Part shown: piece after piece, positions 1 to 64,000 of the stretch | Position numbering within the stretch: position 1 is the first letter of the stretch | Layout of the letters: each line of letters begins with the position of its first letter | NCBI GenBank assembly: GCA_016193315.1 | Contig: JACPSJ010000001.1 | Span: 91,981-155,980, forward strand | Length of the DNA stretch: 64,000 nucleotides | Reading direction: 5' to 3' | Source: Candidatus Kerfeldbacteria bacterium | GTDB taxonomy: Bacteria > Patescibacteriota > Patescibacteriia > SBBC01 > CAIJZX01 | Program-made: the position numbers and the translations under genes | Notes under the pieces: generated by a model | Database searches by the model: none | Seen by the model: only the letters and a program-made list of their open reading frames with translations | What the model was told of the DNA's origin: nothing

Positions 1-261
1 CCGGAGGCTAGCGGTGGTGGACCACTTCGATTATTGCCTCGTCGTGGTCATCGCGGAGTCAACCATGCCACGGCGCTTCACTTCCGACAGCCCCAAGATT
101 GCAGTTGCCTTTTCCACATCACCTCGGCCTTGACCAAACCCAAAAAATCGGCTATCATACTTGTCCGGCCAGAAAAACAACTAACAACAAACCCGCCATC
201 GGGCGAAGAAGAGGCATCTAGTGCTGACGAATCTTCTCGGCCCGACGGTGCATGCCACCGT

Positions 262-537
262 ATGATTTTAACGTTGCGTATTCCTTGGATGTTGGTTGAT
301 GGGTCAACCGCCTCGGCCAGGCCGGTCTATGTTGCTTCCGGGCGCTACCGAGTTGAACGCATTCCCAATCCGGTGACCGGCCAAGGGTATTGGCTCGTCT
401 TGGCCGGGACAAAAGTCGGAGCCGCCGAAGAGTTTCTTCGGAGCCTCTGCCGTCCTGAACTTCAAGATTTCTCCGCCGTCATCGAGCCTGATCCACATTA
501 TCCGAAGACATGGACGGAGGACAATCCGCCGAACTAA
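262..537 (+). CDS. hypothetical protein. The start is uncertain: the 34..537 ORF is probably over-extended and MILTLR at 262 is proposed.
   Basis: ORF track 34..537. An upstream sigma70-like promoter, TTGACC-17-TATCAT at ~131-160, sits inside the long ORF version, suggesting a shorter CDS. No recognisable domain. Confidence 0.3.
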   Translation: MILTLRIPWMLVDGSTASARPVYVASGRYRVERIPNPVTGQGYWLVLAGTKVGAAEEFLRSLCRPELQDFSAVIEPDPHYPKTWTEDNPPN

Positions 538-615
538 GACCGGGACGGCCCGAAAGAGAACAATGCCAATCCAACCACCCCCAGCAAGGGGGCAGTCGTT
601 TCGTATTGTTCAAAA

Positions 616-942
616 TTACAACGCCGGTGTGGCCGGAGCAGCCGGCGCGGGCATTGACCCGCCGGTCATCTTTAAAGCATCCTTCAATGATTTTCCGGCC
701 TTAAACTTCGGCACCGTCACCGCCGGAATCTGTATCTTCTCACCGGGTTTCTGCGGGTTGACGCCCATCCGGGCCTCGCGCTTCTTGGTCATGAAAGTCC
801 CGAAGCCGGTGAGAGTGACTTCGCCGCCAGTCTTGAGCGTCTCGGTCACGATCTCTTCAAACGTGTTGAGCATATCTTCCGCTTGCTTCTTCGTGACGCC
901 GAGTTTCTCGGCCATCTTTTCCGCTAATTCGATTTTGTTCAT
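616..942 (-). CDS. hup: HU family DNA-binding protein
   Basis: 108 aa; MNKIELAEKMAEKLGVTKKQAE...FGTF...ARMGVNPQ is a typical HU/IHF signature. Strong RBS GGAGGTGA upstream of the ATG at 942. Confidence 0.9.
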   Translation of the reverse strand: MNKIELAEKMAEKLGVTKKQAEDMLNTFEEIVTETLKTGGEVTLTGFGTFMTKKREARMGVNPQKPGEKIQIPAVTVPKFKAGKSLKDALKMTGGSMPAPAAPATPAL

Positions 943-972
943 CCTCTCACCTCCTTCCAGGAATCTTGTTGA

Positions 973-1761
973 TTAGACTTCTATCTCGTGGTAGATACGT
1001 TCGATCTTAGTCGTCCGTCGCTCGGTGACCGTGGCGACCAACCCGTTGATCGCTACTAGTCCGTGTTCGGGGATGTCGAATGGACTCCGTTCGTCAGTCA
1101 AGAATCGGGCGATGGCCATGTCTTTGTCGACGCCGAGCGACGAATCCCGCAGGCCGACCATACCGACATCGGTCATATACCCGGTCCCGCCGGGCAAGAT
1201 CCGCGCGTCGGCCGTTGGGATGTGAGTGTGCGTGCCAACTACCAAGCTAACTTGTCCGTCAAGAAACCACCCCATGGCCACCTTCTCGCTCGTCGCCTCG
1301 GCATGGACATCAACGACGATCGCGTCGACATCCTGAGGTAAACGTGGCAACCCCTCTTTCATCACCCGAAAGAGACTATCCACAGGTTCAAAGTGCATGG
1401 CGTACTGACCCAGCAAGTTTATCACATGGACCCTTTTTTGGCCAAAGGTAAAGGTTTTTTGACCCTGGCCGGGCATGGTAGCCGGAATGTTCAGCGGCCG
1501 CACCAAAATGGTCGACGGCTCAGCCAGGAGTTCGCTTGCTTCCGGTTTGACAAAGAGGTGATCGCCGCCGGTGCCAATATCGACTCCGGCGACGACGATT
1601 TCCTGAAGCGTGCTGCGAGTTACTCCTTTACCGTGAGCCAGGTTTTCGACGTTGGCAATGACCACGTCGACGCCAAAGCGCCGCCGCAAGCCGGGCAGTA
1701 CTTTTTGGAGCGCCCGCCGGCCGGGTTTGCCGACGATGTCGCCCAGGAAAAGGATTTTCAC
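973..1761 (-). CDS. ymdB: YmdB-like 2',3'-cyclic-nucleotide 2'-phosphodiesterase (metallophosphoesterase, TIGR00282 family)
   Basis: 262 aa. N-terminal MKILFLGDIVGKPGR with GDH and GTHTH motifs typical of the YmdB calcineurin-like fold. GTG start. Immediately downstream of rny, as in Bacillus. Confidence 0.85.
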   Translation of the reverse strand: MKILFLGDIVGKPGRRALQKVLPGLRRRFGVDVVIANVENLAHGKGVTRSTLQEIVVAGVDIGTGGDHLFVKPEASELLAEPSTILVRPLNIPATMPGQGQKTFTFGQKRVHVINLLGQYAMHFEPVDSLFRVMKEGLPRLPQDVDAIVVDVHAEATSEKVAMGWFLDGQVSLVVGTHTHIPTADARILPGGTGYMTDVGMVGLRDSSLGVDKDMAIARFLTDERSPFDIPEHGLVAINGLVATVTERRTTKIERIYHEIEV

Positions 1762-1830
1762 GAGGAAAATCCTTTTCCTGCCCCAGCCCCAACCCCTCCC
1801 CTGGAAGGGGAGGGGCGGTCGGGAGGGGTG

Positions 1831-3399
1831 CTATCGAGCATACTGAACGACACGCTTTTCCCTGACCACCATCACCTTGATCTCACCTGGATACTGCATT
1901 TCCTTCTCGATTCGGGCTGCGATCTCCTGCGCCATCTTCATGGCCGCAAAGTCGTCTATCTGCTCGGGCTTGACGAAGACCCGGACTTCTCGTCCGGCTT
2001 GGATGGCGAAGGCCCGCTCGACGCCGGCATATGACTTGGCAATAGTTTCCAGTTCATTGAGTCGCTGGACGTAGTTCTCATACGTCCCCTTGCGGGCGCC
2101 TGGCCGAGCGCCAGACAAAGCATCGGCCGATTTGACTACTGCCTGTTCGACGGTCTGCGGGATGTCCTCGTGGTGGGCGATGGCCATCTGCGCAATGTCC
2201 TCGGGCAGGCCGTACTTCCTCATGATTTCGTAGCCGATCTGGGTGTGGGCGCCCTGGACTTCGTGGTCAATGGCCTTGCCGATATCGTGGAGCAAGCCGC
2301 CTTTCTTGGCGACGTTGACGTTGGCCCCGAGTTCCTCGGCGATGAGACCAGATAACAACCCGACTTCCACGGCGTGCTGGAGCTGGTTTTGGCCGTAGCT
2401 GGTTCGGTACTTCAGGCGCCCGAGAAGTTGCAGCAGCCGTGGATCGAGGCCGGTCACGCCGACTTCATACGCCGCTTGCTCGCCAGCCTTCTTCATTTCG
2501 CTGGCCATTTCTTTCTTGATCTGCTCAATCGTTTCTTCGATCCGGCCGGGATGAATGCGACCGTCAACCATCAGTTTTTCCAACACCCGCTTAGCCAGGT
2601 GGCGACGGACAAGGTTGAAACCGGAGATGATGATCGACTCCGGGGTTTCGTCAATGATGATTTCTACGCCGGTCAAGTTCTCGAGGGCCTTGATGTTCCG
2701 CCCCTCCTTGCCGATGATCCGACCCTTCATTTCCTCGTTCGGCAAATCGACGACCGTGGTGTTCGATTCGGCCGACATCGGCGAGGCCAACCGCTGCATG
2801 GCGGTCGCCAGTATTTTTCGAGTTTCCGTTTCGATCTGTTCCTCGGCCGTCTGTTGCAATTTTCGGAGACGGGCCAGGAGTTCTTCCTTGGCCCGCAACT
2901 CAGCGTTTTCCATGAGTGTCCGTCGCGCCTCATCCATTGATAACTCAGCTACCCTTTCCAGTTTCCGCAGCTGTTCTTCTCGTATTTTTTGAATTTCCTC
3001 TTTCAGTTGGTCGAGCCGGGCCGACTTGTCACCAGCCTCCTTCTGTTTCTGCTCGAGCTCGAGCAACTTGGCGTCGAACAGCGACTCGCGTTTTTCCAGA
3101 CGATTCTGGAGGTGGTTCAGCTCAGCCCGACGCGTCACCTCCTCCTGCTTGGCATCGTCAGCCACTTTCAAAGCCTGATCTTTGGCTTTGATCAGCAATT
3201 CTCGTTCTTTGTTCCGGGCCTCGGCAATGATGGCCCGGGCTTTGGCTTCAGCCGACTGGGCTTCGCGGATGGCCCAGGCGCGGCGAAGAAAATATCCGGC
3301 GATAATGCCAGCCGGGATGCCGACCAGCGCAATCAGTGCCCATAAAACGGTGATGGACATACGGTACGGATGGTAAGTCAGTAAAGCCAACACCATCAA
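1831..3399 (-). CDS. rny: ribonuclease Y (N-terminal TM helix, coiled coil, KH and HD domains)
   Basis: 522 aa. TM segment at the N-terminus, a long coiled coil, a KH motif (IIGKEGRNIKALE) and an HD motif (LLHDIGK). The exact start is uncertain; an alternative ATG lies at ~3360. Confidence 0.9.
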   Translation of the reverse strand: MMVLALLTYHPYRMSITVLWALIALVGIPAGIIAGYFLRRAWAIREAQSAEAKARAIIAEARNKERELLIKAKDQALKVADDAKQEEVTRRAELNHLQNRLEKRESLFDAKLLELEQKQKEAGDKSARLDQLKEEIQKIREEQLRKLERVAELSMDEARRTLMENAELRAKEELLARLRKLQQTAEEQIETETRKILATAMQRLASPMSAESNTTVVDLPNEEMKGRIIGKEGRNIKALENLTGVEIIIDETPESIIISGFNLVRRHLAKRVLEKLMVDGRIHPGRIEETIEQIKKEMASEMKKAGEQAAYEVGVTGLDPRLLQLLGRLKYRTSYGQNQLQHAVEVGLLSGLIAEELGANVNVAKKGGLLHDIGKAIDHEVQGAHTQIGYEIMRKYGLPEDIAQMAIAHHEDIPQTVEQAVVKSADALSGARPGARKGTYENYVQRLNELETIAKSYAGVERAFAIQAGREVRVFVKPEQIDDFAAMKMAQEIAARIEKEMQYPGEIKVMVVREKRVVQYAR

Positions 3400-4585
3400 C
3401 CGGTGACCGGGGATTGTGCGTAACGGTTCGTTGGGTCAACATGACGGCGTTGGAAATCGAAAATAGACTGGGCGTAGTCTACCACACTTCGACCGGACTG
3501 ACAAGCCGGCTCTTTAGAGGTTTGCTGGTGGATAAGAAAGGCGCCGAGCTGGGCTCGACGCCGGTACGAAGTTGCAGGTTGCGCTGCTGGCTAGGCCTTG
3601 CAGGCCTGGTGGAGTTCTCGCACTTCCCCGAGACAGGAGGCGTCCGGAAGCGACCTCCCGAACAGCTCGAGAAGGGGCGGCAAGCCATGCCTGAGCTGCT
3701 CGACATCTGCTCTGCTCAGGTCCCGCACGGTCGCCCGCCTACTCGGGTCCGGGTGCTTCACGATGTGCCTCGCTGCGAGTTCACGGAGCCGGGCGGCTTG
3801 AGCTTCCCCGCCCCCCGCCCGCTGGGCTCGCAGACACTCTGTCATCGCGTCACGAATCTCCGTCAGCTGCCCCGCTGTTGCCACTCCAGCGGCACTCATC
3901 GTTTCACTGTTTCTGTTGCCCGTGCCGTTGGCGCGGGCGCTAGAGTCGTTTCCATACGAGTCTCCTACAGGAAGAGGAGTGTTCCTCACAAAATGAGAGG
4001 AACGGAACAGAAACGGTGTCTACTTGCCTCTTACGAGGCGCTGTTCAGCAATACAGCCTCCTTCCTATCGCCGTCCGGGCGATGTGGGGCGAGGCGAAGC
4101 CACGCATATTGCGACAATCGTTGAAGGAGCCTTTTGGAGGGTGGGGACGCGGAGTACTCCGCGGAAGTCAAACCGTGGAGGTCTGGGCAGACGAGTCGGA
4201 CCGCCCATTTTCCACAGGGACCCGGAGGCCCTTTCCTGTCGTTTGACCGGAGACTGGCGCCCCCCAACCCTCCATTTGATTTTGTAGTGTTCACTGTACT
4301 CGGAACCGAAAGTTTGTCAACCCAGTACCACTTTTATGGCACCCCAAAAGTGGTGCTGGGTCAACTCCTAGTGGTGTATGTAAGCGAAAAACGCCCTTTT
4401 TGACCCAGCCTGGGGCAAAAAGATTAGAATCCATTCAAAACCTCATTTCGGCTGCACCGGGCGTATTCGGGCTGCGGCTGGTGGCTCGGGCTCACCGTAG
4501 TTCCCACTACGCTTCGCCCTCCGCCACGGCGTCTCGCCCGCGAATCCGCCCGTTTCGCCAATGAAAGCAGGTTTTGAAATGAGTT

Positions 4586-5191
4586 CTAGTGTTTCTGATC
4601 GATGATTTTGTCGATCAAGCCGTACTTTTTGGCCTCGGCTGGATCCATGAAGAAGTCGCGGTCGGAGTCGTGGTCGACCGTTTTGAGACTTTGGCCGGTG
4701 TGCTTGGCCAGCAATTGGTTGAGACGATCTTTTAGTTTCAAGATCCGTTCCGCCCGAATCTTGATGTCTGAAGCCTGGCCTTCGGTGCCGCCCATGATCT
4801 GGTGGATGAGAATTTCGGCGTTCGGTAGGGCGAATCGCTTACCCTTCGTGCCAGCCGCCAAGAGCAGTGCCCCCATCGAAGCCGCCATGCCGACGCAGAT
4901 CGTCTGGACATCCGGTTTGACGTACTGCATGGTGTCGTAGATGCCGAGGCCAGCGCTGACTGAGCCGCCGGGGGTGTTGATGTAGACTTTGATGTCTTTC
5001 TGCTTGTCTTCGCTGTCGAGGAACAGGAGCTGGGCGATGACCAAGTTGGCGACGTGGTCGTCGATCGGCGTGCCGACGAAAATGATCCGTTCCTTCAGCA
5101 GCCGCGAGTAGATGTCAAAGGCCCGTTCGCCGTAGGTGGTCTTCTCGAGGACGGTGGGGATGAGGAGTTGGTTGCGGATGTCTTTTATCAT
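4586..5191 (-). CDS. clpP: ATP-dependent Clp protease proteolytic subunit
   Basis: 201 aa. Full-length similarity to ClpP, with catalytic Ser (GMAASMGA), His (IHQ) and Asp. Confidence 0.9.
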
Positions 5192-5232
5192 ATCGGCATT
5201 AGTATAAGGGAGGCCCGATGATCTGACAATAC

Positions 5233-5982
5233 CTAGTCACGCGATTTGGTGATCCGTGATACCTGCCACATGATTTCGAACAGGTTTTTCTGTGTTTGGT
5301 AGAAATCTTCCGATTCGATGATCATGCCGAAGTTTTCCTTTTCGGTGCCGATTAAGCCGACTTTATTGTCATAGAGGTACTGGGTCATCGGAAAAACGAA
5401 ATCAGCCGGAGCATAACGCAGTGTTCGACTCTCAGTCACGCTCGTTGGCCACGTTTCCTCGATTTCTTTTATTTCCGAACGCATGACGCGTAGTTGAATA
5501 CCCGCCTTAATCCGTCGCACGACGTAATCATCCATAAATCCTTTACCAGGAATTTTGTAGAGATCAGCCATCGACAAAATCCCGCGGAGCTGCTTATCGC
5601 TAACCGTCAGAGTGTCTTCAAAGACCGTTTTAACCCCGGCCAGACCATCGTAAACCCTGATTTTTGGACGGCGGCCTTTCGTACTTACGAGCGACTTCAA
5701 TTCGGGCAAGACGGAAGCCAAACTACGTTCCTTGTCTTTGAGTAGCGCCTTAAGCTTCTCCGGTGATTCGGCGCTGTAGATGCGAGCCCGGCCCTTAGTC
5801 ACATAACTAACGAGCGCCATCGCGGCTAAGGCGTCGAGAATTTCAATCACCGTCGTCCGCGGTAACCTGGCCTTGGTGGCTATCTCCAGGGCTGTGCCCG
5901 AACCGGTTTCCAGACTAGCCAAGTAGACAACGCCCTTGTTTTTCTTCAGTCCTAACTCATCAAGAACCTGTTGGATGGCCAT
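5233..5982 (-). CDS. TrmB-family transcriptional regulator (wHTH N-terminus + C-terminal domain)
   Basis: 249 aa. N-terminus [35 protein letters not shown] is a TrmB-like winged HTH. A paralog lies at 26445..27215. Divergent AT-rich promoter region at 5983-6177. Confidence 0.6.
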
Positions 5983-6177
5983 TACAGTGCCTTATGTCGA
6001 TTATTTCCGACGACAGTAACGATATCATACTTGGCTAATATAAGTAAATAAATCAATATCATTAACTTAGGCCAGTGGTTTTGTCCGGAAATGATTGACA
6101 GTTCGTTTGAATAAGTATATGCTGGCTTGTTCAAAATCGAAACCGCTAACATACGAACCTTTCCAAAGGAGACCACG

Positions 6178-6498
6178 ATGCGCTGCCTGGTAGTCATTCA
6201 AGGTCGCACCGGCGATGTCTCGGCAGTGTGTGCCAAGGAACCGATCCAACCCGAGGACCTGGCGCTTGATGAAAGAGCAGGCGAGCAGATCGTCGGCAGT
6301 TTCAAACTCAACCTCCGGGCAGACGAGGAGCGTGCCCTGGACGTTCTAGAACAGATCGGACAGGAGGCAGATTCCTTCGGCGAAGGATTAGCGGACCTCA
6401 TGGCCAGATGTTTTGAGCTCGGTCGGCTGTATGCCGCACTTCATAATTCACCGCCTCTCTTGGAAGCGTGGAAGAAAAGGAAACTGCATGGTTTCTAG
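6178..6498 (+). CDS. hypothetical protein
   Basis: RBS AAAGGAGACCACG before the ATG at 6178; the ORF-track version starts further upstream. TTGACA-17-TATGCT promoter at ~6098-6126. No recognisable domain. Confidence 0.4.
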   Translation: MRCLVVIQGRTGDVSAVCAKEPIQPEDLALDERAGEQIVGSFKLNLRADEERALDVLEQIGQEADSFGEGLADLMARCFELGRLYAALHNSPPLLEAWKKRKLHGF

Positions 6499-6522
6499 TA
6501 GAGACGAACCCCGCTGCCCTTA

Positions 6523-6555
6523 GGACCGACAATTCATCGTCGGTCCTTTTCTTTT
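6523..6555 (+). terminator. rho-independent terminator (GGACCGAC...GTCGGTCC + TTTTCTTTT)
   Basis: 8-bp perfect stem, 8-nt loop, then a T-tract, directly after the stop of the 6178..6498 CDS. Confidence 0.55.
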
Positions 6556-6823
6556 ACCAACCTTGATTTTGAGAAACATAGAAAAAGCGCTGGTCTGCGC
6601 CGCGCTAGTCGAAGAAGGTTCGGTCGGCCCAATCGATTAACCGTTCACTCGTTTGTTCGTTGATCAGGCCGATCGTCCAAGCGATCGCTACCAGCACCGC
6701 CATGAGCAGGCCCACAACTGAATCCTCCACTGGTGACGAGTTCTTTTTATCTTAGTTAGCAGTGACTGTCAATGTCCGATCATCCCGACCAGATGGTCGG
6801 GCGAGGATTGCGTAGCGACCACG

Positions 6824-7870
6824 CTATCGGTCAGTCCCGGCTGGTATAATTCGCCATCCGTGTTTTGTTTCCACCAACTGGCCACGGATTTGAAACCCCG
6901 CCGCTTTCGGATGACCACCACCACCGAACTCGGCCGCCATATCGGTAACATTGACGTTCGGATCATTGGTGCGTAGGCTGGCTTTGATAATTCCGCCTGG
7001 CCGTTCGGATAGGACCAACGACAGGCGACCCTCGCGGAGACCATTGAGGAAATTGGCAATCCCGGTCATGGCCCGGTCGTCGAGGCCGAGCTCAGAAAAA
7101 TCCTGTTCGGTCAGCACGGTCGATACCAGACCGGTTTGCGGATTGAGCCGCAGTCGCGACAACGCCCGGCCCCAAAGCTTAAGCGTGCCCAAACTTTTGT
7201 TTTTCATGGTCGCCTCGGTAATGGTCCGGTGTTGGGCGCCTTTGGCCATCAGTTGGGCGGCCACCTCGAGCGAGTGTTGGCTGGTGCCCTGATTGGTGAA
7301 ATGTCCGGTGTCGGTCAGGATGCCAGTCAAAAGACAGGTGGCCAGGTAGCGATCAAGCGGAACAGCCAGTGCGTCAAACAAGTGCCACAACATTTCGGTG
7401 GTCGACCCAGCCTGGGTGTCGATAATGTGGTGGTCAACGGCCGATCGTCCCTGCCATTCGGAAACGGTCGGATGGTGATCGATATTGAGAACCTTGGTGC
7501 GGCCAGGGTTGCGTTTGATGAACTCGGCGACGAGCGGAGTTCGTTTCAAGTCGCCCGCGTCGAAAATCATAATCAGGTGGTAGTCGTGGATGGAGTCCGG
7601 CAGATCGCGCATGATCGGGTGGGCGGCGGTCAGGTACGAGAACATCGATGGGACTGCGTCCGGCGAGTAGCAAAATGGCTGCTTGCCAAAATGCTTTAAC
7701 GCCCGGGCCATGGCCACCATCGAGCCCAGACTGTCGCCGTCCGGCTCCTTGGTGATGGTTAAAAGAATCCGGTTGGCCGGGGTGACGAGCTGGCGGAAAC
7801 GCTGGGCGTGATGATGGTAAGGTTGAATCATGAAGCCAGGGAATGTATCGTATCTGCTGGCTCTGGTCAA
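6824..7870 (-). CDS. nrnA: DHH/DHHA1 family phosphoesterase (NrnA-like oligoribonuclease / pAp phosphatase)
   Basis: 348 aa. DHH motif (NIDHHPT), DHHA1 GGGH motif (FGGGGHPKAAGF). Confidence 0.8.
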   Translation of the reverse strand: MTRASRYDTFPGFMIQPYHHHAQRFRQLVTPANRILLTITKEPDGDSLGSMVAMARALKHFGKQPFCYSPDAVPSMFSYLTAAHPIMRDLPDSIHDYHLIMIFDAGDLKRTPLVAEFIKRNPGRTKVLNIDHHPTVSEWQGRSAVDHHIIDTQAGSTTEMLWHLFDALAVPLDRYLATCLLTGILTDTGHFTNQGTSQHSLEVAAQLMAKGAQHRTITEATMKNKSLGTLKLWGRALSRLRLNPQTGLVSTVLTEQDFSELGLDDRAMTGIANFLNGLREGRLSLVLSERPGGIIKASLRTNDPNVNVTDMAAEFGGGGHPKAAGFQIRGQLVETKHGWRIIPAGTDR

Positions 7871-8044
7871 CTATTTGGGTATTGACTTTTCCGTCAGGAT
7901 GTCTTAAATACCCTTGTTCACTGTTTTCTTAGTGAACAGCGCTGTTTAACAATTGTCTCGGATGGAACGTCCTGAGAAACGCTCGGGAATGGCCACTGGG
8001 ACACGTCCGCTCGGCGATGCAGGTCGCTGGGTTTGGAGGACGTC

Positions 8045-8986
8045 ATGAAACTCGAGGAGCGATTTCCGCACCTGCCGAGTCTGTTGGGGGATTGCCCGCG
8101 CTGCATCAGTCGGGCCGGAGTCGATGAACCGCGAAGTCTCACATCTCCTGCCTGGTTGCTAGCTAACTTGGGCTTACTTGCCGTGGCGGTTATCTTTCCG
8201 TTCGCGGTCGTTGAGGGGTTGCGGGCAAGCTCGGCCCTGGAAATCCCCCGGCTTATCCCGTCCCTGACTGCGGGGATTCTCGTGGTCGCGCTGGAGGCCG
8301 CTCTTTCCACCTGGCACTTCCCATTCAAGATGAACGGGAAGTTGCACATACACCGCCAGGATCCGCGGAAAGAGCTGCTCGGCAACGCCGACTATGCCTG
8401 GGTCAAGAACGAGCACGAGCCGTCATCCGCTCCGTACAGGATCGAGGGCCCGATCTTCCGTTTCCGGAACGGCGGGTACTTCTTCAAGGTTCTCTACCGA
8501 CTCTTCCGGCGCCGCGACCCGAACCGCATCTTCTGGCCTTCCCACGGGACGACGGCCGACGTCGTCCAGCCCATGCGGATCTCCGACGGCTCCACCATCT
8601 ACAACGTGGTGCTGATCAGTGAAAACCCCAGGGTCAAGGACTCTCGCAACGTGCCGCTCGAGAAGGCGCTCGAGATCGCTTCAGAGTGGTGCCGACTCGG
8701 TTCTTACCTGGACCATGTCGATCAGGAGAGCGGATGGTTCCAGGGGCTCCGGCTGAGTCACGCCGCGGTGGTCAAGTACCTAAACTCCAACCGTGATCGG
8801 CGGGGCTCTCCGGTCGGCCAACATGCCCGGGAGCTGCTGGAAGTGGCACTGGCCGATCTGGGCGTCGACTTCACTGCTTCACGGGGGCCTCTGACCGAGG
8901 CGCGCGTGGCGGAGCATCTAGGGAGGCTAGAGCAGCTGATCGCCGAACGGACGGTCAAGGAAGCCGAGACGGTTCCCGCCGGGTAG
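8045..8986 (+). CDS. hypothetical membrane protein (two N-terminal TM helices, soluble C-terminal domain)
   Basis: ORF track 8033 (TTG) ..8986. An ATG at 8045 is preceded by GGAGGA. Hydrophobic segments LLANLGLLAVAVIFPFAVV and LTAGILVVALEAALS. No recognisable domain. Confidence 0.5.
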   Translation: MKLEERFPHLPSLLGDCPRCISRAGVDEPRSLTSPAWLLANLGLLAVAVIFPFAVVEGLRASSALEIPRLIPSLTAGILVVALEAALSTWHFPFKMNGKLHIHRQDPRKELLGNADYAWVKNEHEPSSAPYRIEGPIFRFRNGGYFFKVLYRLFRRRDPNRIFWPSHGTTADVVQPMRISDGSTIYNVVLISENPRVKDSRNVPLEKALEIASEWCRLGSYLDHVDQESGWFQGLRLSHAAVVKYLNSNRDRRGSPVGQHARELLEVALADLGVDFTASRGPLTEARVAEHLGRLEQLIAERTVKEAETVPAG

Positions 8987-9021
8987 AACTTTCAGCCTTC
9001 AGCCTGTAGGTAAAAGCAGGC

Positions 9022-9054
9022 GACGGTCGTGCGATGAGCATGGCCGTTTTTTTG
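9022..9054 (+). terminator. candidate rho-independent terminator
   Basis: ACGGTC...GGCCGT imperfect stem followed by TTTTTTT, ~35 nt after the 8986 stop. Confidence 0.4.
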
Positions 9055-9264
9055 TGAGTGCTCAGTCCACAAATCCCAAGTATCCAAGGAAGGACCAATC
9101 ATAGAAATCTCAATGACCGAATATGGATTAATGCGATCAGCCTGAAGACCGAACGCAGGCAACGACAAGACTAGCGACTCTCGAACATTGGAGCTTCGAA
9201 CTTGAGTCTTCCTCGGGATTTGGTGTTTGGAATTTGAGATTTTGGTACTAGTGGTGGCAGGGTG

Positions 9265-9690
9265 TCAGACGGGTTTTTGGCCCGTACCCTGCGGCGCATT
9301 GGGATCCGGAGTCTCCTCAGCCAACGAATCCAACAACTTCGTAACCTGCTCCGTCCGTACCGGCTGCTCGTCCAGGAGAAAGGTGATTTTCGGCACGAAC
9401 TTCATGACCAGGCGCTTATTGAGGAGATGTTGAAGGTCGCCAATTCGATGGCTGAGCGTCGATAACACTTCATCCTGATACTCCGCCGGCATGACCGAGA
9501 CCCAAACTTTGGCGCTTTCTGCGTCACGCGCCACCTTAACTTTCGTCACCGTCACCATATACTCCCGCGGCCATTCGATTTCGCGGGCTAGCAACGACGC
9601 CACTTCCTGCTGTAGGAGGCGGTTCAGTTTCTCGACCCGTCGGGAGCCATTCTCGGCGGGCGGCTGGCCGATCGAGGGTACGAGATCCAT
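9265..9690 (-). CDS. rbfA: ribosome-binding factor A. The start is trimmed to an internal Met; the ORF track extends to 9780.
   Basis: RbfA-like core (KLNRLLQQEVASLLAREIEW...VTVTKVKVARDAESAKVWVSV) with a C-terminal extension. Lies directly downstream of infB. Confidence 0.75.
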   Translation of the reverse strand: MDLVPSIGQPPAENGSRRVEKLNRLLQQEVASLLAREIEWPREYMVTVTKVKVARDAESAKVWVSVMPAEYQDEVLSTLSHRIGDLQHLLNKRLVMKFVPKITFLLDEQPVRTEQVTKLLDSLAEETPDPNAPQGTGQKPV

Positions 9691-9712
9691 AGGCGCTAGT
9701 CGCCCTGCTAGT

Positions 9713-11524
9713 CTAGACGGCGGCCACTCTTTCGTCCAGCCGGCGCTGTCGAACCTCAGACACGAAGGCCACCAGCTCATCGCCGACCTGGATGATTGGG
9801 TCGCCTTCGACTTTCAGCCCAGCTTCGTTCCCGACGGTGACCGTCTCGGTGTTCTGTTTGTTCTGCTGCAGCTGCGTGATTTTGCTTCTGGTCAAGGTTT
9901 GGCCCTGACGGATGACGTCGACGCCGGCGCTGGCCCGCATGTGGCCGGTGGTGACTTTACCGCCGACGACTTGGAACGTATTCTCATGGCGAAAAACAGC
10001 CAGAATCTTCAGCCGGCCGATCTCTTTTTCCTCGGCCACCGGCTGCAACATCGTTTCCAGCTGCGCTTGGACGTCGTCGAGTAGGTCGTAAATGACCTTG
10101 AATGACCTGATCGTCAAACCCTTGCTGCGAGCCAACTGGTCGGCTTTCGGAGAGATCGGAACATTGAATCCATAGATCGCTGCTTTTGCCACCTCGGCTC
10201 GCAAGACTTCAGTTTCGGTGATGATGCCCAAGCCCCGCTGCACGATCTCGACGCCCACCTCGGGATGGACGAACTTCTTCAGTGACTCGGTGATGGCTTC
10301 GGCCGAACCGAGGGTGTCGGTCTTGAGGATGACGTGTAGTTTCTCAACCCGCGGTTTCTTATCCGTCTCCTTTTTTTCGCCTTTCTTGCTAATGACCGTG
10401 GGACGTCGTCCCACCACGGTTTGGAGATGATGGACAATCTGGTGACCCCTCACTTTTTTCTTCAACTCACGAACCTCATCAGGAGCGACGCGTAGAATGT
10501 CGCCGATTTGCGGCGCGGCCTTGAGACCCAGGATTTGAACCGGCGTGGAGGGCGTGGCGGCGGCGATCGGTTGTCCGCGGTCAGTTTTCATCGATCGGAC
10601 TTTACCCCAGACCTGACCGACGAGCACGTCATCGCCGAGGTGAAGCGTGCCAGCGTGGATCAAGACCGAGGCCAGCGGCCCCTGCTGCGGGTCAACGTGC
10701 GACTCAATGATCGTCCCCACCGCCGGTCGGTTCGGGTTGACCATCATCGCCTCGGGATGAACGTCCGCCAACAGCAGGACCGACTCCAGCAGTTCGGGTA
10801 GCCCGGCCTTTGTTTTGGCCGAGGCGAGAACCACCGGCGTTTGGCCACCGAACTCTTCGATCAGCACCTTATGTTCCGCCAATTCCTTCTTCACTCGCTC
10901 CGGCTGAGCCTCGTCTTTGTCCGTTTTAGTCAGAGCCACGATGTACGGAATGCCAGCGTGATGAATAATATCGAGCGCTTCCAGGGTTTGCGGTTTGACG
11001 CCGTCATCCGCGGCCACCACTAGGATGGCCACGTCGGCAATTTTGGCTCCCCGCGCGCGCATTTGGGCGAAGGCTTCATGTCCTGGCGTGTCGACAAAAG
11101 AAACCTGTCGTCCGCGGTCGGTGATTTGGTAAGCGCCGATGCGCTGGGTGATACCGCCGGCTTCACCGGCCGTGACTGCGGTTTGACGAATGGCGTCGAG
11201 GAGCGACGTCTTGCCGTGGTCAACATGGCCCATGACCACCACCACCGGTGGGCGAGCCACTAGCTTAGTCCCAGCCTTTTCCTTCAAGTATTGATCGACC
11301 GTCTGCGCCGGGGCGGCCGCTTCTTCCGCCGACTGCAGCTCGACTTTCTTCCCCAAGTCCTCGGCGATGATGACCGCGGTGTCGAAGTCAATCTCCTCAT
11401 TGAGGGCGGCCATAATGCCGTTCTTGATCAACTCGGCGGTGACGGTGGTGATCGGTAAACTAAGTTTAGCCGCTAAGTCGCGGACGATGATGGTGGGAGG
11501 GATTTTGACTATCGATTCCGGCAT
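9713..11524 (-). CDS. infB: translation initiation factor IF-2 (short form lacking long N-terminal domains)
   Basis: 603 aa. G domain VVVMGHVDHGKTSLLD, DTPGH, TKTDK; C-terminal beta-barrel domains. Confidence 0.9.
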   Translation of the reverse strand: MPESIVKIPPTIIVRDLAAKLSLPITTVTAELIKNGIMAALNEEIDFDTAVIIAEDLGKKVELQSAEEAAAPAQTVDQYLKEKAGTKLVARPPVVVVMGHVDHGKTSLLDAIRQTAVTAGEAGGITQRIGAYQITDRGRQVSFVDTPGHEAFAQMRARGAKIADVAILVVAADDGVKPQTLEALDIIHHAGIPYIVALTKTDKDEAQPERVKKELAEHKVLIEEFGGQTPVVLASAKTKAGLPELLESVLLLADVHPEAMMVNPNRPAVGTIIESHVDPQQGPLASVLIHAGTLHLGDDVLVGQVWGKVRSMKTDRGQPIAAATPSTPVQILGLKAAPQIGDILRVAPDEVRELKKKVRGHQIVHHLQTVVGRRPTVISKKGEKKETDKKPRVEKLHVILKTDTLGSAEAITESLKKFVHPEVGVEIVQRGLGIITETEVLRAEVAKAAIYGFNVPISPKADQLARSKGLTIRSFKVIYDLLDDVQAQLETMLQPVAEEKEIGRLKILAVFRHENTFQVVGGKVTTGHMRASAGVDVIRQGQTLTRSKITQLQQNKQNTETVTVGNEAGLKVEGDPIIQVGDELVAFVSEVRQRRLDERVAAV

Positions 11525-11581
11525 CGTCAGAGCCCGGAAAGAATACGGAAAAAAGCGCTGATTGTCAATCCCGTTAGAGTC

Positions 11582-11622
11582 AAAAATATTCCTGAGACAT
11601 CATGACTCAATGAATGTCTCAG
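11582..11622 (-). terminator. rho-independent terminator of the 11685..13847 gene
   Basis: On the minus strand: CTGAGACAT-N13-ATGTCTCAG hairpin followed by AATATTTTT. Confidence 0.55.
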
Positions 11623-11684
11623 ACAGAAAAAGCCGGTCTATAATCTTCTGTGTCTCGCGACGCTAGCGGGATTGGCGTCTACTG

Positions 11685-13847
11685 TTACTGAACGACGACG
11701 GTTTGATCAGGACCGAAGGCGCACGCTCCGGCCGCGGTGCAAGCCCGGATGCGGAAATGATAGGTGGTTTTGAATTCGGCGTAAAACGACGTCCGGTGAG
11801 ACGAGGCCAGGGTGTTCTGGAATGTTTGGCCGGAAGAATATGAATCGGTTAGACCCTGGAAGAGAGCCGTGTAGGCCGCTTCCGATGTCGTCCAGGTGAC
11901 CGTCACCGAGTTGTTCTGGATGGTGGTCTTGATGTTCTTGATGGTCGGGCTGGTTGGCAGTCGCCCCGGGCCGTTCGGGTTGTAGCCGTTGGCCGCCTCC
12001 TCGCCGTCGGGGTAGCCGTCTTGATCGCTGTCACGTGAGTAGGCCTGGGTTTGGAACAGCGATTCCTCCATGGTCGACAAGCCATCGCCATCGTCATCCT
12101 TGGCTTCGGCTGCGCGCTGCTGATCCATTTTTGTTTGCTGGGCTTGTTGTTCGTCAGTTTGCTCTTGTGGCTGCGTTTCTTCGTATGGCGTTTTCTTCTC
12201 AATCGAAATGTCTTTGCTCGTGGCCGTGTTCAGTCCCTCAACGTGCTCTTCTTTATAGTAGCTTTCGACTTTATCGGTGATCTTCATCTGGTACGTTAAC
12301 CGGTAGTCATCAGCTTCGGTTTTGTACCCGAACGTTTTGCCAGTGTAGAGGTCGATAATACTCAAGCTCTTGACTAAGCCGGGCACAGAGTATTGGCAAT
12401 CATACTCGATCGAGTCGAAATCAACGCGGCCAGCATTCGTATTCTTGTTAGCCGTTGCTCGCCGTTCGCAATCTTGACTGATGGTCTTGATGCCAGCCAC
12501 CAGCTCGGCCAGCGTCGCCGGGTAACGGTTATTGGATTTCTGGTATACGCGGAGGGCCTGCAGTACATCCTGCACCCGATTCCTTTGTTTTTCGAATTTC
12601 TGCTGATCCTCACTGACGCCGGTTACCAGCCGCACCGCCTCGTCGTAGCCGATGGTCGAGGCCGGGGGGCTGATAGTCAATCGCTGGTTGACTTTCTCCA
12701 GGGTAAACTCCAGCCCCAGACGGATCTGCTTGCCTTTGAGGCGCTCGTTGTCAGCGGTGGGGACAACAATCAAATTCCAGCGGACTTGACGCAGATACCC
12801 GGTGACGCGATCGATCCAAATTTCAAATCGTGAGTTGGCTACCAAACTCCTCAACAGTTCTTGTGTCTCTGGTCGTTCCAGGTCGGCGATGATTTTGTCG
12901 AATCGCTTGACGTCCTCCTCCTGGCCCTGCCGCTCATCGCGGAGCGCCCGATAGACCTCATCGATCTGATCCGTGTCGACGGCGATCAGGTAGTGTTCTG
13001 ACCGCACGCCGCCAACGGTCTCGGCGGCCAGTTTCTGCTTGACGGAGAATACTTTCCCATCCAGGGCGCGCTGGAGAGCCTGCTGCAACGTGGCGATGGC
13101 CGCTTTGGTGTCGGCCTGCTCGAGCGTATCTTCGGTCAGGAAATCAAAACCATCTTGGGGCGTAATTCTGACCCACTTCTCCTTCACGCCGGAGAGGTCG
13201 AGAAAGAAGAAGCTGGGGAACTTCCGGATAATACCGTAGATGATTTCGTCTTTCTTTAGGGCCTCAATGTTGACCGCCACCAGCGTGTCTCCGCCGGCGT
13301 AGGTAGCGTCGATGCGTAATCGGCCGTCCGCCTCTTTGACTGGTTGATCAGCTTCTAGGTACAGGCTGACACCGCCAGTAAAGTTGATGTCACTGGGGAT
13401 GGTGCGGAGTGCCGTGTCCGGATCAAACAGTCCGAGGTATAAACCAAGCGGCCCCTCCCCTTCCGGCAGCAGGCCGTTGATATTCTGGTTCGGCTTGATG
13501 GCGATGGGTTTTGATTGACCATCGTGCGGTTCCGCCTTGATCGTGAGCCGGACTGAGTATTCCGCGTTCTCGATCTGGCTGATCGAATCGATCATCTTGC
13601 CAAACAGCGCGTCCGCCTTGGGAGTTAAGAACGGGATCGATAGGTAGCCGCGGCTATACGCCACGTAACCGCCGCCGAGCAGGCCGCCGGCAACGACCAA
13701 GACAATGGTGAACCAGACCCACCGTTTGCCCCGGCCGGCCGGTGGCGATTCCGGCTGGACCCTCATCGAGGGCACCGTCATGCCGCCAGGCGCGTCAGGC
13801 AAGTGGAGCGGTGTTTCAGGCGCCGGCGGAGCAGTTTGTTGATTCAC
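11685..13847 (-). CDS. large membrane-anchored exported protein with a pseudopilin-like segment, acidic DxDxDG Ca-binding-like repeats and a C-terminal FN3-like beta domain
   Basis: 720 aa. N-terminal TM (WVWFTIVLVVAGGLLGGGYVAY). Internal QALRVYQKSNNRYPATLAELVAG resembles the GspG/type IV pilin core. DDDGDGLS...DSDQDGYPDGEE resemble thrombospondin-type-3-like repeats. Confidence 0.55.
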   Translation of the reverse strand: MNQQTAPPAPETPLHLPDAPGGMTVPSMRVQPESPPAGRGKRWVWFTIVLVVAGGLLGGGYVAYSRGYLSIPFLTPKADALFGKMIDSISQIENAEYSVRLTIKAEPHDGQSKPIAIKPNQNINGLLPEGEGPLGLYLGLFDPDTALRTIPSDINFTGGVSLYLEADQPVKEADGRLRIDATYAGGDTLVAVNIEALKKDEIIYGIIRKFPSFFFLDLSGVKEKWVRITPQDGFDFLTEDTLEQADTKAAIATLQQALQRALDGKVFSVKQKLAAETVGGVRSEHYLIAVDTDQIDEVYRALRDERQGQEEDVKRFDKIIADLERPETQELLRSLVANSRFEIWIDRVTGYLRQVRWNLIVVPTADNERLKGKQIRLGLEFTLEKVNQRLTISPPASTIGYDEAVRLVTGVSEDQQKFEKQRNRVQDVLQALRVYQKSNNRYPATLAELVAGIKTISQDCERRATANKNTNAGRVDFDSIEYDCQYSVPGLVKSLSIIDLYTGKTFGYKTEADDYRLTYQMKITDKVESYYKEEHVEGLNTATSKDISIEKKTPYEETQPQEQTDEQQAQQTKMDQQRAAEAKDDDGDGLSTMEESLFQTQAYSRDSDQDGYPDGEEAANGYNPNGPGRLPTSPTIKNIKTTIQNNSVTVTWTTSEAAYTALFQGLTDSYSSGQTFQNTLASSHRTSFYAEFKTTYHFRIRACTAAGACAFGPDQTVVVQ

Positions 13848-13891
13848 GGGGCGTGTTTTCGTCGGGTGTAGCTAAGTCCAGATTACCATGT

Positions 13892-14533
13892 TCAGGCGGC
13901 CGATGTCACTGGTGGCAGCACCCTAACCTCAATTCCGGCTGGCACCAATGATTTGAATTTCTTGGCGTCGTCGACAGAGCCAATGATCGTACCGTAGTGC
14001 ATCGGGATAGCGATTTTCGGTTTGATTCGGACGGCTGCTTGGGCCGCTTCGTCAGCCGTCATGACATACGTTCCGGACACCGGCAGCAGAGCGATGTCGC
14101 AGTGGATGTGATCCATCTCCGGGATCAAGTCGGTGTCACCGGCGTGGTAAATCCGCCAGCCGTCGATGGCTAAGATGTACCCCACCCGCCGGTCGGCTGG
14201 GGGGTGGAACCTCTTGCCGATGTTGTACGCCGGGACAGCTTCGATTATTACGCCTTTCATTTCTAGCCGCTCGCCCGGCTGAAGAACAGTGCGTTTTCCG
14301 GGCAGCGGTTGGTTGGCGCACACCCGGGGTGCGATAACCGCGGTCGTGGTGGCCGCCACCTTCTCGACGTCCTCGACCGAACAATGGTCGAAGTGCTCAT
14401 GGGTAATACAAACAAAATCCGCCGGCTCAGCGCCGGCCGGTAGTTTCCAGGGGTCCAGGTAGACCGTTATCTGTCCGTTGGAAATTTGGAACGCGTCGTG
14501 TCCGTACCAGTGCAACTGTGGCTCCGTGGCCAT
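13892..14533 (-). CDS. MBL-fold metallo-hydrolase (UPF0173-like)
   Basis: 213 aa. HxHxDH motif (ITHEHFDHC). Confidence 0.75.
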   Translation of the reverse strand: MATEPQLHWYGHDAFQISNGQITVYLDPWKLPAGAEPADFVCITHEHFDHCSVEDVEKVAATTTAVIAPRVCANQPLPGKRTVLQPGERLEMKGVIIEAVPAYNIGKRFHPPADRRVGYILAIDGWRIYHAGDTDLIPEMDHIHCDIALLPVSGTYVMTADEAAQAAVRIKPKIAIPMHYGTIIGSVDDAKKFKSLVPAGIEVRVLPPVTSAA

Positions 14534-14535
14534 GG

Positions 14536-15276
14536 TTAAATCTGACGCTGACGACCGACGATGACCCCTAGTTTCTGCGGCGCGACTTCAATGGTCCGCG
14601 GCGCCTTGAGCACGATTTGGCCGTCGAGCAGCAGGCTGGCGGCCGGGGCCGAACTGGCGATGGTGGCTCGGCGGATGAGGAAGACGCTGGACGGTCCGTA
14701 ATGACGGCGCCAGAGCGACCAGCCATGGGCGTCCGACTTGACGATCAGCTCCAGCCGGCCGTCAGTCGGCCGCCTCTCGAGGTCGTCAGAGCCGAGGTTG
14801 CCGATGACAAAGGTATTGGCTGGATCAACTGAGGCCACCGTATATTGGCCGTCACACTCAACCCGCTCGACGGCGGTCAGCCGCGCATCGCGGAGGAAAT
14901 ACTGATTGTCTACTTTTCCGACGTCCAGGTGGCGGATGATTCGGCGCGACAGCACGTCGCAAGCCGCCAGCCCGGTCGGAATACCGAGCGCCGCGGCGAT
15001 TGTTTGCGGCTGCCCGAACGGAATCAATCCGAGCGTCACGCCACCATCAACAACCAACGGTAAAAGTTTCGTGACCGTCTGGTCGTTGCCGACCGCGACG
15101 ACCGTCGTGGCGCCGCGACGAATAGCCTCTTTTGCCGCCTCGGCGAGATTCTTCAAGATGGTAATTTTTTCGAAACGTCCTTGGATGCCGAGCTGGGCCA
15201 AGCGGTTTTCGATGCGGAGGAGTTCGGTTTGATATTTCTTGTCGTGGAGGAAGCCGTCGACGAGGTAGGCGTACAT
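14536..15276 (-). CDS. diacylglycerol-kinase catalytic-domain (DAGK_cat/YegS-like) protein with degenerate catalytic motifs
   Basis: 246 aa. The fold pattern matches DAGK_cat, but the canonical GGDGT is GNDQT and the second glycine-rich motif is GQPQT. Confidence 0.55.
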   Translation of the reverse strand: MYAYLVDGFLHDKKYQTELLRIENRLAQLGIQGRFEKITILKNLAEAAKEAIRRGATTVVAVGNDQTVTKLLPLVVDGGVTLGLIPFGQPQTIAAALGIPTGLAACDVLSRRIIRHLDVGKVDNQYFLRDARLTAVERVECDGQYTVASVDPANTFVIGNLGSDDLERRPTDGRLELIVKSDAHGWSLWRRHYGPSSVFLIRRATIASSAPAASLLLDGQIVLKAPRTIEVAPQKLGVIVGRQRQI

Positions 15277-15282
15277 ACTTGT

Positions 15283-15663
15283 CTAGCCCTTGGTCGGCGG
15301 GGCGGGTTCCTGATTGGCCATGGTGATTTTTCCGTGGAGGATTGCGCCGTGTGCGACCACAATGCTCTTCGTGTCGACGTTGCCAAAAATCTTGGCCGTC
15401 GAAGCCAACTCGATCTTTCCCTGGCACTTGATGTGGCCACGGATTTCGCCGGCCACGGTAATGTTAGCGGCTTCGACTTCGGCTTTGACCACAGCTCCTG
15501 GCCCGACGCGTAGGCTCTTACTCGTTTTTAGACTACCGGCCACGTGGCCCTCGACCACGACATCCCCCCCGCCGACAAAATTCCCATCAACTTTAACCGT
15601 TGAGCCGATAATCGTCTCCACATCCCGCCCATGCTCGCTACTGTCTTTGGCGAACATCCCCAT
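15283..15663 (-). CDS. bactofilin family polymer-forming cytoskeletal protein
   Basis: 126 aa. Repetitive beta-helical pattern (VDGNFVGGGDVVVEGHVAGSL...ANITVAGEIRGHIKCQGKIEL) typical of DUF583/bactofilin. Confidence 0.75.
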   Translation of the reverse strand: MGMFAKDSSEHGRDVETIIGSTVKVDGNFVGGGDVVVEGHVAGSLKTSKSLRVGPGAVVKAEVEAANITVAGEIRGHIKCQGKIELASTAKIFGNVDTKSIVVAHGAILHGKITMANQEPAPPTKG

Positions 15664-16283
15664 TGACTCCGATGCTCAGTGTTGAGAAAAACGTGGCTAT
15701 TGTACGCTGTGCAGGCTCGGCTGTCAACGAAATTTTGTGCCGAAAAAAGGTTGGCTTAGGAAAGTAACCAATGTTTTGCTGTGACTCGCACTAGTGTATG
15801 ACTTTCATTTAGCTGCCAGTAGACTTCTCCGACGCCGGTACTCACGACATCAGAAAGCATCGGATTAACAAGCTCAGAATATTTATTGGGGCAATGAGGG
15901 GTTCGGCCGCCAAGTTCGCATTAGGGAAAAGCAAATGCACAATAACTTCGATACTGTATGGTAGTTAGAGCGATTGGAACAGGATTGTCGTCTGATGTCA
16001 AGGTAAGTGTACTTTCGGAGTGTCGCATAGTCAGGTAAACTAGGCGCTGCATGGCAGTGGACAACATCAAACAAGACCTTATAAGGCTGCTGATCATTTC
16101 AGTCTTTCTAGTGGCAGCATTCATTAGTTTGAAAATCGTAGACAGCCACACTAGTAGAATTGATCAAGTTGGCAGGACCCTGTGGGAAAGGGTGGTTGAT
16201 GAGAAATCAGGGAGATAACATTTTGCGACACTATGTTTTCAATACGATAAAAATGGGTCTTAGGATTTATAAAGCACGATTGC

Positions 16284-16357
16284 GCCCCTGTAGTTCAATT
16301 GGATAGAACGGCCCCGTCCTAAGGGGCAAATCCTGGTTCAAGTCCAGGTAGGGGCAA
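16284..16357 (+). tRNA. tRNA-Arg (anticodon CCT)
   Basis: Cloverleaf built by hand: acceptor GCCCCTG/TAGGGGC, anticodon stem GCCCC/GGGGC, loop GTCCTAA. CCA not encoded. End coordinate is approximate (+/-2 nt). Confidence 0.75.
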
Positions 16358-16439
16358 AGCAAATGCGTATCTAAGACTCGTGTTTATCAGCACTGACGGG
16401 ATATAAATTGTCTGTAGACTTGCGTCCCGCGCCAATTTT

Positions 16440-16512
16440 GGGCCGTTAGCTCAGTTGGTAGAGCACTTCCATGGCATGGAAGGGGTCAGGAGTTCGAGTC
16501 TCCTACGGTCCA
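16440..16512 (+). tRNA. tRNA-Ala (anticodon GGC)
   Basis: Acceptor GGGCCGT/ACGGTCC with the G3:U70 Ala identity pair. Anticodon stem CTTCC/GGAAG, loop ATGGCAT. Confidence 0.85.
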
Positions 16513-16696
16513 GAATTGCGGCGGGAAGGCGACCGGTTCCACCCCGGTATGTTCCAGCAATGGCTCGGAAAGGTAAGGACTTTAGAGTCCAAACGGTCGA
16601 AAGCAGACACGACGTTCTTCCTATCGAGTTAGAACGTGATAAGGTTTCCAATGGTAATAACATAGATAATGCCATCCAAATGAGTAATTTTTTAGA

Positions 16697-16776
16697 TGTT
16701 CCACGAGGAACAATCAGGTATTAGGAGATGTTCCACGAGGAACAATCGCAAAAACGAAAATGTTCCACGAGGAACA
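16697..16776. promoter_or_regulatory. tandem array of three perfect 16-bp palindromes TGTTCCACGAGGAACA (20-nt conserved unit ATGTTCCACGAGGAACAATC/ATT) at exactly 32-bp spacing
   Basis: Copies at 16697-16712, 16729-16744 and 16761-16776. The first two share 20 identical nt. The third abuts the -35 of the promoter at 16777. Confidence 0.6.
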
Positions 16777-16805
16777 TTGACAAGAGAAAGGTAAAGTGTT
16801 ATAGT
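16777..16805 (+). promoter_or_regulatory. near-consensus sigma70 promoter, TTGACA-17-TATAGT
   Basis: TTGACA at 16777-82, a 17-nt spacer, TATAGT at 16800-05. No CDS downstream; the transcript would enter the tRNA-Ala fragment cluster. Confidence 0.5.
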
Positions 16806-16950
16806 ATGGGGAGTTCTCATTGATGACTCTTTGAATCAAGGTAATTTGCATAGTATCGCATTCGTACTCTCAAAAGCTGGGGATGTAGTTCACCCGTAAT
16901 TTCCTAGAGGGCGGGCAATGGCCGGGCATCTCATTCGTCCCCCACCATTT

Positions 16951-16990
16951 GGGCTCATAGCTCAATTGGTAGAGAACTGCATTCGACCAG
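16951..16990 (+). pseudogene. 5'-half tRNA-Ala-like fragment (acceptor + D arm + anticodon 5' stem, no T arm)
   Basis: GGGCTCATAGCTCAATTGGTAGAGAACTGCATTCGACC parallels tRNA-Ala(CGC) 17001.. through the anticodon loop, then diverges. Confidence 0.5.
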
Positions 16991-17000
16991 TACCTTTTCC

Positions 17001-17073
17001 GGGCCGTTAGCTCAGCTGGTAGAGCGCTGCATTCGCATTGCAGAGGTCAGCGGTTCGAATCCGCTACGGTCCA
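17001..17073 (+). tRNA. tRNA-Ala (anticodon CGC)
   Basis: Acceptor GGGCCGT/ACGGTCC (G3:U70). Anticodon stem CTGCA/TGCAG, loop TTCGCAT. Confidence 0.85.
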
Positions 17074-17079
17074 AAAAAG

Positions 17080-17240
17080 GTGCTGGACGGGGTTGGGGGT
17101 TCAAATCCCTCATCTCCACCAAACACAGGCAAGCAGGCGGGGCGCCGCAGTAGCATTGCGGAGTTGGCCGGTTCGATTGCGGCTGGGTCCAAATGGTGGT
17201 GTTTAGAGCTTCAGGGTTCAAATCGGCTAGACCCGCGGAC
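17080..17240 (+). repeat. three degenerate tRNA 3'-end (T-arm + acceptor) fragments in tandem
   Basis: GGGGGTTCAAATCCCTCATCTCCACCA; GGTTCGATTGCGGCTGGGTCCA (compare Ala 3' end GGTTCGAATCCGCTACGGTCCA); GGGTTCAAATCGGCTAGACCCG. Confidence 0.45.
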
Positions 17241-17254
17241 TATTTTCTGAAATC

Positions 17255-18088
17255 ATGGAGAAATTATTCATCAAGAATCGTCATAATCAGAAGTTAGCCG
17301 TTGTAGTTGAGAAAAGGCCGAGCCAAGCAGGGCTTGCTTTTGTCATGCACGGGCAGAGCGGATTTAAGGAACAACCCCACGTTCGAACGTTTATTGATGC
17401 ATTCCTAGAAAAAGGGTTTACGGTCGTCAGTTTTGATGTTGCAAACACCATTGGAGAGAGCGAAGGCAACGCGTCAGACGCAACCATCACGAGTTATTAC
17501 GAGGACTTAGTGGATGTTGTGAAATGGTCTGAATCACAAGAATGGTACGAAGAACCATTTGCTCTTGCTGGGCATAGCCTAGGAGGTATTTGTAGTGCTT
17601 TGTACGCGGAGAACCACCCCTCCAAAGTTAAGGCACTTGCGCCTATATCAACAGTTGTGTCGGGAAAACTAAGCTATGAAGCCCATCCGAAAGAAGAACT
17701 CAAAGAATGGAAGCGTACCGGGTGGCAAATAAAGCACAGTAAATCCAAGCCTGGCGTCACAATACGACTTCCTTGGTCAAATATGGAAGATCGTCTGAAA
17801 TACGATTTACTAAAAAAAGCGGGTCAGCTTACAATGCCAGTTTTGTTAATAGTTGGAGAAAAAGATGACGGGACTCCACCGAAACACCAAAAACTACTCT
17901 TTGATGCAATTCCGGGCAACAAAGAGCTTCATGTCATCAGGGATGCGCCACACACTTTTCGAGAAAAGGCACAGCTAGATGAGATTAAATATATATTTCT
18001 GAAGTGGATCGACAAAGTGAAAGCATTTGCCGCGAAAGAAAAATCGAATAAGATTGTTTCCCACGGCTTCGGTGGCGGAAAAACTTGA
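17255..18088 (+). CDS. alpha/beta-hydrolase fold protein (AT-rich, probably horizontally acquired)
   Basis: 277 aa. Nucleophile elbow GHSLGG. Visibly lower GC than the flanking sequence. Confidence 0.75.
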   Translation: MEKLFIKNRHNQKLAVVVEKRPSQAGLAFVMHGQSGFKEQPHVRTFIDAFLEKGFTVVSFDVANTIGESEGNASDATITSYYEDLVDVVKWSESQEWYEEPFALAGHSLGGICSALYAENHPSKVKALAPISTVVSGKLSYEAHPKEELKEWKRTGWQIKHSKSKPGVTIRLPWSNMEDRLKYDLLKKAGQLTMPVLLIVGEKDDGTPPKHQKLLFDAIPGNKELHVIRDAPHTFREKAQLDEIKYIFLKWIDKVKAFAAKEKSNKIVSHGFGGGKT

Positions 18089-18217
18089 AATTATCAAAAA
18101 GGACGTGGTTCGGTGGCGCCCCGAATTGCGATTTGAGGTGGTCCAAGACCGTTTTTCATTTTCCATTATCGTAAAAACTGTGGTCATGGTTAATGTAGTG
18201 GGGTTTGATTACCACTG

Positions 18218-18331
18218 GACTCAACCCCGTTAGCAGTGGCCGAAACGCGCTCTCTGAAAAAGGCAACGATTCTCGCACCATCTAACACTTTGACGGAAAC
18301 CTCCGCACTTCCACTTCTAACGGGGTTGACA
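18218..18331. repeat. inverted-repeat pair CAACCCCGTTAG ... CTAACGGGGTTGACA; the right arm supplies the -35 of the CsoR-like gene promoter
   Basis: Left arm 18222-18237, right arm 18308-18331. The same motif recurs at 29482-29602 and at 11552-11575. Confidence 0.4.
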
Positions 18332-18332
18332 A

Positions 18333-18349
18333 ATACCCCCTGGGGGTAT
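18333..18349. promoter_or_regulatory. perfect 17-bp palindrome ATACCCCCTGGGGGTAT between -35 (TTGACA 18326-31) and -10; a CsoR-type operator candidate
   Basis: GC-rich TACCC...GGGTA inverted repeats are the known operator type for the CsoR family. It is positioned inside the promoter spacer of the CsoR-like gene. Confidence 0.5.
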
Positions 18350-18360
18350 ATGCTGTGTAT

Positions 18361-18612
18361 ATGCGCCGCGCGTCACGGACTATCAGTGCTAGAATTCACC
18401 GCCTCATTGGCCAGCTGCGGGCGGTCGAGGGGATGATTGTACGGAAACGCTCGTGCACGGAGATCCTCTATCAGGTCAGCGCGGTGCGGGCCGGTATCGA
18501 GCAGGTAGCGAACATCCTGTTCTTACGGGAACTCGAGCGGCTAGCCAAGACGAAGAGATGGCGCGACCCGGATTTGGCCAAGTTAATTCAATTGTACTCT
18601 CAGACCACCTAG
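18361..18612 (+). CDS. CsoR/RcnR/FrmR-family (DUF156) transcriptional repressor; probably a leaderless mRNA
   Basis: ORF track 18355 (GTG) ..18612. The ATG at 18361 lies ~7 nt after the -10. RIHRLIGQLRAVEGMIVRKRSCTEILYQVSAVRAGIEQV matches the CsoR helix bundle. Only the first Cys ligand is conserved; the His/second Cys positions are Leu/Arg. Confidence 0.7.
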   Translation: MRRASRTISARIHRLIGQLRAVEGMIVRKRSCTEILYQVSAVRAGIEQVANILFLRELERLAKTKRWRDPDLAKLIQLYSQTT

Positions 18613-18616
18613 ACTG

Positions 18617-18940
18617 ATGCCCAAAGTCATTGTTAACGACAATAATTTTTCGCCCGAGGTATTGCAAGAAGCAAATCGCCCGGTGCTAGTCGATTTTTGG
18701 GCTACCTGGTGCTATCCCTGCCGCGTTCAGGGGCCGATCGTCGATGAGCTAGCCAAAGAGTTCGGCGATAAGGTGAAGGTCGCCAAGTTAGAAGTCGATG
18801 ACAGCCCGACGACGACCATGAAGTATGGCGTCTTGTCAATTCCGACGCTGGCCATCTTTAAGGCTGGCAAACTCGTTTGGCAAGGGGTCGGGGTCCATCA
18901 GAAAAACGCGCTGGCCGCCGAGCTACAGAAACACTTATGA
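18617..18940 (+). CDS. trxA: thioredoxin with non-canonical CYPC active site
   Basis: 107 aa. DFWATWCYPCRVQGPIVDEL...GVLSIPTLAIFKAGK is a thioredoxin fold. Canonical WCGPC is WCYPC here. Confidence 0.85.
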   Translation: MPKVIVNDNNFSPEVLQEANRPVLVDFWATWCYPCRVQGPIVDELAKEFGDKVKVAKLEVDDSPTTTMKYGVLSIPTLAIFKAGKLVWQGVGVHQKNALAAELQKHL

Positions 18941-18970
18941 CGTCGGGCGATTGACCGGGCCGAGACAGCG

Positions 18971-20245
18971 GTGAAGGATAATCCATTCGAACATGCGCTG
19001 GTGCAGTTGCGTCGAGCCGCGGAACTAGGAAACATAGATCCGACGATGATCCGCCGCCTCGAGCTGCCAGAGCGGACAATCGAAGTCAGCATTCCGGTGA
19101 CGATGGACGATGGATCGCTTCGCGTCTTCCCTGGGTGGCGCGTCCAGTACAACAACGCCCGCGGACCGTACAAGGGCGGCATTCGCTATCATCCGCAGAC
19201 GAACCCCGACGAAATCAAGGCGCTGGCTTTTTGGATGACCATCAAGTGCGCGCTGCTGAATCTGCCCTATGGCGGCGGCAAAGGGGGGGTGACCGTTGAC
19301 CCGCGACTGCTGAGTCGCGGTGAACTCGAACGTCTGTCTCGTGGCTGGGTGAGGGCAATGTTCCCCAATCTTGGGCCGCAGGTTGATGTCCCGGCGCCCG
19401 ACGTTTACACCAACCCGCAGATCATGGCTTGGATGACCGATGAGTATTCACGACTGGCCGGTCGACCGACGCCGGCCGCGTTTACCGGCAAGCCGATTGA
19501 GGCCGGGGGATCTGCCGGTCGAGAGTTTTCAACCGGCCAGGGCGGGCTCGATGTGCTGACGGCGCTGATGTCGAAACTTGGCCGCGCGCCAAAAGACACC
19601 ACCGTCGCCGTTCAGGGCTTTGGTAATGTTGGCTACCACCTGGCTCGTTTGCTGCAGCGGGCCGGCTATCGCATCGTCGCCTTGTCTGATTCCAAGGGTG
19701 GCATTGAGGACAAGCGTCGTCTCGGCATGGAACCGGAGCACGTCATGACTTCAAAGCAGGCGAAGGGCATGATCGACGGGATGTATTGCATCGGCTCAGT
19801 CTGTGACTTTACCAATTATCAAGCTATTACCAATAAACAGTTGCTGGCCCTCCCGGTCGATATCCTTGTTCCGGCGGCCCTGGAAGACGCCATCACCGAA
19901 CAGAATGCCGGCGCGGTTCAGGCCAAGATCATTTTGGAAATGGCGAATGGGGCGGTGACCCCGGAGGCGGAGAACGTTTTGGTTCAGCGGCAGATAACGG
20001 TTGTGCCGGATATTCTGGCCAACGCTGGCGGCGTCGTTGGATCATATTTCGAATGGCAACAGAATTTGGCTAGCGAGCATTGGACCGAAGCTGAAGTACT
20101 TCAGCGTTTACAGTCGATGATGACCCAGGCGTTCGAACAAACCTGGTCAAAGGCCCAACAGCACCAAGTTGGCTTTCGTCTCGGCGCCTATCTGGTGGCG
20201 CTCGGGCGATTGGCGGAGGCGATGAAGCTTGACCACCCCCGCTAG
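18971..20245 (+). CDS. gdhA: glutamate dehydrogenase (Glu/Leu/Phe/Val dehydrogenase family)
   Basis: 424 aa. KGGIRYHP...PYGGGKGG catalytic motif; NAD(P)-binding GFGNVG. Confidence 0.9.
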   Translation: MKDNPFEHALVQLRRAAELGNIDPTMIRRLELPERTIEVSIPVTMDDGSLRVFPGWRVQYNNARGPYKGGIRYHPQTNPDEIKALAFWMTIKCALLNLPYGGGKGGVTVDPRLLSRGELERLSRGWVRAMFPNLGPQVDVPAPDVYTNPQIMAWMTDEYSRLAGRPTPAAFTGKPIEAGGSAGREFSTGQGGLDVLTALMSKLGRAPKDTTVAVQGFGNVGYHLARLLQRAGYRIVALSDSKGGIEDKRRLGMEPEHVMTSKQAKGMIDGMYCIGSVCDFTNYQAITNKQLLALPVDILVPAALEDAITEQNAGAVQAKIILEMANGAVTPEAENVLVQRQITVVPDILANAGGVVGSYFEWQQNLASEHWTEAEVLQRLQSMMTQAFEQTWSKAQQHQVGFRLGAYLVALGRLAEAMKLDHPR

Positions 20246-20338
20246 CGCTTCGCGCTAGGCCCCTCCTCAGCTGAGGAGGGGCAGATTGGTAAAAGTCCCC
20301 TGTGTTTGTTTCCGCTTTCTTCACCAATCATCGAAGCG

Positions 20339-20394
20339 AAAAAAGGACCCCGCCGGGTCCGGTGAAAGTGAAAGGTGCCATCAGGCTTCGGCCA
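20339..20394 (-). pseudogene. remnant copy of the 3' end (last ~12 codons, ...PTGTVAEA*) plus terminator hairpin of the 21289..21624 gene
   Basis: ~65-nt similarity to 21252-21320. The hairpin GGACCC-CGCC-GGGTCC is followed on the minus strand by T6. The upstream reading frame has no start codon. Confidence 0.4.
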
Positions 20395-20444
20395 CGGTTC
20401 CGGTCGGGGCGGCGGCTTTCGGTTTGGTTAAAAAAAGAACCGAC

Positions 20445-20969
20445 TTAGGTTGTCGGTCCGTTTGGCCGTTGTCGCTGACTCATGTCAACGCACGCGCTCG
20501 GAACGAGTTTCAGGCGGCGGACCCAGCCATACATCTGTTCACAGCGGCTGTTCCGTCCGTACTCGATATCAACGACCAGACCAGTCTGATTCTGGTAGGT
20601 GACTGCGTCACCACAGTACCACACCCCGACTGGTCCTGGCGGGTGCTGAGCCATCACCCCGGGCGGGACGGTGCTGTGACGCCACGCGGCCAGTAAAGGC
20701 AGTTGCAGCAGCCGGACGGCCGGCATCCACGAATAGTACGTGGCGATGTCCGCCGGCTCACAGACGCCGTGACAAAACCTGGCCACTTCTTCAGCGAAGT
20801 ACAGCGGCGGCTGCCATGTCTTCGGGGGCGCACCAAACAGATGCGGGAAACCCTTGGCTAAACCGTCGAGGACGCGGTTGTCATGGCAGGTGGTGACGAG
20901 TACGCGTAGCCAGAACTCCGGCTCGGCACAGATCGCCATCCAGTTTCGATACTGACGGGAACGATGCAT
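20445..20969 (-). CDS. hypothetical protein
   Basis: 174 aa. GGAGGG RBS 3 nt before the ATG. No confident domain call. Confidence 0.4.
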   Translation of the reverse strand: MHRSRQYRNWMAICAEPEFWLRVLVTTCHDNRVLDGLAKGFPHLFGAPPKTWQPPLYFAEEVARFCHGVCEPADIATYYSWMPAVRLLQLPLLAAWRHSTVPPGVMAQHPPGPVGVWYCGDAVTYQNQTGLVVDIEYGRNSRCEQMYGWVRRLKLVPSACVDMSQRQRPNGPTT

Positions 20970-21251
20970 GAGCCCTCCAGGAGAGTGGTTGGGTTCGAAA
21001 GTGCGAAATCACCGGACAATATCAAGCTGTGGCTAATCTGTCAAATCATCTTCATTGTTTTCCCCGAGCCGTCGTTCCTCTTAACCGCTAGCGGGGCGTC
21101 AAGATAATTACCCGCCTCCGTCCCGACGCGCTGGCGCGGTCGGGACTTCGGGTGGTTCCGCCGAAGTATTACATCGAGGCCACGGCCATACATGGCGTAG
21201 CCAGTCCGGCTACGCCGGAAGCCCGTGTCTGCCCAGCGGGAGCTGAACCAT

Positions 21252-21275
21252 AAAAAAAGACCCCGTGGGGGTCCG
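21252..21275 (-). terminator. rho-independent terminator of the 21289..21624 gene
   Basis: GACCCC-GTG-GGGGTC hairpin then T7 on the minus strand. Confidence 0.55.
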
Positions 21276-21288
21276 GTGGAAGTTGGCA

Positions 21289-21624
21289 TCAGCCTTCGGC
21301 CACGGTGCCAGTACTGGCGCGGGCCGCAGGCTGCGCCTGACGCGGCGGGAGATCGACTTCGATGTCGGCGACCGCGCCGATGAGGCAGTCGGTGTACGAC
21401 TTCCCACGGCGTTCCCGAGCCAGGGCAGCCAGCTGGTCGGCCACCTCGCGTGCGTGCTGACTGGGGATCTTGGTCACCCTCAGAAGAATGATCAGCTCGC
21501 CCAGCCGATCCAGGGCCATCCACACGCTCGCTGCCGGAGCTTCGTCGGCCAGATTACACACTTCCCTGATCCGCTCGACGATCGCTTCGTGAAACGGCTT
21601 CTTCGGCTTCCGCTCGGCGGTCAT
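21289..21624 (-). CDS. hypothetical protein (~111 aa; start trimmed to MTAERKPKK, which has RBS GAGGAGG)
   Basis: The ORF track extends to 21852. The internal ATG at 21624 is preceded by GAGGAGGAACCA. C-terminus ...STGTVAEG. No recognisable domain. Confidence 0.45.
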   Translation of the reverse strand: MTAERKPKKPFHEAIVERIREVCNLADEAPAASVWMALDRLGELIILLRVTKIPSQHAREVADQLAALARERRGKSYTDCLIGAVADIEVDLPPRQAQPAARASTGTVAEG

Positions 21625-21729
21625 TGGTTCCTCCTCGAATGAACGTGGATTTGTTTCGGTGGGCTGATGTTTCCTATCATAGTTCTTGAGGATTGTCAAC
21701 CGCAAGCACCATGGTGATGGATAGATGGT

Positions 21730-21765
21730 AAAAAAAAGAAACTCCGCACTACGTCGAGTGCGGAG
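21730..21765 (-). terminator. rho-independent terminator (minus strand)
   Basis: CTCCGCACT-ACGTCG-AGTGCGGAG hairpin followed on the minus strand by TTTCTTTTTTTT. Confidence 0.5.
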
Positions 21766-21879
21766 TAAAGGGCCCAGCTGGTGTGGGCGATCTGGATCAA
21801 GAAACGGTAACTCGAGATCGACGGCCGGTCTGCCCGCAGTCGCTGCAAGCATGGCGTTCCATACCGAGGAACGAATCGC

Positions 21880-22036
21880 TCAGTAAGCTTGGTTGAGCAG
21901 TCTTGACACTGGGTCATCACCTTGTCCGTGGTGGTCCGGGTGATGCCGGAGCATGAGTCGGCGGTAGGCGGCTTGAATCGCAGCCGGCTTGGCGCTCGAT
22001 TCCAGGCCGAGGAGTTGGTAATAGGTGATCGACATG
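21880..22036 (-). CDS. truncated J-domain (DnaJ-like) small ORF, possibly a gene fragment
   Basis: MSITYYQLLGLESSAKPAAIQAAYRRLMLRHHPD... ends ~14 aa after HPD. Good RBS (GGAGGT, 4-nt spacing). Helices III-IV and everything beyond are absent. Confidence 0.35.
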
Positions 22037-22186
22037 AGACCTCCGGTAGTTGGTCGTCGACCGTCAGCAGGATGGAAGGTTCTATCAAGAAGACGTCTGG
22101 TGTGGTTGCAAGAAAAGGAAGGGAAACTAGCACATAACAAATACCCTGTCAATAGGAGGTGCAAATGCTGTCCGGACACGGCCATG

Positions 22187-22212
22187 AAAAAAGCCCAGCC
22201 TGTATGCTGGGC
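22187..22212 (-). terminator. rho-independent terminator of the 22235..23212 gene
   Basis: GCCCAGC-CTGTAT-GCTGGGC hairpin followed on the minus strand by T6. Confidence 0.5.
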
Positions 22213-22234
22213 ATAGTCGAGAAGATCGGCGCGG

Positions 22235-23212
22235 TCAGTTGGTCGTCTTGGTCCGGATGACAACCGACAGCTGTTCTCGACCGCAGTGAACGCCGGTATC
22301 AAAGAGCAAATTGATAGCTCGAAGGTGTTGCAGCGCTGGAGCGGCGTACTTGGGGAAACGACGCGCGCATCGTCCATCGACGTCCCATAGAACTGCATAG
22401 GGCTGACTAGGTCGCCGCCGTAACAACCAGCGGTAGACTTCGACGACCGGGCGCGAGAGAACCAGGGAGGTGCCATGATGCGGCATCGGCGCCCGTCGAG
22501 ACTTTGGCGGCATTGTGCGCCGGGATTTCCTTCGACGTGTCGGTTTGGCCGCCGAGGCCGGCGGTCGAGTCTTCGGTTGAGCCGGCGCCTTTGGCGCGGG
22601 TCGAGGAGGAGGTGTCGCTGGCGGACTCGGTTGGTGGTGAGCCCGAAGCCGATCAAGCAGCCCGGCCAGGGCGTCCGGAGAATCGGCGTAGAGCTTCAGG
22701 TGCCACGCTCTTCGGCTGGCGATGAAAACCTCGAAGACATAGTCGCCATGCTGGCCGAAAGGCGTTAACACCACGCCGGGCTTGATGGTCCAGGGTTCCC
22801 CGACCGCTACATTCCGGACGCCAGTCCAGGAACGAAGCTCGGCCAGTCTGACTTCCAGACCGGGCGGCAGGGCATACGGCTCGGCCGCTGATGGGTCGAC
22901 CGGGGTCTGTGCCGGCCGGGCATCATGAAATCGCTTGAACAGCCTATCCCGGACCTGATACGGATCAGCCCGGGTACTCAACCGGCAGGTGAAGAGACGT
23001 TGGCGGTCCCCGCTTGGGTAGGTGGCCTTGATGGCCACGCCAACCTCCGGTGAGCGCCAGACAACGAACTCCGGCGAGGTCCGGCCGTCGACCCTCGGCT
23101 CAGTCAAGCCTGGTTCGACCGCCGTGATGCCCGGCGAGGCGCGCAGGCGCTGGAAGAAGGCTCGACTGCCTGGGGTTTGCTGTTCCTCACGATTCGAAAT
23201 CGTGTGGTCCAT
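22235..23212 (-). CDS. hypothetical protein with a central Pro/Ala/Lys-rich linker (start trimmed to MDHTISN, which has RBS GGAGGG)
   Basis: The ORF track extends to 23350, overlapping the rnhB start on the other strand. The ATG at 23212 is preceded by GGAGGGCAA. Confidence 0.45.
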   Translation of the reverse strand: MDHTISNREEQQTPGSRAFFQRLRASPGITAVEPGLTEPRVDGRTSPEFVVWRSPEVGVAIKATYPSGDRQRLFTCRLSTRADPYQVRDRLFKRFHDARPAQTPVDPSAAEPYALPPGLEVRLAELRSWTGVRNVAVGEPWTIKPGVVLTPFGQHGDYVFEVFIASRRAWHLKLYADSPDALAGLLDRLRAHHQPSPPATPPPRPAPKAPAQPKTRPPASAAKPTRRRKSRRTMPPKSRRAPMPHHGTSLVLSRPVVEVYRWLLRRRPSQPYAVLWDVDGRCARRFPKYAAPALQHLRAINLLFDTGVHCGREQLSVVIRTKTTN

Positions 23213-23324
23213 TTGCCCTCCGTGGCTGGGGTTGAGGATTGAGAGGGACGAGAGACAGATCAATAATACCACGCTACCGCCAGTGCCAGCGACGGTGGCC
23301 AATGTGATATACTGGTTAAGCCGT

Positions 23325-23990
23325 ATGGCCAAGACAAAGCCAAACCGCAAAGAAGAACTGGCTCTCCGTCAGGCTGGTTACGAATACATCGCCGGCGTTG
23401 ACGAAGCTGGCAAGGGCGCCTGGGCCGGACCGCTGGTGGCGGCGGCGGTGATTTTGCCGGCCGATTTTTCCGTGGCCGGCGTGAACGATTCAAAAGTCCT
23501 GTCGGCGGCGCAGCGAGAAAAACTGTTCGTCCACATCACCCGTCAAGCCCTGTCCTGGGCGGTCGCGGTCGTTTCATCGCAATACATCGATCAGCACGGC
23601 ATCGTCAAGGCGAATAAGAAAGCGCTGCTTGACGCGGTCAAGAAGCTTCATCGCAAACCGGCGGCCGTGCTGGTCGACGCCGTGCCGATTAAACACGGCA
23701 AGAAGCCGGTCAAAGCGATCGTTGACGGCGACGCCAAGGTGGTGTCCATTGCCGCCGCCTCGATCGTGGCCAAGGTCGTCCGCGACACGCTGATGAACGG
23801 CGAACACCGGCTCTACCCGGAGTACGAATTCCACCGCCACAAAGGCTACGGCACCAGTCGTCATCACCAACTCCTGCTGGCGCACGGCCCGAGCCCGATT
23901 CACCGCCGCAGCTTTCGGCCGCTGAATGGGAGTTCAGTCGCCCGCCGAGTGGCCGGCCGCCGCGTCCCGATCAGGTCGTCGAAGCGCTGA
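23325..23990 (+). CDS. rnhB: ribonuclease HII
   Basis: ORF track 23022..23990. MAKTKP...YIAGVDEAGKGAWAGPLVAAAVIL at the internal ATG 23325 is the canonical RNase HII N-terminus (DEAGRG motif). Confidence 0.85.
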   Translation: MAKTKPNRKEELALRQAGYEYIAGVDEAGKGAWAGPLVAAAVILPADFSVAGVNDSKVLSAAQREKLFVHITRQALSWAVAVVSSQYIDQHGIVKANKKALLDAVKKLHRKPAAVLVDAVPIKHGKKPVKAIVDGDAKVVSIAAASIVAKVVRDTLMNGEHRLYPEYEFHRHKGYGTSRHHQLLLAHGPSPIHRRSFRPLNGSSVARRVAGRRVPIRSSKR

Positions 23991-24000
23991 TCGCCTAGCC

Positions 24001-24555
24001 ATGCCATTGCCCACCCACGTGCTCATCGAACCCCGACAGCTGATCGACCGCCTCGGCGTCAAGATCGGCATGAAGGTCGGTGACTTCGGCGTTGGCGGGG
24101 CGGCCAGCTTTGCCGTGCCGCTCGGGCAGCGGGTCGGGCCGAATGGCGAGGTGTTGATGTTTGACGTCCTCAAGTCGGCGCTGTCAGCCGCCTTGAGCTT
24201 GACGAAGATGCGCGGTTTGAACAATTGCCGGGCGGTCTGGTCGAACCTGGAAATCTTTGAAGGCGCCCGCGGCGTTCGGCCGAACAGCCTCGACGCCGGG
24301 CTGCTGGTCAACGTCCTCAATCAGACCAAGAAGTACCGGGACATGCTGGTCGAGATTCACCGGATGCTCAAGACCGGGGCCGCGCTGCTCGTCGTTGACT
24401 GGCAACCGGGGATGAATCTCAGTTTTGCGCCGACGAAGGAAGAACGGTTGGCTGTTGAACACGTCAACCAGGTCGCCAGGGAATTGGGTTTCGCCACCCT
24501 CGACCAATTTTCCGCCGGGCCGTACCACTGGGGCTTGGTCCTCGTCAAAACCTAA
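24001..24555 (+). CDS. putative SAM-dependent methyltransferase-like protein (weak)
   Basis: ORF track 23926..24555. Gly-rich VGDFGVGGAASF resembles motif I. Stop overlaps the yraN start (TAAATG). Confidence 0.35.
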   Translation: MPLPTHVLIEPRQLIDRLGVKIGMKVGDFGVGGAASFAVPLGQRVGPNGEVLMFDVLKSALSAALSLTKMRGLNNCRAVWSNLEIFEGARGVRPNSLDAGLLVNVLNQTKKYRDMLVEIHRMLKTGAALLVVDWQPGMNLSFAPTKEERLAVEHVNQVARELGFATLDQFSAGPYHWGLVLVKT

Positions 24556-24918
24556 ATGCCTTCTGAGCGACAACGGTTTGGCGCCTGGGCCGAACAGCGG
24601 GCCGAGGATTTTTTGCGCCGACGGGGCTATCGGATTCTCGACCGTCATGTCACCTCGCGATATGGAGAACTCGATCTGGTGGCGGAGCATGACGGACTGA
24701 TTGTCTTTATTGAGGTTAAAGCACGCCGGAGCGCAGCCATGGGCCAAGCGATTGAATCCGTGACCAAGAAAAAACTCGAGTCGTGGCAGCAGGCAGCCGA
24801 AACATACCTCCAGCAGAAGGATTGGCTCGAACGGCCGATACGATTCGACGTTATCACCCTGGACCACAGACGGCCCGGCACGTTAGCCATACGCCATCTT
24901 AAAGGAATCGGCGAATAG
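24556..24918 (+). CDS. yraN: YraN-family (UPF0102) endonuclease
   Basis: 120 aa. ELDLVAEHDGLIVFIEVKAR is the restriction-endonuclease-like core. Classical rnhB-yraN neighbourhood. Confidence 0.8.
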   Translation: MPSERQRFGAWAEQRAEDFLRRRGYRILDRHVTSRYGELDLVAEHDGLIVFIEVKARRSAAMGQAIESVTKKKLESWQQAAETYLQQKDWLERPIRFDVITLDHRRPGTLAIRHLKGIGE

Positions 24919-25073
24919 CCGTCGCACCGGATGGTTTTGACCTTGGTGATTTTGTGTTATCGTCAACTCACCCACACTCGTTCGGCAGGAACGACGTGGA
25001 GACGATGCACCTTCAACCTGCCCAACCACCACCGCATTGAATCCAAGCGAGGTGATGCAAAGGAGGAACAATC

Positions 25074-26411
25074 ATGTCGCTAGCCACCATCGAACTCCCG
25101 CAGCAGTTCCACCATGCGGTTGAGCACTGGCGTCGCCACTACATTCCGGACTTCGACGCGCTCATGGCGGCCTGGGATCGGTACTTCCCAAAAGACGAGC
25201 CATTCTGCCTGTGCGCGAAACTGGAACTCGGCACGTCTGAGGTCGTCACGATTGGCGATCATGCCGGTGAAAAGAAGCGCCTCAAGCCGGACGAGCTGAC
25301 CGAGGCTGAGGCCAAGCAACTCCTGGCCATCATCCGGGCTCAGGCTTCGACCGAGTTCGGCTCGATCCAGCAGCATCATGGTACCTTAGCTCGCGCCCAG
25401 GATGATGAGGATCGCTTCTGGATTCTCAGAGTGATGGCCGAGGAACTTCGCCATGGCTACCAGATGTTCCACCTGCTCCTTTCGGAAGACTGGAGCGGCG
25501 CTTCGGGAGGGACGAAGGGCGAAGACATGGTCGAGGAAGCGCTGTCGATGCAGACCGGCTCGCATGTGCTCGATGCCTTCAACCTGGATTTTGACTCTTT
25601 CCTCGACAGCCTGGTCTTTGCGGCGGTGATCGACCGGGTCGGCAAGTATCAGCTGACCATGCAGAAAGTCTGCGCCTACAAGCCGTTCGCCGATTCAATG
25701 CCGCCGATGCTGCGCGAAGAAGCGTTCCACCTGGCGGCTGGCGTGGTGCCACTCCGGCGGTGGGTCAAGCGGGCCGCCAAGGGCGATTCCCTCAACACCA
25801 TGGAAGCGGTCCAGCGGGCGATCGCCAAGTGGTATCCCCGCGGTTTGGAAATGTTCGGGGACGAGCGTGGCGGCAAGACGAACGTCGGTTATGGTTTCAA
25901 GGACATGGAGAATCGCCCGGCGCAAGATCTGTACATCGCCGAACTGGAGCGCATGCTGCGGGACCTGAACATACGTTTTATCCGCGCGCGTCACCCGGAG
26001 TGGTCGGCCGAGCAAGCTGAGCTGGCGCTCGACACGCTGCATCAGGAGCGCGTCAAGGTGGACGGTCTGCGTTTCGAGGAACTGTTGCGACTGCCCGACC
26101 GGCGGTTCTTCCGCCGCAAAGGCGAGCCAGCCTGGACGATGGTCGGTTTCGACGGCGAAGCGTTCGATGACGTCGAGGCGTACTTGCCTCACTTAGCGCG
26201 TCACCTGCCCGAAGCCTACCTCGCCAGCCGCGACATGCGGCTCTACGCTAACACACTACGGAAAGTAGTATCAGGTCAGCTGACCGCGGCCGAGGCCACC
26301 AAGGCCATGCCGAAGCTCAAACGCGTCGGCGGCGTCTGCCCATGTTCACGGGCCGTGCGGTGGGTGGTCGAGGATGAAACTTCGGAACTCAAGGATGCAC
26401 CTTCCCCCTAG
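25074..26411 (+). CDS. ferritin-like diiron-carboxylate protein of the BoxB/PaaA (phenylacetic-acid catabolic protein) type (tentative)
   Basis: 445 aa. Strong RBS AAAGGAGG. Two EXXH motifs (EELRHGYQMFH, REEAFHLAAG) spaced as in diiron oxygenase four-helix bundles. Size matches BoxB. Confidence 0.45.
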   Translation: MSLATIELPQQFHHAVEHWRRHYIPDFDALMAAWDRYFPKDEPFCLCAKLELGTSEVVTIGDHAGEKKRLKPDELTEAEAKQLLAIIRAQASTEFGSIQQHHGTLARAQDDEDRFWILRVMAEELRHGYQMFHLLLSEDWSGASGGTKGEDMVEEALSMQTGSHVLDAFNLDFDSFLDSLVFAAVIDRVGKYQLTMQKVCAYKPFADSMPPMLREEAFHLAAGVVPLRRWVKRAAKGDSLNTMEAVQRAIAKWYPRGLEMFGDERGGKTNVGYGFKDMENRPAQDLYIAELERMLRDLNIRFIRARHPEWSAEQAELALDTLHQERVKVDGLRFEELLRLPDRRFFRRKGEPAWTMVGFDGEAFDDVEAYLPHLARHLPEAYLASRDMRLYANTLRKVVSGQLTAAEATKAMPKLKRVGGVCPCSRAVRWVVEDETSELKDAPSP

Positions 26412-26435
26412 CCGAGAGGTTAGGGCTTTTCTTTA

Positions 26436-26467
26436 CCCCGCACCTTATGCGGTGCGGGGTTTCTTTG
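26436..26467 (+). terminator. rho-independent (probably bidirectional) terminator, CCCCGCACC-N6-GGTGCGGGG + TTTCTTTG
   Basis: 9-bp perfect GC-rich stem followed by a T-tract. An A-rich tract precedes it on the other side. Confidence 0.55.
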
Positions 26468-27215
26468 GCGCGATCATGAATTGACGCGGTTCTTTAGAAA
26501 TACTCCAAATGAGATCAAAGATACTGCGGAAGGCCTGGGAAATCGAAGGATCGGTGATCACGACCAGATAACGCCCGGCCATAGAATAAAGCCCGATGTT
26601 CTGTCCCCACATAGAAATATCAATGTCATATTTCATGTTCGGCGGCATGATCCGGATCCGGCGGTTTTTAGAGTTGTATTTTTTGGCATAGACGATATCG
26701 GCCGGGGTGGCAGTCACAATTTCCCAGGCTTGCTTGATTTCCCCCCGTCTGAGTTGTTGTTCGTAGGCAGCTAAGAGATCTCCGTACAGCTCAGTCAGAT
26801 TCTTTATATGGGAAATGAACCGATTCTCCGGGTGGTGGAACGTCGCCTCCATCCAGACTCTGCTGATATCTTCGACTCGATCGTAATAACGAATTTGCGG
26901 CTTGGTGCCGCCGCGATTTTCCAGGGCTCGTAACATCGGCAGTATTTCCAAGGCTACCTTTTCCTGCTGTTGGGCCGAGGCGAAGAGCTTCTGCGGTGAC
27001 TCAGGTATGTAGACGGTTTTCTTTCCCTCAAATGCTAAACCAGCCAGTTGTTTTCGCCGTAAAGATTCTAAGTCAAGATAGATGGTCGGTCGCTTCAGAC
27101 CGGTTTTTTTCGATAAGGACAGCGGCGTACCACGTCCCAGTTCAAGCAGGGAAGTGTAAATTCGTGCCTCGCGAGCCGTGAGACTGAGCTGGGCCAGAGC
27201 GTCATGGATATCCAT
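26445..27215 (-). CDS. TrmB-family transcriptional regulator (paralog of 5233..5982)
   Basis: 256 aa. N-terminal wHTH (LSLTAREARIYTSLLELGRGTPLSLSKKTGLKRPTIY). Confidence 0.6.
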   Translation of the reverse strand: MDIHDALAQLSLTAREARIYTSLLELGRGTPLSLSKKTGLKRPTIYLDLESLRRKQLAGLAFEGKKTVYIPESPQKLFASAQQQEKVALEILPMLRALENRGGTKPQIRYYDRVEDISRVWMEATFHHPENRFISHIKNLTELYGDLLAAYEQQLRRGEIKQAWEIVTATPADIVYAKKYNSKNRRIRIMPPNMKYDIDISMWGQNIGLYSMAGRYLVVITDPSISQAFRSIFDLIWSISKEPRQFMIAPKKPRTA

Positions 27216-27329
27216 ACATTGATGGTACCAGGTTACATGATAAGTGTCAAGAATTGTGACATAAATTGCGTAAGTTATGAAAAACAGCTATATATAAGGC
27301 AAAATTCATTATTTAGTAAGTGATTATTA

Positions 27330-27358
27330 TTGACAAAAGTGGAAAATTTCGCTATGAT
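27330..27358 (+). promoter_or_regulatory. consensus sigma70 promoter, TTGACA-17-TATGAT
   Basis: Located in the AT-rich divergent intergenic region between the TrmB-like gene (-) and the secreted-protein gene (+). Confidence 0.5.
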
Positions 27359-27436
27359 GGCCGGTTCTGAAGTGAAGAACCTCTGGCACATCAGCTTCCC
27401 ATAATATGGAGAATGACCTTTACAAAGGAGAAAAAC

Positions 27437-28051
27437 ATGCGGCGCCTTCTCGTCACTCTGGCCACGGCGGTTTTTGTTGGACCCACGGCTTATGCTGGTT
27501 CAACCACGGTCAGTCGACCGCTGACCGTCATCCGGGGTGATCTCGACACGAGCTTCAAAGGGACGCTGCTCCAGATCGTGGGCGATCGCTACGTCTGGGA
27601 TGTGATTTGGTCCAATCAAGGCTGGGGCGAAGTCGATCTCGGCCTGAACGTGACCAAGGGCACCTGGTATCTACAAAGCTTGCTCGGCGTGGACTTCATG
27701 CAGGGCGAGCACCACCGTACGATCTGCGGTTCGTTCTACCCGCAGCTCTACGCCATCCACTATGGTCGGGTGCATGCGGAATCGTGGTACGTCGGCGCGA
27801 TACCGTTCCATGGAGCAGCTTCAACGCTCCACTCCTTCCGCGAGCTGGCGGTTCAGCAGATTGGGCGCGCACCGCTGTGGTTAGGCGGACAGTACGATGC
27901 GGCCGCATCCCAGGGGTCGGCGCCCAGTCATTTTCTCGGGCCGCTGGTGGAGTATGAGTTTCTGAAGGACTGCCGCCTGGGCTTCACGGTTCAGCGGCAG
28001 ATCGGCGGGCCGCAGTCGAAGTTCTTGCTGACAATAGTCACTGTCAGATGA
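27437..28051 (+). CDS. hypothetical secreted protein (signal peptide)
   Basis: RBS AAAGGAG before the ATG at 27437. MRRLLVTLATAVFVGPTAYAGS is a signal peptide. No domain call. Confidence 0.5.
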   Translation: MRRLLVTLATAVFVGPTAYAGSTTVSRPLTVIRGDLDTSFKGTLLQIVGDRYVWDVIWSNQGWGEVDLGLNVTKGTWYLQSLLGVDFMQGEHHRTICGSFYPQLYAIHYGRVHAESWYVGAIPFHGAASTLHSFRELAVQQIGRAPLWLGGQYDAAASQGSAPSHFLGPLVEYEFLKDCRLGFTVQRQIGGPQSKFLLTIVTVR

Positions 28052-28062
28052 GGAGGGATGCG

Positions 28063-28482
28063 ATGAAGGCAACTAAGCTAATACTCCTGCTATCCGGGTG
28101 CGTCTTGACCGCGGCGGCAATCATGTGGCTAGCCCTGAGGATATGGGTCGCGCATGAAACTCGCATGGCGCATAGCCGCGACCAGGAGTTAGCAAGAACC
28201 TGTCGGCGAATCATGATTCAGGAAACTCTGGAGTTCTCGGTTCGCCACCTGACCACTGCCGATTCAACATACGTTTACCCACCACAGCCGCACAACTACT
28301 GGAAGGTGGGGCCCTCAGAAGTAAAGAGCGAATGGATGGAACTTATTGGGGGCGATAGCCCAGACGGTGTCAGACCTCGCACACACGGATGGCTCGACGA
28401 GAAAAAAAGAATACTCTTTCTCAACGAGCCAGGGTATTACGAAAAGTTCATCGTCAGGGTTAAGGATCCTCCATGCTATTAG
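28063..28482 (+). CDS. hypothetical lipoprotein (lipobox LLSGC)
   Basis: RBS GAGGAGGG. MKATKLILLLSGC is a lipoprotein signal. Followed by the terminator at 28508. Confidence 0.5.
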   Translation: MKATKLILLLSGCVLTAAAIMWLALRIWVAHETRMAHSRDQELARTCRRIMIQETLEFSVRHLTTADSTYVYPPQPHNYWKVGPSEVKSEWMELIGGDSPDGVRPRTHGWLDEKKRILFLNEPGYYEKFIVRVKDPPCY

Positions 28483-28507
28483 CAAAATGCCAAGGCACGT
28501 TGAAAGT

Positions 28508-28535
28508 TCCAGCTCCTATACGGAGCTGGTTTTTT
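28508..28535 (+). terminator. rho-independent terminator
   Basis: CCAGCTCC-TATAC-GGAGCTGG followed by TTTTTTT. Confidence 0.6.
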
Positions 28536-28552
28536 TCATTGCGCAAGATTTT

Positions 28553-29431
28553 CTAGAGATTGGCCGCAAAGAATTTTAACAACCTTTGGCGATACTCTGG
28601 ATCCAACTCCCCATGCGTCAGGTGTTGGGGGAACCAGAATTCAGCCTGGGCATTGTGGCGGAGTGCCGTTTGCAGGCGGCGGGCATGATCGAAGGGGATA
28701 ACCTCGTCGCGCTGGGAGTGGATGAGGAGAACTGGTTTAGTCAGACTCTTGGCGGCCCGAAGCGGTGATCTGACGGCTGGGTCAACTTCAAGGAAAACAC
28801 TGGCGTATCTGGCGGTCAGCCAGCCGAGCGGATACTTCAGAATCGGAAAACGGTAGAGCGCGTGGGCTAGGAGATCAAGCCGGGCGTAACTCGAATCCGC
28901 CACCGCGGCTTTGATCTCCGGCGACCGCGGCGCGATCATCAAGGCCACCGCCCCACCCATGGAGAACCCCCAGACGCCGACTTGGTCGATGCCACGCTGC
29001 CGGAGATAACGGATGGCCGCCACTAGATCTTCGGTTTCCCGCAGGCCGACCGTAGAAATGGCCCGTTCGCTTTGCCCCAGGCCGCGGAAATCAAAAAGCA
29101 GGAGGGCATACTGATCATGAAGAAACGCCAGAGACGGCAGGATGTCACCCTTGTCAGCTGGATAGCCATGGAGTCCGATGATCGTTTTGGGCTGGGTTCC
29201 CTCGCGGCCTGGGATGAACCAGCCGCGGAGCGTCAGTCCGTCGGCCGTGGCAAAGCTGACGTCTTCATAGTCCAGCCCCAGGTCCCGGGGCGTGCCGGTG
29301 GAGATAATTTTCTCCGGATGCGTGGCCGTGTATAGCCCGAGCAGGGGAATGACCACGAGCAAGAAAACAATAACGACTACGGTCACCAGCCAGGGATTGA
29401 GCGGTGTGGTCGTCGGCGAAAAAGCGGCCAT
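28553..29431 (-). CDS. membrane-anchored alpha/beta-hydrolase
   Basis: 292 aa. N-terminal TM; GxSxG nucleophile elbow (GFSMGG). Confidence 0.75.
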   Translation of the reverse strand: MAAFSPTTTPLNPWLVTVVVIVFLLVVIPLLGLYTATHPEKIISTGTPRDLGLDYEDVSFATADGLTLRGWFIPGREGTQPKTIIGLHGYPADKGDILPSLAFLHDQYALLLFDFRGLGQSERAISTVGLRETEDLVAAIRYLRQRGIDQVGVWGFSMGGAVALMIAPRSPEIKAAVADSSYARLDLLAHALYRFPILKYPLGWLTARYASVFLEVDPAVRSPLRAAKSLTKPVLLIHSQRDEVIPFDHARRLQTALRHNAQAEFWFPQHLTHGELDPEYRQRLLKFFAANL

Positions 29432-29481
29432 CGTTTCTGATGGTACACCAATTGGCGCGATTAGCTAGAATCGGCCAGGGT

Positions 29482-29602
29482 TGACCCCGTTAGAAGCGGC
29501 TGAGATAAGCTTATGACCAAAAGTCCAATTTTTTTTAAACAACCTGCTTCATCCACAAAAGCTACGACCTATTCCGCTTCTAACGGGATAACGGGGTTGA
29601 CT
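29482..29602. repeat. inverted-repeat pair GTTGACCCCGTTAGAAGCGG ... CCGCTTCTAACGGG(ATAA)CGGGGTTGAC flanking ~75 bp of AT-rich DNA
   Basis: Same terminal motif as at 18218-18331. The right arm ends in TTGACT, which can serve as the -35 for the downstream gene. Confidence 0.4.
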
Positions 29603-29688
29603 TCATCACGCGTTCCAGCTAGGTTCCCGTTACTGTCACGGAGGGACAGCCGCACTTTCCAGTTGAACAATCCAAGAAAGGAGACGTT

Positions 29689-30858
29689 GTGGACGAACCG
29701 AAAGGCAGATTGCGCTCGGTTGACCCGCCACCAATCACTGGCCGCGAATCAACCACCGACCTTATCCGTCAGGCGATGGCGGCCGGGATCGGCCGCCAGT
29801 TCCGCGATTTCGTGGCCAGTCTCCAACTGTCGATCGATGAGGATCACACTCTGGTCTGGTCACTGGCCGGGATTGTATCAGTGGCTGGCTACACCCGCTC
29901 GTGTCTCATTCCGCTGATGCGGCGCGGGCTTATCCACGCCATCTCGACTACCGACGCCGTCGCCTATCATGATCTGCAAGGTTGGTGGCCGCGGTTCATG
30001 CCCGAGGCGGCCGAGGTCAAGCCCGGCGTGCCGGAGTTTTTCGAAGTTGACTCACGCGGCGACGATCGGGCGTATGCGGCCGACGGCATCGTCCGCGTTT
30101 ACGACATCGGCTTCGACGAAGGCCAGGGCTTGCTCGGGACCGACCGCGCGTTGATGCAGTTTGTGGAGAGGAACCGTGCTCTGCGAACAAACCTGACAAC
30201 CGCCGAGTTCTTCTGGCGTCTCGGTCAGGCCATGAAAGAAGTCGAGCTGGCCAATGGTCACGATCCGGCGGACAGCCCGAGTCTCCTGGTTCAGGCCCAT
30301 GTCCACCAGGTGCCGATTTTCTGCGGCGCGTTCTGGGATGGGTCGATCGGGCTCAACCTGGCTCGGTTCAACCTGTTCAATCCGCCGGGCCAGCAGGTGG
30401 TCATCGAGGGTGATCGTGATGTCCATCAGTTTGCCAGCCTGATGCATCAGACGATTGCAGTCGAAGGCCGCGGCATGACACTCGTCATCATGGGTGGCGG
30501 CGTCCCGAAGAACTACAGTCTGCAGATCGGTCCGTACCTGACCCAGATCTGCGGCTTGTCGGATGAGCTGCGGTACACGGCCGAACTTCAGATCTGCGAT
30601 GCGCCGGTGGACAATATGTCGCTGTCCTCGGCGCCGGCAGTCGAAGCTCTGACCTGGGGCAAGGTCCTCGAACGCACCCTGCCGCGAAACGTCTACGTTC
30701 GGGCTGACTGGTCGGTGTTGCTGCCAGTCTTGACTCAATCGCTGCTCGAGCAGGGGCGGCAGCTACCGGGTCGTCAGCTGTTCTTTACCCGTGAAGGCGC
30801 CCGCCAGGCGCTTGATCGGGCCATTCGTGAACGCGCCGAGGTTTCAGCCCCGGCCTAA
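29689..30858 (+). CDS. deoxyhypusine synthase family protein (DHS-like / homospermidine synthase-like)
   Basis: 389 aa. GTG start with RBS AAAGGAG. MGGGVPKN matches the DHS GGGxxK active-site region. Confidence 0.65.
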   Translation: MDEPKGRLRSVDPPPITGRESTTDLIRQAMAAGIGRQFRDFVASLQLSIDEDHTLVWSLAGIVSVAGYTRSCLIPLMRRGLIHAISTTDAVAYHDLQGWWPRFMPEAAEVKPGVPEFFEVDSRGDDRAYAADGIVRVYDIGFDEGQGLLGTDRALMQFVERNRALRTNLTTAEFFWRLGQAMKEVELANGHDPADSPSLLVQAHVHQVPIFCGAFWDGSIGLNLARFNLFNPPGQQVVIEGDRDVHQFASLMHQTIAVEGRGMTLVIMGGGVPKNYSLQIGPYLTQICGLSDELRYTAELQICDAPVDNMSLSSAPAVEALTWGKVLERTLPRNVYVRADWSVLLPVLTQSLLEQGRQLPGRQLFFTREGARQALDRAIRERAEVSAPA

Positions 30859-30977
30859 CACCCGCTCAGCCGAGTGGGTTTTTTCTACTCCAACCTTTGA
30901 CACTTCCCGATGGTGATGCTAGGATTCGTTATACCCAGTTCTTGACTGAACTGGTTTGTTTCACTGTCGCAAAGCCA

Positions 30978-32366
30978 ATGGCTCAATCTTCCCCACTCAA
31001 ACAAGCGATTGAGGAAATCTGCGAAGAGAAAAACATTCCCTACGACTCGGTCATTGAAACGATTGCCGCGGCTTTGGCCGTCGCGTATCGGAAAGACTTC
31101 GGCGAGAAAAACCAGAACATCGTGGTTGAATTCAAACCCGAGGATGGGACCAGCCGCGTTTTTGATGTCAAGAACGTAGTGGATGACAAGTTGTACGATG
31201 AGTTTTTGGCCGAACAGAAACTTCGCGAGCAAGCCGAAGCCGAAGATAAGCTGGCAGAATATCTCGAGCAGAAACGGCACGAGGAAGAGGCGAAGCGAAA
31301 TGAACTCGGCATCGCCGAAGGGCAGCCGATTCCGGAGGCGCTCCGCGATGAACGGTTTGATCCCAAAAAACATCTCAGCCAGACCGAAGCACAGAAACTT
31401 GATGTGGCATACAAAGTGGGTGATGAGATTCGGACCGAGCTTTTCCCGCCGGCGGCCTACGGGCGGATGGCCGCCCAGACCGCCAAGCAGGTCATCATTC
31501 AGCGCATCCGCGAAGCCGAACGCGACATCGTTTACAAAGAGTTCAAAGGCCGGGAGGGCGAAGTGGTGACCGCCATGGTCCAACGGGTCGAGGGACGAAT
31601 GGTGCTGATTGATCTCGGCCGTGCCACGGCCATCATGCCGCCGCCGGAGCAGATTCAACGCGAACATTATCGACCTGGCGACCGATTGAAGGTCTTTATC
31701 GCGGCCGTGGCCATGACGCCGAAAGGACCGGAGATTGTTGTTTCACGCAGTCATCCGGAGTTGGTCCGCAAACTCTTCACCGTGGAAGTGCCGGAGCTGC
31801 AAAGCGAATCAGTAGCAATCAAGGGCATTGCCCGCGAAGCCGGGCTGCGGACGAAGATCGCCGTCTGGTCGGAAGCGAAGAACATCGATCCGGTTGGGTC
31901 ACTCGTTGGCCAGCGCGGTACCCGCGTCCAAACGGTCATTTCCGAGCTCGGCGGCGAGAAAATCGATATCATTGAATGGAGTGATGACCCGGTCAAGTTC
32001 ATCAATAATGCTTTGTCACCGGCCAAGGTGATCTCCATTAAACTTGACCAGGACAGCCGGGCCGCAGTGGCGGAAGTCAAAGACGACCAGTTAAGCTTAG
32101 CCATCGGCAAGGCCGGTCAGAACGTCCGCCTGGCCGCCAAATTGAGCGGCTGGAAAATTGATTTGGTCGGCGAGAGCGGCGAGACGCCGAGGAGCGAACA
32201 ACCACCGACGGGAGCTGAGGCGACGGAAACGACCGGGACCGCTGCCACTTCACCTACCGGTGAGGCACCCGGAACGCCGCCCACCGAGGTTGCGCCCGTC
32301 CCCGAAGCTCCAGCCGAACCGCCGGCCCAGCCCGCCGAACAACCGCCACCAAGCGCGGCCACCTGA
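30978..32366 (+). CDS. nusA: transcription termination/antitermination factor NusA with an acidic/Pro-rich C-terminal tail
   Basis: ORF track 30897..32366. The internal ATG at 30978 gives a canonical NusA N-terminal domain. S1 and two KH domains are present (GQRGTRVQ, LAIGKAGQNVRLA). Confidence 0.85.
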   Translation: MAQSSPLKQAIEEICEEKNIPYDSVIETIAAALAVAYRKDFGEKNQNIVVEFKPEDGTSRVFDVKNVVDDKLYDEFLAEQKLREQAEAEDKLAEYLEQKRHEEEAKRNELGIAEGQPIPEALRDERFDPKKHLSQTEAQKLDVAYKVGDEIRTELFPPAAYGRMAAQTAKQVIIQRIREAERDIVYKEFKGREGEVVTAMVQRVEGRMVLIDLGRATAIMPPPEQIQREHYRPGDRLKVFIAAVAMTPKGPEIVVSRSHPELVRKLFTVEVPELQSESVAIKGIAREAGLRTKIAVWSEAKNIDPVGSLVGQRGTRVQTVISELGGEKIDIIEWSDDPVKFINNALSPAKVISIKLDQDSRAAVAEVKDDQLSLAIGKAGQNVRLAAKLSGWKIDLVGESGETPRSEQPPTGAEATETTGTAATSPTGEAPGTPPTEVAPVPEAPAEPPAQPAEQPPPSAAT

Positions 32367-32389
32367 TAACTCTTATTCCTCAGACGACT

Positions 32390-34459
32390 ATGGGATTTCT
32401 TTACTTCGCCTTGGTCATCAGTGTCCTGGGGTTGTTCATGACCTGGATTCTGGCCCGAGTCGTCGGCCGGCAGGCGGCGGCCAGCGCCGCCATGGAAAAG
32501 GTGGCGGCGGCCATACGATCCGGGGCCGCGGCTTTTCTCAAACGCCAGTACACGACCATCAGCTGGATCGCCCTGGCAGTGGCCGCAGTTATTCTGCTCG
32601 CCTATCTGGCCAATGGCAAACCCTTGGTTGCCTGGCAGACTTCGATCTCGTTTTTGATCGGCGCGGCCGCGTCGGGCCTGGCCGGATACATGGGCATGTT
32701 CGTTTCCGTCCGGGCCAACGCCAAGGTGGCGGCCGCGGCCGATCGCCGCGATCTCAACAAAGCCCTGACCATTGCTCTACGGGGCGGGGCGGTCGAAGGC
32801 ATGCTCGTTTCGTCGTTGACGCTACTCGGCTTGGCCGCCCTGTTTTTGGTCTATTCGCAGTGGCTGCATTTCGACCCCCGCGCCATCCCCAGCGCCATCA
32901 TCGGTTTCGGGTTTGGCGCTTCGCTGGTCGCCCTTTTTGCCCAACTCGGCGGCGGCATTTACACCAAGGCGGCTGATGTCGGCGCCGATTTGGTAGGCAA
33001 AGTCGAAGCCGGCATCCCCGAAGACGATCCACGTAACCCGGCGGTCATTGCCGACTTGGTTGGGGATAACGTTGGCGATTGCGCTGGCCGCGGCGCTGAT
33101 TTGTTCGAGTCAACGGCTGCGGAAAACCTCGGCGCCATGATTCTCGGCGTGGCCCTGTTCCCGGCCTTTGGTTTGCCAGGCATCCTCTTCCCGCTGGTGG
33201 CCCAAGCTATCGGCATGATCGCTTCAGGCACGGCCGTCCTCACCGTCAGGGTCAAGAACAATGAGGATCCGATGAAGGCGCTCAATCGAGGTTTCTACCT
33301 GGCGGCTTTGCTCGGCGCCGTCGGCCTGTACGTCGTCACCCAGCTCATGCTCGGTGACCAGGCGCTGTGGTTCTTTGCCGCCGGCCTCGTTGGGATCGCC
33401 ATGAGCATCGTTTTCCTATTCTTGACGCAGTACTACACCGACCATGCCTATCGGCCAGTGAAAGACATCGCCCGCGCCAGCGAAACTGGTCCGGCCACCA
33501 CGATTATTTCTGGGCTGTCGGTCGGTTTTGAAAACGTGGCGCCGGCAGTGCTGGCCATTGGCGGGGCCTTGTGGGGCGCTTTCTCTCTTGGTGAGGCCAG
33601 TGGCCTAGAACACGGCGGTTTGTATGGCACGGCCGTGGCCACCATCGGCATGCTCATGACTGCCATGTATGTGTTGGCCATGGACACCTTCGGTCCGATC
33701 ACCGACAACGCCGGCGGGATAGTGGAAATGGCAAATGCCTCGGAAGAAACGCGGAAAATCACTGATCGACTCGATGCAGTTGGCAACACGACTAAAGCGT
33801 TGACCAAAGGCTACGCTGTTGGATCTGCCGCACTGGCTGCCTTTTTACTTTTTACTGCTTACCTCGAACAAGTCCACATCACCGTCGTCGACCTAGCTAA
33901 CATTAAAGTATTCATCGGTGCCTTCGTTGGTGCGATGCTGGTCTTCCTGTTCTCCAGTTCAGCCATGCGCGCCGTGGGTCGGACCGCGGGTTACATCATC
34001 GAGGAAGTCCGCCGACAGTTTCGGGACCAGCCGGGCATCATGGCCGGGACTGAGCAGCCTGACTACGGTCGAGCCGTTGACATCACCACCCGGGGGGCGC
34101 TGCGGAACATGGTGCTGCCAGGAACGATGGCTGTAGTGGTACCGATTCTTGTCGGTCTCATTCTCCGCGCCGAAGCCGCGGCTGGAATGCTGATGGTCGG
34201 CACCATCACCGGCGTCATCATGGCCCTGGTGATGAACAACGCTGGCGGCGCCTGGGATAATGCCAAGAAATTCATCGAATCCGGCGAGTTCAAAGACAGT
34301 CACGGCGTAGTCCAAGGCAAGAAGACTCCGGTTCATGCGGCGGCCGTGGTTGGCGATACCGTCGGTGATCCGTTTAAGGATACGGCCGGGCCGAGCTTGC
34401 ACGTGCTGATTAAATTGTTGGCGACACTGACCTTGGTCCTGGCGCCGCTGTTTACTTAA
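32390..34459 (+). CDS. hppA: membrane-bound proton-translocating pyrophosphatase (K+-independent type, Lys in GNTTKA)
   Basis: 689 aa. Multiple TM helices; signature GDNVGDCAGRGADLFES. Confidence 0.9.
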   Translation: MGFLYFALVISVLGLFMTWILARVVGRQAAASAAMEKVAAAIRSGAAAFLKRQYTTISWIALAVAAVILLAYLANGKPLVAWQTSISFLIGAAASGLAGYMGMFVSVRANAKVAAAADRRDLNKALTIALRGGAVEGMLVSSLTLLGLAALFLVYSQWLHFDPRAIPSAIIGFGFGASLVALFAQLGGGIYTKAADVGADLVGKVEAGIPEDDPRNPAVIADLVGDNVGDCAGRGADLFESTAAENLGAMILGVALFPAFGLPGILFPLVAQAIGMIASGTAVLTVRVKNNEDPMKALNRGFYLAALLGAVGLYVVTQLMLGDQALWFFAAGLVGIAMSIVFLFLTQYYTDHAYRPVKDIARASETGPATTIISGLSVGFENVAPAVLAIGGALWGAFSLGEASGLEHGGLYGTAVATIGMLMTAMYVLAMDTFGPITDNAGGIVEMANASEETRKITDRLDAVGNTTKALTKGYAVGSAALAAFLLFTAYLEQVHITVVDLANIKVFIGAFVGAMLVFLFSSSAMRAVGRTAGYIIEEVRRQFRDQPGIMAGTEQPDYGRAVDITTRGALRNMVLPGTMAVVVPILVGLILRAEAAAGMLMVGTITGVIMALVMNNAGGAWDNAKKFIESGEFKDSHGVVQGKKTPVHAAAVVGDTVGDPFKDTAGPSLHVLIKLLATLTLVLAPLFT

Positions 34460-34479
34460 CCCTGTGCTGGGTCTGTTTC

Positions 34480-35112
34480 ATGACGAGAAAAAATGATCCG
34501 TACAAACAAACAATCAACGTTTACGCCGAGCTTGGCGATACTTACCTCCGCGACATTGCTCACGCCGCCCCTCAGGAAATTGGCCAGTTTGCCCGCCTGA
34601 TCCGGAAACAGGGTCGGGTACTTGATGTGGGATGCGCCGGCGGTCGTGATTCGGCATTTTTCGTCAACCGCAGGTTTCGAGTCATCGGTATTGACTTGGT
34701 TGACAAATTCTTGCGCTTTGCAAGGAAAAAAGTGCCCGGTGCAACATTCAAGAGAATGGATGTTCGGCGACTCCGTTTTCGCCCCAACACGTTTGATGCC
34801 ATTTGGGCTAACGCGGTCCTCCTGCACCTCCATAAAAAAGACGTCCGGCAGGTCTTAAAGAAATTTTTTGTTATACTCAGGTTAAATGGGAAGCTGCACC
34901 TCCGTGTCAAACAGGGCCGAGGTCAACAGTACGGCCAAACGCGGGAACCCCTGGTCCAAGGAAAGCGTAGGTTGTTCACGTACTTTCAGCTCAAGGAGTT
35001 AGTCAAGTACGTAACGCAAGCAGGTTTTCAAATTCTCCGTTCAAAAATCTACCCCGATAACCTGGGGCGTCAAGATGTGAGGTGGGTCAGTATTTGGGCG
35101 GAAAAGCACTAG
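34480..35112 (+). CDS. class I SAM-dependent methyltransferase
   Basis: 210 aa. Motif I VLDVGCAGGRDS. Confidence 0.7.
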   Translation: MTRKNDPYKQTINVYAELGDTYLRDIAHAAPQEIGQFARLIRKQGRVLDVGCAGGRDSAFFVNRRFRVIGIDLVDKFLRFARKKVPGATFKRMDVRRLRFRPNTFDAIWANAVLLHLHKKDVRQVLKKFFVILRLNGKLHLRVKQGRGQQYGQTREPLVQGKRRLFTYFQLKELVKYVTQAGFQILRSKIYPDNLGRQDVRWVSIWAEKH

Positions 35113-35190
35113 GATGTTTTTTACCGCACGGCCAGTCCTGGTCCGTATCATCGAGTCGCTTTCAGACAACCGGCCTGGTTTATCAACACG

Positions 35191-35892
35191 ATGAAGAACG
35201 GTGATCAACATCTGATCGGCAAACACCTCCTCGTCTGCGCGGCTCATCCAGACGACGAGAGCTTTTGCGCCAGCGGCACCTTGATGAAAAACCGGCGGGC
35301 CGGCGGTACGACCACCGTCGTTTGCGCTACCGCCGGTGAAAAGGGAATGTCGCACCTCAGGCGCCCGGTCACGCCGGCAGCATTGAAGCAGATCAGGATT
35401 CGTGAACTACGCGGTGTGTGTCGGTATCTCGGCGTTCGCTCACTTCACGTCCTCAATTACCCTGACGGCGGGCTGACGAAACATCTCAACGGCATCGCCC
35501 AGAAACTACTGGCTGTGGCCCGAAAGGTCAAGCCGGACGCGCTGGTAGGGTTCGGCCCGGACGGCTGGACCGGCCACCGCGACCACGCCACCATGTTCCG
35601 CGCCGGGCGAAGAGTAGCCAGCCGGCTCAAGTTGCCCTACTTCGCTTTTTGTATTCCCCCGCTAGTGGCCGCAGACATGAAAAAGTGGATGCTCACCCGC
35701 CGCCGCTCGCCGCACTATCATCGACACGTGACTAACAATTTGCCAACCGTGCGGGTAGCCATCAGGGGAGCCGACAAGATCCGTGCTCTCCGTTTCCACG
35801 CTTCACAGCTCGATGGCCGTCACCCCTTCACCGGCATCCCCAAACACCTGGCCGAAGCTACGTTGCGGGCCGAGTACTTTGCGGAGTGGTGA
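35191..35892 (+). CDS. PIG-L/LmbE family N-acetylglucosaminyl deacetylase
   Basis: 233 aa. HPDDE motif (AAHPDDESF). Confidence 0.75.
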   Translation: MKNGDQHLIGKHLLVCAAHPDDESFCASGTLMKNRRAGGTTTVVCATAGEKGMSHLRRPVTPAALKQIRIRELRGVCRYLGVRSLHVLNYPDGGLTKHLNGIAQKLLAVARKVKPDALVGFGPDGWTGHRDHATMFRAGRRVASRLKLPYFAFCIPPLVAADMKKWMLTRRRSPHYHRHVTNNLPTVRVAIRGADKIRALRFHASQLDGRHPFTGIPKHLAEATLRAEYFAEW

Positions 35893-36017
35893 TTTTCTGT
35901 TGACCGACCCACTCGTAACTCCGCCACCACCCCGCGAATCTCGCTCCGCTCGCTTCGTCCCCCTCCTGAATTCAGGAGGGGGGCGCCGTTGAGCGATGGC
36001 GAAACGGCGCGGGGTGG

Positions 36018-36386
36018 TCAGAGCGCTATACCAGTCACCACCTGATGCAATCTCTCGAGCACGTTATCCAACTCGTTCATGACCTCACTGTTGGTGAACC
36101 GGATGACGGTAATATCGAGGGATTCGAGAAACCGCTGTCGGTACAGGTCGTAGCGCTGGCGACGATGTTCATAGTGCTGTCCGCCGTCGATCTCGATCGC
36201 CAAACGGTAGGACGGGCAATAAAAATCGATAATGTATCGGCCGATACCGTGCTGTCGACGGAACTTCAAACCATTGAATTGCTTCTTCCGCAAATAATGC
36301 CAAAGGCGGAGTTCAGCTTCAGTCGCCGAATTCCGTAATTGTTGGCGCAGTCTTTTGTAATACTGGAAATTATACAAAACGGGCAT
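36018..36386 (-). CDS. DUF559 domain protein (Vsr-like endonuclease fold)
   Basis: 122 aa. YIIDFYCPSYRLAIEIDGGQH is the typical DUF559 core. Confidence 0.7.
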   Translation of the reverse strand: MPVLYNFQYYKRLRQQLRNSATEAELRLWHYLRKKQFNGLKFRRQHGIGRYIIDFYCPSYRLAIEIDGGQHYEHRRQRYDLYRQRFLESLDITVIRFTNSEVMNELDNVLERLHQVVTGIAL

Positions 36387-36498
36387 GGATTCTTGGCTGC
36401 CATGCCACCCTGGTTAGGATAATAGTTTTTCGATATTCGTCAAGAAACCGTGAAGCTTTTGTCGACGGGCCGGAGGACGGAAAAAGAAAACAGCCGCG

Positions 36499-37056
36499 TT
36501 AGCGGCTGGGGTGGGAACGATCTGGCTCAGACCAGAGACTGAGCGGCAGGACTTCCTCGACCACGTACGTCGGACCGACCTGGGGGCCATAGGCAGTGTA
36601 ACCCTCGATTCTGTATCCCGACCGAGCCCAGTAGTGGGGTTCGACATAAGGCGCCAGGCGTTTGTACATTATACGTCCGGCAAAGGGGTTTGGACTGGGA
36701 CTGGACATATCGCCGTCGATCACGAAGTGGTGGTTGCTGACACTCGGTGGCAAGAATGGATTGGGGAACCCCAACTTGGGATCGTACCCGGCCGCCCCGG
36801 AAGGAATCGCGAAGTTCAATTCTTCAGCATCAGTCGGGAAATCGCCCCGAACCAGAGCGAACCTCCGAGCCGCGTCGACCGCAGCATAGGTCTGCTGGCG
36901 GGCGGTCTCGAAGGCTTGCTGGCGGCTGCGTTCGGCGCCGTCTGTCTTGAGCGCGTGGCCGACAAAGACAAATAAGCAGATGGCAGCGATCAGAGCCAGA
37001 GGGAGCCAGCCGAAAAAGTGACTCAACGGATGAATCGACTCCTGGGAGCCAGTCAT
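36499..37056 (-). CDS. hypothetical membrane-anchored protein (start trimmed to MTGSQES, which has RBS AAGGAG)
   Basis: ORF track 36499..37119. The ATG at 37056 is preceded by AAGGAGTAGCAAG. Single TM (FFGWLPLALIAAICLFVFVG). Confidence 0.45.
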   Translation of the reverse strand: MTGSQESIHPLSHFFGWLPLALIAAICLFVFVGHALKTDGAERSRQQAFETARQQTYAAVDAARRFALVRGDFPTDAEELNFAIPSGAAGYDPKLGFPNPFLPPSVSNHHFVIDGDMSSPSPNPFAGRIMYKRLAPYVEPHYWARSGYRIEGYTAYGPQVGPTYVVEEVLPLSLWSEPDRSHPSR

Positions 37057-37225
37057 CTTGCTACTCCTTGTCTTGAGTGGTTGAAAAGCACCACGAATGG
37101 GGGAGCGATGCCGCAGCATTCAAAGAGCAGACTCTAATCGCGGCTGAGCGGAGCTAAACATACTGCCTGGCGGCTGTCAACGGCATTGCTGACGCGGCGA
37201 TGACATCTTGCTGTATACTGTACGC

Positions 37226-38530
37226 ATGCCCGTTTACCGCGTTCTCGGCCGCACGCTGCTGCCATTTCTGCGCTGGCGGATTTCTCGCCTGGGAGGTGAA
37301 AACAATGTCCCCCGCGGCGGATTCATTGTCGTGGCCAACCACCAAAGCTGGATCGACTCGGCCATCGTGGCCGCGGCCCTGTCTAAACACATTGATCAAT
37401 CATTCCGCTTTGTCGCCCAGTCGAGCAAATACCGTTTTCTAGGCGGCATTCCGATCAACGAATATGACAAGAGCAAGGTCATTGACGTGGCCGCCGGTTA
37501 TCTACGCGTCGGGCACCCGATTATCATTTTTCCGGAAGGCAATAGCAACCGCAACCCCGAACTGCGCGGCGGCAAGACCGGCGCCGCCCGATTGGCGTTA
37601 AAAAGCGGCGCGCCAGTGTTGCCGATCGGCATCCATGGCACCCAGGGCATCAAAGCCTGGCAATCGATGCTCTGGTTTTTCAGTTTTTGGAAACCGTGCG
37701 CGGTTACCATCGGCCCACCCGTAAGTTTTCCGCGACAAGACCTTCGACCGCAAGACCACGAACGGCTGATGGCCGTTACTGATGACATCATGCGGCAGAT
37801 TAGCGCCGTATCCGGCAAACCATTGGCTGAACGCCCGTCCGAAGAACCGTTGCCGATTCATCAGCCCTGGCTGCGAACAATCCTCCACCGTTTCATCTAC
37901 CCGATGAATCGCTGGCGGGTTGAAGTGCATGGCCAAGAACATCTGCCTCGGGCCGGCCCGTTCATAGTGGCGGCCAATCACCTCAGCTATTACGACGCAC
38001 CGGCGCTATCGATCGCGGTTTTGAAAACTCGTGGTCTCCAGCCGTTTTACCCAACCAAAGCTGCGGTGGCCGCGGCTTTCAAAGCCATCGTCGGTCAAGG
38101 TGGGCTCGACGCTCTCGGCATGCTGCCGCTTGATGAACGAGATCGGACCAAGGTCTTGCGCTTTTCCGAGCGTCATCTCAAGTCCGGCGGCGTGATCGGC
38201 ATCTTCCCTGAGGGGACGCGCAACAAGCCAAAGATCAACCCAAACTACCCGCATGAAATGCTGCCAGGCAAGACTGGTGCAGCACGACTGTTCTTGGCGA
38301 CCAGGGCGCCAATTATCCCGGCGGCGATCGAGGCCCCAGAAGGGTTATCAGTCTGGAAATCCGCATTCAGCGTCATCGCTTTCTGGAAAAAGATGCGCGT
38401 TACGTTCGGTCCGCCGGTGGAGTTTGATCGGCTGACATCTGGTGAACCGACCAAAGACGACTTGACCACTATGACCCGGACCATCATGCAAGTGATCAGC
38501 CGGATATCTGGTCAATCGTATCCGTACTAA
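37226..38530 (+). CDS. tandem-duplicated lysophospholipid acyltransferase (two PlsC/LPLAT domains fused)
   Basis: ORF track 37208 (TTG); ATG at 37226. Two HX4D motifs (NHQSWID, NHLSYYD), each followed by a FPEG motif. Confidence 0.7.
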   Translation: MPVYRVLGRTLLPFLRWRISRLGGENNVPRGGFIVVANHQSWIDSAIVAAALSKHIDQSFRFVAQSSKYRFLGGIPINEYDKSKVIDVAAGYLRVGHPIIIFPEGNSNRNPELRGGKTGAARLALKSGAPVLPIGIHGTQGIKAWQSMLWFFSFWKPCAVTIGPPVSFPRQDLRPQDHERLMAVTDDIMRQISAVSGKPLAERPSEEPLPIHQPWLRTILHRFIYPMNRWRVEVHGQEHLPRAGPFIVAANHLSYYDAPALSIAVLKTRGLQPFYPTKAAVAAAFKAIVGQGGLDALGMLPLDERDRTKVLRFSERHLKSGGVIGIFPEGTRNKPKINPNYPHEMLPGKTGAARLFLATRAPIIPAAIEAPEGLSVWKSAFSVIAFWKKMRVTFGPPVEFDRLTSGEPTKDDLTTMTRTIMQVISRISGQSYPY

Positions 38531-38531
38531 C

Positions 38532-39146
38532 GTGGCAGCCAAACAGCTCGTTTACCAAACCCTGAGAAGAATCGGTTACCCGCTCTTCGGTCAAAAGCTT
38601 TCCAACGTCCAGGGGGCGGAGAACCTGCCGGGCGCTGGCGGCTACCTCATCGCCGCTAATCACGTCGACTTTCTTGATGGCTTCTACATTTCCGCGGCGG
38701 TCGGCCTAGCGCGCAACGTGCCGGTTTATTTCCTGACCGCCTCAAACAATTACTGGTGGACGACGGTCGCGGTTCAGATCAAGGCCGACCGCCGCGGCGC
38801 GATCATTGATCAGGCAGTTCGCGCCCTCACCGACGGCAAAGTGATTTGTAATTTTATCGAAGGCCAACGCAATCCGGCGACCAAACTCTTGGCTGGCAGG
38901 ACCGGGACGGTCCGGATGGCACTGACCGCGGGGGTGCCGATCGTCCCATTGGGTATCGCTTGCTCGGCCGGAAAGAATGTGGGACAATCGCTGATGTACT
39001 TAATGTCAAAGAATCATCACGTGACCATCAAGATTGGACGGCCGATCCGACTACCGGCGGCCGATCAGCCAGAGGACAATGATTTGCGGCGATACACTCA
39101 CCAAGTAATGCACGCGATCGCGCCCCTAGCCGGTAAGAAGATTTAG
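38532..39146 (+). CDS. 1-acyl-sn-glycerol-3-phosphate acyltransferase family protein (third LPLAT domain)
   Basis: 204 aa. GTG start. NHVDFLD and FIEGQRN motifs. Confidence 0.7.
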   Translation: MAAKQLVYQTLRRIGYPLFGQKLSNVQGAENLPGAGGYLIAANHVDFLDGFYISAAVGLARNVPVYFLTASNNYWWTTVAVQIKADRRGAIIDQAVRALTDGKVICNFIEGQRNPATKLLAGRTGTVRMALTAGVPIVPLGIACSAGKNVGQSLMYLMSKNHHVTIKIGRPIRLPAADQPEDNDLRRYTHQVMHAIAPLAGKKI

Positions 39147-39148
39147 CG

Positions 39149-40606
39149 ATGTATCTCGATTGGCAAAAAGTATCCCGCCTGCCGCGGGCAGAGCAGCAAG
39201 ATCTGCAGAACCAGAAAGTTCGCTGGTTCTTTCGGCACAAGCTGCCGTACTCGCCGTATTACCGTAGGTTGCTGGAGAAACTCCAGCTGTCATGGTCGGA
39301 CTTCAAGACCACCGATGATATACAGAAACTGCCGCTGACGTCGAAGGCCGACATCGCTCCCACTGTGGAAGATCGGGCTCGGCCGCGCCAGTTCATCCTC
39401 CAACCGGACGAACACCTGATCAAGAAACACGCTACCAAAGGGGAATTACTCCAGCTGGTCGGCATGAAAATCCGCAAACTGGACGCCAAAGCCGTATTGG
39501 AGAAAGAGTACAAACCGGTGCATATACACTTCACCACCGGCCGAACCGCGTTGCCAACGCCGTTTACTTACTCCACCTATGATTTGATGCTGCTCCGCGA
39601 AACCGGTCGGCGGTTGTTCAATGTCGCTGGCCTGTCCCGCGACAATGTTGGCCTCAACGCCTTCCCCTACTCGCCGCACCTCGGTTTCTGGCTGGCCTAC
39701 TACGGTTTCCTTGAAGCCGGCATCACTGCCCTGGCCACCGGCGGCGGTAAGATCATGGGCACGCAGAAGATCATGGACTCACTGGAGCGCTTGAAAGTCA
39801 ATGCCATGGCCATCATTCCCGGCTACTGCTATCACTTGCTGCGGGAGGCAGTCAAGCAGCGGCGAGACTTCTCAAATCTGAAATACATTTTCTTCGGCGC
39901 CGAGCGCGTCAGCCCGGCCTTCCGCGAAAAAGTTAAGGAGTTGCTTCGGCACGTCGGTGCCAGCGAAGTCAGCATCCAAGCCACCTATGCATCGACCGAG
40001 TTCAAAACCGCCTGGATTCAGTGCGCCGAACACACCGGCTACCATCTATATCCAGACCTGGAGTTTGTTGAGCTGGTGGACGAAGACGGCCGGCGAGTCA
40101 AAGAAGATGAAAGCGGCGAAGTTGTTTACACCGCGCTTGATTGGCGCGGCACGGTCGTCGTTCGGTACCGGACCGGTGATCTGGCGCAAGGCATCGAATA
40201 CACGGCCTGCCCCAACTGCGGCCGGACCGTGCCGCGCATTCTGCCGGACATTCAGCGCCGCTCAGACATGAAAGAGTTTCATCTGACGAAAATCAAGGGC
40301 GAACTCGTCAACCTGAACAACGTTTTCCCGATCATGTCGGGGATCAAGGGGCTCGACGAGTGGCAGCTTGTCATCCGCAAAAAGAACAACGACCCGCACG
40401 ATCTCGATGAGTTGGTAGTCCACGTGTCCGCCAAGGAAGGCGCAGCCTTCAATCAAGTTCGGTCGGAGGTCGAGAAGAAGATGCGCGATGAGATGCAAGT
40501 TGGCGTGATGGTTGAGGAGAAGACGACTGAGGAGTTGATTGGGAGTTTGGGGATGGAGACGGAGCTGAAGGAGAAAAGAATTCTAGATAGTCGCCCGAAG
40601 CAGTAA
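39149..40606 (+). CDS. PaaK-like / coenzyme F390 synthetase-like adenylate-forming enzyme
   Basis: 485 aa. Degenerate P-loop HFTTGRTALPTP; the overall layout resembles the phenylacetate-CoA ligase family. Confidence 0.55.
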   Translation: MYLDWQKVSRLPRAEQQDLQNQKVRWFFRHKLPYSPYYRRLLEKLQLSWSDFKTTDDIQKLPLTSKADIAPTVEDRARPRQFILQPDEHLIKKHATKGELLQLVGMKIRKLDAKAVLEKEYKPVHIHFTTGRTALPTPFTYSTYDLMLLRETGRRLFNVAGLSRDNVGLNAFPYSPHLGFWLAYYGFLEAGITALATGGGKIMGTQKIMDSLERLKVNAMAIIPGYCYHLLREAVKQRRDFSNLKYIFFGAERVSPAFREKVKELLRHVGASEVSIQATYASTEFKTAWIQCAEHTGYHLYPDLEFVELVDEDGRRVKEDESGEVVYTALDWRGTVVVRYRTGDLAQGIEYTACPNCGRTVPRILPDIQRRSDMKEFHLTKIKGELVNLNNVFPIMSGIKGLDEWQLVIRKKNNDPHDLDELVVHVSAKEGAAFNQVRSEVEKKMRDEMQVGVMVEEKTTEELIGSLGMETELKEKRILDSRPKQ

Positions 40607-41079
40607 TGTCCGCCGCTACATCGAAATATGATGGTCAAGTAGAAACCGTTGTTGGTGTGCTTATCGTCGATGAAGACGGGAGAATCCTACTCATCCAGTC
40701 CCCCAAATGGAGCGACAAAAGTCTGTTCCCGGGCGGGCACGTGGAGTATGGAGAATCGATTTTGGAGGCGGCGAAACGGGAGGGCGAGGAAGAAACTGGT
40801 TTGAAACTCGAACCGAACTATGTTGTGAACGTTGGAGAAAACATTCATAATCCCAGTTTCGAACGACCAGCACATTTCCTCTTCATTCATGTAGTTTGTC
40901 GGGCCCTGACGACTCAGCTTAGTTTGAATAGTGAACTGAGTCGGTTTGAGTTGGTTGTTCCTGAGGAAGCCCTCAAACGCAATCTCGAGGCGGGTGCCCG
41001 GAAGTCGATCGAAAACTATCAACGCGGCGTTCGCTATGGCATTAGTTCTCACCAATGGCCACAAAAATCGGAGCACTAG
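40606..41079 (+). CDS. Nudix hydrolase
   Basis: 157 aa. Nudix box GGHVEYGESILEAAKREGEEETGL. Start overlaps the previous stop (TAATG). Confidence 0.8.
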   Translation: MSAATSKYDGQVETVVGVLIVDEDGRILLIQSPKWSDKSLFPGGHVEYGESILEAAKREGEEETGLKLEPNYVVNVGENIHNPSFERPAHFLFIHVVCRALTTQLSLNSELSRFELVVPEEALKRNLEAGARKSIENYQRGVRYGISSHQWPQKSEH

Positions 41080-41313
41080 GTGATAGACTTGGTACTAGGC
41101 ACAGAGCTAAATGGAAGTGCGACAGCGGGCAGCCGCCCCACGACCTACCGGTTGGCGACCGCTGTGGCTCGCCTGTACACTATCGGTTGACTCTACCTAT
41201 GAGCATTGCCAAACGGCTAATGAAGGAAAGCGAATTGTCGGTCGAAGAAAAACCCAAACGGGCCCGGCAGATCAAAGCTTGACGCATTATTATAACCGTA
41301 TTATAATACCGTC

Positions 41314-41553
41314 ATGGCTCAAAAAGTGCTCCAAATCGGTTCGTCGGTCGGGGTAACGATCCCCAAGGGGTCACTCCGAACGCTCGGTCTCAAAGTTGGC
41401 GACCAAGTCAGGCTTGATGTCGATGAGAATCGGAAAACTGTGACCATCCGCCCAACAAAATCAGAATCTGGCGAGGACGGAACAATCGCCAAGCTCACAC
41501 TTCGGTTTATCAATCGGTATCGTTCTGACCTTTTGGCGTTGGCCAAGAAATAA
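41314..41553 (+). CDS. AbrB/MazE-fold (SpoVT-AbrB domain) antitoxin
   Basis: 79 aa. LQIGSSVGVTIPKGSLRTLGLKVGDQVRLDVDENRKTVTIRP is a swapped-hairpin AbrB-type domain. Adjacent to Doc. Confidence 0.7.
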   Translation: MAQKVLQIGSSVGVTIPKGSLRTLGLKVGDQVRLDVDENRKTVTIRPTKSESGEDGTIAKLTLRFINRYRSDLLALAKK

Positions 41554-41946
41554 GTGCGCTACTTGACCATCGTGCACCTGTTGAAGATGCACTCATTTGT
41601 TATTGACGAAACAGGGGGCTTGCATGGCATTAGGGACCGGGGTCGTTTGTCTAGTGCGGTAGAACGCCCTCAACAAACGGCCTTTGGTCGGGAACTCTAT
41701 CCCACTATTCTTGAAAAAGCGGCTGTCTACATTCATTCGATCATCGGCGACCATCCCTTCGTCGATGGCAATAAGCGAACCGCCATGGCAGCGGCGTTTG
41801 TTTTTCTTCAGACTAATCATTTCACGTCAACGGCTGTTCGGGGCGAGATCGAACAATTCGCACTTCGCGTGGCCCGAATGAAACTGAACGTTCCGGTGAT
41901 TGCTTCTTGGCTCAGAAAGCATACTCGGAAGGCGAGAACACTGTGA
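41554..41946 (+). CDS. doc: Doc (death-on-curing) Fic-family toxin
   Basis: 130 aa. HPFVDGNKRTA is the Doc variant of the Fic motif. Confidence 0.8.
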   Translation: MRYLTIVHLLKMHSFVIDETGGLHGIRDRGRLSSAVERPQQTAFGRELYPTILEKAAVYIHSIIGDHPFVDGNKRTAMAAAFVFLQTNHFTSTAVRGEIEQFALRVARMKLNVPVIASWLRKHTRKARTL

Positions 41947-42143
41947 CCCAGTCTAATGTGTAAAGTTGACCCCGACGCTTTATTCGAGTCGACCCGGGAT
42001 TGTATGAAGAGGTCCGCCGCCGATGACTCAGAACAAGGGGCAATGGAACTTGGACTGGTGGGAAGAAATTCAGACATCAAAGAACGAACTTTCAAGGAAG
42101 CCAGAGCGAATGCCAAAAGAAGCATGGTCGTTGGTGCTCGAGG

Positions 42144-43670
42144 TCAATCGTGGTAGATGACTCGATTCCAATCCCGCCATAGGTCTTCGCTTGGTCGACC
42201 GCGAACCGATAAGTCGGCCGCCAACGGAAACTCCATGTGGTTGTAGCCGAACTGGGCGTAGCCAATGATCCACGGCCGGTTGGCGATGGCGCGGAAATAG
42301 GCCTGGATGACGCGGGCTTGGTCATCGGGGCTAAAGGCGTACTGGCTGTTTTTTAAGTCGGCCTCGGGCCCGCCGTACCACGGAACCGAGGCGATGTCAT
42401 AGAACGAGTTCCCCCGCCAGGTTTCCTTGACGTTGAAGTAGGTGGTGCGGACGAAGACTGGCTTCCCGTACCGATCATAGAGTTTCTTCGGTCCGGCCAG
42501 CACCCGCTCCGCGCCGGCTAGGAGCTCGTCGTCGGTCGGGTTGCTCGTGCTGGCGATCGGGGCGTCGATGGCGATGTAGAAGTAGTCGAGTTCGTCAGCC
42601 CAGGTGATATACGTCCCATCGGGAACCACCCCGCCTCCGGCCCCGCTCCAAACCATCTCGCCGACTTGTCCGCGGAAATGTTCGCGGATGGCTTTGAAGA
42701 CCGCGCGCCAACGGGCGTCCGCGTCCGGCGCCTGGTAGTCGGTGTTGACCGCATAATGGATCGCCTCAACGCCAGCGCGTTCAGCTAGCTGGGCGAAGTG
42801 CACAAGAAAGTTGGTGATTTCAGAAAAATACGAGTCCCACCACCCGGCCGGGCGGTTTTGGGTGGAAATGACCGTGCAACAGTGTTGTGGTTGGAGCATT
42901 ACTTTCAATCCCCGCCGTTTGAAAGCCGAGATTTCTTCCAACAGTTTGTCGTCGCTCGGGTAGTTCGGCGCTTCGGGATACTGATTGACGATTTTTGGCA
43001 ACCCATTCTCCTCAACCATCTGCCACGGCGGGTCGACCTCGACCCAGCGGTAGCCCAGGTCGGCCAGGCGCTCGGCTGTCTGGTCGAAGGTGTAGTCGAA
43101 GGCCAGGGTGTAGAAGTCTTCAATCACCTGCCCGGACCGGAATTCGGTGCCGTTGAGTCGCGGCAAGAATTCGCCGACCGGTTCTAGGTCGCTGGTCCGG
43201 TCGATCGTCACGCCGCCAGGCGGAAACCAGCGCCAGCGGGTGACCGCGTCTCGCTGAACTTTGTCCCTGGCAAACGTCGCTTGTCGTCCGCGCTCGGTCC
43301 AGAAATAGTCACCGGTGTCTGGTTCGAGGTACTCGGCGGCGCGGAAGTCATAACCATTCCGGGTGTAGCGGTACTTGATGGTCTGCGCTGAGCCTTCGAG
43401 CTGGAGCTGTTCGCGGGTGAGGGTCAGGCGGAATTTCCTGGGACCGACGCGCGGCATTGGGAAAGGACTTTGGGCGTAAAGGTGGATGGTGTCGCTGCTT
43501 GGGGTATTGTCTGGGACCGTTACTTCAAAGGTCATCGAGTCCTTAGTTTGCCTCTGGTTCGAAGGTGAACCACCCGAGAAGTTCCGCGTCAGCGACCAGG
43601 TTGCGGCGCCGGCGGCAATCAACAAGACCAGGGCGGCGAGGACGGTGACTGTTGGACGAGACGTTAGCAC
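42144..43670 (-). CDS. membrane-anchored putative glycoside hydrolase-like (TIM-barrel) protein
   Basis: 508 aa. GTG start; N-terminal TM. The C-terminal half has a GH-like pattern of conserved acidic/aromatic residues. Low-specificity call. Confidence 0.4.
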   Translation of the reverse strand: MLTSRPTVTVLAALVLLIAAGAATWSLTRNFSGGSPSNQRQTKDSMTFEVTVPDNTPSSDTIHLYAQSPFPMPRVGPRKFRLTLTREQLQLEGSAQTIKYRYTRNGYDFRAAEYLEPDTGDYFWTERGRQATFARDKVQRDAVTRWRWFPPGGVTIDRTSDLEPVGEFLPRLNGTEFRSGQVIEDFYTLAFDYTFDQTAERLADLGYRWVEVDPPWQMVEENGLPKIVNQYPEAPNYPSDDKLLEEISAFKRRGLKVMLQPQHCCTVISTQNRPAGWWDSYFSEITNFLVHFAQLAERAGVEAIHYAVNTDYQAPDADARWRAVFKAIREHFRGQVGEMVWSGAGGGVVPDGTYITWADELDYFYIAIDAPIASTSNPTDDELLAGAERVLAGPKKLYDRYGKPVFVRTTYFNVKETWRGNSFYDIASVPWYGGPEADLKNSQYAFSPDDQARVIQAYFRAIANRPWIIGYAQFGYNHMEFPLAADLSVRGRPSEDLWRDWNRVIYHD

Positions 43671-43772
43671 CAGCCCATAGTACCATAAATCCGCCGCCGT
43701 TTAGTCCGAGCGGGAGGTTGACTGGTGATCATTTCCAGGCCGCAATCGGTTTTCCTGCTATACTGACCGACT

Positions 43773-44177
43773 ATGGAGATGCGGATGTCCATCAGGCTGG
43801 AGGCGCGTCTGGAGCAGGCTCAGCGTCTGGTGCAGCGCCTGGAACAGCGGCTGAAGATGCATGTCGGTCATCTGGAGCGTCAACTGCTCAAGAAAGTTGA
43901 GTACGTGAACGTTGACTTCGAGGACCCCCGATCGCGGTACCATGTCGAGATGCTGGGAGAGTTCGTCTTTAAAGAATCGGAGGGACAGCCGTCGTTCGCT
44001 AGCCAGGTGCTCGAAGCCAATGGCGTCGTGGAGGATCAACTTGAAAAAGTGATCATCGAAAGTTTCGAGCAGGAAGACATTAGCTTGGATGTCGGCACGA
44101 AACGGAACGTCGACCGTGCGCTGCTCGTCCTGGCTGACGGAAAGACGATCGCAGTCACCCTCAGCTTGGACAAGTAA
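43773..44177 (+). CDS. hypothetical protein (coiled-coil N-terminus)
   Basis: 134 aa. No domain recognised. Confidence 0.35.
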   Translation: MEMRMSIRLEARLEQAQRLVQRLEQRLKMHVGHLERQLLKKVEYVNVDFEDPRSRYHVEMLGEFVFKESEGQPSFASQVLEANGVVEDQLEKVIIESFEQEDISLDVGTKRNVDRALLVLADGKTIAVTLSLDK

Positions 44178-44207
44178 GCGGTTCGCGCTGAGGCGGAGAG
44201 TCCATCT

Positions 44208-44699
44208 TTGCAAGAGGCGTCGGTCTTGGCGGCGGTTGAGCCTGACCAAGCCTGGAGCGTCCAACGTCTGTATGGATCACGGCCAGTTGCCAAGCGCGGC
44301 AAGATCCGCGGGTTTGTGGTCAAAGAATTCCTTGAGGGAACGACGCTCGGCGAATACACTGCCGCTTTGCCGCCACCGAACGCCCCTGAGGCGGAAGTGG
44401 TACAAAAAATAAGCCGCGCCACCGGTGCGGCCTTGGCCAATGCAATCGAGCATCTCGGCGGCGTCCCCAAAGACGCCAACCCGATGAACTGGATCGTCCG
44501 GCAAAAGGCCGATGGAGACTTTCAGGTGCGAAACTGTGATGTCGAGGGAGTGGTGAAAGATCCTGACGGAATTAAGCACGAAATCAGGGTGCTCGGAGAG
44601 CAGCTTGGACCATTTCAGGCGGAGTTCTATGGAGAACTTCCAACATCATTTAGGGCGGAAGCACCGTTACCAGCCGAAGCTAAGCCAGAGGATTCCTAA
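44208..44699 (+). CDS. hypothetical protein with a minimal protein-kinase-like catalytic segment
   Basis: TTG start with GGAGAG RBS. IEHLGGVPKDANPMNWIV...ADGDFQV resembles the LHxxGxxHxDxxxxN catalytic loop + DFG of Bud32/RIO/Kdo-kinase-like small kinases. The catalytic His is absent. Confidence 0.3.
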   Translation: MQEASVLAAVEPDQAWSVQRLYGSRPVAKRGKIRGFVVKEFLEGTTLGEYTAALPPPNAPEAEVVQKISRATGAALANAIEHLGGVPKDANPMNWIVRQKADGDFQVRNCDVEGVVKDPDGIKHEIRVLGEQLGPFQAEFYGELPTSFRAEAPLPAEAKPEDS

Positions 44700-44754
44700 G
44701 CGCCGAGGCGCCACCAACGACGACACGATCACGCCGTGATTTTTGTAACAATTC

Positions 44755-45327
44755 TCAGCTGATGGCACCGTTCGGAGTCAAAGCCGCTATCATCCGCCGT
44801 CGTATTTCCTCGGCGGCGGTCTTTGGTTTTTTAACGGCCCGCAGCCGGAAGTTTCCTCCAACGACCTGAAGGTACAGATCGGCCACGTTCATTCCCCATA
44901 TCGGCGGCGCGCTGACCACGACACCCCGGATGTCACCGTAAGGAACGAGCCGTGGTTTCTGGTGGCCGAACCAGCGACCAGTCACGATTTCCAGGCCGCC
45001 GTCAGTCAGCCGGTAAACGGTCGCTAGTGGATCGACGATGTTGATCACAATCACCGCGGCCAGGGTCAAGGGCAACAGGCCGATGATGATGATTTGCCAC
45101 GGCCAGATGATATTCTGAGATGCCGGGCCTGAACTGTGGCTGATGAGCTGAGGGTCAAAGGGCAAGTCCAGACCATAGCGGCCGAGCATGAACCACCACA
45201 AGGCCGTGCCGATGATAGCGATGGTCAGCGGTTCAAGAACAAGGATGAAGCGATGGAGTGGCAGGGTGGTCGTTTCTCTCATCCCGGCGGCCGGTGATGG
45301 TGGCGGAGGTGCGGCTTGAATCATCAA
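44755..45327 (-). CDS. membrane protein with bacterial PH (YdbS/DUF304-like) domain
   Basis: 190 aa. Two TM helices flanking a PH-like segment (YRLTDGGLEIVTGRWFGHQKPRLVPYGDIRGV). Confidence 0.5.
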   Translation of the reverse strand: MMIQAAPPPPSPAAGMRETTTLPLHRFILVLEPLTIAIIGTALWWFMLGRYGLDLPFDPQLISHSSGPASQNIIWPWQIIIIGLLPLTLAAVIVINIVDPLATVYRLTDGGLEIVTGRWFGHQKPRLVPYGDIRGVVVSAPPIWGMNVADLYLQVVGGNFRLRAVKKPKTAAEEIRRRMIAALTPNGAIS

Positions 45328-45980
45328 CGGATTTGCTTCACTGTCGGCTGCTGCCGACTAACGGCCAAGCGGGTTAGCAGGTAACCAAGAGCAAACCCGC
45401 CAATGTGGGCGAAGTAGGCCACCCCGCCGCCAGCCAAACCGAGGCTGCCAAAACCGCCGAAGAATTGAAAGAGGATCCAATAACCGAGCATGAACGACGC
45501 CGGGACGCTACTGACGCCATAGAATCCCCACAGCACATCGATTCGGTGGCGAGGGTAGAGGACGAGGTAGCCGCCCATCACCCCGGCAATGGCGCCGGAA
45601 GCGCCGAGATTCGGAATGGTTGATGATGGATCGATGACAATCTGAAGCGCGGAACCGGCCAGGCCGGCCAGCAGGTAGAAAAGCATAAAACGTAAGTGCC
45701 CAAACCGATCTTCCAGGTTGTCGCCGAAGATGTGGAGGAAAATCATGTTACCGACGATGTGGCCCATGCTGCCGTGGAGAAACATAGAGGTGATGAGGGT
45801 TTGGAGATTGAGGCCGCGGACAATGTCGGCCGGGATCAGCGCCTGGCTATTGATGAAGCCCTCCAACCCGGCCGCACCGAGCGTCATCATGTACACGAAG
45901 ACAACGATGTTGGTCGCCAACAAGCCGTACGTCACGAATGGCCTCCGGCCGGAGGGGTTGTGGTCGCGGATGGGGATCAC
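45324..45980 (-). CDS. rhomboid family intramembrane serine protease
   Basis: 218 aa. GxSG (GASGAIAG) and catalytic His (AHIGGFALG) in TM segments. Confidence 0.8.
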   Translation of the reverse strand: MIPIRDHNPSGRRPFVTYGLLATNIVVFVYMMTLGAAGLEGFINSQALIPADIVRGLNLQTLITSMFLHGSMGHIVGNMIFLHIFGDNLEDRFGHLRFMLFYLLAGLAGSALQIVIDPSSTIPNLGASGAIAGVMGGYLVLYPRHRIDVLWGFYGVSSVPASFMLGYWILFQFFGGFGSLGLAGGGVAYFAHIGGFALGYLLTRLAVSRQQPTVKQIR

Positions 45981-46166
45981 CCCGTGAAAGCGTTAGAATA
46001 TATAGTCTGCGGAACTTCGGATCTGAACGTGCCTGAGAATGGGCGCTCTAACGGGATCATTTACTAAGGCAGTATAGCACACGAGGTAGCCAGTTGACGG
46101 CTGAATCGATGATTGCTATAGTGTGTTGTTCGACCTTTCAAAACCATCGGGCCGCATCACCCAAAA

Positions 46167-47123
46167 TTGCGAGGAACCTTAGCCATGAGAATCGGAGTCA
46201 GCTCGAGCGTCAACGAACGGGTGTGGCGCATGACCGAGCGCGAGCGCTACCTCGATTGGCGAGAGGGCCTTCGCGCGCGTATCGAATCGATCATCAACGT
46301 ATTCAACGTCCTGCACCACCGCCGGATCCATCCAGTGCCGGCCCTGATTGATGCGACTCGTGGTCCGGGAGCTTCAATCAGCAGCCATCCTGTCCACGAG
46401 TACAGCCTCCTGGCCTGGCGCGGGCCAACGCTGACCGCCATGAGGGCGGATCCGGACCGGCCGGTTTCGGTGTCAATCGCTTTCGGTTGGGTGCCGGTTG
46501 AACCGCGGCGCGAGATCACGATCGAGATCCCGACGAGCTGGCGCAACCGGTACCGTCTCTACATCGCCAGCAACTTCATTGTCTGGCATGAACTTGCCCA
46601 CCTCGTCGAGACGGACTTGATCGAGCGTCTATTGCTCGAAGCTGGCATTGTCGAGTTCGGTGACACTTCTGGACCTTTCCTCCAGTTGGCGTCCGAGGTG
46701 GTGATCGACAGCCTGGCTCTCCTGTTCGGTACGACGTGGTTCGTCGATTCGACGGGGGAAGGTTTTCTCGGTACCGCCGCCGAACGTCTGGGGGAGATGA
46801 TCTGCAGCCACCGAGAGTTTATCCGTCTCACTCATGGGCCGGTGGCGCGGATCGGCGACGACTGGTCAGGCTACTTCTCGGCGCGGTGTCTCGGCGTCAT
46901 AACCGCCTACGAGCAGTTGGCCGAGGAACGGTTCATCTTGGCCCGGACCATGGCCTCGCTCCGGCGCTCCGTTGGCGCGAGGCATCGGGCCGCAGCCGAT
47001 TGGTATGCCTCGCTGTCGAGGTTGGTCTGGAAACTCGATCCGTCCACCATCAAGTTCGGCGAAGACATACCAGACATGTCCAGCGATGAGGCTCTCGTCA
47101 GATATCCACGCACCTGTGCGTGA
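46167..47123 (+). CDS. hypothetical protein with an HEXXH motif (possible zinc-dependent hydrolase)
   Basis: 318 aa. FIVWHELAHLVE resembles the DUF45/WLM-type metallohydrolase motif. Confidence 0.35.
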   Translation: MRGTLAMRIGVSSSVNERVWRMTERERYLDWREGLRARIESIINVFNVLHHRRIHPVPALIDATRGPGASISSHPVHEYSLLAWRGPTLTAMRADPDRPVSVSIAFGWVPVEPRREITIEIPTSWRNRYRLYIASNFIVWHELAHLVETDLIERLLLEAGIVEFGDTSGPFLQLASEVVIDSLALLFGTTWFVDSTGEGFLGTAAERLGEMICSHREFIRLTHGPVARIGDDWSGYFSARCLGVITAYEQLAEERFILARTMASLRRSVGARHRAAADWYASLSRLVWKLDPSTIKFGEDIPDMSSDEALVRYPRTCA

Positions 47124-47205
47124 CCCACTGCTTCGGCAGTGGGATTTTTTGACAGCCGTCGTCAGTTCCGATACCCTATCGAATACCGATGGGAATTTGT
47201 TATCC

Positions 47206-48498
47206 ATGAAGATCGAAGTTGCACCGCAACCAAAGTCAACCGTCAAGCTAACTGTCGAGTTGAGTCCGGATGAAATGAAGCCGCACCTTGAACGCGCAGC
47301 CGAAGTCTTATCGAAAGGGCATCAGATCGAAGGTTTTCGCCCGGGCAAAGCCAGCCTCGGCATTGTCCTTCAACGTCTCGGTGCCCAAGCAGTGTGGGAG
47401 GAAGCGGCCGAGCAGGCGGTCCGGAAATCATATGCTCAGGCAGTGAAGCAGCACGGTTTACAGACCGTCGGCCCGCCGAAGATTTCTGTTCACAAGTTAG
47501 CGCCGGATAACCCCTTCGTCTATCATGCCGAAATCGCCGTGCTACCGGAGATTGTCGTCGGGAACTACCGCGAGCTCAAGGTCAAGCGCGCGGCCGTCGA
47601 AGTCAAACCCGAACAGGTCGATCGCGCCGTGGCTGATCTGCAGTCGATGTTCGCCAAAGAAGTATTGGTTGATCGACCGGCCCAGCGGGGAGACAAGATT
47701 GAGATCGACTTTGATCTGGCGGTCGGCCACGTGCCCGTTGAAGGCGGATCGAGCAAGCAGCACCCGGTCGTGATCGGCTCTGGTCACTTCATTCCTGGTT
47801 TTGAAGACCAGCTCATCGGCCTCAGGAAAGAAGAGCGCAAAGAATTCACCCTGACCTTTCCATCGGACTACAAAAACCGTCAGGTGGCCGGCCAGCAAGG
47901 GACATTCAAAGTCATGGCCAAGGCAGTTTACCAGATCGACCAACCTCAGCTCAATGATGATTTTGCTAAACGCGCCAGCAAACAACAAACGCTTAACGAT
48001 CTGCGCCAGCAACTCGAGCGTAATCTGCGCGACGAGGCGGCTCAGAAAAACGAGCGGATCTTCGAACGAGCGATCGTCGATGAACTAATCACCAAGTCGA
48101 AATTCAGCGAATTGCCGGAGGTGCTCGTTGACCACGAGGTGACGAAGATGCTCAATGAACTGCAGGAAGAAGTGGAGCGCCGCGGCGGGGCGAAGTTCGA
48201 CGATTATCTCCAGGGGTTGAAGAAAACAACCGCGAGCCTGAAATTGGAGTTTCGCCCCCAAGCCGAGCATCGCGTGAAATCAGCACTGCTCTTGCGGCAG
48301 ATCGCCAAACGGGAGAACATTACGGCCACCACCGAGGAAGTCGAGCAGGAAGTCAAACAGGCGTTACAGATGTACACCCGCTACCCCGAATTGAGATCGC
48401 AAATCGAGTCAGATGACTATCGTGATTTCGCCCGGGTGATGTTGACCAATCGGCAGGTCGTCGCCCGGCTCAAGAAGTTAGCGCTCGGTCAAACATAA
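47206..48498 (+). CDS. tig: trigger factor
   Basis: ORF track 46972..48498. The internal ATG at 47206 (MKIEVAPQPKSTVKLTVEL) is the canonical trigger-factor N-terminus. PPIase-like middle domain and C-terminal arms present. Confidence 0.85.
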   Translation: MKIEVAPQPKSTVKLTVELSPDEMKPHLERAAEVLSKGHQIEGFRPGKASLGIVLQRLGAQAVWEEAAEQAVRKSYAQAVKQHGLQTVGPPKISVHKLAPDNPFVYHAEIAVLPEIVVGNYRELKVKRAAVEVKPEQVDRAVADLQSMFAKEVLVDRPAQRGDKIEIDFDLAVGHVPVEGGSSKQHPVVIGSGHFIPGFEDQLIGLRKEERKEFTLTFPSDYKNRQVAGQQGTFKVMAKAVYQIDQPQLNDDFAKRASKQQTLNDLRQQLERNLRDEAAQKNERIFERAIVDELITKSKFSELPEVLVDHEVTKMLNELQEEVERRGGAKFDDYLQGLKKTTASLKLEFRPQAEHRVKSALLLRQIAKRENITATTEEVEQEVKQALQMYTRYPELRSQIESDDYRDFARVMLTNRQVVARLKKLALGQT

Positions 48499-48547
48499 GA
48501 AAAGCGCGCTTCCGCGGGAAACGCGCTGATGGTTCCGTCCCGGCGCA

Positions 48548-48964
48548 TCATTCATCTTTGACGACCAGGGGCTCGAGGACCAATGGCAGGGGTTGACCAC
48601 GGGCGCCGCGGCCTTTGATCGCGTAGCCGATCGGTACCTGAGCCACGGGGCAGATTTCGGGCTGGTAAGTAATGAGCCCAGAAGAATCTTGACCGGCGCA
48701 CACGCCGACGAGGGCGTGGGTGAACGGATTGCGTTCGCCTGGCAGCAGGTGGCGGACATCGTCAAGGCTGGTAGGGAAAATGCCATCGTGTCGGACACCG
48801 AATTCCTCGACGGCGACCTGGACGGTGTGCATCTGCTCCTTGACATCGACTTCCCGGGCCCGGTTCCGCATGTCGATCAGGTTCGGGATGGCGATCGCGG
48901 CCAGGATGCCGATCAGGACGATGACAATCAGCAGCTCGATAAAGGTGAAGCCTTTCCGAGACAT
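48548..48964 (-). CDS. type IV pilin / pseudopilin (prepilin-type N-terminal methylation domain)
   Basis: 138 aa. MSRKGFTFIELLIVIVLIGILAAIAIP is the class III signal/N-methylation motif. RBS AGGAGGAAC. Confidence 0.75.
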   Translation of the reverse strand: MSRKGFTFIELLIVIVLIGILAAIAIPNLIDMRNRAREVDVKEQMHTVQVAVEEFGVRHDGIFPTSLDDVRHLLPGERNPFTHALVGVCAGQDSSGLITYQPEICPVAQVPIGYAIKGRGARGQPLPLVLEPLVVKDE

Positions 48965-49630
48965 CTGGTTCCTCCTGGTTGGAAGTTTCGTTGACTCTGG
49001 TTTCCCCGGAGACGGCGAAACGAAGACTAGCCAGTCCGTCCACTCCTGTCAAGGCGTTCAATCTGGCGGAGTTGGGAGGACCGGGTGGGGCGTCGGCTGG
49101 TTGGACCACTCCGGCCCTCGACTTCGCTCGGGCCGCCCCTCCGCAGTGAGGAGGGGATGATGTGGAGCCCCGCCCCGGTGAAAAGTTAGTACCCTTTTTG
49201 TGACCGCATGATTTTAGACCGTCGGAAAATAGGGCTCGACTAACAGCATCGAGCCCCTGATTGATCAGGATCCCTGGTGCTCCCATCGTGGCTGTCGAGC
49301 CAGGATGTGAGGTTCGAAATTCCTGGGGCGGTATTTCACTGTCGGCTCCATCTCGACCACGATCGAGACTTCGCAGCCTCCCGCCTACGCTTCGCTTCGG
49401 AATTCCCACCAATGGGCATTGGGCTTGTGGGGTTCGAACCACTCATCCCCTTGCAGGGCGACATCCACGTCTGGTGCCCCTACCCGATCGATCCCATCCA
49501 TCGTGGACGAGGCAAATGGGAGTGTCAAGTGATATACTAGAAACATGAGAATCGGAGCACCCCCCTCGACTTCGCTTGCGCTCCGCTCGGGGCAGGCTGC
49601 CTTTCGTGGAAGTCCTGAATTGACCAGGCG
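48965..49630. other. 666-bp ORF-free GC-rich intergenic region with dispersed short repeats and several stable hairpins
   Basis: CTCGACTTCGCT appears at ~49120 and ~49568, with a related CGCTTCGCTTCGG at ~49385. Hairpins GGGCTCGA-N9-TCGAGCCC (49233-49258) and CCCCTCC-N7-GGAGGGG (49127-49147). Confidence 0.4.
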
Positions 49631-50476
49631 ATGAAGATTGGGGCACACGTTTCAGCGGCTGGCGGTATTTTCAACGCCCCGGCCAACGCCGCTAAAATCG
49701 GTTGCGAGGTCTTTCAAGTCTTCACCCGCTCGCCGCAGGGCGGACCGGCGCCGAAATTGACCGAAGAAATTGTCGGACAGTTTAAAGCCGAGACGAAAAA
49801 GCATCGCCTTGGCGACTTCGCCATCCACACGCCGTACTATATTAACTTCGCTTCGACCACGCCGCGAATTCGGTACGGCTCGATCGGCATCGTGCGAGAA
49901 GAACTTGAACGTGGCACCTTGCTCGGCGCGAAGTACGTCATCACCCACCTCGGTTCGACCAAAGATGCTGGCAAAGCACTCGGTTTTCACAAAACCTGGC
50001 GGGCGATTCAGCGCATTCTTGACGGTTATAAAGGCACAACTGAGCTACTGATGGAACTTTCGGCCGGGGCCGGCGACCTCGTCGGCGGTACCTTTGAGGA
50101 GCTGGCTTCGCTGATCAAGCACATCGAAAGCAAAACCGCCGACCGAGGTAAAGTGAACGTCTGTCTCGATACTTGCCACCTGTTCGCCGCTGGCTATGAC
50201 GTCCGGACGAAGACCGCGCTGGCAGAAACCATCAGGCGATTTGACCAGACGGTCGGGTTGAAACGGTTGAAATATTTCCACGGCAACGACTCAGTCGGCG
50301 GTTTGGGTGAGCATAAAGATCGGCACCAGCACATTGGCCAGGGTCAGATTGGTATGGAGGGGTTCCGGGCTTTGGTGAACCACCCGAAGTTGAAATATCT
50401 TGATTTGGTGGTAGAAACCCCGTGGGATGGCAGTTTTGCTGAGGATGTCAAAGTTTTGAAGAAGCTCAGGCGATGA
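49631..50476 (+). CDS. nfo: endonuclease IV (AP endonuclease family 2)
   Basis: 281 aa. MKIGAHVSAAGG...HTPYYINFAS...LDTCHLFAAGYD metal-binding signature. Confidence 0.9.
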   Translation: MKIGAHVSAAGGIFNAPANAAKIGCEVFQVFTRSPQGGPAPKLTEEIVGQFKAETKKHRLGDFAIHTPYYINFASTTPRIRYGSIGIVREELERGTLLGAKYVITHLGSTKDAGKALGFHKTWRAIQRILDGYKGTTELLMELSAGAGDLVGGTFEELASLIKHIESKTADRGKVNVCLDTCHLFAAGYDVRTKTALAETIRRFDQTVGLKRLKYFHGNDSVGGLGEHKDRHQHIGQGQIGMEGFRALVNHPKLKYLDLVVETPWDGSFAEDVKVLKKLRR

Positions 50477-51102
50477 AGTGGTGGCAGAGTTCGAAAGGTT
50501 GGTGGTGGCTGGGCGCCACACTTGGAGTATGGTGCGTCCTAATACTATTTACCCCCTGGCCAACCCAAGTTCTCGGACTGCCATTGACGGTTGGTGAAAC
50601 TCCAGGCTCGGCTGATGTCATCATCGTGTTGGGTGCGGGGACACGTCGCGGTCCGGTGTCTCTCCCAGTTCAGGCGATGGATCGTCTGCGGCAGGCCAAG
50701 CGGCTGTGGGATCAAGACCTGGCGCCGCTGGTGATTGTGGCCGGGGGATTCAGCCGCCGTACGCACCAAGCCGAATCAAGATACATGAAGCCGTACCTAA
50801 CCTCACTTGGTGTGCCCAACGAGTCCATCATCGAAGAAAACCAATCGCTGGATACTTACCAAAACGCCATCAACAGCCAACGTCTCATGGAAGCCAACCG
50901 TTGGGATACGGCCCTGGTCGTGACTAGCAGTTATCATACCTGGCGCAGCTGTCGAGTTTTCCGGGCCCTCAGGGTGGACATCGTTTGTGTGGCCGCGTCG
51001 CTTGACGACCATGATTCGGTATACGAACGACTGATAAACTTTCGTTCGGTGGTGCGAGAATATGGGGCGATCGTTTATTACTGGTTACGCGGATATCTGT
51101 AA
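50473..51102 (+). CDS. DUF218 (YdcF/SanA/ElyC-like) domain protein
   Basis: 209 aa. N-terminal TM; IIVLGAG...VIVAGG pattern of DUF218. ATGA overlap with nfo. Confidence 0.6.
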   Translation: MKWWQSSKGWWWLGATLGVWCVLILFTPWPTQVLGLPLTVGETPGSADVIIVLGAGTRRGPVSLPVQAMDRLRQAKRLWDQDLAPLVIVAGGFSRRTHQAESRYMKPYLTSLGVPNESIIEENQSLDTYQNAINSQRLMEANRWDTALVVTSSYHTWRSCRVFRALRVDIVCVAASLDDHDSVYERLINFRSVVREYGAIVYYWLRGYL

Positions 51103-51181
51103 AGGCGATTTCGTTCGCTCCGCACCATGCACCAGCCGAGCAAGTTGCCGGCGGAATGTACGGTAGAAAAAACACGGGACG

Positions 51182-51412
51182 CTAGTCTCCGTGACTGGTG
51201 GGGCTAGGCACCGGGACCAATTCGGCTCGTGCGGCATCGGCGTCGAGCCCGCGGAATGGCAGTGATCCTTCTGGTGGGTCGGACTCTGGCGGCCTGACGA
51301 TGGCGGCCTGAGCGCAGCACGGCCGCTGGTGGTGCATGGTGATGCCGGGGATGCCGGAGTGACAAATGCAGCCACAAGAGGGAGCTGACCAATGTTCTGG
51401 GGCGCGCGGCAT
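51182..51412 (-). CDS. small Cys-rich hypothetical protein
   Basis: 76 aa. Strong RBS GGAGGAcatcATG. Cluster CGCICHSG...CC could bind a metal. Low confidence that it is expressed. Confidence 0.3.
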   Translation of the reverse strand: MPRAPEHWSAPSCGCICHSGIPGITMHHQRPCCAQAAIVRPPESDPPEGSLPFRGLDADAARAELVPVPSPTSHGD

Positions 51413-51500
51413 GATGTCCTCCCAAGGAACGAGGTGGACCGGTGGACGCCGTGAGTTTACGCCGACCGCGGTTGATTGGTAACTGTGCTAGAATGAATGC

Positions 51501-52040
51501 ATGTTTGTGGCCGTCATGTCCGATCTCCACGACAACGTCGCCAACTGGCAGTTGATCGCCAAGTTCCTGGCCGAAGAAAACATCCAAACACTGATCAACT
51601 GCGGCGACACGGCCGCTCCGGCAATGTTGCAAGAAATGTCGCGGGCGTTCGCGGGGCAGATCCACACCGTCTTCGGAAACGTTGCCGATCGTGAACTCGA
51701 AACAACCGTGGTGGCAGCATTAGCAAATGTTACGCACTACGGCGAACATGGCGAGGTGATGATGGCGGATAAAAAGATTTTTTTCACGCATCAGCCGAAG
51801 CATGCAGAAGCCGCGGCCGCCCTCGGCCCGCTTTTCGGCGGAGCCTCGCCTGTGGCGGGGCGTGCCGGCGGTGCCTACGACCTAATTTGTCATGGACACA
51901 CCCACCTGAAGCGGTGGGAGAAACGTGGCCGAACGTATTTCCTCAACCCCGGCACCGCCGGCGGCATGTTCCAATATCCAAGTTTTGCAGTCGTGGAGTT
52001 AGTCAACATGACCTGTAGTTTTCAGGACGTGCGGCTCTAG
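51501..52040 (+). CDS. metallophosphoesterase (YfcE/MJ0936-like)
   Basis: 179 aa. MFVAVMSDLHDN...NCGDT...ICHGHTH motifs. Promoter TTGATT-16-TAGAAT upstream. Confidence 0.75.
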   Translation: MFVAVMSDLHDNVANWQLIAKFLAEENIQTLINCGDTAAPAMLQEMSRAFAGQIHTVFGNVADRELETTVVAALANVTHYGEHGEVMMADKKIFFTHQPKHAEAAAALGPLFGGASPVAGRAGGAYDLICHGHTHLKRWEKRGRTYFLNPGTAGGMFQYPSFAVVELVNMTCSFQDVRL

Positions 52041-52049
52041 TCTGTCTCC

Positions 52050-52949
52050 ATGCCCTGGTACGGTTACGCACTGATCGCGGCGGTCTCCATTGCCGCCGTT
52101 GGGTTACTGCAAAAACGAAACCTCCAACAGGAGCATTCCACCGAGTATGTGACGGTCTTTAGCAGCATTAAGTTGCTGCTTTTCCTCTTACTCTTCGGGC
52201 GGGTCGTGGACTGGCACGTGACGAGCAATCAATTCATCCTGCTCGTCATCGACGGCATCTTAGCCTCGATCGCTTTCTACCTGACCGCCAAGGCCATGCG
52301 CCGGCTCGAACTATCAACGGTCTTGCCGGTCCTCAGCCTGGAACCAGGATTGGTGGCGGTGCTGGCCGCCATGTTTCTCGGCGAAATTATTCGCGGCGGC
52401 CACTTACTCGGGCTGGGACTGCTGGTGGTCGGCGCCTATGTCTTGGAGTTTGAGCGCCAACACGCCCACCCAGCCACTATCAGTCCAGCCCAAACCCTAA
52501 TCAATCCGCTTCGTCGCTTGATCGCCCGGCCCGGAGGAGGCTACGCTTTTGGCGCGCTGTTCTTCTTCTCCGCTTCCAGTGTGCTCGATCGCTACCTGCT
52601 CCAGCACGTCCCGACCACCACCTACCTAGCCTACATTTTCACCACCATGACCATTTTCTTCCTGCTTCGGTTCTTTCTCATCCGCGAACAGCTGGTCGTT
52701 TTTCGCCGCGGCTATCGGCCCCTGCTTTTCACCATCGTGGCCATTGCCGGTTTGCACCTGCTCTCCAACTACAGCCAGGCGCAGGCCACGGGCTTGGCGG
52801 CGGTCGGTTTAGTCATTGCCTTAAAGCGGTTGTCGGTGCTGCTCGACGTCATCATCGGCGGCCGGTTCTTTCACGAACATCACCTGGCTCAAAAAACCGT
52901 GGCGTCGCTGATTGTGCTCATCGGTGCCTACTTCATCGTGGCCACGTAA
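52050..52949 (+). CDS. EamA/DMT-superfamily transporter
   Basis: 299 aa, ~10 TM helices, duplicated EamA pattern. Confidence 0.7.
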   Translation: MPWYGYALIAAVSIAAVGLLQKRNLQQEHSTEYVTVFSSIKLLLFLLLFGRVVDWHVTSNQFILLVIDGILASIAFYLTAKAMRRLELSTVLPVLSLEPGLVAVLAAMFLGEIIRGGHLLGLGLLVVGAYVLEFERQHAHPATISPAQTLINPLRRLIARPGGGYAFGALFFFSASSVLDRYLLQHVPTTTYLAYIFTTMTIFFLLRFFLIREQLVVFRRGYRPLLFTIVAIAGLHLLSNYSQAQATGLAAVGLVIALKRLSVLLDVIIGGRFFHEHHLAQKTVASLIVLIGAYFIVAT

Positions 52950-53527
52950 TGACCATCCCAGACGCGAGTACGCTGACAAGCCTCGAACATATATCCACCG
53001 CGGTCCATGACTGCACGGCTTGTCCGCTATCGCCAGGCCGGCTGAAAGCCGTACCTGGCGATGGCGATCCCAATAGCGACCTGCTCTTCATCGGTGAAGG
53101 CCCCGGGCAAAAGGAAGATGAAATTGGCCGGCCATTCGTCGGCGCAGCTGGGAAGTTTCTCGACGAAATGCTCGCGGCCATCAACAAAACTAGGGCCGAC
53201 GTCTTTGTTACCAACATAGTCAAATGCCGGCCGCCAAGCAACCGCGATCCCGAACCAAGCGAAATCACCACCTGCACTGATTTGTATTTGTGGAAACAGA
53301 TTGGGCTGATCGCCCCGAAGTTGATTGTCACGCTCGGTCGTCACTCGATGGCTTTGTTCCTGCCGGCGACAATGAAGATTAGTCAGGTTCATGGCCAGCC
53401 GAAGCGGTTCAGAGGACGGGTGGTCCTGCCGCTTTACCATCCGGCCGCGGCGTTGTATAACAATGCGATGCGCGAAACCTTGATTCGGGACTTCAGGAAA
53501 ATTCCGAACGTCTTAAGAAAAATCTGA
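52949..53527 (+). CDS. uracil-DNA glycosylase, family 4
   Basis: 192 aa. GEGPG motif (FIGEGPGQKEDEIGRPFVGAAGKFLD). Confidence 0.8.
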   Translation: MTIPDASTLTSLEHISTAVHDCTACPLSPGRLKAVPGDGDPNSDLLFIGEGPGQKEDEIGRPFVGAAGKFLDEMLAAINKTRADVFVTNIVKCRPPSNRDPEPSEITTCTDLYLWKQIGLIAPKLIVTLGRHSMALFLPATMKISQVHGQPKRFRGRVVLPLYHPAAALYNNAMRETLIRDFRKIPNVLRKI

Positions 53528-53589
53528 TCAGTTGATCGAAATATGTTTTTGTGCTATAGTCGCCGCTGCCCTGGCCTGGTAGCCAAGTG

Positions 53590-53763
53590 GGGGAGGTGGA
53601 CCGCAATCCCGCCCCACATCGGCCCCAACGAGATAGCCTTTCATACGGCCACGTAGCCAAGGGGTAAGGCAGGAGTCTGCAAAACTCCTATTCGCGGGTT
53701 CGATTCCCGCCGTGGCCTCAAACTAGGAAAATGGGCCGATGTGGGGCGGGACGAATCCCCTCC
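53590..53763. repeat. inverted repeat (GGAGG...TCCCGCCCCACATCGGCC / GGCCGATGTGGGGCGGGA...CCTCC) bracketing tRNA-Cys
   Basis: 18-nt perfect complementarity (53607-53624 with 53735-53752), plus outer GGAGG/CCTCC; the tRNA sits in the loop. Confidence 0.5.
53647..53718 (+). tRNA. tRNA-Cys (anticodon GCA)
   Basis: Acceptor GGCCACG/CGTGGCC, discriminator U. Anticodon stem GGAGT/ACTCC, loop CTGCAAA. Confidence 0.85.
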
Positions 53764-53820
53764 AGGCCTGAATGCGGGAGTAGTTTCCGGCGAAGCCGGA
53801 TCCGGCTTCGCCGGACAGCA

Positions 53821-53965
<145 letters not shown>

Positions 53966-54047
53966 CAAGGAAGAGGTCGTCCCGCACCGGACGGTGCGGG
54001 ATCTCCCGCTCCAAACCATGAATCTCGCACTAGACGAGCGACACCCC

Positions 54048-54134
54048 GCCGGAGTGGCGAAATTGGTAAACGCACGGGACTTAAAATCCCGAGGAGGAAA
54101 CTCCCTGTGGGTTCGATTCCCACCTCCGGCACCA
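54048..54134 (+). tRNA. tRNA-Leu (anticodon TAA), long variable arm, CCA encoded
   Basis: Acceptor GCCGGAG/CTCCGGC + A + CCA. Anticodon stem CGGGA/TCCCG, loop CTTAAAA. Variable arm AGGAGGAAACTCCCTGT. Confidence 0.85.
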
Positions 54135-54297
54135 ATTACAACTTGTCATTTTTTCACGAGCGCGCGCGACCGCCAAGTATTCAGATTTGGGCGTAAATTC
54201 GAGTCGGCGATTTCGCCGCGATTGTCCAAAACCGCCAAAGAACCCGTCAAAAACATCGGCTCGAACGATATTTTGATTTTGGGAGAAGAAACATTTT

Positions 54298-55056
54298 ATG
54301 AATTTGGATGCTATAACTGAAATTGTTAAACGAGGATATACAGATAAAGAAGTTGCAAAACACTACGGGAGTGTTACAGAAATCTGGCCTGAAGAAAAAT
54401 TTATTTTCGATAGATTTTTCAAAAATGTTGGGCATATTCTCGATATAGGTTGCGGTGGTGGCCGCACTTCTTTTTACTTGGCCAGTCTTGGTAATAAAGT
54501 TACAGCAATTGATTTGTCGTCCCCGCTCATAGGGGCCGCAAAGCGAAGGCTTGCGAAAGAACCGGCGAATATTGAGTTTGATGTTAAAGACGACCAACAT
54601 TTAGGTTATCCAGATAATTATTTTGACGGAATAATTTTTTCATTTAATGGCATTGGATATATTGCGCGGGCAGAAGGAAAAACGGAGTTTCTAAAGGTGG
54701 TTCGTAGAATGTTGAAACAAGATAAATTTTTCTTTTTTACAGCACATAATTTGTGGTCAATAAACGCATATTTTCTGGGCAACATTCTGCGGGTTACAAA
54801 AATATTATTCTCAAAATTATTCCATATCAATATTCGGGAAAAAGAATATGGGGAAAAATATGATGATACGCCTAATATTGAAGTCCCATATATTGATATC
54901 AAGCCCAAAAGGAAATGGGACGAGATTATCAAACAATCTGAATTTAAGGTTGCGTATTTTAATTCTAAATATGGCATAAGAGATAAAAGATCATTTTCTC
55001 TATTCAAAGATTATTCTGGTGCAAGTAACTATTTGTTCTTTGTATTGCAGAAATAA
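54298..55056 (+). CDS. class I SAM-dependent methyltransferase (strongly AT-rich, likely horizontally acquired)
   Basis: 252 aa. Motif I ILDIGCGGGRTSFYL. GC visibly far below the window average, immediately 3' of tRNA-Leu. Confidence 0.7.
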   Translation: MNLDAITEIVKRGYTDKEVAKHYGSVTEIWPEEKFIFDRFFKNVGHILDIGCGGGRTSFYLASLGNKVTAIDLSSPLIGAAKRRLAKEPANIEFDVKDDQHLGYPDNYFDGIIFSFNGIGYIARAEGKTEFLKVVRRMLKQDKFFFFTAHNLWSINAYFLGNILRVTKILFSKLFHINIREKEYGEKYDDTPNIEVPYIDIKPKRKWDEIIKQSEFKVAYFNSKYGIRDKRSFSLFKDYSGASNYLFFVLQK

Positions 55057-55198
55057 TTCTAATATGCGGCCAAAAAAACTTGAAATTGTCATTCGTGCGG
55101 CTCCGCCGCCTTTCCGGATTTTCGCGGGGGGACTTCCTCGCCGCCTGTGGCGGCGAAAGCGGTTCGGACTAATTTACGTATTCTGCACCAAGACATTC

Positions 55199-55705
55199 GT
55201 GAAATCACTCCTGATCAGTCTGGTATTACTCTGGCCTGTGACGGCGCTCGCCCATGGCGGCGTCCAGCAGCACGTCGGGGATACGCATGTGACTCTCATT
55301 CAGCAACCACTATCCCCGCTGGTCGGTGAGCCGGTCCAGCTCAGCTTTGTGGTCAGTGATCAGGACAGCCAACCGCTGCCGAAGGAGAGTTTGACCGTGC
55401 GGGTGATTGAAACGTCGCCTGATGCCAACCGCGACCGTGAGGTGGCCCGGACGCAGTTGACGACCGATAGCAACGGCGTAGCCGCGTGGAATTTTGTGTT
55501 TCCCGCCGAGCGGCTCTATGATCTAGCCCTCGACCTCCCCGACGCCACGACCGACAATGATCATGCTATTGGTTTTTTGGTTGAACCGCGAGACGTGACG
55601 CTTCCGGTCGGCTACCCGACCAGCCGGGTGTTGATGGCGATGGGGATCGGCATTCTGGTGGGCATCGGTCTGATGCAAACGAAAGCCGCGCTGCAACAGC
55701 AATAA
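55199..55705 (+). CDS. hypothetical exported protein with signal peptide and C-terminal TM anchor
   Basis: ORF track 55019..55705. A GTG at 55199 gives MKSLLISLVLLWPVTALAHG (signal peptide). C-terminal VLMAMGIGILVGIGLM. Start uncertain. Confidence 0.4.
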   Translation: MKSLLISLVLLWPVTALAHGGVQQHVGDTHVTLIQQPLSPLVGEPVQLSFVVSDQDSQPLPKESLTVRVIETSPDANRDREVARTQLTTDSNGVAAWNFVFPAERLYDLALDLPDATTDNDHAIGFLVEPRDVTLPVGYPTSRVLMAMGIGILVGIGLMQTKAALQQQ

Positions 55706-55727
55706 AAAAAAGCGGCTGAAAGCCGCT
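55704..55727 (-). terminator. rho-independent terminator of the 55799..56332 gene
   Basis: GCGGCT-GAA-AGCCGC hairpin followed on the minus strand by T8. Confidence 0.55.
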
Positions 55728-55798
55728 TGGCCCTAGACGATACGGTCGATCAGACCACGTTGCTTGAACGCACCGGCCGGGACAAAAAAAGAGCCGGG

Positions 55799-56332
55799 TT
55801 AGGGCTCGGGGTGCGGGAGCGCCACGATGACCATCGGCGTGTCGCGCCGAACGCGGAAGGCATGGGCTTCGGCGTCGGTCGGCAGCCAGACGTCAGCGTA
55901 CTCATCGCCGTAGCGTTCGTTCATCCGGTCTTCGACCGTGAAGGTTTGGTTACCGAAGACTTCGGGCAGACGGACAACGGTCCCAAAGGGCAGACCATTA
56001 TGGGCCAGCGTCCCGAAGCGAGGCCGCGAGCCGGAAGCGGTTATCCACGGCGTGCTGTCGGTGTGTTGCGGGACCGAGGCGTAGGCCGTCAGCTGGACGG
56101 TGATAGTATGCCCCACAAACCAATAGCCCGAGTTCCGGCTGACTGCCATCCGGTATGATGCTGGCAGGACTCGTCTGGCCCAGACCGGCCGTGAGCCAGG
56201 CGTCGGGAAGAGCGAGAAGACTGCGGAGGTGGCCTGGGCCGGCGCCGCCGGTTCGGCTCGCAGTCCAGTAGCATGCGACCAGCCGATGATCAGCCAGATT
56301 GCTATCAGCCACCACGATCGTTGGAAGTTCAC
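55799..56332 (-). CDS. 3D-domain (MltA/YuiC-like) cell-wall-associated protein
   Basis: 177 aa. Signal/TM N-terminus; ITASG...GTLAHN.LPFGTVVRLP...FTVEDR pattern of the 3D domain. Confidence 0.6.
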   Translation of the reverse strand: MNFQRSWWLIAIWLIIGWSHATGLRAEPAAPAQATSAVFSLFPTPGSRPVWARRVLPASYRMAVSRNSGYWFVGHTITVQLTAYASVPQHTDSTPWITASGSRPRFGTLAHNGLPFGTVVRLPEVFGNQTFTVEDRMNERYGDEYADVWLPTDAEAHAFRVRRDTPMVIVALPHPEP

Positions 56333-56431
56333 ACTACCTCCTAAGTTTGTCGGCGGCGGCCGACGAGCAAATGGAAGGAACGGCCAATGATCTGGCCATG
56401 GTAGCGGAGATGCCGGCCGACGTCAACTACA

Positions 56432-57358
56432 CTACGAGGCCGCCCCTGGCGACGATTCAACTTCGGCCAGCGCCCGGTCAACCTGTTCCCCTGGCTCGCG
56501 CAGTGGACCGGTGTAGGCCAGCTTCAAGCTGGCGGCCATGGCCGCGAACTTTCCGGCCCGCAAGACATTGTCCGTTCGCGACCGTTCAGCCAGATAGGCG
56601 CCGAGATAGGTATCGCCCGCGCCGGTCGGGTCAACGAGTTTCGTTGGCGGGTAGGCCGGCAGATCATAGCCCTCATTCGTTTCGGCCTGATAAATGAATG
56701 AGCCGCGACTACCGGCAGTGATGATTACTTCGTTTGGCCCTTGTTCGCTGAAGGCGCGGGCCAATGACAAGAAACTCTCGCCGCGTTGGAGCGGAATAGC
56801 CACCTCTTCGGCCGAGACCGCGACCGTGGTCATCGGCCGGAGGTATTGTTCTTGCTCCGGCCAAGGGTCACGAGGTGCCAACCGACCTTCAGCGCTGGCG
56901 GCCCGCAAGGCGTTGCCCAGGTCCCCGACCAGGCTGACTCCGATCGTATTGCTGAAATAGTCGAGCAGTTCCGAAGAGATTTGCTGCCAAGCGCTTGGTG
57001 CCAGGACAACCTGATCGCTGGCTTCGATCGCTTGACGCATGCCGGCATTGAAATCAGCCGGACTAAAGACTTTGGAATCGAAGTGAGTAGTGGCTTCGAC
57101 TTGATCGCCACGGTGAACGTTGCTATTGACTGTCCCGGTCGGGACGGAAATGACGTGGATGCCGAGCGGGTAATCCTGGAGGGTCAGGAGGAGTTTGGCG
57201 TCGGCGCTTGGTAACCAGGTAATGAGATCAGTTTCGATCCCGCCGCGACTGAGCGCGGCCGCGGCATAGAAACCTTTGCCGCCAACAGTTTCGACTACCT
57301 GCCCCGACGGTAGTATATTACGATCACGACTGACGAATCCGATGACCGTGACTCGCAT
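56432..57358 (-). CDS. PfkB-family carbohydrate kinase (ribokinase-like)
   Basis: 308 aa. N-terminal GG motif (VGGKGF) and C-terminal DPTGAGDTY anion-hole motif. Confidence 0.8.
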   Translation of the reverse strand: MRVTVIGFVSRDRNILPSGQVVETVGGKGFYAAAALSRGGIETDLITWLPSADAKLLLTLQDYPLGIHVISVPTGTVNSNVHRGDQVEATTHFDSKVFSPADFNAGMRQAIEASDQVVLAPSAWQQISSELLDYFSNTIGVSLVGDLGNALRAASAEGRLAPRDPWPEQEQYLRPMTTVAVSAEEVAIPLQRGESFLSLARAFSEQGPNEVIITAGSRGSFIYQAETNEGYDLPAYPPTKLVDPTGAGDTYLGAYLAERSRTDNVLRAGKFAAMAASLKLAYTGPLREPGEQVDRALAEVESSPGAAS

Positions 57359-57361
57359 CGG

Positions 57362-57991
57362 CTATGGTTGGCGACGAAAGAACCTGAGGCGCTGCCACAG
57401 ACTCCGACGCCGCTCCGGCGTTCGGAGCAGGTGAACGAGGCCAGGCAACATAGACAAGATGATGATGAGCGCAATGATCGGCAGCAAGAAACGATCAATG
57501 TTGGCCACTCGTCCGCCGAGCCAGTAGCCGGCCCAGGTCAGCCCGACGACCCACAATAGGCCGCCAATGAGGTTGTAGATCATGAATCGACCGTAGTCCA
57601 TGCGTCCTACCCCGGCCACAATCGGGGCGAAGGTACGAACAATGGGGATAAATCGGGCCAAGATGATCGTCTTGCCGCCGTGCTGTTCGTAGAACCGTTC
57701 GGCCCGCTCAAGATTTTCATGCTTGAACAATCGAGAATCCGGGCGGCGGAATAAGCTGCGGCCAAAGCGATGGCCGATCCAATAACCGACGGCCACCCCG
57801 ACCACGGCCGCCAGGAAAAGTGTGACTACCAGAATCCAGATATTGAAATATCCCTGGGCGGCCAGAAATCCGGCGGTGAACAGTAAGCTGTCGCCGGGGA
57901 GAAAGAAACCGATCAGCAGGCCGTTTTCGGCAAAGACGATGGCCGCGATGCCGAGGAGGCCGACAGCCTGTACAATCGCCTCGATGTTCAT
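57362..57991 (-). CDS. DedA-family (SNARE-associated) membrane protein
   Basis: 209 aa. FAENGLLIGFFLPGDSLL motif. Confidence 0.8.
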   Translation of the reverse strand: MNIEAIVQAVGLLGIAAIVFAENGLLIGFFLPGDSLLFTAGFLAAQGYFNIWILVVTLFLAAVVGVAVGYWIGHRFGRSLFRRPDSRLFKHENLERAERFYEQHGGKTIILARFIPIVRTFAPIVAGVGRMDYGRFMIYNLIGGLLWVVGLTWAGYWLGGRVANIDRFLLPIIALIIILSMLPGLVHLLRTPERRRSLWQRLRFFRRQP

Positions 57992-58018
57992 GATCGACGG
58001 ACAATCATGGCGGCGGAG

Positions 58019-58357
58019 TCAACGCTTCGTCAATCGATCGATTTTCGCCGCCAGGATAAAATCATTCTCATGCAGCCCACCAATAGCATGCGTCCAGTTT
58101 TCGACCCGGACTTTGTTCCAGTGGATATGGAGATCAGGATGGTGCCCTTCGGTCTCGGCGACATCCCTCACCTTGTTAACAAAGGCGATCGAGTCAGCAA
58201 AATCCTTGAACGTGAATGATTTGGCCAATGATGGATGATGATCGACCGTCGTTACTTCCCAGCCGGACACTTGTGGTTTCAGCCGCTCAATCTGTTCGGG
58301 CGTCAATGGCGGTTCGCCGCCTTCGCATGGAACGCACCGTTTCTTGTGCAGTTCCAT
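58019..58357 (-). CDS. phhB: pterin-4a-carbinolamine dehydratase (PCD/DCoH)
   Basis: 112 aa. EGHHPDLHIHWNKVRVENWTH signature. Confidence 0.8.
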   Translation of the reverse strand: MELHKKRCVPCEGGEPPLTPEQIERLKPQVSGWEVTTVDHHPSLAKSFTFKDFADSIAFVNKVRDVAETEGHHPDLHIHWNKVRVENWTHAIGGLHENDFILAAKIDRLTKR

Positions 58358-58361
58358 CTGT

Positions 58362-59087
58362 CTAGTAGCCGGTGAACGATTCGAGCTTGACGCTGTCCCG
58401 TTTGACGCCAGCGTCGATTAACGTCTGTCGCATGGCCCCAACCATCGCCGGCGGGCCGGCCAGGTAAAAGATCGGTTTCGTGAAGTCACCGACCTGTTTC
58501 TGAAGCATTGCGGCGTCGATTTTCCCGGTCAGGAATTGCCACCCGGCTGGCTGTTCGTCAGTCAGCGTCGGCAAATAGCGGAAATTCGGACTGGTCTTTG
58601 ACCACTCGACGAACTCGTCATGAAACGCCGTGAGGGCCAAAGTCCGATTCGAGTAGAACAAAAGGATCTCGTGGGGCAGGCGCTGGTGCCCAGCCCATTC
58701 GACCATGCTGCGGAATGGGGTGATGCCAATGCCACCAGCCAGGAACACCGCCGGTCGGTTGGTATCCTCATGGAGCACCATGTTACCGTTCGGCCCCACA
58801 ACTCGCAGCGCCGTGCCAAGCGGCAGTGCACGGAGAGTATTCTTGTAGGCGCTCGACCGCATCCGGGTGGCGACGATGAAATGGTCGGTCTGGTGTGGCG
58901 AACTGGCCAAGGAGAAGCTGTGCATAGTGTCTTGATTCGCGCCGCTGGCAGGGGCGCCGGGCAAATAGAGATCGATATTTTGGCCGGCCTCAAAGGTGAA
59001 ACCGGACAGGGCCGTGTCAAACCAAAACGCCGTGGTCCCCTCGGCCACGTCGCGACGATCTTTGAGGGGGAAGTGATAGGTGTTCAT
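58362..59087 (-). CDS. FNR-like FAD/NAD(P)-binding oxidoreductase
   Basis: 241 aa. FAD-binding HSFSLASSP (RxYS-like); NAD-binding LAGGIGITP. Confidence 0.75.
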   Translation of the reverse strand: MNTYHFPLKDRRDVAEGTTAFWFDTALSGFTFEAGQNIDLYLPGAPASGANQDTMHSFSLASSPHQTDHFIVATRMRSSAYKNTLRALPLGTALRVVGPNGNMVLHEDTNRPAVFLAGGIGITPFRSMVEWAGHQRLPHEILLFYSNRTLALTAFHDEFVEWSKTSPNFRYLPTLTDEQPAGWQFLTGKIDAAMLQKQVGDFTKPIFYLAGPPAMVGAMRQTLIDAGVKRDSVKLESFTGY

Positions 59088-59797
59088 CGACCCCTATTTT
59101 TCTTGAGCCAACGGCGGAATGAAATAGGCCAATGACGCTCAGCTTGTTTGTACCAGGCAGCTACTGCTGCGGCCTGACGCTTCCCGCCACGCTGGCGGAG
59201 GAAAAGAAGTCGCTCACGGAAGAACTGATGGTGCTCCGGCATGCGCTGTGGGTAACGCCGAGCCCATTGATCAACGGCCAAAGCAATTGTTTCTTTGCGG
59301 GAGATAGTTTGTGGTTGAAGGTAACGATTCGCCGACACATCAAAGTCGATCGGTTGCACTTTCAACCGGACTTGTCGGCCGAATACTTTCGGCGCTAGAG
59401 ATTTGACTCTTAATACTCTTGTCTGCTCGCAAAAAATAACCAAATCAACCCGGCCCGGCCCAACCAGCTTTTGAGAAAAAAGAAAGTTTTCCAGGGTAGA
59501 AATACTTTTCGTTTCGGTCTTCATGCGCCAACTTCGAGTCAGATGCCGCAGAAACGAACGCCCAGCCAGGCCAGTAAAGGCCTTGGCCATCTCCTGTCCT
59601 TCGGTTCGTCGATATGGTGGCCAGCAGTCGGTGTGTCCGCCGGACAAAATGATCAGTGGCCGCCGGATCTTCTGCTCGAGACAAGTCGAATAAATGGCGT
59701 TGAACGCAGCTCGCAGGTAGAGTTGGTAATTAAAATCGAGCCGGATATCTTTCGGCACGCCATAGCCGTTGATCAGGAAAACGTGTTTCATGACCAC
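59084..59797 (-). CDS. DUF218 (YdcF/ElyC-like) domain protein (second paralog)
   Basis: 237 aa. LIILSGG pattern. ATGA overlap with the upstream gene. Confidence 0.55.
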   Translation of the reverse strand: MVMKHVFLINGYGVPKDIRLDFNYQLYLRAAFNAIYSTCLEQKIRRPLIILSGGHTDCWPPYRRTEGQEMAKAFTGLAGRSFLRHLTRSWRMKTETKSISTLENFLFSQKLVGPGRVDLVIFCEQTRVLRVKSLAPKVFGRQVRLKVQPIDFDVSANRYLQPQTISRKETIALAVDQWARRYPQRMPEHHQFFRERLLFLRQRGGKRQAAAVAAWYKQAERHWPISFRRWLKKNRGR

Positions 59798-59942
59798 AGA
59801 GTATCAGAAAATACCCCGCGTATCAAGGCATCTAGACCCACAGAATTGCCTAATGAAGTATTCATACTTCGCTGCCTCAAGTCGCCCGCCACAGCGTCTG
59901 CCCGACTGAACCAACAAACCCAAACATGGTACACTTTCAGAC

Positions 59943-62309
59943 GTGACCACACCAACTACTAGCATCTTGCTGATTGCATCCGGCATCCTGGCCGCTTCCG
60001 TTTCCGTGGTGTGGGTACTGGTCGGCCAGAAACAAGAACGCCCTCGGTCGGCGGTAAACAGTAACACCGAAGTTCTGCCCGGGCCGCTGGCTGACTACCT
60101 GGCCGCCAGGAAATGTGGCAATGCTGGTTGCGAGATTGGTGAAAACACAACCAACTGTTCGTCCGACTGCCCAGCGGTGTTGATCCGCGCCGATCAATGG
60201 ACCCAGGTGAACGGCCCGTTCGGCGGCTTGATTACTGATCTGGAAAAGGTCGGCGATCGAATGTGGGCGGCCACGTCGTACTCATACGCTCTCGGTGGCA
60301 ACGGCGTCTATGAGATGGCTGGCGATTTAGCTTGGAAATCGGCCGGTGGATTTGGAAGGAGTATTGAGGATGTGGCCGTCGACCTGACCGATTCCAGAAA
60401 CGTTGCTTTCGTGGCCACACCAGACCTCACGCATCCAAACCTAGAAGACGGATTATCTGTCACTTGGGATGGCGGAGTCAGTTGGCAGGAACCTGACTTC
60501 AGCGAAGGGCATGCCACGGCCATGGCCATGAGTCGAGCCGACTCCAATCTGATCTTCGTCGGCATGAAAGATGCGGGTCAGGCCCAAGTTTTCATGTCTG
60601 AGGATGATGGGAAAAACTGGCGGGGATTGACGCCACTGCCGGCCACGGACTGGAGCGTTCGTCCGATCTGGGCTGGCATCACTGATGAGGACAGCAGTCG
60701 AATCACTGTTATTGCTCCCGACCCAGCCGATGACAACGTCCTGTTCGTAGGTACAAATTCAGCGCTCTTCAAAAGCTCAGATCAGGGACAGAGCTGGCGC
60801 CGGGTTGATAGCACTTTCCATCGGACTGACATTCTCGATATTAAGATCAACGCGCAAGAACCAGGCGAGGTCTACGTTCGCGTGGGCGTGTTCGAGGAAC
60901 AGACCTGCATGGGAATTGCCGGGATGGAGGATCGACAAAAGGCGAATGAGATCGGGAGAGCCAAGTGCGCCGGCATCTACAAAAGCGACGACCTCGGCGA
61001 GACGTGGCAGCAACTTGAGGCATCTTATTTCGATCCTTCGGAAGGCGGGGTCTTTATTGATGAACACAATCCGAATATCGCCTACGCCATTTTTTCTCGC
61101 CAGATTCTCAAAACCGTGGATGGCGGCCGTCGGTGGGAAGAGTTCTTCTGGACCCATGATCAGGAATTCATCCCGAACGTCGGCGTCGAGCGGCTGGTGG
61201 TCGGGAGAAACAGCCGCGAAGTATTCATCGCCGGTCGGCAGGGGTTGTGGCAAACCACTGACGCCGGTCAACACTGGGAGGAGCGGAACAAAGGCTTCAT
61301 TGGCAGCGAGGTGGTTGATATCGTCAAGGCCAGCGACGGCGCACTCTACGCCGGGACGTACACCTTGGGCATTTTCAAGAGCACCGACGCCGGCATGAAT
61401 TGGACTTTTTCTTCGTACCAACTGGAGAATCCATACTTGATGTTGCTGGCGCCGCACCCGACCGACCCGGCCACGATTTTTGCGACTACGAATGGCGGCG
61501 TTTACGCCAGTCGCAATCGAGGCTTAACCTGGCAGCGGGTGGATGAAAGGTTTTTCGGTCGTTCAGCAGTCTTGCCGGGCGTGGCCCACTTCCACGGCAT
61601 TGCTTTCGACCCGCACGACCCCAAGCGGATCTACCTCGGTGGCGGCGGCGATCAATACACTCCCATCAGGGGCGGTGGCATGTCGCTTAGTCAGGACGGC
61701 GGTCGGACCTGGCGGCAGTCGAATCGCGGTTTTGAAACCGACGTTCATGTCAGCAAGATCGTAGTTGACCCGAACAATTCCGCCATCGTGTACGCTACCA
61801 CCCAAGGGCCAACCAATTTTCAGGAAAAGACCGGCAGTGGACACGGCGTTTTCAGAAGCACGGATTACGGTGCCACGTGGACGAAAATCAACCAGGGTCT
61901 GGAAACCGTTGAGACCAACACCCTGGCCCTGGACCCGAACGGTCAAAACGCGCTTTACCTAGGCACCGATGATGACGGAGTGTACAAGAGTGTCAATGGC
62001 GGTGGCTCGTGGCAGAAGATTAAGATCCCGCAGCTGCCAGACAGCTACGGAGTCGGCGATATCATCGTGGATCCCCGCAACAGTCAGGTCGTGTACGTGG
62101 CCACGGTTGACTATTTCCGATTGGCGGAGAGTCGCGGCGTGGTCGGCGACTACGGAGTCTACATCAGTCAGGACGGCGGCGCGACCTGGCAATCGTTCAA
62201 CGACGGACTCAAACATGTCGGCGCCTTTAGTCTCGAACTTGACGCCGAAAAAAGGATTCTCTACGTTGGCACCCGTGGCGGCGGGGTGTATTGGCGGAAG
62301 ATACAATAG
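59943..62309 (+). CDS. membrane-anchored BNR/Asp-box repeat protein (sortilin/VPS10- or GH74-like double beta-propeller)
   Basis: 788 aa. N-terminal TM; about 11 SxDxGxTW Asp-box repeats (SEDDGKNW, SSDQGQSW, SDDLGETW, TVDGGRRW, TTDAGQHW, STDAGMNW, SQDGGRTW, STDYGATW, SVNGGGSW, SQDGGATW...). Confidence 0.75.
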   Translation: MTTPTTSILLIASGILAASVSVVWVLVGQKQERPRSAVNSNTEVLPGPLADYLAARKCGNAGCEIGENTTNCSSDCPAVLIRADQWTQVNGPFGGLITDLEKVGDRMWAATSYSYALGGNGVYEMAGDLAWKSAGGFGRSIEDVAVDLTDSRNVAFVATPDLTHPNLEDGLSVTWDGGVSWQEPDFSEGHATAMAMSRADSNLIFVGMKDAGQAQVFMSEDDGKNWRGLTPLPATDWSVRPIWAGITDEDSSRITVIAPDPADDNVLFVGTNSALFKSSDQGQSWRRVDSTFHRTDILDIKINAQEPGEVYVRVGVFEEQTCMGIAGMEDRQKANEIGRAKCAGIYKSDDLGETWQQLEASYFDPSEGGVFIDEHNPNIAYAIFSRQILKTVDGGRRWEEFFWTHDQEFIPNVGVERLVVGRNSREVFIAGRQGLWQTTDAGQHWEERNKGFIGSEVVDIVKASDGALYAGTYTLGIFKSTDAGMNWTFSSYQLENPYLMLLAPHPTDPATIFATTNGGVYASRNRGLTWQRVDERFFGRSAVLPGVAHFHGIAFDPHDPKRIYLGGGGDQYTPIRGGGMSLSQDGGRTWRQSNRGFETDVHVSKIVVDPNNSAIVYATTQGPTNFQEKTGSGHGVFRSTDYGATWTKINQGLETVETNTLALDPNGQNALYLGTDDDGVYKSVNGGGSWQKIKIPQLPDSYGVGDIIVDPRNSQVVYVATVDYFRLAESRGVVGDYGVYISQDGGATWQSFNDGLKHVGAFSLELDAEKRILYVGTRGGGVYWRKIQ

Positions 62310-62473
62310 CGCCGCCACGACTGCCGTCAGGACGAAATAGGATATGTCTTGGTCTTTTTTGGAACAGGTAGCCCGCTTAGGCGACCGCTTCGGTGCGAAG
62401 CGGCATCAACTTGTCCGGCCTCGAAAAAACACTTATGATGTTTAGCGAGAAAGTCGACTCTCTCCTTGGAGCA

Positions 62474-62520
62474 GGTATCGTATAATGGTAATACCTCAGC
62501 TTTCTCCCGCTCATTATTTC
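62474..62520 (+). pseudogene. internally deleted tRNA-Gly-like remnant (D arm + anticodon 5' stem fused to 3' acceptor-like TCCCGCTC)
   Basis: GCAGGTATCGTATAATGGTAATACCTCAGCTTTC|TCCCGCTC parallels tRNA-Gly(TCC) at 62567, with the anticodon-loop-to-T-arm portion missing. Confidence 0.45.
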
Positions 62521-62566
62521 TCTAAACAAAACTGGCGAGATCCCGCAAGACGAATGCGGCTCGCGA

Positions 62567-62637
62567 GCGGGTATCGTATATCGGTATTACCTCAGCTTTC
62601 CAAGCTGATGAGAGGGGTTCGACTCCCCTTACCCGCT
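62567..62637 (+). tRNA. tRNA-Gly (anticodon TCC)
   Basis: Acceptor GCGGGTA/TACCCGC, discriminator U. Anticodon stem TCAGC/GCTGA, loop TTTCCAA. T arm AGGGG-TTCGACT-CCCCT. Confidence 0.85.
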
Positions 62638-62849
62638 CGGGGGCTACAGGCAGCAGCGGGATCCTCGCCGCCAGACGGCCCCGTGCCTCGGCTCGTCGCC
62701 GCCGGACAAGCTGATGCCGCCCCGCACCAGTCCCCGATTCATTCGGGGTTCGGTGCGGGGCTCCCTGCTTTCAGGAGAGATTTAGTTTCGCGGCCGGATC
62801 CCGCCAGGATTATTGTAATTGACGAGGAGCTGGAGAAAGCTGACGGTGA

Positions 62850-63215
62850 TTATTTCTTGTATCGTCGCTCGTTAGTTCGATAGCCGGTATCTTCGGCCCA
62901 AAACAAGAATAGTCTTTTCTTGAAACCACCCTTACGCACAAAAGCCTTTCGTTGTTCCGACTTAATCTGCCGTTCAGAAATTTTGAAAGTCCGCTTGATG
63001 GCGTTGATAACATCGATAGTATCCGCCAACTCACTGGCCATCTCTCGTTTGGACCGCAAGCGGGGCAAACTGCTAGCTTCTTCCCCGACTTTCTTCAGCA
63101 GCTCGCGCTGGTAGGACTTCAGGTCGAGTCTCTTGACTCGAAACGCCGCGCCGTTTTTTTTCATCACCAGCGGCACCCGGTCTCGAATGAGCTTGTGATA
63201 GTAGATTTTTTTCAT
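62850..63215 (-). CDS. putative all-alpha NTP pyrophosphohydrolase (MazG/HisE-like), weak
   Basis: 121 aa. The KLIRDRVP...EELADTIDVINAI pattern is reminiscent of MazG-like house-cleaning enzymes. Low specificity. Confidence 0.4.
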   Translation of the reverse strand: MKKIYYHKLIRDRVPLVMKKNGAAFRVKRLDLKSYQRELLKKVGEEASSLPRLRSKREMASELADTIDVINAIKRTFKISERQIKSEQRKAFVRKGGFKKRLFLFWAEDTGYRTNERRYKK

Positions 63216-63296
63216 CGTCTACGTTGGCTCAGCAAACGCATTGTACTACAGACAACGAAATAATCAATGGATTGTATCGGCCGACATTAAGAAAAG

Positions 63297-63749
63297 CTAA
63301 TTATTCCGCTCAGGCCAACTCGACACCGGTTCATTGACCGTGTATAACCAAACGAAAAGGCCAGTCGGGCCGATGCTCTTGAACTGTTTTACCAAGATTT
63401 TTCGACGCTGGCGGTAGGACAGATGACGCAGTGAATGCAAGTATTTCTTGATACTGCCGTGTTCCGCCGCCAGTTTGAGGAATAGACCCGCATTGTCGAC
63501 AATGGCGGTGATTTTTCGCCCGTTCCGAATGATCGCCGGGTCTTTCAGCAGTCGGTCGATGTTATTGTCGGTCAAGGCCGCCACCCGGTGCAGATGAAAA
63601 CCATGAAAGGCGCGGTGGATATCCGGCCACTTTCGCTCGACGATCTTCCAGTTGAAACCAACTTGAAAAATCGCTTTAGCTAAAACCTCAAAATACTCGT
63701 CATTCGATCGAGGCGTGAACTTTTTAGGGATCAGGTAACCGCGAGGCAT
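63297..63749 (-). CDS. tag: DNA-3-methyladenine glycosylase I
   Basis: 150 aa. FEVLAKAIFQVGFNWKIV...IRNGRKITAIVDNA matches the Tag helix-hairpin-helix core. Confidence 0.75.
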   Translation of the reverse strand: MPRGYLIPKKFTPRSNDEYFEVLAKAIFQVGFNWKIVERKWPDIHRAFHGFHLHRVAALTDNNIDRLLKDPAIIRNGRKITAIVDNAGLFLKLAAEHGSIKKYLHSLRHLSYRQRRKILVKQFKSIGPTGLFVWLYTVNEPVSSWPERNN

Positions 63750-63753
63750 GTTC

Positions 63754-64000
63754 TTACGGCCGCCATAAATAGTGATTGAGTTCGACCCAAAAATTACCCT
63801 GGCGTTCGGCTACCTCCACCCCCTCTCGCCGCAGCAATTCTACCTGTACCGATTTTGGGGTGTGCATGTTTTCGATCGAAATCATCCCGTCCTTATTAAT
63901 TACCCGTTGCCACGGCACTTTGGTGTCCGGCTCGAGCGCCCGCAAGGCCCAGCCGACCACCCGGGCCGACCGTGGCGAGCCGATGAGGGCGGCAATTTGA
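63754..64000 (-). CDS. alkyltransferase-like (ATL) protein, MGMT DNA-binding domain with Trp replacing the active-site Cys (PWQRV); 5' end lies beyond the window
   Basis: The frame is open to the window edge (..IAALIGSPRSARVVGWALRALEPDTKVPWQRVINKDG..). The PCHRV motif is PWQRV, as in ATL proteins. Confidence 0.6.
   Translation of the reverse strand, partial: QIAALIGSPRSARVVGWALRALEPDTKVPWQRVINKDGMISIENMHTPKSVQVELLRREGVEVAERQGNFWVELNHYLWRP

Follow-up and report, generated by a model that had tools for sequence, protein, structure and literature searches.

The DNA elements that most resemble the repeats described in this work are the binding sites of the ParB family. The sopC locus of the F plasmid is composed of tandem 43-bp repeats, each of them containing a 16-bp inverted repeat that is bound by SopB, a ParB-family protein. 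Noc, whose site is designated NBS, is to our knowledge found only in Firmicutes. The sopC locus is mentioned in PMC3597684. In P. aeruginosa, P. putida and B. bacteriovorus the parS site has been validated as TGTTCCACGTGGAACA; the B. subtilis site is TGTTCCACGTGAAACA and the consensus is TGTTNCACGTGAAACA (PMC7022226, Table 1). The parS and NBS sites differ at positions 1 and 6 of the half-site, in the numbering of bioRxiv 10.1101/724823, and a ParB with a single Lys substitution at residue 179 or 184 binds several DNAs that differ at these positions (bioRxiv 10.1101/724823). The proteins of the ParB family can also work as silencers or repressors at centromere or operator sites, as is the case of P1 ParB, RK2 KorB and P. 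aeruginosa ParB (PMC7022226, section 10).

The window, i.e. the whole stretch of 64,000 nucleotides that was analyzed, derives from a Candidatus Kerfeldbacteria bacterium. Its genes code for RNase Y, YmdB, ClpP, IF-2, NusA, H+-pyrophosphatase, trigger factor, deoxyhypusine synthase, a diacylglycerol-kinase-like (DAGK-like) protein and two TrmB-like proteins (5233-5982 and 26445-27215), a content that fits a Patescibacteria chromosome. The features in and around the repeats are the following:

15283..15663, minus strand: bactofilin gene, divergent conserved neighbor of the tRNA and candidate parS locus (Pfam, synteny; context only)
16284..16356, plus strand: tRNA-Arg(CCT), upstream neighbor kept in L195, L206, L247-L250 and L253
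16439..16513, plus strand: tRNA-Ala(GGC), the most constant neighbor of the sites across Patescibacteria
16697..16712, no strand assigned: parS-like site 1, TGTTCC-ACGA-GGAACA, exact match, with 15/16 identity to the validated TGTTCCACGTGGAACA of parS
16729..16744, no strand assigned: parS-like site 2, 32 bp from site 1, with AGATGTTCCACGAGGAACAATC identical to copy 1
16761..16776, no strand assigned: parS-like site 3, 32 bp from site 2, immediately followed by the -35 hexamer
16777..16805, plus strand: sigma-70-type promoter with extended -10 TG, 11/12 match
17001..17073, plus strand: intact tRNA-Ala(CGC), first gene past the promoter (ARAGORN; Rfam 69 bits)

The three exact matches of TGTTCCACGAGGAACA are separated, start to start, by 32 and 32 bp, which confirms the threefold occurrence at an exact period given in the preliminary description, and no other match is present in the window. 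When one mismatch is allowed, TGTTCCNNNNGGAACA retrieves the same three copies only in the 64 kb (chance expectation 0.12), and three matches were reached in none of 100 shuffles. The half-sites GTTCCAC and GTTCCTC show no convincing enrichment elsewhere in the window, and the scan of viral contigs with the single 16-mer gave isolated single matches only, consistent with chance. The copies had been taken as perfect palindromes; they are 6-4-6 inverted repeats in which the arms TGTTCC and GGAACA are symmetric and the core ACGA is asymmetric, so that the reverse strand of the 16-mer matches with 2 mismatches. Similarly, the conserved 20-mer ATGTTCCACGAGGAACAATC proposed for the three copies is present in copies 1 and 2, which share the 22-mer AGATGTTCCACGAGGAACAATC, and is absent from copy 3, which has in common with the others nothing longer than the 17-mer ATGTTCCACGAGGAACA. 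The spacers do differ, as had been indicated, spacers 1 and 2 agreeing at 7 of 16 positions. Identical 16-mers placed beside near-unrelated spacers point to selection on the sites, or to the homogenization of the sites alone.

The sole deviation of the 16-mer from TGTTCCACGTGGAACA is at position 10 (T to A), and 14 of its 16 positions are identical to the B. subtilis site TGTTCCACGTGAAACA. The repeats thus correspond to a 16-bp inverted repeat of the TGTTNCACGTGAAACA or TGTTCCACGTGGAACA type, in which the change at position 10 breaks the perfect symmetry. In the literature searched, no mention of the exact variant TGTTCCACGAGGAACA was found. The three repeats are probably a parS centromere cluster for ParB loading, in which the third site abuts a tRNA promoter. 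This reading is based on the identity with parS, on the arms being kept at the orthologous locus, on the canonical parS found there in relatives, on variant-core sites in parA or gidA contexts and on the proximity to the origin in one relative (L248). The preliminary description had considered three architectures (a repressor operator array, iterons and arm-type recombination sites). None of them is the best explanation, and the one-base variant of the chromosomal centromere parS had been overlooked.

Pairs of such sites are not exclusive of this window. A scan for two TGTTCC-N4-GGAACA sites placed 12-20 bp apart, using one genome per species (596 Gb), yielded at least 119 loci with the tandem motif, and the chance expectation for 24 specified bases in 596 Gb is estimated as far below one. 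Among the pair-scan matches listed, the core is ACGT in 252 of about 400 sites and the site spacings peak at 28-36 bp. A ParA Walker motif is encoded within the same 8 kb in 33 of the 77 ACGT-core loci among the matches listed, usually 100-300 bp away. Locus L135 carries three sites between gidA and parA-parB, and L155 two sites between gidB and parA-parB (Pfam in both cases). Pairs and arrays of parS in tandem are thus frequent, at the positions expected of parS. Several Acidobacteria loci have sites upstream of parA with other cores (TGCA, GACT, AACC and more), and the central four bases are, thus, evidently not always constrained. The ACGA core itself was searched as pairs in metagenomes, which gave six contigs. 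In one of them (L245) a ParA gene is preceded, at about 90 bp, by two ACGA sites, and in another (L244) two such sites directly follow gidA. Both settings are canonical parS contexts.

The orthologous locus was located in other Patescibacteria by tblastn and tRNA scans, and in the closer relatives via the homologues of the DAGK-like protein. The order bactofilin, tRNA-Arg(CCT), tRNA-Ala(GGC) and sites is kept in L195, L206 and L247-L250. In L253 the bactofilin/tRNA-Arg neighborhood is kept, tRNA-Ala(GGC) is elsewhere in the locus and the site or sites are of the canonical ACGT type. In L191, L159 and L179 the sites adjoin the same tRNA-Arg(CCT)/tRNA-Ala(GGC) pair. Bactofilin and the DAGK-like gene often accompany this pair in the relatives. 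The number of sites per locus varies from 2 to 20 across the Patescibacteria relatives, with invariant arms, and the locus is conserved over genomes of 29% to 56% GC. No sites were found at the orthologous locus of L252 and L254, which counts against the parS reading. The sites of individual loci are as follows:

L206: two sites, core ACGT
L195: three sites, cores TCAA/TTAA
L201: two sites, core TCAA
L191, L159 and L179: 9-14 sites, core ACGT
L228 (Patescibacteria): two perfect-arm sites plus degenerate ones, core TCGA, adjoining tRNA-Thr(CGT) and not the Arg/Ala pair
L250: three sites, 32/32 bp, cores ACGT, TCGC and TCGC
L249: two sites 32 bp apart between tRNA-Ala genes, the third just past them

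The gene order in L250 is tRNA-Arg, tRNA-Ala(GGC), sites, tRNA-Ala(CGC) and then an operon for a CsoR-like protein, Trx, TrxB and GDH. The placement of the sites between two tRNA-Ala genes in L249 and L250 matches the architecture of the window. When five orthologous regions are aligned, the spacers show no relation to one another and invariance is confined to (A)TGTTCC and GGAACA, which supports the earlier suggestion of an array of candidate protein sites and not of a simple tandem duplication. Canonical ACGT occupies the homologous position in L206, L250 and L253; the site is kept and its flanks are not. Counted over all the Patescibacteria loci, position 7 of the half-site is A in 142 cases, T in 50, G in 5 and C in 1, and position 8 is C in 185 and T in 13. 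These counts give TGTTCC-N-CG-N-GGAACA as the consensus of the clade, with positions 7 and 10 of the 16-mer free, and the free bases flanking the central CG explain the non-palindromic core ACGA. L249 and L250, in which CG is flanked by freely varying bases, weaken the view of ACGA as a strict evolutionary hybrid of ACGT and TCGA.

An additional perfect-arm site is placed inside gdh in both L249 and L250. It codes for VPRGT, in a loop, where the equivalent segment of the window codes for RAPKDT. Sites of parS type inside genes have been reported, such as the B. subtilis site within spo0J. For an operator, this intragenic position would be odd.

The largest arrays are those of L247 and L248, two AT-rich contigs (32-34% GC) with 10 and 20 perfect-arm sites, respectively, mostly with the ACGA core and a 33-bp period. 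Both arrays are built as higher-order repeats of 358/391 bp that were recently amplified, those of L248 being 94-97% identical. The order in L248 is that of the window (ClpP, DAGK-like protein, bactofilin, tRNA-Arg(CCT), tRNA-Ala(GGC), array). Next to yidC and rnpA, this contig has a cluster of three perfect DnaA boxes at about 2.3 kb from the array, which is thus origin-proximal. In the window, the gene orientation and the AT/GC skew switch at about 7-16 kb. No perfect DnaA box is present in the 64 kb, nor a cluster of boxes near the array at 16.7 kb, so the skew and the gene-strand bias are there the only signs of a possible origin proximity. The array may also occupy an origin-proximal position in the Kerfeldbacteria genome.

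The proteins expected to work with a centromere were searched as well. Neither ParA, ParB nor DnaA was detected in the window by regular expressions on the six-frame translations and by Pfam on 60 ORFs, and tblastn with the ParA and ParB of L135 and L155 retrieved nothing in the window or in 18 further loci. The three proteins were also not found in the approximately 190 kb of flanks of these 18 loci, which are mostly from Patescibacteria relatives. This lack counts against the parS reading. Around the array, parAB is missing from -16 to +47 kb. Many Patescibacteria encode ParB. A ParB that binds these candidate sites would be encoded elsewhere in the Kerfeldbacteria genome. The literature searched on Patescibacteria/CPR returned nothing on chromosome segregation, ParB or parS.

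The promoter next to site 3, TTGACA-17-TATAGT, is placed as had been described, directly after the third copy. Matches of 11/12 occur four times in the window, against 0.4 expected, and all have the 17-bp spacer. At least three of the four (15727 on the minus strand; 16777 and 27330 on the plus strand) are intergenic and just upstream of a gene start. The promoter at 16777-16805 is taken as real on account of this excess of matches, the 17-bp spacers and the positions just upstream of genes. From the position of the -10 element, the transcript is predicted to start near 16811-16812, and tRNA-Ala(CGC) is probably the gene driven by this promoter. No plus-strand terminator is predicted before 17319. 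The downstream region had been regarded as devoid of ORFs and with tRNA-Ala fragments only. It contains the intact tRNA-Ala(CGC) and then the coding sequence of an alpha/beta-hydrolase at 17255-18088. The segment 16806-16950, suggested for a covariance search, does not have a stable fold (z = +1.1 versus shuffles), and no Rfam family other than tRNAs matches it, even at E values up to 10. It is thus rejected as a structured RNA.

The location of the sites in a tRNA spacer beside a promoter has also an operator-like look, which counts against parS. The array could be the operator of a dedicated factor other than ParB, whose cooperative binding on one face of the DNA would repress the tRNA-Ala(CGC) promoter and possibly the downstream genes. 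This alternative is unlikely. The contact of site 3 with the -35 hexamer of a near-consensus promoter speaks for it, as do the sites of L195 and L206, located a short distance before a promoter-like element for trxB, the 32-bp same-face spacing kept in L249 and L250 and the lack of a ParB gene in the window and in the flanks of the relatives. On the other hand, the geometry of sites and promoter is not conserved. The tRNA of L249 begins 17 nt past the last site, too close for a promoter to fit in between; in L201 the promoter precedes the sites, which are followed by the tRNA; in L191 and L159 the sites fall within an ORF; and in L248 there are 20 copies. The canonical parS sequence at the orthologous locus in relatives also argues against an operator. 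The two TrmB-like regulators pointed out in the preliminary description are indeed encoded in the window and would favor this alternative, but nothing ties them to the sites. None of the regulator genes keeps a syntenic position with respect to the sites, and at the place beside ClpP that a TrmB gene occupies in the window, L248 lacks any ORF of at least 100 aa. The trx operon is served by a separate operator of the CsoR type: ATACCCCCTGGGGGTAT, at 18333-18349, overlaps the promoter of the downstream CsoR-like/thioredoxin operon. The CsoR-like regulator was rejected as the binder of the array, since its own operon has, in the window as well as in L249 and L250, a C5/G5 palindromic operator.

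Iterons or an auxiliary origin element, or otherwise arm-type sites of a recombinase that an integrative element would have left behind at the tRNA genes, are very unlikely. Fragments of tRNA genes, typical integration debris, surround tRNA-Ala(CGC), the strand bias switches nearby and a DnaA-box-like sequence, TTATCCACT, is contained within the higher-order repeat of L248. These observations are to be weighed against the inverted, and not direct, orientation of the repeats, the lack of rep, dnaA and integrase among the window ORFs scanned with Pfam and the lack of a DnaA-box cluster near 16.7 kb. The conservation of the locus across distant genomes, from 29% to 56% GC, is unexpected of element scars. 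Both suggestions of the preliminary description, iterons and arm-type sites, are consequently not retained.

The repeats could also operate at the RNA level, as hairpins with a 6-8 bp stem and a tetraloop that work as processing or termination signals in the spacer of a tRNA operon, a possibility to which very little probability is given. The sites of L249 and L250 are in a necessarily transcribed spacer between tRNA genes, and one minus-strand terminator-like match overlaps site 3. However, the plus strand has no T-tract after the sites and the same sequence is found upstream of parA in other phyla. Moreover, the stem is invariant over about 100 sites in 15 loci and the loop varies, which argues against a structural hairpin since compensatory changes should then be seen in the stem. 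The least probable alternative is a local duplication without function, or else a small palindromic repeat that is mobile, which the recent amplification of the L248 array and the parS-bearing segments seemingly inserted in-frame into a gene in three genomes would favor, but which disagrees with the identity of the window 16-mers beside essentially unrelated spacers and with the invariance of the arms at the same locus in distant genomes.

In the parS cluster proposed here, one ParB dimer would bind to each 16-mer, contacting the two TGTTCC arms and the central CG. The spacing of 32 bp, about three helical turns, would place the three dimers on one face of the DNA. Then, the CTP-dependent ParB clamp would close and slide onto the flanking DNA to originate the partition complex, which would mark the region for segregation and, probably, for the loading of SMC. 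As site 3 touches the -35 hexamer, ParB bound to it may damp the tRNA-Ala(CGC) promoter. The contact with the promoter is not conserved in the relatives and may be incidental.

The recognition of these sites by ParB raises a question of specificity. The base that varies in the Patescibacteria sites corresponds to position 6 in the numbering of bioRxiv 10.1101/724823. Given that position 10 of the 16-mer deviates at a base pair known to determine the parS/NBS specificity, a canonical ParB might bind poorly, and it is plausible, by analogy with the substituted proteins, that the ParB of this group tolerates any base at the varying position. A bolder version of the parS reading, possible but tentative, is that the ParB of the Kerfeldbacteria group no longer discriminates the parS/NBS base pair and reads TGTTCC-N-CG-N-GGAACA, the same-face triplet with 32-bp spacing being both a centromere and a ParB-dependent gate of the tRNA promoter. 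In a more radical variant, the ancestral centromere sequence would have been taken over by another protein in a lineage without ParB.

If the sites are parS, a concrete and conserved centromere locus (bactofilin, tRNA-Arg, tRNA-Ala and parS) would be available for a large uncultured radiation, and the sites would help to place the origin region in metagenome-assembled genomes. What appeared to be an operator array in the window would then become a recognizable chromosomal element. The lineage-specific core series ACGT, ACGA, TCGC, TCGA and TCAA offers a natural set for the co-evolution of the ParB-parS specificity, the varying position having a known role in the switch of specificity between ParB and Noc. 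A relaxed ParB, if confirmed, would be the natural counterpart of the promiscuous intermediates so far found only in engineered ParB.

The array shares different traits with each of the described systems. Its half-site, TGTTCC(A/T/G)C, varies at the position where parS (A) and NBS (TATTTCCCGGGAAATA, C) part. Unlike NBS, it has the parS-like G at position 1 of the half-site (numbering of bioRxiv 10.1101/724823), and its sites are clustered and not spread chromosome-wide. As in the ParB-family silencers, a ParB-type site is set against a promoter, whose transcription could be reduced by occupancy of the site; the abutment of the promoter differs from those cases in not being conserved in the relatives. 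The likeness to sopC is in the regular tandem units with one 16-bp inverted repeat each, here a putative ParB-family site, and it is closest in L248, with its 20 copies at a 33-bp period. In turn, sopC has another recognition sequence, belongs to a plasmid and has near-identical units of 43 bp, whereas the units here are of 32 bp with diverged spacers. Among the chromosomal parS, represented by B. subtilis (TGTTNCACGTGAAACA), Pseudomonas/Bdellovibrio (TGTTCCACGTGGAACA) and M. xanthus (TGTTCCACGTGGAACG), the same 16-bp inverted-repeat arms and central CG are found, with 15 of 16 positions shared with the Pseudomonas/Bdellovibrio site. Clustered copies are also a common trait, the canonical sequence is present in the orthologous loci and the array of L248 is origin-proximal. 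The differences to canonical parS are the A, and not T, at position 10, which makes the site asymmetric, the freedom of positions 7 and 10 in the clade and the fixed 32-bp period of an array placed in a tRNA spacer and not beside parAB. With a core that is relaxed in a clade-specific manner and a 32-bp phasing that is conserved, the array is most likely a variant of the well-known parS element.

Left of about 15.7 kb in the window, almost all genes are encoded on the minus strand, and both the AT and the GC skew reverse in the stretch from about 7 to 16 kb. The gene-strand bias and the skew flip at about 7000-16000 are compatible with a replication origin nearby; the 64-kb window contains neither dnaA nor a perfect DnaA box. 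One of the relatives that share the bactofilin/tRNA-Arg neighbourhood, L248, carries both an array of the parS-like 16-mers and DnaA boxes:

L248, 4872-6062: site array; its 33-bp units are nested within higher-order repeats of 358/391 bp
L248, 8311-8451: three perfect DnaA boxes, between tRNA-Cys and yidC/rnpA

The higher-order repeats are 94-97% identical and each of them includes a TTATCCACT box. The region of the DnaA boxes is probably the oriC of this genome.

The tRNA-Ala(CGC) gene of the window is flanked by three pieces of tRNA debris (16951-16985, 17089-17121 and 17132-17193). The debris includes a 5' copy cut off in the anticodon loop, a decayed tRNA-Ala copy and a T-arm/acceptor piece that resembles the 3' end of a tmRNA (a sub-threshold Rfam hit, E = 4e-4). 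The intact gene is itself bracketed by a repeat:

16984-17007 and 17066-17089: 24-nt inverted repeat

Equivalent tRNA fragments and a 15-nt bracket are present in the closer relative L250. The two tRNA-Ala paralogues, tRNA-Ala(GGC) and tRNA-Ala(CGC), are break points in the short-read assemblies of the same organism (Logan; SRR12113385, SRR12113419, SRR12113425), and because the assemblies break within them the site array is missing from the corresponding contigs (L240-L242, L257).

In six Acidobacteriota loci (L122, L123, L143, L167, L169, L239), TGTTCC-N4-GGAACA arrays adjoin genes of the parA type; most of the arrays lie in the rsmG-parA interval. Their four-base cores are highly variable (ACGG, TGCA, AACC, GACT, CACG, GCAC), which suggests that ParB in these bacteria would recognise the arms only.

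In three Patescibacteria genomes, canonical parS arrays of 9-14 copies are contained within a long open reading frame that encodes a membrane protein resembling O-antigen ligase:

L191, 1948-4107, minus strand: reading frame holding the array
L159, 3435-4994, minus strand: reading frame holding the array
L179, 6137-7771, plus strand: reading frame holding the array

The frame remains open across the arrays. Each of the three possible frames of the palindrome is read, giving MFHVEH, VPRGT and CSTWNI, and these peptides fall in apparent loops of the protein. The centromere sites look like in-frame insertions into the gene. A perfect-arm site, TGTTCCGCGTGGAACA, likewise lies within the glutamate dehydrogenase gene (gdh) of the two closer relatives, at the same codon position:

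L249, 882-897: TGTTCCGCGTGGAACA inside gdh
L250, 2808-2823: TGTTCCGCGTGGAACA inside gdh

By comparison, the window gdh is devoid of this site. Just upstream of the CsoR-like gene of the window stands a further palindrome:

18326-18354: promoter TTGACA ... TATGCT, overlapping the palindrome ATACCCCCTGGGGGTAT at 18333-18349

ATACCCCCTGGGGGTAT is probably an autoregulated operator of the CsoR-like/thioredoxin/glutamate dehydrogenase operon, and in L249 and L250 the same C5/G5 operator stands upstream of the orthologous operon. Elsewhere in the window, the GC content falls to 0.40 at 54001-55000, versus about 0.57 for the genome. This segment, directly past a tRNA-Cys/Gly/Leu cluster, covers a methyltransferase reading frame and may be foreign DNA.

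In Patescibacteria, the tRNA/parS locus has a conserved bactofilin gene beside it (15283-15663 in the window; also in L195, L206, L247-L250 and L253). A functional link between the two is possible: a bactofilin gene adjoins parAB in Bdellovibrio, and bactofilins scaffold ParABS in Myxococcus (PMC5703909).

Follow-up and report, generated by a model that had tools for sequence, protein, structure and literature searches.

Genomic islands, prophages and ICEs integrate at tRNA genes, with duplication of the 3′ part of the tRNA in attL/attR. Are the broken tRNA pieces around the tRNA-Ala(CGC) gene of an uncultured groundwater bacterium, Candidatus Kerfeldbacteria, scars of this kind? The sequence-only reading of the locus had answered that they are: it described integrase-made duplications of the tRNA 3′-end, a decayed element without its integrase, and an AT-rich hydrolase gene as cargo. 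We analyzed a 64-kb stretch of an 857-kb contig containing the locus (the window) together with loci of relatives, designated by L and a number. Our preferred reading, to which we give a probability of about 60%, is that tRNA-Ala(CGC) genes are nested at the locus like a Russian doll, as a result of repeated replacement through inverted-repeat-flanked tRNA cassettes exchanged between relatives.

Table 1. The nest, its flanking elements and the neighboring genes (window coordinates)
Feature	Position	Strand	Description and evidence
Palindrome TGTTCCACGAGGAACA, three copies	16697–16776	+	starts at 16697, 16729 and 16761; exact 32-bp spacing
Sigma-70-like promoter (predicted), TTGACA-17-TATAGT	16777–16805	+	11/12 matches, TG extension
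Outermost 5′ tRNA remnant	16879–16937	+	most decayed (GGGGATGTAGTTCA ... CATTCG); acceptor pairing, alignment to homologous piece of L092
Left arm 1 (TCCCCCACCATTT)	16938–16950	+	type-I family; pairs with 17191–17201
Older tRNA-Ala(CGC), 5′ piece	16951–16985	+	positions 1–35; acceptor GGGCTCA
Left arm 2 (ACCAGTACCTTTT)	16986–16998	+	type-I family; pairs with 17075–17086
Active tRNA-Ala(CGC)	17001–17073	+	G3.U70, CCA not encoded; ARAGORN, Rfam tRNA
Right arm 2 (AAAAGGTGCTGG, then ACGGG)	17075–17091	+	
3′ remnant of GGGGATG-type allele	17089–17121	+	T arm, acceptor CATCTCC, ACCA; Rfam local match, BLAST
Right-arm remnant (AGCAGGCGGGGCG)	17132–17145	+	type-II family
Older tRNA-Ala(CGC), 3′ piece	17145–17191	+	exact-fit junction at 17154
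Right arm 1 (AAATGGTGGTG)	17191–17201	+	partner at 16938–16950
Outermost T-arm remnant	17205–17229	+	BLAST E about 1e-3, shuffle p=0.004
Alpha/beta-hydrolase gene	17255–18088	+	277 aa, AT-rich
Native right flank	18326–18612	+	promoter-like site, CsoR operator palindrome, CsoR-family repressor gene

Broken tRNA copies around the active tRNA-Ala(CGC) gene

The innermost copy, on which ARAGORN and Rfam agree (69 bits under the Rfam tRNA model), is the sole intact member of the nest and is 95% identical to the un-nested tRNA-Ala(CGC) of L087. The third palindrome of the upstream array adjoins the –35 hexamer of the predicted promoter. No other copies of this palindrome were found in the window, and the array also stands upstream of tRNA-Ala(CGC) in L004, L087, L092, L095 and L096; presumably, it is a regulatory array of the tRNA-Ala(CGC) transcription unit. 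The predicted promoter would drive the entire nest and possibly the hydrolase gene too.

The tRNA-like pieces announced by the sequence-only reading, a 5′ half upstream and three 3′ pieces downstream, are all present. The 5′ piece is 80% identical, without gaps, to positions 1–35 of the intact gene (shuffle p<=0.002), and over 24 nt it shares 96% identity with the tRNA-Ala(CGC) that is active in L092 (E=2.6e-6), while the Rfam tRNA model in truncated mode gives it just 13.9 bits (E=0.48). Among the downstream pieces, 17089–17121 has a local match in the Rfam tRNA/tmRNA clan (16 bits, E=4e-4) and, as read from its sequence, would by itself fold into a minihelix of 11 bp that has G.U as its third pair and ends in ACCA. 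The second, 17132–17193, includes the segment GGTTCGATTGCGGCTGGGTCCA that had been quoted earlier and matches positions 14–73 of the intact gene plus the first two bases of its 3′-flank (71%, ungapped); alone, it is not recognized by the tRNA model. It retains a mutated anticodon arm (CCGCA-GTAGCAT-TGCGG), after which come the variable loop, a T arm in which one pair is a G.G mismatch, and the acceptor strand TGGGTCC plus A. The outermost T-arm remnant, which shares GGGTTCAAATC with 17097–17107, is too decayed for allele assignment. On the other side, the acceptor strand of the outermost 5′ remnant pairs at 7/7 positions with the 3′ remnant at 17111–17117, and its allele type (GGGGAYR/...CTCCACCA) is that of the active tRNA-Ala(CGC) in L096.

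When about 80 tRNA queries were compared with the whole window, only four matches fell outside intact tRNAs, and three of these four lie at this locus; tRNA-like pieces are thus more frequent here than expected by chance. The tRNA covariance model, which had been proposed as a check on the pieces, detects the intact gene, and isolated fragments score at or below background with it. The argument therefore rests on joined pieces, on BLAST and shuffle statistics, and on relatives.

Joining 16951–16985 to 17154–17191 gives a 73-nt tRNA-Ala(CGC) that ARAGORN calls at its default threshold. Sliding-splice controls, 3381 in all, gave a tRNA call only if the 3′ part began at 17144–17163, and neither of the other two downstream pieces ever gave a tRNA call with the 5′ half. 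The acceptor strands of the joined gene (GGGCTCA/TGGGTCC) form 7/7 pairs with compensated changes, whereas GGGCTCA forms only 3/7 pairs with the strand of the neighboring remnant, and the active gene has a different acceptor (GGGCCGT/ACGGTCC). Judged by these sequences, the two pieces are the ends of one older tRNA-Ala(CGC) gene, interrupted by about 168 bp (16986–17153). The integrase interpretation finds no support here. The fragments are not all duplicated 3′-ends, because 5′ pieces exist and because a 5′ and a 3′ piece reconstitute one tRNA; nor do the remains of an island lie between the old halves, where only a fresh tRNA with the same anticodon and inverted-repeat arms stands.

The arms form an inverted repeat of 12–17 bp around the active gene within the insert. 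The helix of arm 2 is 12 bp long and reaches 16/17 pairs on extension; arms homologous to left arm 2 are present in L092, L004 and L096. Arm 1 prolongs the acceptor helix of the older gene to 17/18 pairs. The type-II right-arm remnant, which has no surviving left partner at the locus, adjoins the anticodon arm of the older gene, as it does in L096 Ala(CGC) and L004 Arg. The minimum-free-energy fold of 16815–17250 recovers the arm helices (z=–3.8).

The nest thus comprises the older gene with its own arms, plus remnants of at least one still older copy (16879–16937, 17089–17121 and 17205–17229), and the active gene sits within broken pieces of two or three older copies. The nesting is imperfect: with letters denoting allele types, the layers run c5′, b5′, active gene, c3′, b3′. 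The two pieces of the older gene, moreover, overlap (positions 1–35 in the 5′ piece against about 14/25–76 in the 3′ piece) by 9–22 nt, which is not seen at other nests. For the window, one therefore has to postulate additional rearrangements, for instance unequal crossing-over or the deletion of DNA between direct repeats.

Nests at other tRNA genes and in related genomes

Remnants of the same isoacceptor flank five of the seven tRNAs in the window (Ala-CGC, Ala-GGC, Cys, Gly-GCC and Gly-TCC), with shuffle p-values from <=0.002 to 0.012 and a BLAST E-value of 1e-5 for Gly-TCC. The Cys and Gly-TCC shells, i.e. the broken outer copies, are too decayed to give an ARAGORN call after splicing; their case rests on significant 5′/3′ remnants and complementary acceptor strands. 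In the Gly-GCC shell, hairpins (53786–53815 and 53977–53998) replace the T and D arms.

Nesting was also found in five related Candidatus Kerfeldbacteria assemblies. In every nest the isoacceptor of the inner gene is that of the shell, while the insertion point varies between the anticodon arm, the D arm, the variable region and the T loop. The Ala(GGC) locus of L096 has three layers, properly nested. Removal of the insert restores a canonical tRNA, called by ARAGORN at default settings, for the older gene of the window, for Arg(CCT) in L004 and L086, and for Ala(CGC) in L096. The last of these shells becomes a perfect tRNA, and ARAGORN called a shell in L096 as a second tRNA. In the Ala(CGC) gene of L096, broken at 23/24, and in the L086 Arg gene, broken at 56/57 in the T loop, the pieces abut exactly, and nothing overlaps or is lost. 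Fragment E-values for Arg(CCT) in L086 and L004 are as low as 5e-20; further nests are present in L092 and L095, and an Ala shell in L004 has no anticodon arm. Simple un-nested genes occupy the same syntenic position in L087 and in the outgroup L005, and the un-nested relatives do not have the arms as native flanks. Among 80 distant Parcubacteria loci from JGI metagenomes, most tRNAs are simple, and several flanking helices are ordinary terminators or unrelated repeats; on one contig (L044) a tRNA-Leu lies inside a tRNA-Leu, and another locus (L012) has a classic exact 18-nt 3′-end repeat.

Alleles swap roles between genomes, being active in one and a broken shell in another. The type that is active in the window (GGGCCGT) is the shell in L096, the shell type of the window (GGGCTCA) is active in L092, and the type of the outer remnant (GGGGATG...CTCCACCA) is active in L096. 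In L004, an Arg gene of type 1 is enclosed by a type 2 shell, and in L086 the two types have exchanged places. At 22/23 positions, the L004 shell agrees with the simple gene of L005, compared with 17/23 for the active gene of L004 itself.

The helices flanking inner tRNAs are 12–20 bp long. When the arms of 14 nests were compared, cognate left-right pairs had a score of 12.8, as against 6.8 (sd 2.0) for non-cognate combinations, and the best partner is the cognate arm in 10/14 rows and 11/14 columns. Two arm families are common to several genomes, loci and tRNA cargos. One (TCCMGCMCC.../...GGKGCKGGA) stands in place of the anticodon arm; the other (CCTGCCCGCC.../...GGCAGGCGGGG) follows ...TAGA^ in the D arm or lies in the T loop. 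A search of the window for the arms as dispersed repeats returned only tRNA loci, plus 4079–4094 and 4318–4363, the latter a hairpin-only version like those of the Gly-GCC shell.

Could the nests have arisen without any cassette, by local partial tandem duplication through slippage or unequal crossing-over, including its naturally complementary leader and trailer, with the central copy later replaced by homologous recombination or gene conversion? On its left, the locus does read as a repeated 50-bp unit (5′ half plus arm), two such units are present in L092, and unequal crossing-over between shell and inner halves would give arrays of this type; the overlap of the older gene's pieces and the layers that are not strictly nested also suit this explanation. 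Against it stand the clean breaks in L086 Arg and L096 Ala(CGC), since two partial duplications of separate origin would not both stop at one and the same nucleotide. Nor would it account for arms that are missing as native flanks in un-nested relatives, for the same arm sequences at different tRNA species and different insertion points, or for shells that carry the alleles of other lineages together with compensated acceptor stems. We therefore consider tandem duplication unlikely.

An assembly artefact, with strain variants of the tRNA region collapsed or concatenated by a metagenome assembler, would be the most trivial explanation. Logan contigs do break inside the tRNA at 17038, so repeats do trouble assemblers. 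From 17038 onwards, however, three independent Logan (SRA) assemblies match the metagenome-assembled genome exactly; analogous, sequence-divergent nests recur across studies and assemblers (NCBI, ENA, JGI, Logan); and mis-assembly would not yield precise complementary breaks and co-varying inverted repeats. An artefact is accordingly so improbable that we give it hardly any weight.

The hydrolase gene and comparison with known systems

The hydrolase gene is foreign, as had been suspected. Its GC content (0.441) and GC3 (0.417) compare with 0.569 (sd 0.051) and 0.663 (sd 0.096) for 42 long ORFs, a deviation (z about –2.5) that makes it second lowest in the window. In L004, L087, L092, L095 and L096, tRNA-Ala(CGC) and the CsoR/thioredoxin block have no hydrolase gene between them; the CsoR block, the native right flank (CsoR operator palindrome ATACCCCCTGGGGGTAT at 18333–18349), directly follows the tRNA-Ala(CGC) locus in relatives. 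The synteny and composition checks suggested by the sequence-only reading thus both came out in favor of its view of the hydrolase. No integrase, recombinase or transposase domain was found by Pfam in 40 ORFs (all those selected at 0–35 kb and ten at 50–64 kb), in line with the earlier statement that no integrase remains. No direct repeat brackets the hydrolase, and all the tRNA-like pieces lie upstream of it, within 16879–17229. A second AT-rich gene, for a methyltransferase (54298–55056), directly follows a tRNA cluster in the window.

Successive insertions of islands or prophages at a tRNA attB, each duplicating the 3′-end and all now decayed, with the hydrolase as the last cargo, would be the conventional interpretation. 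It is favored by a foreign, tRNA-adjacent hydrolase, by a 78%-identical hydrolase homologue that adjoins a large serine recombinase 470 bp from a tRNA 3′-end, by the position of the methyltransferase gene, and by the classic repeat in L012. The fragments themselves speak otherwise: 5′ pieces are present, pieces fit together into one gene, and they represent other alleles instead of a restored 3′-end. Nests without cargo exist in five relatives, the scanned ORFs hold no integrase, and the site of insertion may be the D arm, the anticodon arm, the variable region or the T loop, so that it is not confined to a 3′-end att core. For the fragments the integrase model is largely refuted, and as an account of the whole locus we regard it as very unlikely. 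The label of a scarred integration hotspot is fair insofar as the locus has been hit repeatedly, and finds no support insofar as it takes the tRNA fragments for scars left by an integrase. The hydrolase is an independent, later foreign acquisition beside the nest and not part of it.

The nests share with tRNA-integrated islands, such as the ICEs surveyed in PMC3218068, a targeted tRNA gene, a function restored by incoming DNA, remnants of the old gene and foreign genes beside tRNAs (the hydrolase and the methyltransferase). Unlike islands, they bring in a complete tRNA and not a 3′ segment, and both old halves remain, one on either side; the insert is just about 100–250 bp long, has inverted-repeat arms and no integrase, and enters at varying points.

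Disrupted tRNA genes, with non-canonical introns or split or permuted, are described for Archaea and the red alga Cyanidioschyzon (PMC4033280, PMC4390854). The resemblance lies in short, helix-bounded inserts at various loops and arms whose removal restores a cloverleaf. Those genes, however, are functional and are spliced at a bulge-helix-bulge by a dedicated endonuclease, whereas here the host is bacterial, the copies are mostly decayed and the insert carries a complete tRNA with the same anticodon. A bulge-helix-bulge intron was rejected by eye, as the junctions form a symmetric internal loop beside the arm helix and not a 3-4-3 arrangement; an Rfam scan at E<=10 found no intron families, including group I/II.

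The composite may nevertheless be imagined as a functional RNA design, either with intron-like inserts and spliced shells, hence two tRNAs per locus, or with shells and arms selected as processing or stabilizing scaffolds of the inner tRNA, comparable to the stalks processed by RNase III or to rRNA intervening sequences. The L096 Ala-CGC and L086 Arg shells are perfect tRNAs without the insert, the arms co-vary, and the acceptor helices of shells are still paired and extended by flanking pairs. In addition, AAGGTGCTGGACGG in right arm 2 is identical at 14/14 positions between the window and L092, while the DAGK proteins are only 55% identical; recent horizontal exchange explains this conservation equally well. 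G.U exceeds A.C in the arms, but the 15:3 ratio, considered as proof of RNA-level selection, is inflated by a helix finder that tolerated G.U. A hand count of interior positions gave about 10:3, which is not significant, so RNA-level selection on the arms is not established. Most shells, moreover, are dead, as the Gly-GCC hairpins and the L004 Ala shell illustrate. In the older gene of the window, the conserved 53:61 pair is G.G and the anticodon loop is mutated, bulge-helix-bulge geometry and group I matches are lacking at the junctions and in the Rfam scan, respectively, and the un-nested genes of L087 and L005 work without arms. A functional composite thus seems rather improbable, and we return to replacement by cassettes as the preferred reading.

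Other small elements resemble parts of the pattern. Intervening sequences (IVS) of bacterial 23S/16S rRNA are excised by RNase III without re-ligation, and similar rRNA insertions have been described in bacteria of the candidate phyla radiation. Similarly to these, the cassettes are sporadic, apparently horizontal inserts in loops of a structured-RNA gene, each bounded by a long perfect or near-perfect stem that would be a putative RNase III substrate. Unlike IVS-bearing rRNAs, which function in pieces, the tRNA that receives a cassette is given up, and the cargo takes its place. MITEs are small non-autonomous inverted-repeat elements, and the ‘minimal mobile elements’ of Neisseria move by transformation and flanking homology. 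The cassettes are MITE-like in being short, in having terminal inverted repeats conserved among copies, in forming families across loci and genomes and in having hairpin-only versions, and flanking homology could serve their spread as in Neisseria. In contrast to MITEs, no target-site duplication was found, nor a cognate transposase among the scanned ORFs; within the window, the copy number is tiny and restricted to tRNA genes, and the cargo is always the tRNA that was hit.

Two further identities were considered and rejected. The 3′ remnant at 17089–17121 recalls tmRNA or an alanine minihelix in its T arm, third-pair G.U and encoded ACCA, and tmRNA is its best local Rfam match. It scores, however, 16 bits against a gathering score of 47 and consists of the T arm and acceptor only; no tag reading frame or pseudoknots were found, and ARAGORN calls no tmRNA even at an 80% threshold. 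The motifs TTCGAC...GGAC...CTCCACCA that had also suggested tmRNA or two-piece tmRNA come from the anticodon loop of tRNA-Ala and from the allele active in L096. Integron attC-like or IS200/IS605-like insertion was discarded because no G^TT junctions, subterminal hairpins or enzyme were seen by eye.

A proposed route of tRNA gene replacement

Taken together, the pattern points to an undescribed route of tRNA gene replacement, and not to virus or island scars; in the literature outside subscription journals, we found no prior description of nested tRNA replacement. Each layer would record one replacement event. A cassette consisting of a left arm, a new tRNA with the same anticodon and a right arm would enter a loop or arm of the resident gene, destroying it and at the same time supplying its substitute. 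New copies would arrive from related Kerfeldbacteria by horizontal transfer. The shell halves of an existing composite (about 25–55 bp) could serve as homology arms and carry the cassette into any intact homologous tRNA, even the inner gene of a nest. Spread of this kind would account for inner genes and shells always sharing an isoacceptor, for junctions that recur and for the presence of several layers. As a rule, transformation is considered to favor deletions over insertions, and a purely passive spread by homologous recombination would need drift or some advantage. Alternatively, insertion may be driven by a putative dedicated enzyme recognizing the two conserved arm families; no such enzyme was identified among the scanned ORFs.

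The junctions show no consistent target-site duplication, and the clean junctions of L086 and L096 show none at all. A candidate common target motif, ‘TTC^’, is compatible with five junctions (GGTTC^ in the T loop, TTC^G and TTTC^C in anticodon loops) and fails for Cys, Gly-GCC and L004 Arg.

After transcription of the whole nest from the predicted promoter, the arms and old acceptor strands would form long leader-trailer duplexes, from which RNase P and a 3′ processing nuclease would free the single functional tRNA. The arms may thus act as processing stems too, and minihelix remnants that end in CCA might be charged.

A bolder generalization, which we put forward tentatively, is that Parcubacteria, or at least Candidatus Kerfeldbacteria, harbor unrecognized self-rescuing mobile cassettes. 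These would be short, would belong to at least two inverted-repeat families and would enter loops or arms of tRNA genes with a complete replacement tRNA of the same anticodon, so that alleles overwrite one another across lineages and leave shells behind.

In the usual view, tRNA genes are the most static of genes and serve integrases as passive landing pads. In the bacteria studied here, they appear to have been repeatedly overwritten by the copies of relatives, while their hosts keep one gene per anticodon. Candidate drivers of such turnover are tRNA-targeting toxins, a dedicated nuclease or recombinase, and plain transformation. If this is true, tRNA annotation in such genomes can miscount genes, assemblies break at tRNAs, and a tRNA that naturally sits on an extended arm of a second tRNA-like fold would match the design of engineered tRNA scaffolds. 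The nests would represent a new way in which essential RNA genes are replaced horizontally, and their shells would provide a built-in fossil record for dating gene flow, and determining its direction, among uncultured bacteria of the candidate phyla radiation.

Nested tRNA-Ala(CGC) genes

Candidatus Kerfeldbacteria are Parcubacteria, a lineage of the candidate phyla radiation. In the window, bactofilin and diacylglycerol kinase (DAGK) genes are followed by a tRNA cluster, Arg(CCT)/Ala(GGC)/Ala(CGC), and then by a CsoR-type repressor/thioredoxin block, an order common to the compared contigs L004, L087, L092, L095 and L096 and the outgroup contig L005. The intact tRNA-Ala(CGC) of the sequence-only reading was confirmed by ARAGORN and Rfam, and the degenerate pieces which that reading had placed around it, a 5′ half upstream and three segments downstream, are present (Table). 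The 5′ half (16951-16985) shares 80% identity with positions 1-35 of the intact gene and, over 24 nt, 96% with the tRNA-Ala(CGC) active in L092 (E = 2.6e-6), and scores above 500/500 shuffles. About 80 tRNA queries against the whole window gave four matches outside intact tRNAs, three of them at this locus. Taken singly, the pieces were unconvincing to covariance models (the 5′ half scored 13.9 bits, E = 0.48, and the 3′ piece gave no match), and segment 17132-17193 is called a degenerate tRNA-Ala by ARAGORN at relaxed threshold only. Remnant 17089-17121 alone folds as an 11-bp acceptor/T-arm minihelix with a G.U third pair, discriminator A and encoded CCA. Alanyl-tRNA synthetase can charge acceptor/T-arm minihelices with a G.U third pair, and this one is formally of that kind.

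Features of the tRNA loci in the window
Feature	Coordinates	Description
DAGK-like protein gene	14536-15276	
tRNA-Arg(CCT)	16284-16356	
tRNA-Ala(GGC)	16439-16513	
Ala(GGC) 3′ remnant	16527-16559	positions 44-76 of relatives' allele, ends CCAGCA; p <= 0.002
Outermost decayed 5′ remnant	16879-16937	starts GGGGATGTAGTTCA
tRNA-Ala(CGC), intact	17001-17073	ARAGORN; Rfam 69 bits
3′ remnant	17089-17121	T arm + acceptor + ACCA; local tRNA/tmRNA-clan match, E = 4e-4
Degenerate segment	17132-17193	71% identity, ungapped, to intact gene positions 14-73 + two flank bases
T-arm remnant	17205-17229	
Nested stretch, Cys and Gly(GCC)	53573-54015	
Cys 5′ remnant	53573-53590	perfect 19-bp arms 53607-25 / 53733-51
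Gly(GCC) remnants	53774-85, 54002-12	20-bp arms 53824-43 / 53941-60
Nested stretch, Gly(TCC)	62385-62850	
Gly(TCC) 5′ remnant	62471-62504	E = 1e-5

The acceptor strands GGGCTCA (16951-16985) and TGGGTCC-A (end of 17154-17191) pair 7/7, including G3.U70, the alanine identity pair. Relative to the active acceptor (GGGCCGT/ACGGTCC), the older one (GGGCTCA/TGGGTCC) has compensating changes on both strands, which is not expected of two unrelated decaying fragments. Joined together, the two pieces give a 73-nt tRNA-Ala(CGC) in ARAGORN at default threshold. In a control set of 3381 constructs, in which each downstream 45-mer in turn was attached to the 5′ piece, tRNA calls arose for 3′ starts 17144-17163 only and never with the other two remnants. 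Pairing and joining thus identify the two pieces as opposite ends of a single older tRNA-Ala(CGC).

The active gene sits between these ends, bracketed by the inverted repeat CCAGTACCTTTT (16987-16998) / AAAAGGTGCTGG (17075-17086), which when extended is 16/17 paired. A second bracketing repeat (16938-16950 / 17191-17201) belongs to the older gene and prolongs that gene's acceptor helix to 17/18 pairs, and the minimum-free-energy fold of the region contains both helices (z = -3.8). The acceptor strand of the outermost 5′ remnant pairs 7/7 with the CATCTCC-ACCA remnant 17089-17121, and the T-arm remnant also lies outside the older gene, among the outermost pieces. The order along the locus is still older 5′, older 5′, active gene, still older 3′, older 3′, which is multi-layered but not tidily nested, and there is overlap between the older gene's 5′ and 3′ pieces. 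The locus must therefore have undergone secondary deletions or unequal exchanges among its many direct repeats.

The pieces had been read as scars of successive integrase-mediated insertions at a tRNA attB. We consider this origin very improbable: 5′ pieces are present, halves fit together as one gene, all fragments lie upstream of the hydrolase gene regarded as cargo (17255-18088), and nests occur without cargo. In agreement with the same reading, a scan of 40 ORFs turned up no integrase or transposase domain.

Recurrence, arms and alleles

Same-isoacceptor remnants lie beside 5/7 tRNA genes of the window. The Ala(GGC) remnant is 14 nt 3′ of the Ala(GGC) gene that is intact in the window, which is of another allele and has imperfect arms (inverted repeats flanking an inner tRNA) CCCGCGCCAATT / AATTGCGGCGGG on either side. 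Arms of Cys and Gly(GCC) are perfect or near-perfect over 19-20 bp; Gly(TCC) has imperfect ones that contain indels. In Gly(GCC), long hairpins (53786-53815 and 53977-53998) stand in place of the D and T arms of the shell, as we call the broken outer tRNA. Around Gly(TCC), shell sequence recurs in extra inverted copies (62392-62424 / 62696-62728 and 62496-62546 / 62793-62843).

Ala(GGC) of L096 has three properly nested layers, and its Ala(CGC) shell becomes a perfect tRNA once the insert is removed. One tRNA-Arg(CCT) of contig L086 lies within the T loop (56/57) of another tRNA-Arg(CCT), and in L004 a tRNA-Arg follows the D loop of another; with inserts removed both shells are called tRNA-Arg, and fragment E-values go down to 5e-20. 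Additional Ala nests occur in L092 and L095, and the distant Parcubacteria contig L044 carries tRNA-Leu(GAG) inside tRNA-Leu(GAG) remnants; L087 and L005 have plain genes at equivalent positions. Inner and shell anticodons are identical in every nest found. Three independent SRA assemblies (Logan) carry sequence identical to the window from 17038 onward, a point within tRNA-Ala(CGC) at which they break. Independent assemblies and divergent orthologous nests make mis-assembly extremely unlikely. An intron or scaffold function, conceivable for the youngest nests, has a slim chance, most shells being dead.

The arms form two families. Type I arms (TCCMGCMCC... / ...GGKGCKGGA) replace the shell's anticodon arm at recurrent junctions (...TGCG^TCCAGC and GCTGGA^AGGT) and enclose Ala(CGC), Ala(GGC), Cys or Gly(GCC). 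Type II arms (CCTGCCCGCC... / ...GGCAGGCGGGG) follow ...TAGA^ in the D arm of L004 Arg and L096 Ala(CGC), and occupy the T loop in L086 Arg; their right junction is preserved in the window at 17132-45. Across 14 nests, cognate left and right arms score 12.8 versus 6.8 (sd 2.0) for arms of other nests, and in 10-11/14 an arm pairs best with its cognate, indicating that the two arms co-vary.

The window's active Ala(CGC) allele type is the shell in L096, its shell type is the active gene in L092, and its outermost remnant type is the active gene in L096. For Arg, type 1 lies within type 2 in L004 and type 2 within type 1 in L086. The L004 Ala shell matches the plain gene of L005 at 22/23 positions versus 17/23 for L004's own active gene. 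Such reciprocity is difficult to reconcile with local duplication and points to horizontal replacement among related lineages. Partial tandem duplication combined with allelic replacement would account for the 50-bp repeat units and overlaps of the window, but leaves unexplained both why the break points of L086 and L096 abut exactly and why the arms are not native flanks in un-nested relatives; we regard it as unlikely, though not far-fetched.

Foreign genes beside the tRNAs, and structured elements

The hydrolase gene is, as had been noted, AT-rich: it ranks second among 42 long ORFs (GC 0.441, GC3 0.417, z about -2.5). Its family has >2000 members at 60-85% identity across Parcubacteria and even Woesearchaeota, a degree of conservation far above that of the native DAGK encoded nearby. 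The gene is absent between Ala(CGC) and CsoR in five relatives, where the CsoR block comes directly after the tRNA-Ala(CGC) locus. The closest homologue on a long contig (L093 1-7313, 78% identity) is located 470 bp after the 3′ end of a tRNA at the edge of its contig. Next come genes for a HAD hydrolase, a large serine recombinase, an N6/N4 DNA methyltransferase and a ResIII helicase, and the region looks like an integrated mobile element. Family spread and conservation, absence in five relatives and the recombinase-associated homologue argue that the hydrolase is a recently acquired foreign gene. No repeats bracketing it were found.

The most AT-rich ORF of the window (54298-55056; GC 0.34, GC3 0.30), encoding a SAM-dependent methyltransferase, lies directly 3′ of the tRNA Cys-Gly-Leu cluster, with no recombinase nearby, and is a second foreign-looking single gene beside tRNAs. 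The idea of an insertion hotspot thus holds insofar as tRNA flanks of this genome collect foreign genes; it does not extend to the tRNA fragments as integrase scars.

Directly 5′ of the CsoR promoter is a 19-bp inverted repeat (18221-18239 / 18311-18329), and the CsoR operator palindrome ATACCCCC-N-GGGGGTAT (18333-18349) is kept in all relatives. L095 carries a '23S rRNA intervening sequence protein' family gene (PF05635; 2398-2760), absent from the window, between its thioredoxin reductase and glutamate dehydrogenase genes. A non-coding stretch of ~600 bp (3990-4585), between an unannotated ORF beside the RNase Y gene and clpP, has long-range complementarity (GGAGGGTGGGG near 4138 with CCCCAACCCTCC near 4262) and a 16-bp hairpin (4320-4361) whose arms (CCAGTACCACTTTT) resemble type I arms. 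It had no Rfam match at E <= 1 and could be an unrecognised structured RNA.

Possible origin of the nests

What is established here is that tRNAs lie nested, that such nests recur at further tRNA genes and in related genomes, that the arms form families and that allele roles are reciprocal; as the origin of the nests we propose that each layer would represent one event, in which an arm-tRNA-arm cassette enters a resident gene of the same anticodon and assumes its function. Two non-exclusive drivers fit. In the passive one, the shell halves of a composite are homologous to any intact copy, and recombination after DNA uptake would transplant the cassette to the same junction; an inner gene that already sits in a nest could also receive it. 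Matching tRNA identity, recurrent junctions and stacked layers would all follow from this. In the active one, a putative enzyme would recognise the conserved arms and structured tRNA DNA; since tRNAs are single-copy in these genomes, only insertions carrying the right tRNA would survive.

A predicted promoter (16777-16805) and three palindromes at 32-bp spacing probably drive one transcript, from which RNase P and a 3′ nuclease would release the tRNA and in which the arms would pair into RNase III-like duplexes. Arrays of two or three copies of the palindrome (TGTTCC-N4-GGAACA), spaced exactly 32 bp apart and adjoining the promoter, precede tRNA-Ala(CGC) in the window (16697-16776, the only copies in its 64 kb) and, as a conserved feature, in L004, L087, L092, L095 and L096. 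The inverse form GGAACAnTGTTCC is found 5′ of tRNA-Arg in relatives, with several copies in L005. The palindrome is probably a binding site for a regulator of tRNA transcription.

Of known systems, the nearest to the nests are tRNA-targeting integrative elements, disrupted tRNA genes of archaea and algae (PMC4033280, PMC4390854), rRNA intervening sequences and MITEs; each resembles the nests in some respects and fails at least one defining test. The openly accessible full-text literature searched contained no description of bacterial tRNA genes nested within same-isoacceptor remnants. We rate the nests as akin to tRNA-targeted insertion and disrupted tRNA genes, a variant of both, with a substantial chance that they are a new class of element. 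In L096, ARAGORN counts the 3′ shell piece together with the arm (663-732) as an additional tRNA-Ala(CGC) that abuts the genuine gene; automatic annotation can therefore report too many tRNAs where nests occur.

Follow-up and report, generated by a model that had tools for sequence, protein, structure and literature searches.

A predicted one-cysteine CsoR-like repressor at the head of a thioredoxin operon in Candidatus Kerfeldbacteria

Gene content and conservation of the locus

The window (the whole stretch of DNA analysed, 64 kb within an 857-kb contig) derives from a Candidatus Kerfeldbacteria MAG, a member of the Patescibacteria (CPR). It harbours a gene for a small CsoR/RcnR-family repressor, followed by genes for a thioredoxin (trx) and a glutamate dehydrogenase (gdh), and preceded by a promoter in which a perfect palindrome is embedded (Table 1). 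For comparison, 28 database homologues of ~83 aa were collected, with 16 related loci serving for the study of promoter and operator, about 18 loci for gene neighbourhoods and 148 kb of related-locus DNA for an operator scan; a scan of metagenomes contributed just three loci. Full-text literature searches for CsoR-family regulators of trx or trxB, for one-Cys members of the family and for cases in Patescibacteria returned nothing on this clade.

Table 1. Features of the repressor–thioredoxin locus (coordinates of the 64-kb window)
Feature	Position	Strand	Remarks
-35 hexamer TTGACA	18326..18331	+	Promoter scan; operon promoter
Putative operator, perfect palindrome ATACCCCCTGGGGGTAT	18333..18349	.	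Fills -35/-10 spacer
-10 hexamer TATGCT	18349..18354	+	Promoter scan; shares last operator base
CsoR/RcnR-family repressor, 83 aa, fingerprint x-C-E-L	18361..18612	+	PF02583; predicted leaderless start
Thioredoxin (trx), 107 aa, WCYPC active site	18617..18940	+	PF00085, TIGR01068; 4 nt past repressor stop
Glutamate dehydrogenase (gdh)	18971..20245	+	PF00208, PF02812; 30 nt past trx

The thioredoxin noted beside the regulator in the original prediction is borne out by profile scores above the respective cut-offs, at 90 bits for PF00085 and 111 bits for TIGR01068 (cut-off 96.8). Its active site retains both cysteines and the proline of WCGPC, with the glycine replaced. This motif had been remarked upon as non-canonical, which holds for the window protein, but the tyrosine itself is not conserved, the position being occupied by Y, T, H or Q within the clade and by Gly in more distant relatives. 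A literature search for the CYPC motif gave unrelated matches only.

The linkage of regulator and thioredoxin is a constant feature, with trx lying directly downstream (4–18 nt) in every related locus for which downstream sequence exists. In 11 of the 16 full-length loci it is followed by a trxB-like gene and then by gdh; counted after either trx or trxB, gdh occurs in 12 related loci. The TrxB-like protein scores about 320 bits against TIGR01292 (E=5e-96), slightly below the 343-bit equivalog cut-off, and in two relatives (L008 and L018) it is devoid of CxxC. A promoter and terminator scan detected no site of either kind between trx and gdh. From this arrangement, trx is predicted to be co-transcribed with the repressor, and gdh is probably the last gene of the operon. 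No copA/copZ, rcnA, frmA or cst gene neighbours the regulator in any of the roughly 18 loci compared. Beyond gdh in locus L014, an HMA/cupredoxin pair is present on the opposite strand; these are the only metal-type neighbours seen.

The operator and the transcript start

The promoter elements and palindrome described in the original prediction are present in the sequence as described, with the repressor ATG at 18361. An independent promoter scan called TTGACA-17-TATGCT, with 10 of 12 positions matching and its end at 18354. The palindrome spans 17 bp as 8+1+8 (ATACCCCC-T-GGGGGTAT) and is built as a G/C tract between an ATAC/GTAT inverted repeat, the layout of a CsoR/RcnR-type site, for which a G/C tract with a TAC/GTA repeat is typical (PMC10318464). 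Allowing up to three mismatches, it has no other match in the 64-kb window (chance expectation 0.09), and the 148 kb of related-locus DNA likewise yielded no copy beyond those in the promoters.

With regard to conservation, the palindrome, whose absence upstream of orthologues had been named in advance as evidence against the prediction, recurs once in each of the 16 related loci, lying between the promoter hexamers or overlapping them, whilst its flanks diverge. A -35 element stands at the equivalent place as TTGAC(N) in 14 of these loci and as TTGCCA and TAGACA in the remaining two, and a -10 element of the form TATNNT in 15. Locus L002 carries an RcnR-style variant, ATACT-C7-AGTAT, which is of the 'TACT-G/C tract-AGTA' type known from the RcnR/FrmR group (SSN cluster 2). 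Two more distant relatives, P0029 and P0031, retain both operator and trx linkage with the operator shifted in position. We infer from this that the palindrome is the operator of the CsoR-like repressor, and a site of the ATACCC...GGGTAT type in the gene's own promoter implies autoregulation. An RNA hairpin or terminator was considered and rejected, as the palindrome lies inside the promoter spacer and upstream of the predicted transcription start; Rfam matches were confined to tRNAs, which means that the inverted-repeat element belongs to none of the known RNA families.

Only 6 nt separate the -10 hexamer from the ATG (about 7 in the original prediction, which had already suggested a leaderless message), such that a transcription start at +7 falls on the A of the start codon. 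No Shine–Dalgarno motif was found upstream of this ATG. The same 6-nt spacing recurs in 10 of the 16 related loci, which implies a leaderless mRNA, and the transcript of the csoR-like operon is therefore probably leaderless. Such starts look like a genome-wide habit and not a peculiarity of this gene. The GTG at 18355 was rejected as an alternative start, as homologues keep MRRASRT from the ATG onwards whilst the bases upstream diverge.

Fold and sensor residues of the repressor

Membership of the CsoR family, as originally proposed, is well founded. The repressor scores 48 bits against PF02583 (DUF156; gathering score 22.8, E=1.6e-12, residues 7–65), and its AF2 model (pLDDT 89) consists of three helices spanning residues 8–27, 32–64 and 69–82. 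A Foldseek comparison with the PDB places CsoR, CstR, InrS or FrmR structures at every one of ranks 1–18, with TM values up to 0.83, and the nearest solved relative by profile is CstR of Streptococcus pneumoniae (E=8.5e-11). By analogy with these relatives, the protein presumably forms a dimer-of-dimers tetramer.

Ungapped profile alignment to Geobacillus CsoR, InrS, CsoR 6AHX and S. pneumoniae CstR sets the ligand positions as Cys32 (X), Glu57 (Y) and Leu61 (Z). The original prediction was thus correct in that the His and second Cys are missing on realignment, although the residues it named in their place, Leu and Arg, were wrong. Cys32 marks the N-terminal end of helix alpha2 and follows Arg30 by two residues; Cys32, Arg30 and Glu57 are all invariant in the 28 homologues. 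Position 61 is hydrophobic in most of them; none has His or Cys at Y or Z, and all 28 contain exactly one Cys per protein. As W, Y and Z of the window repressor are without His or Cys, Cys32 is its sole remaining soft ligand. The N-terminus, MRRASRT, is strongly conserved and contains no His.

On sequence grounds, the x-C-H-C ligand set of Cu(I)-sensing CsoR is absent. The H-C-H-H or H-C-H-C fingerprint of RcnR and InrS, with its N-terminal His, does not appear either, nor does the P-C-H-x fingerprint of FrmR (Pro2 and Cys35), position 2 being Arg in most homologues. Equivalog models agree, giving 21 bits for RcnR against a cut-off of 138 and 23 bits for FrmR against 133. Among the nearest sequence outgroups, x-C-E-C and x-C-x-C proteins predominate. 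Taken with neighbours that are trx and usually trxB, but never copA/copZ, the x-C-E-L fingerprint upholds the earlier view of a redox or thiol module as opposed to a copper regulon.

A proposed thiol switch on the trx operon

The reading that we favour, and consider reasonably probable, is that in this repressor a former metal sensor has become an autoregulated, one-Cys thiol-redox switch on the trx operon, with the gene order csoR-like, trx, gdh, and trxB between trx and gdh in most relatives. The reduced repressor, as a presumed tetramer, would sit on the ATACCCCC-N-GGGGGTAT palindrome; as this covers the entire -35/-10 spacer, the bound protein would shut out RNA polymerase. Cys32 is the counterpart of the reactive 'attacking' Cys in CstR and CsoR; in CstR this N-terminal thiol is highly reactive and is resolved by the C-terminal Cys (PMC8643695). 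Modification of Cys32 by oxidation, S-thiolation, persulfidation or alkylation would weaken affinity for DNA, with peroxide, disulfide stress, sulfane sulfur or an electrophile as candidate inducers. With no second Cys to resolve the adduct, the modification would persist, and weaker binding would relieve the repression of trx (and trxB). The thioredoxin system so induced would then return Cys32 to its reduced form and re-establish repression, the net effect being homeostatic negative feedback on the disulfide-reducing capacity of the cell. The window operon itself is without trxB: tblastn found none in the 64 kb, and the 857-kb contig is the source of none of the 120 best-scoring database relatives of the TrxB found in the operons, so that the reductase for such a loop is unaccounted for in this genome.

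Loops of this logic, in which an oxidized sensor brings about more thioredoxin and thioredoxin reductase and is thereby reduced again, are familiar from RsrA–sigmaR–trxBA in Streptomyces, Spx–trxA/trxB in Bacillus and OxyR–grxA/trxC in Escherichia coli, and one-Cys sensors such as 1-Cys OhrR are known to need an external thiol for resolution of the lone Cys. These proteins are activators, anti-sigma factors or MarR repressors, unrelated to the present repressor in family and in mode of DNA binding, and we know of no RsrA-, Spx-, OxyR- or OhrR-type loop described in Patescibacteria.

Within the CsoR family, TTHA1953, the sox-cluster repressor of Thermus thermophilus, offers a precedent: it is unresponsive to Cu, Ni and Co, loses DNA binding upon thiol oxidation and has the thioredoxin-like gene soxW as its most derepressed target (PMC10318464). 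It differs in having two cysteines (C39 and C68), which give disulfide-linked dimers, in an operator without a G/C tract, and in a regulon of periplasmic sulfur oxidation, as opposed to the cytoplasmic Trx/TrxR of the present clade.

Alternative readings

The first alternative holds that sulfane sulfur (persulfide or polysulfide) is the specific inducer, as for CstR, with Cys32 becoming persulfidated and the co-encoded, non-canonical Trx, together with TrxR, resetting it as a depersulfidase. This is possible, if rather unlikely. CstR proteins (Staphylococcus aureus, Enterococcus faecalis and S. pneumoniae; PDB 7MQ1-3) share with the repressor the three-helix CsoR fold, a G/C tract within an AT-rich inverted repeat as operator, and a non-ligand in place of the Y His (Asn in CstR, Glu here). 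They are non-metal thiol sensors with a reactive Cys at the alpha2 N-terminus, a role that Cys32 may well share. Anoxic groundwater, the habitat of Kerfeldbacteria, makes sulfide a plausible stimulus, and both the profile match to S. pneumoniae CstR and the x-C-E-C or x-C-x-C character of the nearest outgroups point in the same direction. Moreover, only the N-terminal Cys is invariant in CstR cluster 10 (PMC8643695), and thioredoxin-like proteins of S. aureus reduce protein persulfides (PMC6196236). Against this, the known chemistry of CstR, an x-C-x-C protein, consists of inter-protomer Cys-Cys' di-, tri- and tetrasulfide bridges formed with the resolving Cys at Z. These are impossible in a protein with a single Cys, where Z is Leu or otherwise hydrophobic. 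CstR regulons, furthermore, comprise sulfurtransferases, persulfide dioxygenase and CoA-persulfide reductase, whereas the regulator here keeps company with trx, trxB and gdh; no gene for these three enzymes, for SQR or for TauE adjoins it in the roughly 18 loci.

It is improbable that the protein is still a metal sensor, binding for example Zn(II), Fe(II), Ni(II) or Co(II) at an unconventional site made of the Cys32 thiolate, the Glu57' carboxylate and the N-terminal amine or backbone, with the trx genes as a metal-stress response. The family is annotated 'metal-sensitive transcriptional regulator', and the invariant Cys32 and Glu57 (the latter at the His position) together with the conserved N-terminal heptapeptide could make an unconventional metal or small-molecule site, RcnR being known to build its metal site from the N-terminus and the X-position Cys. 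In FrmR, one substitution suffices to give metal sensing (PMC4528141). The repressor also resembles the Cu(I)-sensing CsoR proteins of Mycobacterium tuberculosis, Bacillus subtilis, Geobacillus and Streptomyces lividans in Pfam family, fold, X Cys and operator style. However, their His (Y) and Cys (Z) correspond to Glu57 and Leu61 here, so that every soft ligand besides Cys32 is gone, and their copA/copZ neighbours have no counterpart. Only the Trx system is conserved as a partner; no metal exporter or chaperone is conserved alongside, the pair in L014 being the sole case.

There is similarly little likelihood that the repressor acts independently of any ligand, merely setting the dosage of the trx operon, with Cys32 a structural inheritance of the family. 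Negative autoregulation alone would account for the position of the operator within the repressor's promoter, and the sequence offers no proof of signal sensing. Such a protein would nevertheless be hard to reconcile with a Cys32 that is invariant, as is Arg30, across 48–65 % identity whilst all other Cys and His ligands of the family have been lost, and an exclusive tie between the Trx system and a thiol-bearing regulator in about 18 loci is hard to explain without thiol chemistry.

An FrmR-like aldehyde sensor, in which formaldehyde or another electrophile would bridge Cys32 and the N-terminal amine of an adjacent protomer, has its attractions in the X-position Cys, which is the single one used and alone suffices in FrmR, in the strongly conserved N-terminus, in a minority of relatives starting MP(R)RASRT (L008, L012 and P0026) that would bare an N-terminal Pro once Met is removed, and in two homologues named 'FrmR family' by JGI, but is very unlikely, as the window protein and most homologues begin M-R-R and have no Pro2, Arg at position 2 blocking Met removal, Glu replaces the Y His that FrmR keeps, the N-terminus-to-Cys distance is 3 residues shorter than in FrmR, frmA or any other aldehyde dehydrogenase gene is missing from the neighbourhood of every locus, and the FrmR model scores far under its cut-off. 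The Ni/Co sensor RcnR differs as well, since His3, the Y His and an rcnA neighbour are all absent here.

Implications

Returning to the thiol switch, a more far-reaching version is that the clade constitutes a distinct class of CsoR protein in Kerfeldbacteria and related Patescibacteria, a minimal one-Cys sensor without an internal resolving residue that takes its reading directly from the redox state of the pool of thioredoxin and commands the whole module of Trx/TrxR and the NAD(P)H-producing GDH. Direct reading would proceed via a mixed disulfide between Cys32 and Trx, or via Trx-dependent reduction of a Cys32 adduct. We regard this version as distinctly doubtful; if true, it would give these reduced genomes their first predicted redox regulator. 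Patescibacteria possess very few transcription factors and have not yet been grown alone, and, to our knowledge, very little of their stress regulation has been described. The locus offers for this group a concrete and testable triplet of regulator, operator and regulon, and, even if the prediction fails, it is correctly re-annotated as encoding neither a copper nor a nickel sensor.

The CsoR/RcnR family is a textbook example of one scaffold that has been retuned, by a fingerprint of four residues, to Cu, Ni/Co, formaldehyde or persulfide. Paring this fingerprint to a lone attacking Cys tied to thioredoxin would provide a natural 'minimal' switch for probing what the resolving residue contributes, and both the operator (17 bp) and the protein (83 aa) are of a size suited to direct in vitro work.

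One further locus deserves comment. An apparent loss of the operator in L006 was rejected on reading the sequence, as promoter and operator are intact ~170 nt upstream. Between the promoter and the ORF lies an insertion of 161 nt that has inverted ends and a flanking direct repeat of ATGCGT. It shows that the regulator can be disrupted in nature, which, like the TrxB-like proteins without CxxC, weighs against the favoured reading.

Regulator family and ligand fingerprint

The 83-aa regulator is identical to MBI2984109.1 of a Candidatus Kerfeldbacteria (Patescibacteria, CPR) MAG, which carries the database annotation 'metal-sensitive transcriptional regulator', and matches PF02583 (CsoR/RcnR, 'metal-sensitive transcriptional repressor'). 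An AlphaFold2 model built with 28 homologues as input (pLDDT 89) contains helices at residues 8-27, 32-64 and 69-82; its best 18 PDB structure matches are all CsoR-family proteins (TM up to 0.83), amongst them InrS, CstR, FrmR, and CsoR of Geobacillus, Streptomyces and M. tuberculosis. Ligand positions were assigned from ungapped HMMER alignments, both single-sequence and profile, using Geobacillus CsoR (...LLERHANHC), InrS (...LDDHMNEC), CsoR 6AHX (...FADHMESC) and S. pneumoniae CstR (...ITENLTEC) as references. Cys32 aligns at position X, in agreement with the proposed retention of the first cysteine, whilst Glu57 occupies Y (the Cu-binding His position) and Leu61 occupies Z (the second-Cys position). 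The original prediction had placed Leu and Arg at the latter two; these residues were misassigned, but the canonical Cys-His-Cys set is indeed absent. At W, the N-terminus (MRRASRT) has neither His nor Cys nor Pro. Scores against the RicR, FrmR and RcnR equivalog models lie far under the cut-offs (21-27 bits versus 133-175), and thus the regulator belongs to none of these named subfamilies. It is a clear member of PF02583, yet fails the defining fingerprint of every characterised subfamily.

The homologues, recovered by a word-indexed search of 5.8 billion proteins, share 48-65% identity with the regulator, and 23 of the 28 are exactly 83 aa long (range 76-95). C32, E57, R30, H13 and G17-Q18-L19 are invariant across their alignment, with RRASRT at the N-terminus nearly so, and every clade member contains exactly one cysteine. 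The clade is narrow: of 1.84 billion cluster representatives searched exhaustively by profile, only four scored below E=1e-18, beyond which matches merge into the general family, with C-H-C (42) and C-E-C (18) being the commonest fingerprints. Amongst solved structures, CstR is marginally the closest to the clade by profile (E=8.5e-11), with CsoR and InrS roughly equidistant.

Predicted promoter and operator architecture

The region from 18100 to 19300 was read, and a promoter consensus scan independently called TTGACA-17-TATGCT (10/12 consensus matches). The 17-bp perfect palindrome claimed for the spacer lies there as described, as does a -10 shortly before the ATG, with six bases (gtgtat) between them and no Shine-Dalgarno-like motif ahead of the start codon. 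At up to 3 mismatches the palindrome is unique in the 64-kb window, with 0.09 chance matches expected. Recognition within the CsoR-RcnR family follows a theme of G/C tracts with flanking TAC/GTA repeats (PMC10318464). The predicted operator fills the promoter spacer, the architecture of a classic autoregulated repressor, and its occupancy and RNA polymerase binding should therefore exclude each other.

Coordinates of features in the window and in comparison loci
Feature	Sequence	Position	Strand	Evidence or remark
-35 hexamer TTGACA	window	18326-18331	+	sequence; consensus scan
Perfect palindrome ATACCCCC-T-GGGGGTAT	window	18333-18349		one base after -35; sequence
-10 hexamer TATGCT	window	18349-18354	+	sequence; consensus scan
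Regulator ORF, 83 aa	window	18361-18612	+	PF02583, 48 bits vs threshold 22.8
Thioredoxin ORF (trx), 107 aa, WCYPC active site	window	18617-18940	+	PF00085 90 bits; TIGR01068 111 bits vs cut-off 96.8
Glutamate dehydrogenase gene (gdh)	window	18971-20245	+	thirty bases after trx
Alpha/beta-hydrolase gene	window	17255-18088		between tRNA cluster and regulator promoter
Intergenic repeat, copy 1	window	18221-18329		abuts -35 box
Intergenic repeat, other copies	window	29486-29587; 11566-11674		
Intergenic repeat	L003	2863-2965		
Intergenic repeat	L006	2838-3000		161 nt
trxB-like gene	L004	3590-4573		between trx and gdh
trxB-like gene	L013	1034-2017		between trx and gdh
TrxB-like protein without redox CxxC	L008	1223-2212		GVSYYASGDA
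TrxB-like protein without redox CxxC	L018	794-1510		GVTMNATLDA
Thioredoxin-linked PF02583 locus	L009	673-3249		Levilactobacillus cerevisiae

This layout was compared across 16 loci of the 83-aa clade, taken from species-representative genomes, metagenomes and contigs encoding particular homologues, to which two more distant relatives were added. All 16 possess a -35 hexamer (TTGACN in 14, TTGCCA in one and TAGACA in one), then, 0-3 bases on, the sequence (T)ATACCCC(C)-N-(G)GGGGTAT, and a TATNNT -10 that begins at the last T of the operator repeat, whilst flanking sequence is not conserved. A palindrome missing upstream of orthologues would, according to the original prediction, have counted against it; all 16 have a site of this type. 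Each locus contains a single copy, with no other in 148 kb of related sequence; at locus L002 it reads ATACT-C7-AGTAT, an RcnR/FrmR-style variation on the same theme. The distant relatives, P0029 and P0031, keep the palindrome in a shifted position: at L018 it has moved to just downstream of the -10, and at L019 it sits immediately ahead of the -35, whilst the spacer contains another site that is interrupted. Between -10 and ATG there are 6 nt in 10 loci and 8-11 nt in the other 6, which fits a transcription start at the initiation codon or a few bases from it, as in the leaderless start originally proposed.

Across the window, just 8 of the 56 long ORFs have a Shine-Dalgarno-like motif. A TANNNT hexamer whose last base lies 5-8 nt ahead of the start is likewise found for 8/56, against approximately 2 expected (an estimate from base composition); several of these also have a good -35, some with TTGACA 17 nt upstream. 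Examples include the starts at 27215(-), 51501(+), 52050(+), 43670(-) and 59943(+). These counts suggest that leaderless mRNAs are widespread in this Kerfeldbacteria genome, the layout probably being a habit of the genome rather than a peculiarity of the regulator gene.

The predicted thioredoxin operon

In the window, trx (MBI2984110.1) starts four bases past the regulator stop codon, and the gene lies 4-18 nt downstream of the regulator in every locus with enough downstream sequence. The non-canonical WCYPC motif noted originally is present, but its Tyr is not fixed within the clade, where Y (9), T (3), H (2) and Q (1) occur but Gly does not, whilst the distant relatives, whose regulators likewise precede trx, carry the canonical Gly. 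Next in order, in 11 of 16 full-length loci, comes a gene for a flavoprotein of 320-340 aa that matches thioredoxin-disulfide reductase TIGR01292 (E=5e-96, approximately 320 bits, just under the 343-bit equivalog cut-off); at 10 of the 11 loci the protein has the redox motif CATC, CASC or CPIC. A TrxB-like gene is also found in L018. The gdh gene follows, with a Nudix gene intervening in two loci (L006 and L013). In the window, L002 and L003, gdh adjoins trx directly, implying that trxB was lost from that position, and no promoter- or terminator-like site was found in the 18941-18970 gap. A search of the 64-kb window for trxB gave no match, and the 857-kb contig that carries the window is not represented amongst the 120 closest TrxB relatives. 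The view that this is no copper-efflux regulon holds, as copA/copZ, along with rcnA, frmA and cst-type sulfur genes, are absent from every locus examined.

Full-text literature searches turned up no account of this clade or of CsoR-type control of trx/trxB. A 2021 family-wide network analysis delineates Cu, Ni/Co, HCHO and RSSH classes plus uncharacterised clusters, with no one-Cys, Trx-linked class, and the trx-operon regulon is one not described for the CsoR family. Whilst unsurprising in principle, the case is clean, strongly conserved and directly testable, and is amongst very few regulator-operator-regulon predictions for CPR bacteria.

The operon-linked TrxB-like proteins of L008 and L018 lack the redox CxxC (compare G(V/I)SYCATCDA), and are therefore not conventional thioredoxin reductases. 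A more remote PF02583 protein in L009, CstR-like with two Cys (x-C-x-C), has a gene overlapping the stop codon of a canonical WCGPC thioredoxin. That thioredoxin is preceded by a gene for a 468-aa protein whose N-terminus, judged by eye, is similar to FAD-dependent pyridine nucleotide-disulfide oxidoreductases (NADH-oxidase/CoA-disulfide-reductase type). Linkage to Trx thus occurs for CsoR-family thiol sensors outside Patescibacteria too. Metagenome-assembled genomes L004, L006 and L008 bear the Patescibacteria-type operon and Kerfeldbacteria-like synteny under the public title 'uncultured Gammaproteobacteria bacterium', which is probably a taxonomic mislabel.

A putative one-cysteine thiol switch

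Very probably, the regulator is a CsoR-family protein that represses its own trx operon by way of the palindrome. A thiol signal, rather than a metal, is the somewhat favoured reading of what it senses. The alpha2 N-terminal Cys is the sole remaining ligand of its sensor site. In CstR this residue is a highly reactive attacking thiol, its resolving partner being a C-terminal Cys 7-8.6 A off on the other protomer, with Asn55 (position Y) wedged between the two (PMC8643695). The regulator, in contrast, has no resolving Cys and an invariant Glu at Y, such that Cys32 adducts, whether sulfenate, mixed disulfide, persulfide or alkyl, could not be resolved internally; as no partners are conserved other than enzymes that reduce adducts of this kind, a one-Cys thiol switch is proposed. 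Modification of Cys32 would lower operator affinity and derepress trx (and trxB), with reduced Trx then restoring the repressor; speculatively, the conserved gdh might supply NAD(P)H for TrxR. Comparable logic is found in the RsrA-sigmaR-trxBA, Spx and OxyR-Grx loops, and in 1-Cys OhrR sensors. A further parallel is the CsoR-like TTHA1953, in which thiol oxidation abolishes DNA binding and the top derepressed target is a thioredoxin-like gene (PMC10318464).

A persulfide-specific version, with Trx/TrxR as depersulfidase, is less likely: it would suit both the closeness of the clade to CstR and the reduction of protein persulfides by Trx-like proteins in S. aureus (PMC6196236), but sulfur-detoxification genes are entirely lacking next to the regulator, which counts against it. 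An unconventional metal site formed from Cys32, Glu57' and the N-terminus is unlikely, given that metal-handling neighbours are not conserved. FrmR-like aldehyde sensing appears very unlikely: a few relatives do start Met-Pro, but most members start Met-Arg-Arg, and hence lack Pro2, and frmA is not a neighbour. A signal-blind dosage autorepressor is hard to reconcile with the invariance of Cys32 and Arg30.

Elements flanking the regulator promoter

The alpha/beta-hydrolase gene upstream lies in a low-GC stretch (0.467 for 16001-18000 versus approximately 0.57 elsewhere); none of the related loci examined has an equivalent gene, so it may be an insertion beside the tRNA genes. An intergenic repeat of approximately 100 nt, with no Rfam match, occurs in the window, L003 and L006. 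Conserved inverted repeats, CCCGTTAG...CTAACGGG, bound a non-conserved interior, and the stem-distal bases covary between copies (AGTGG/CCACT, AGGCG/CGCCT, AAGCGG/CCGCTT and AGATT/AATCT); copy 1 has an RNA fold z=-4.1. The direct repeat GTTGAC flanks the L003 copy, whilst the L006 copy is inserted exactly at the regulator start codon, flanked by the direct repeat ATGCGT, splitting the leaderless promoter from the ORF. The repeat looks like a MITE-like mobile element.
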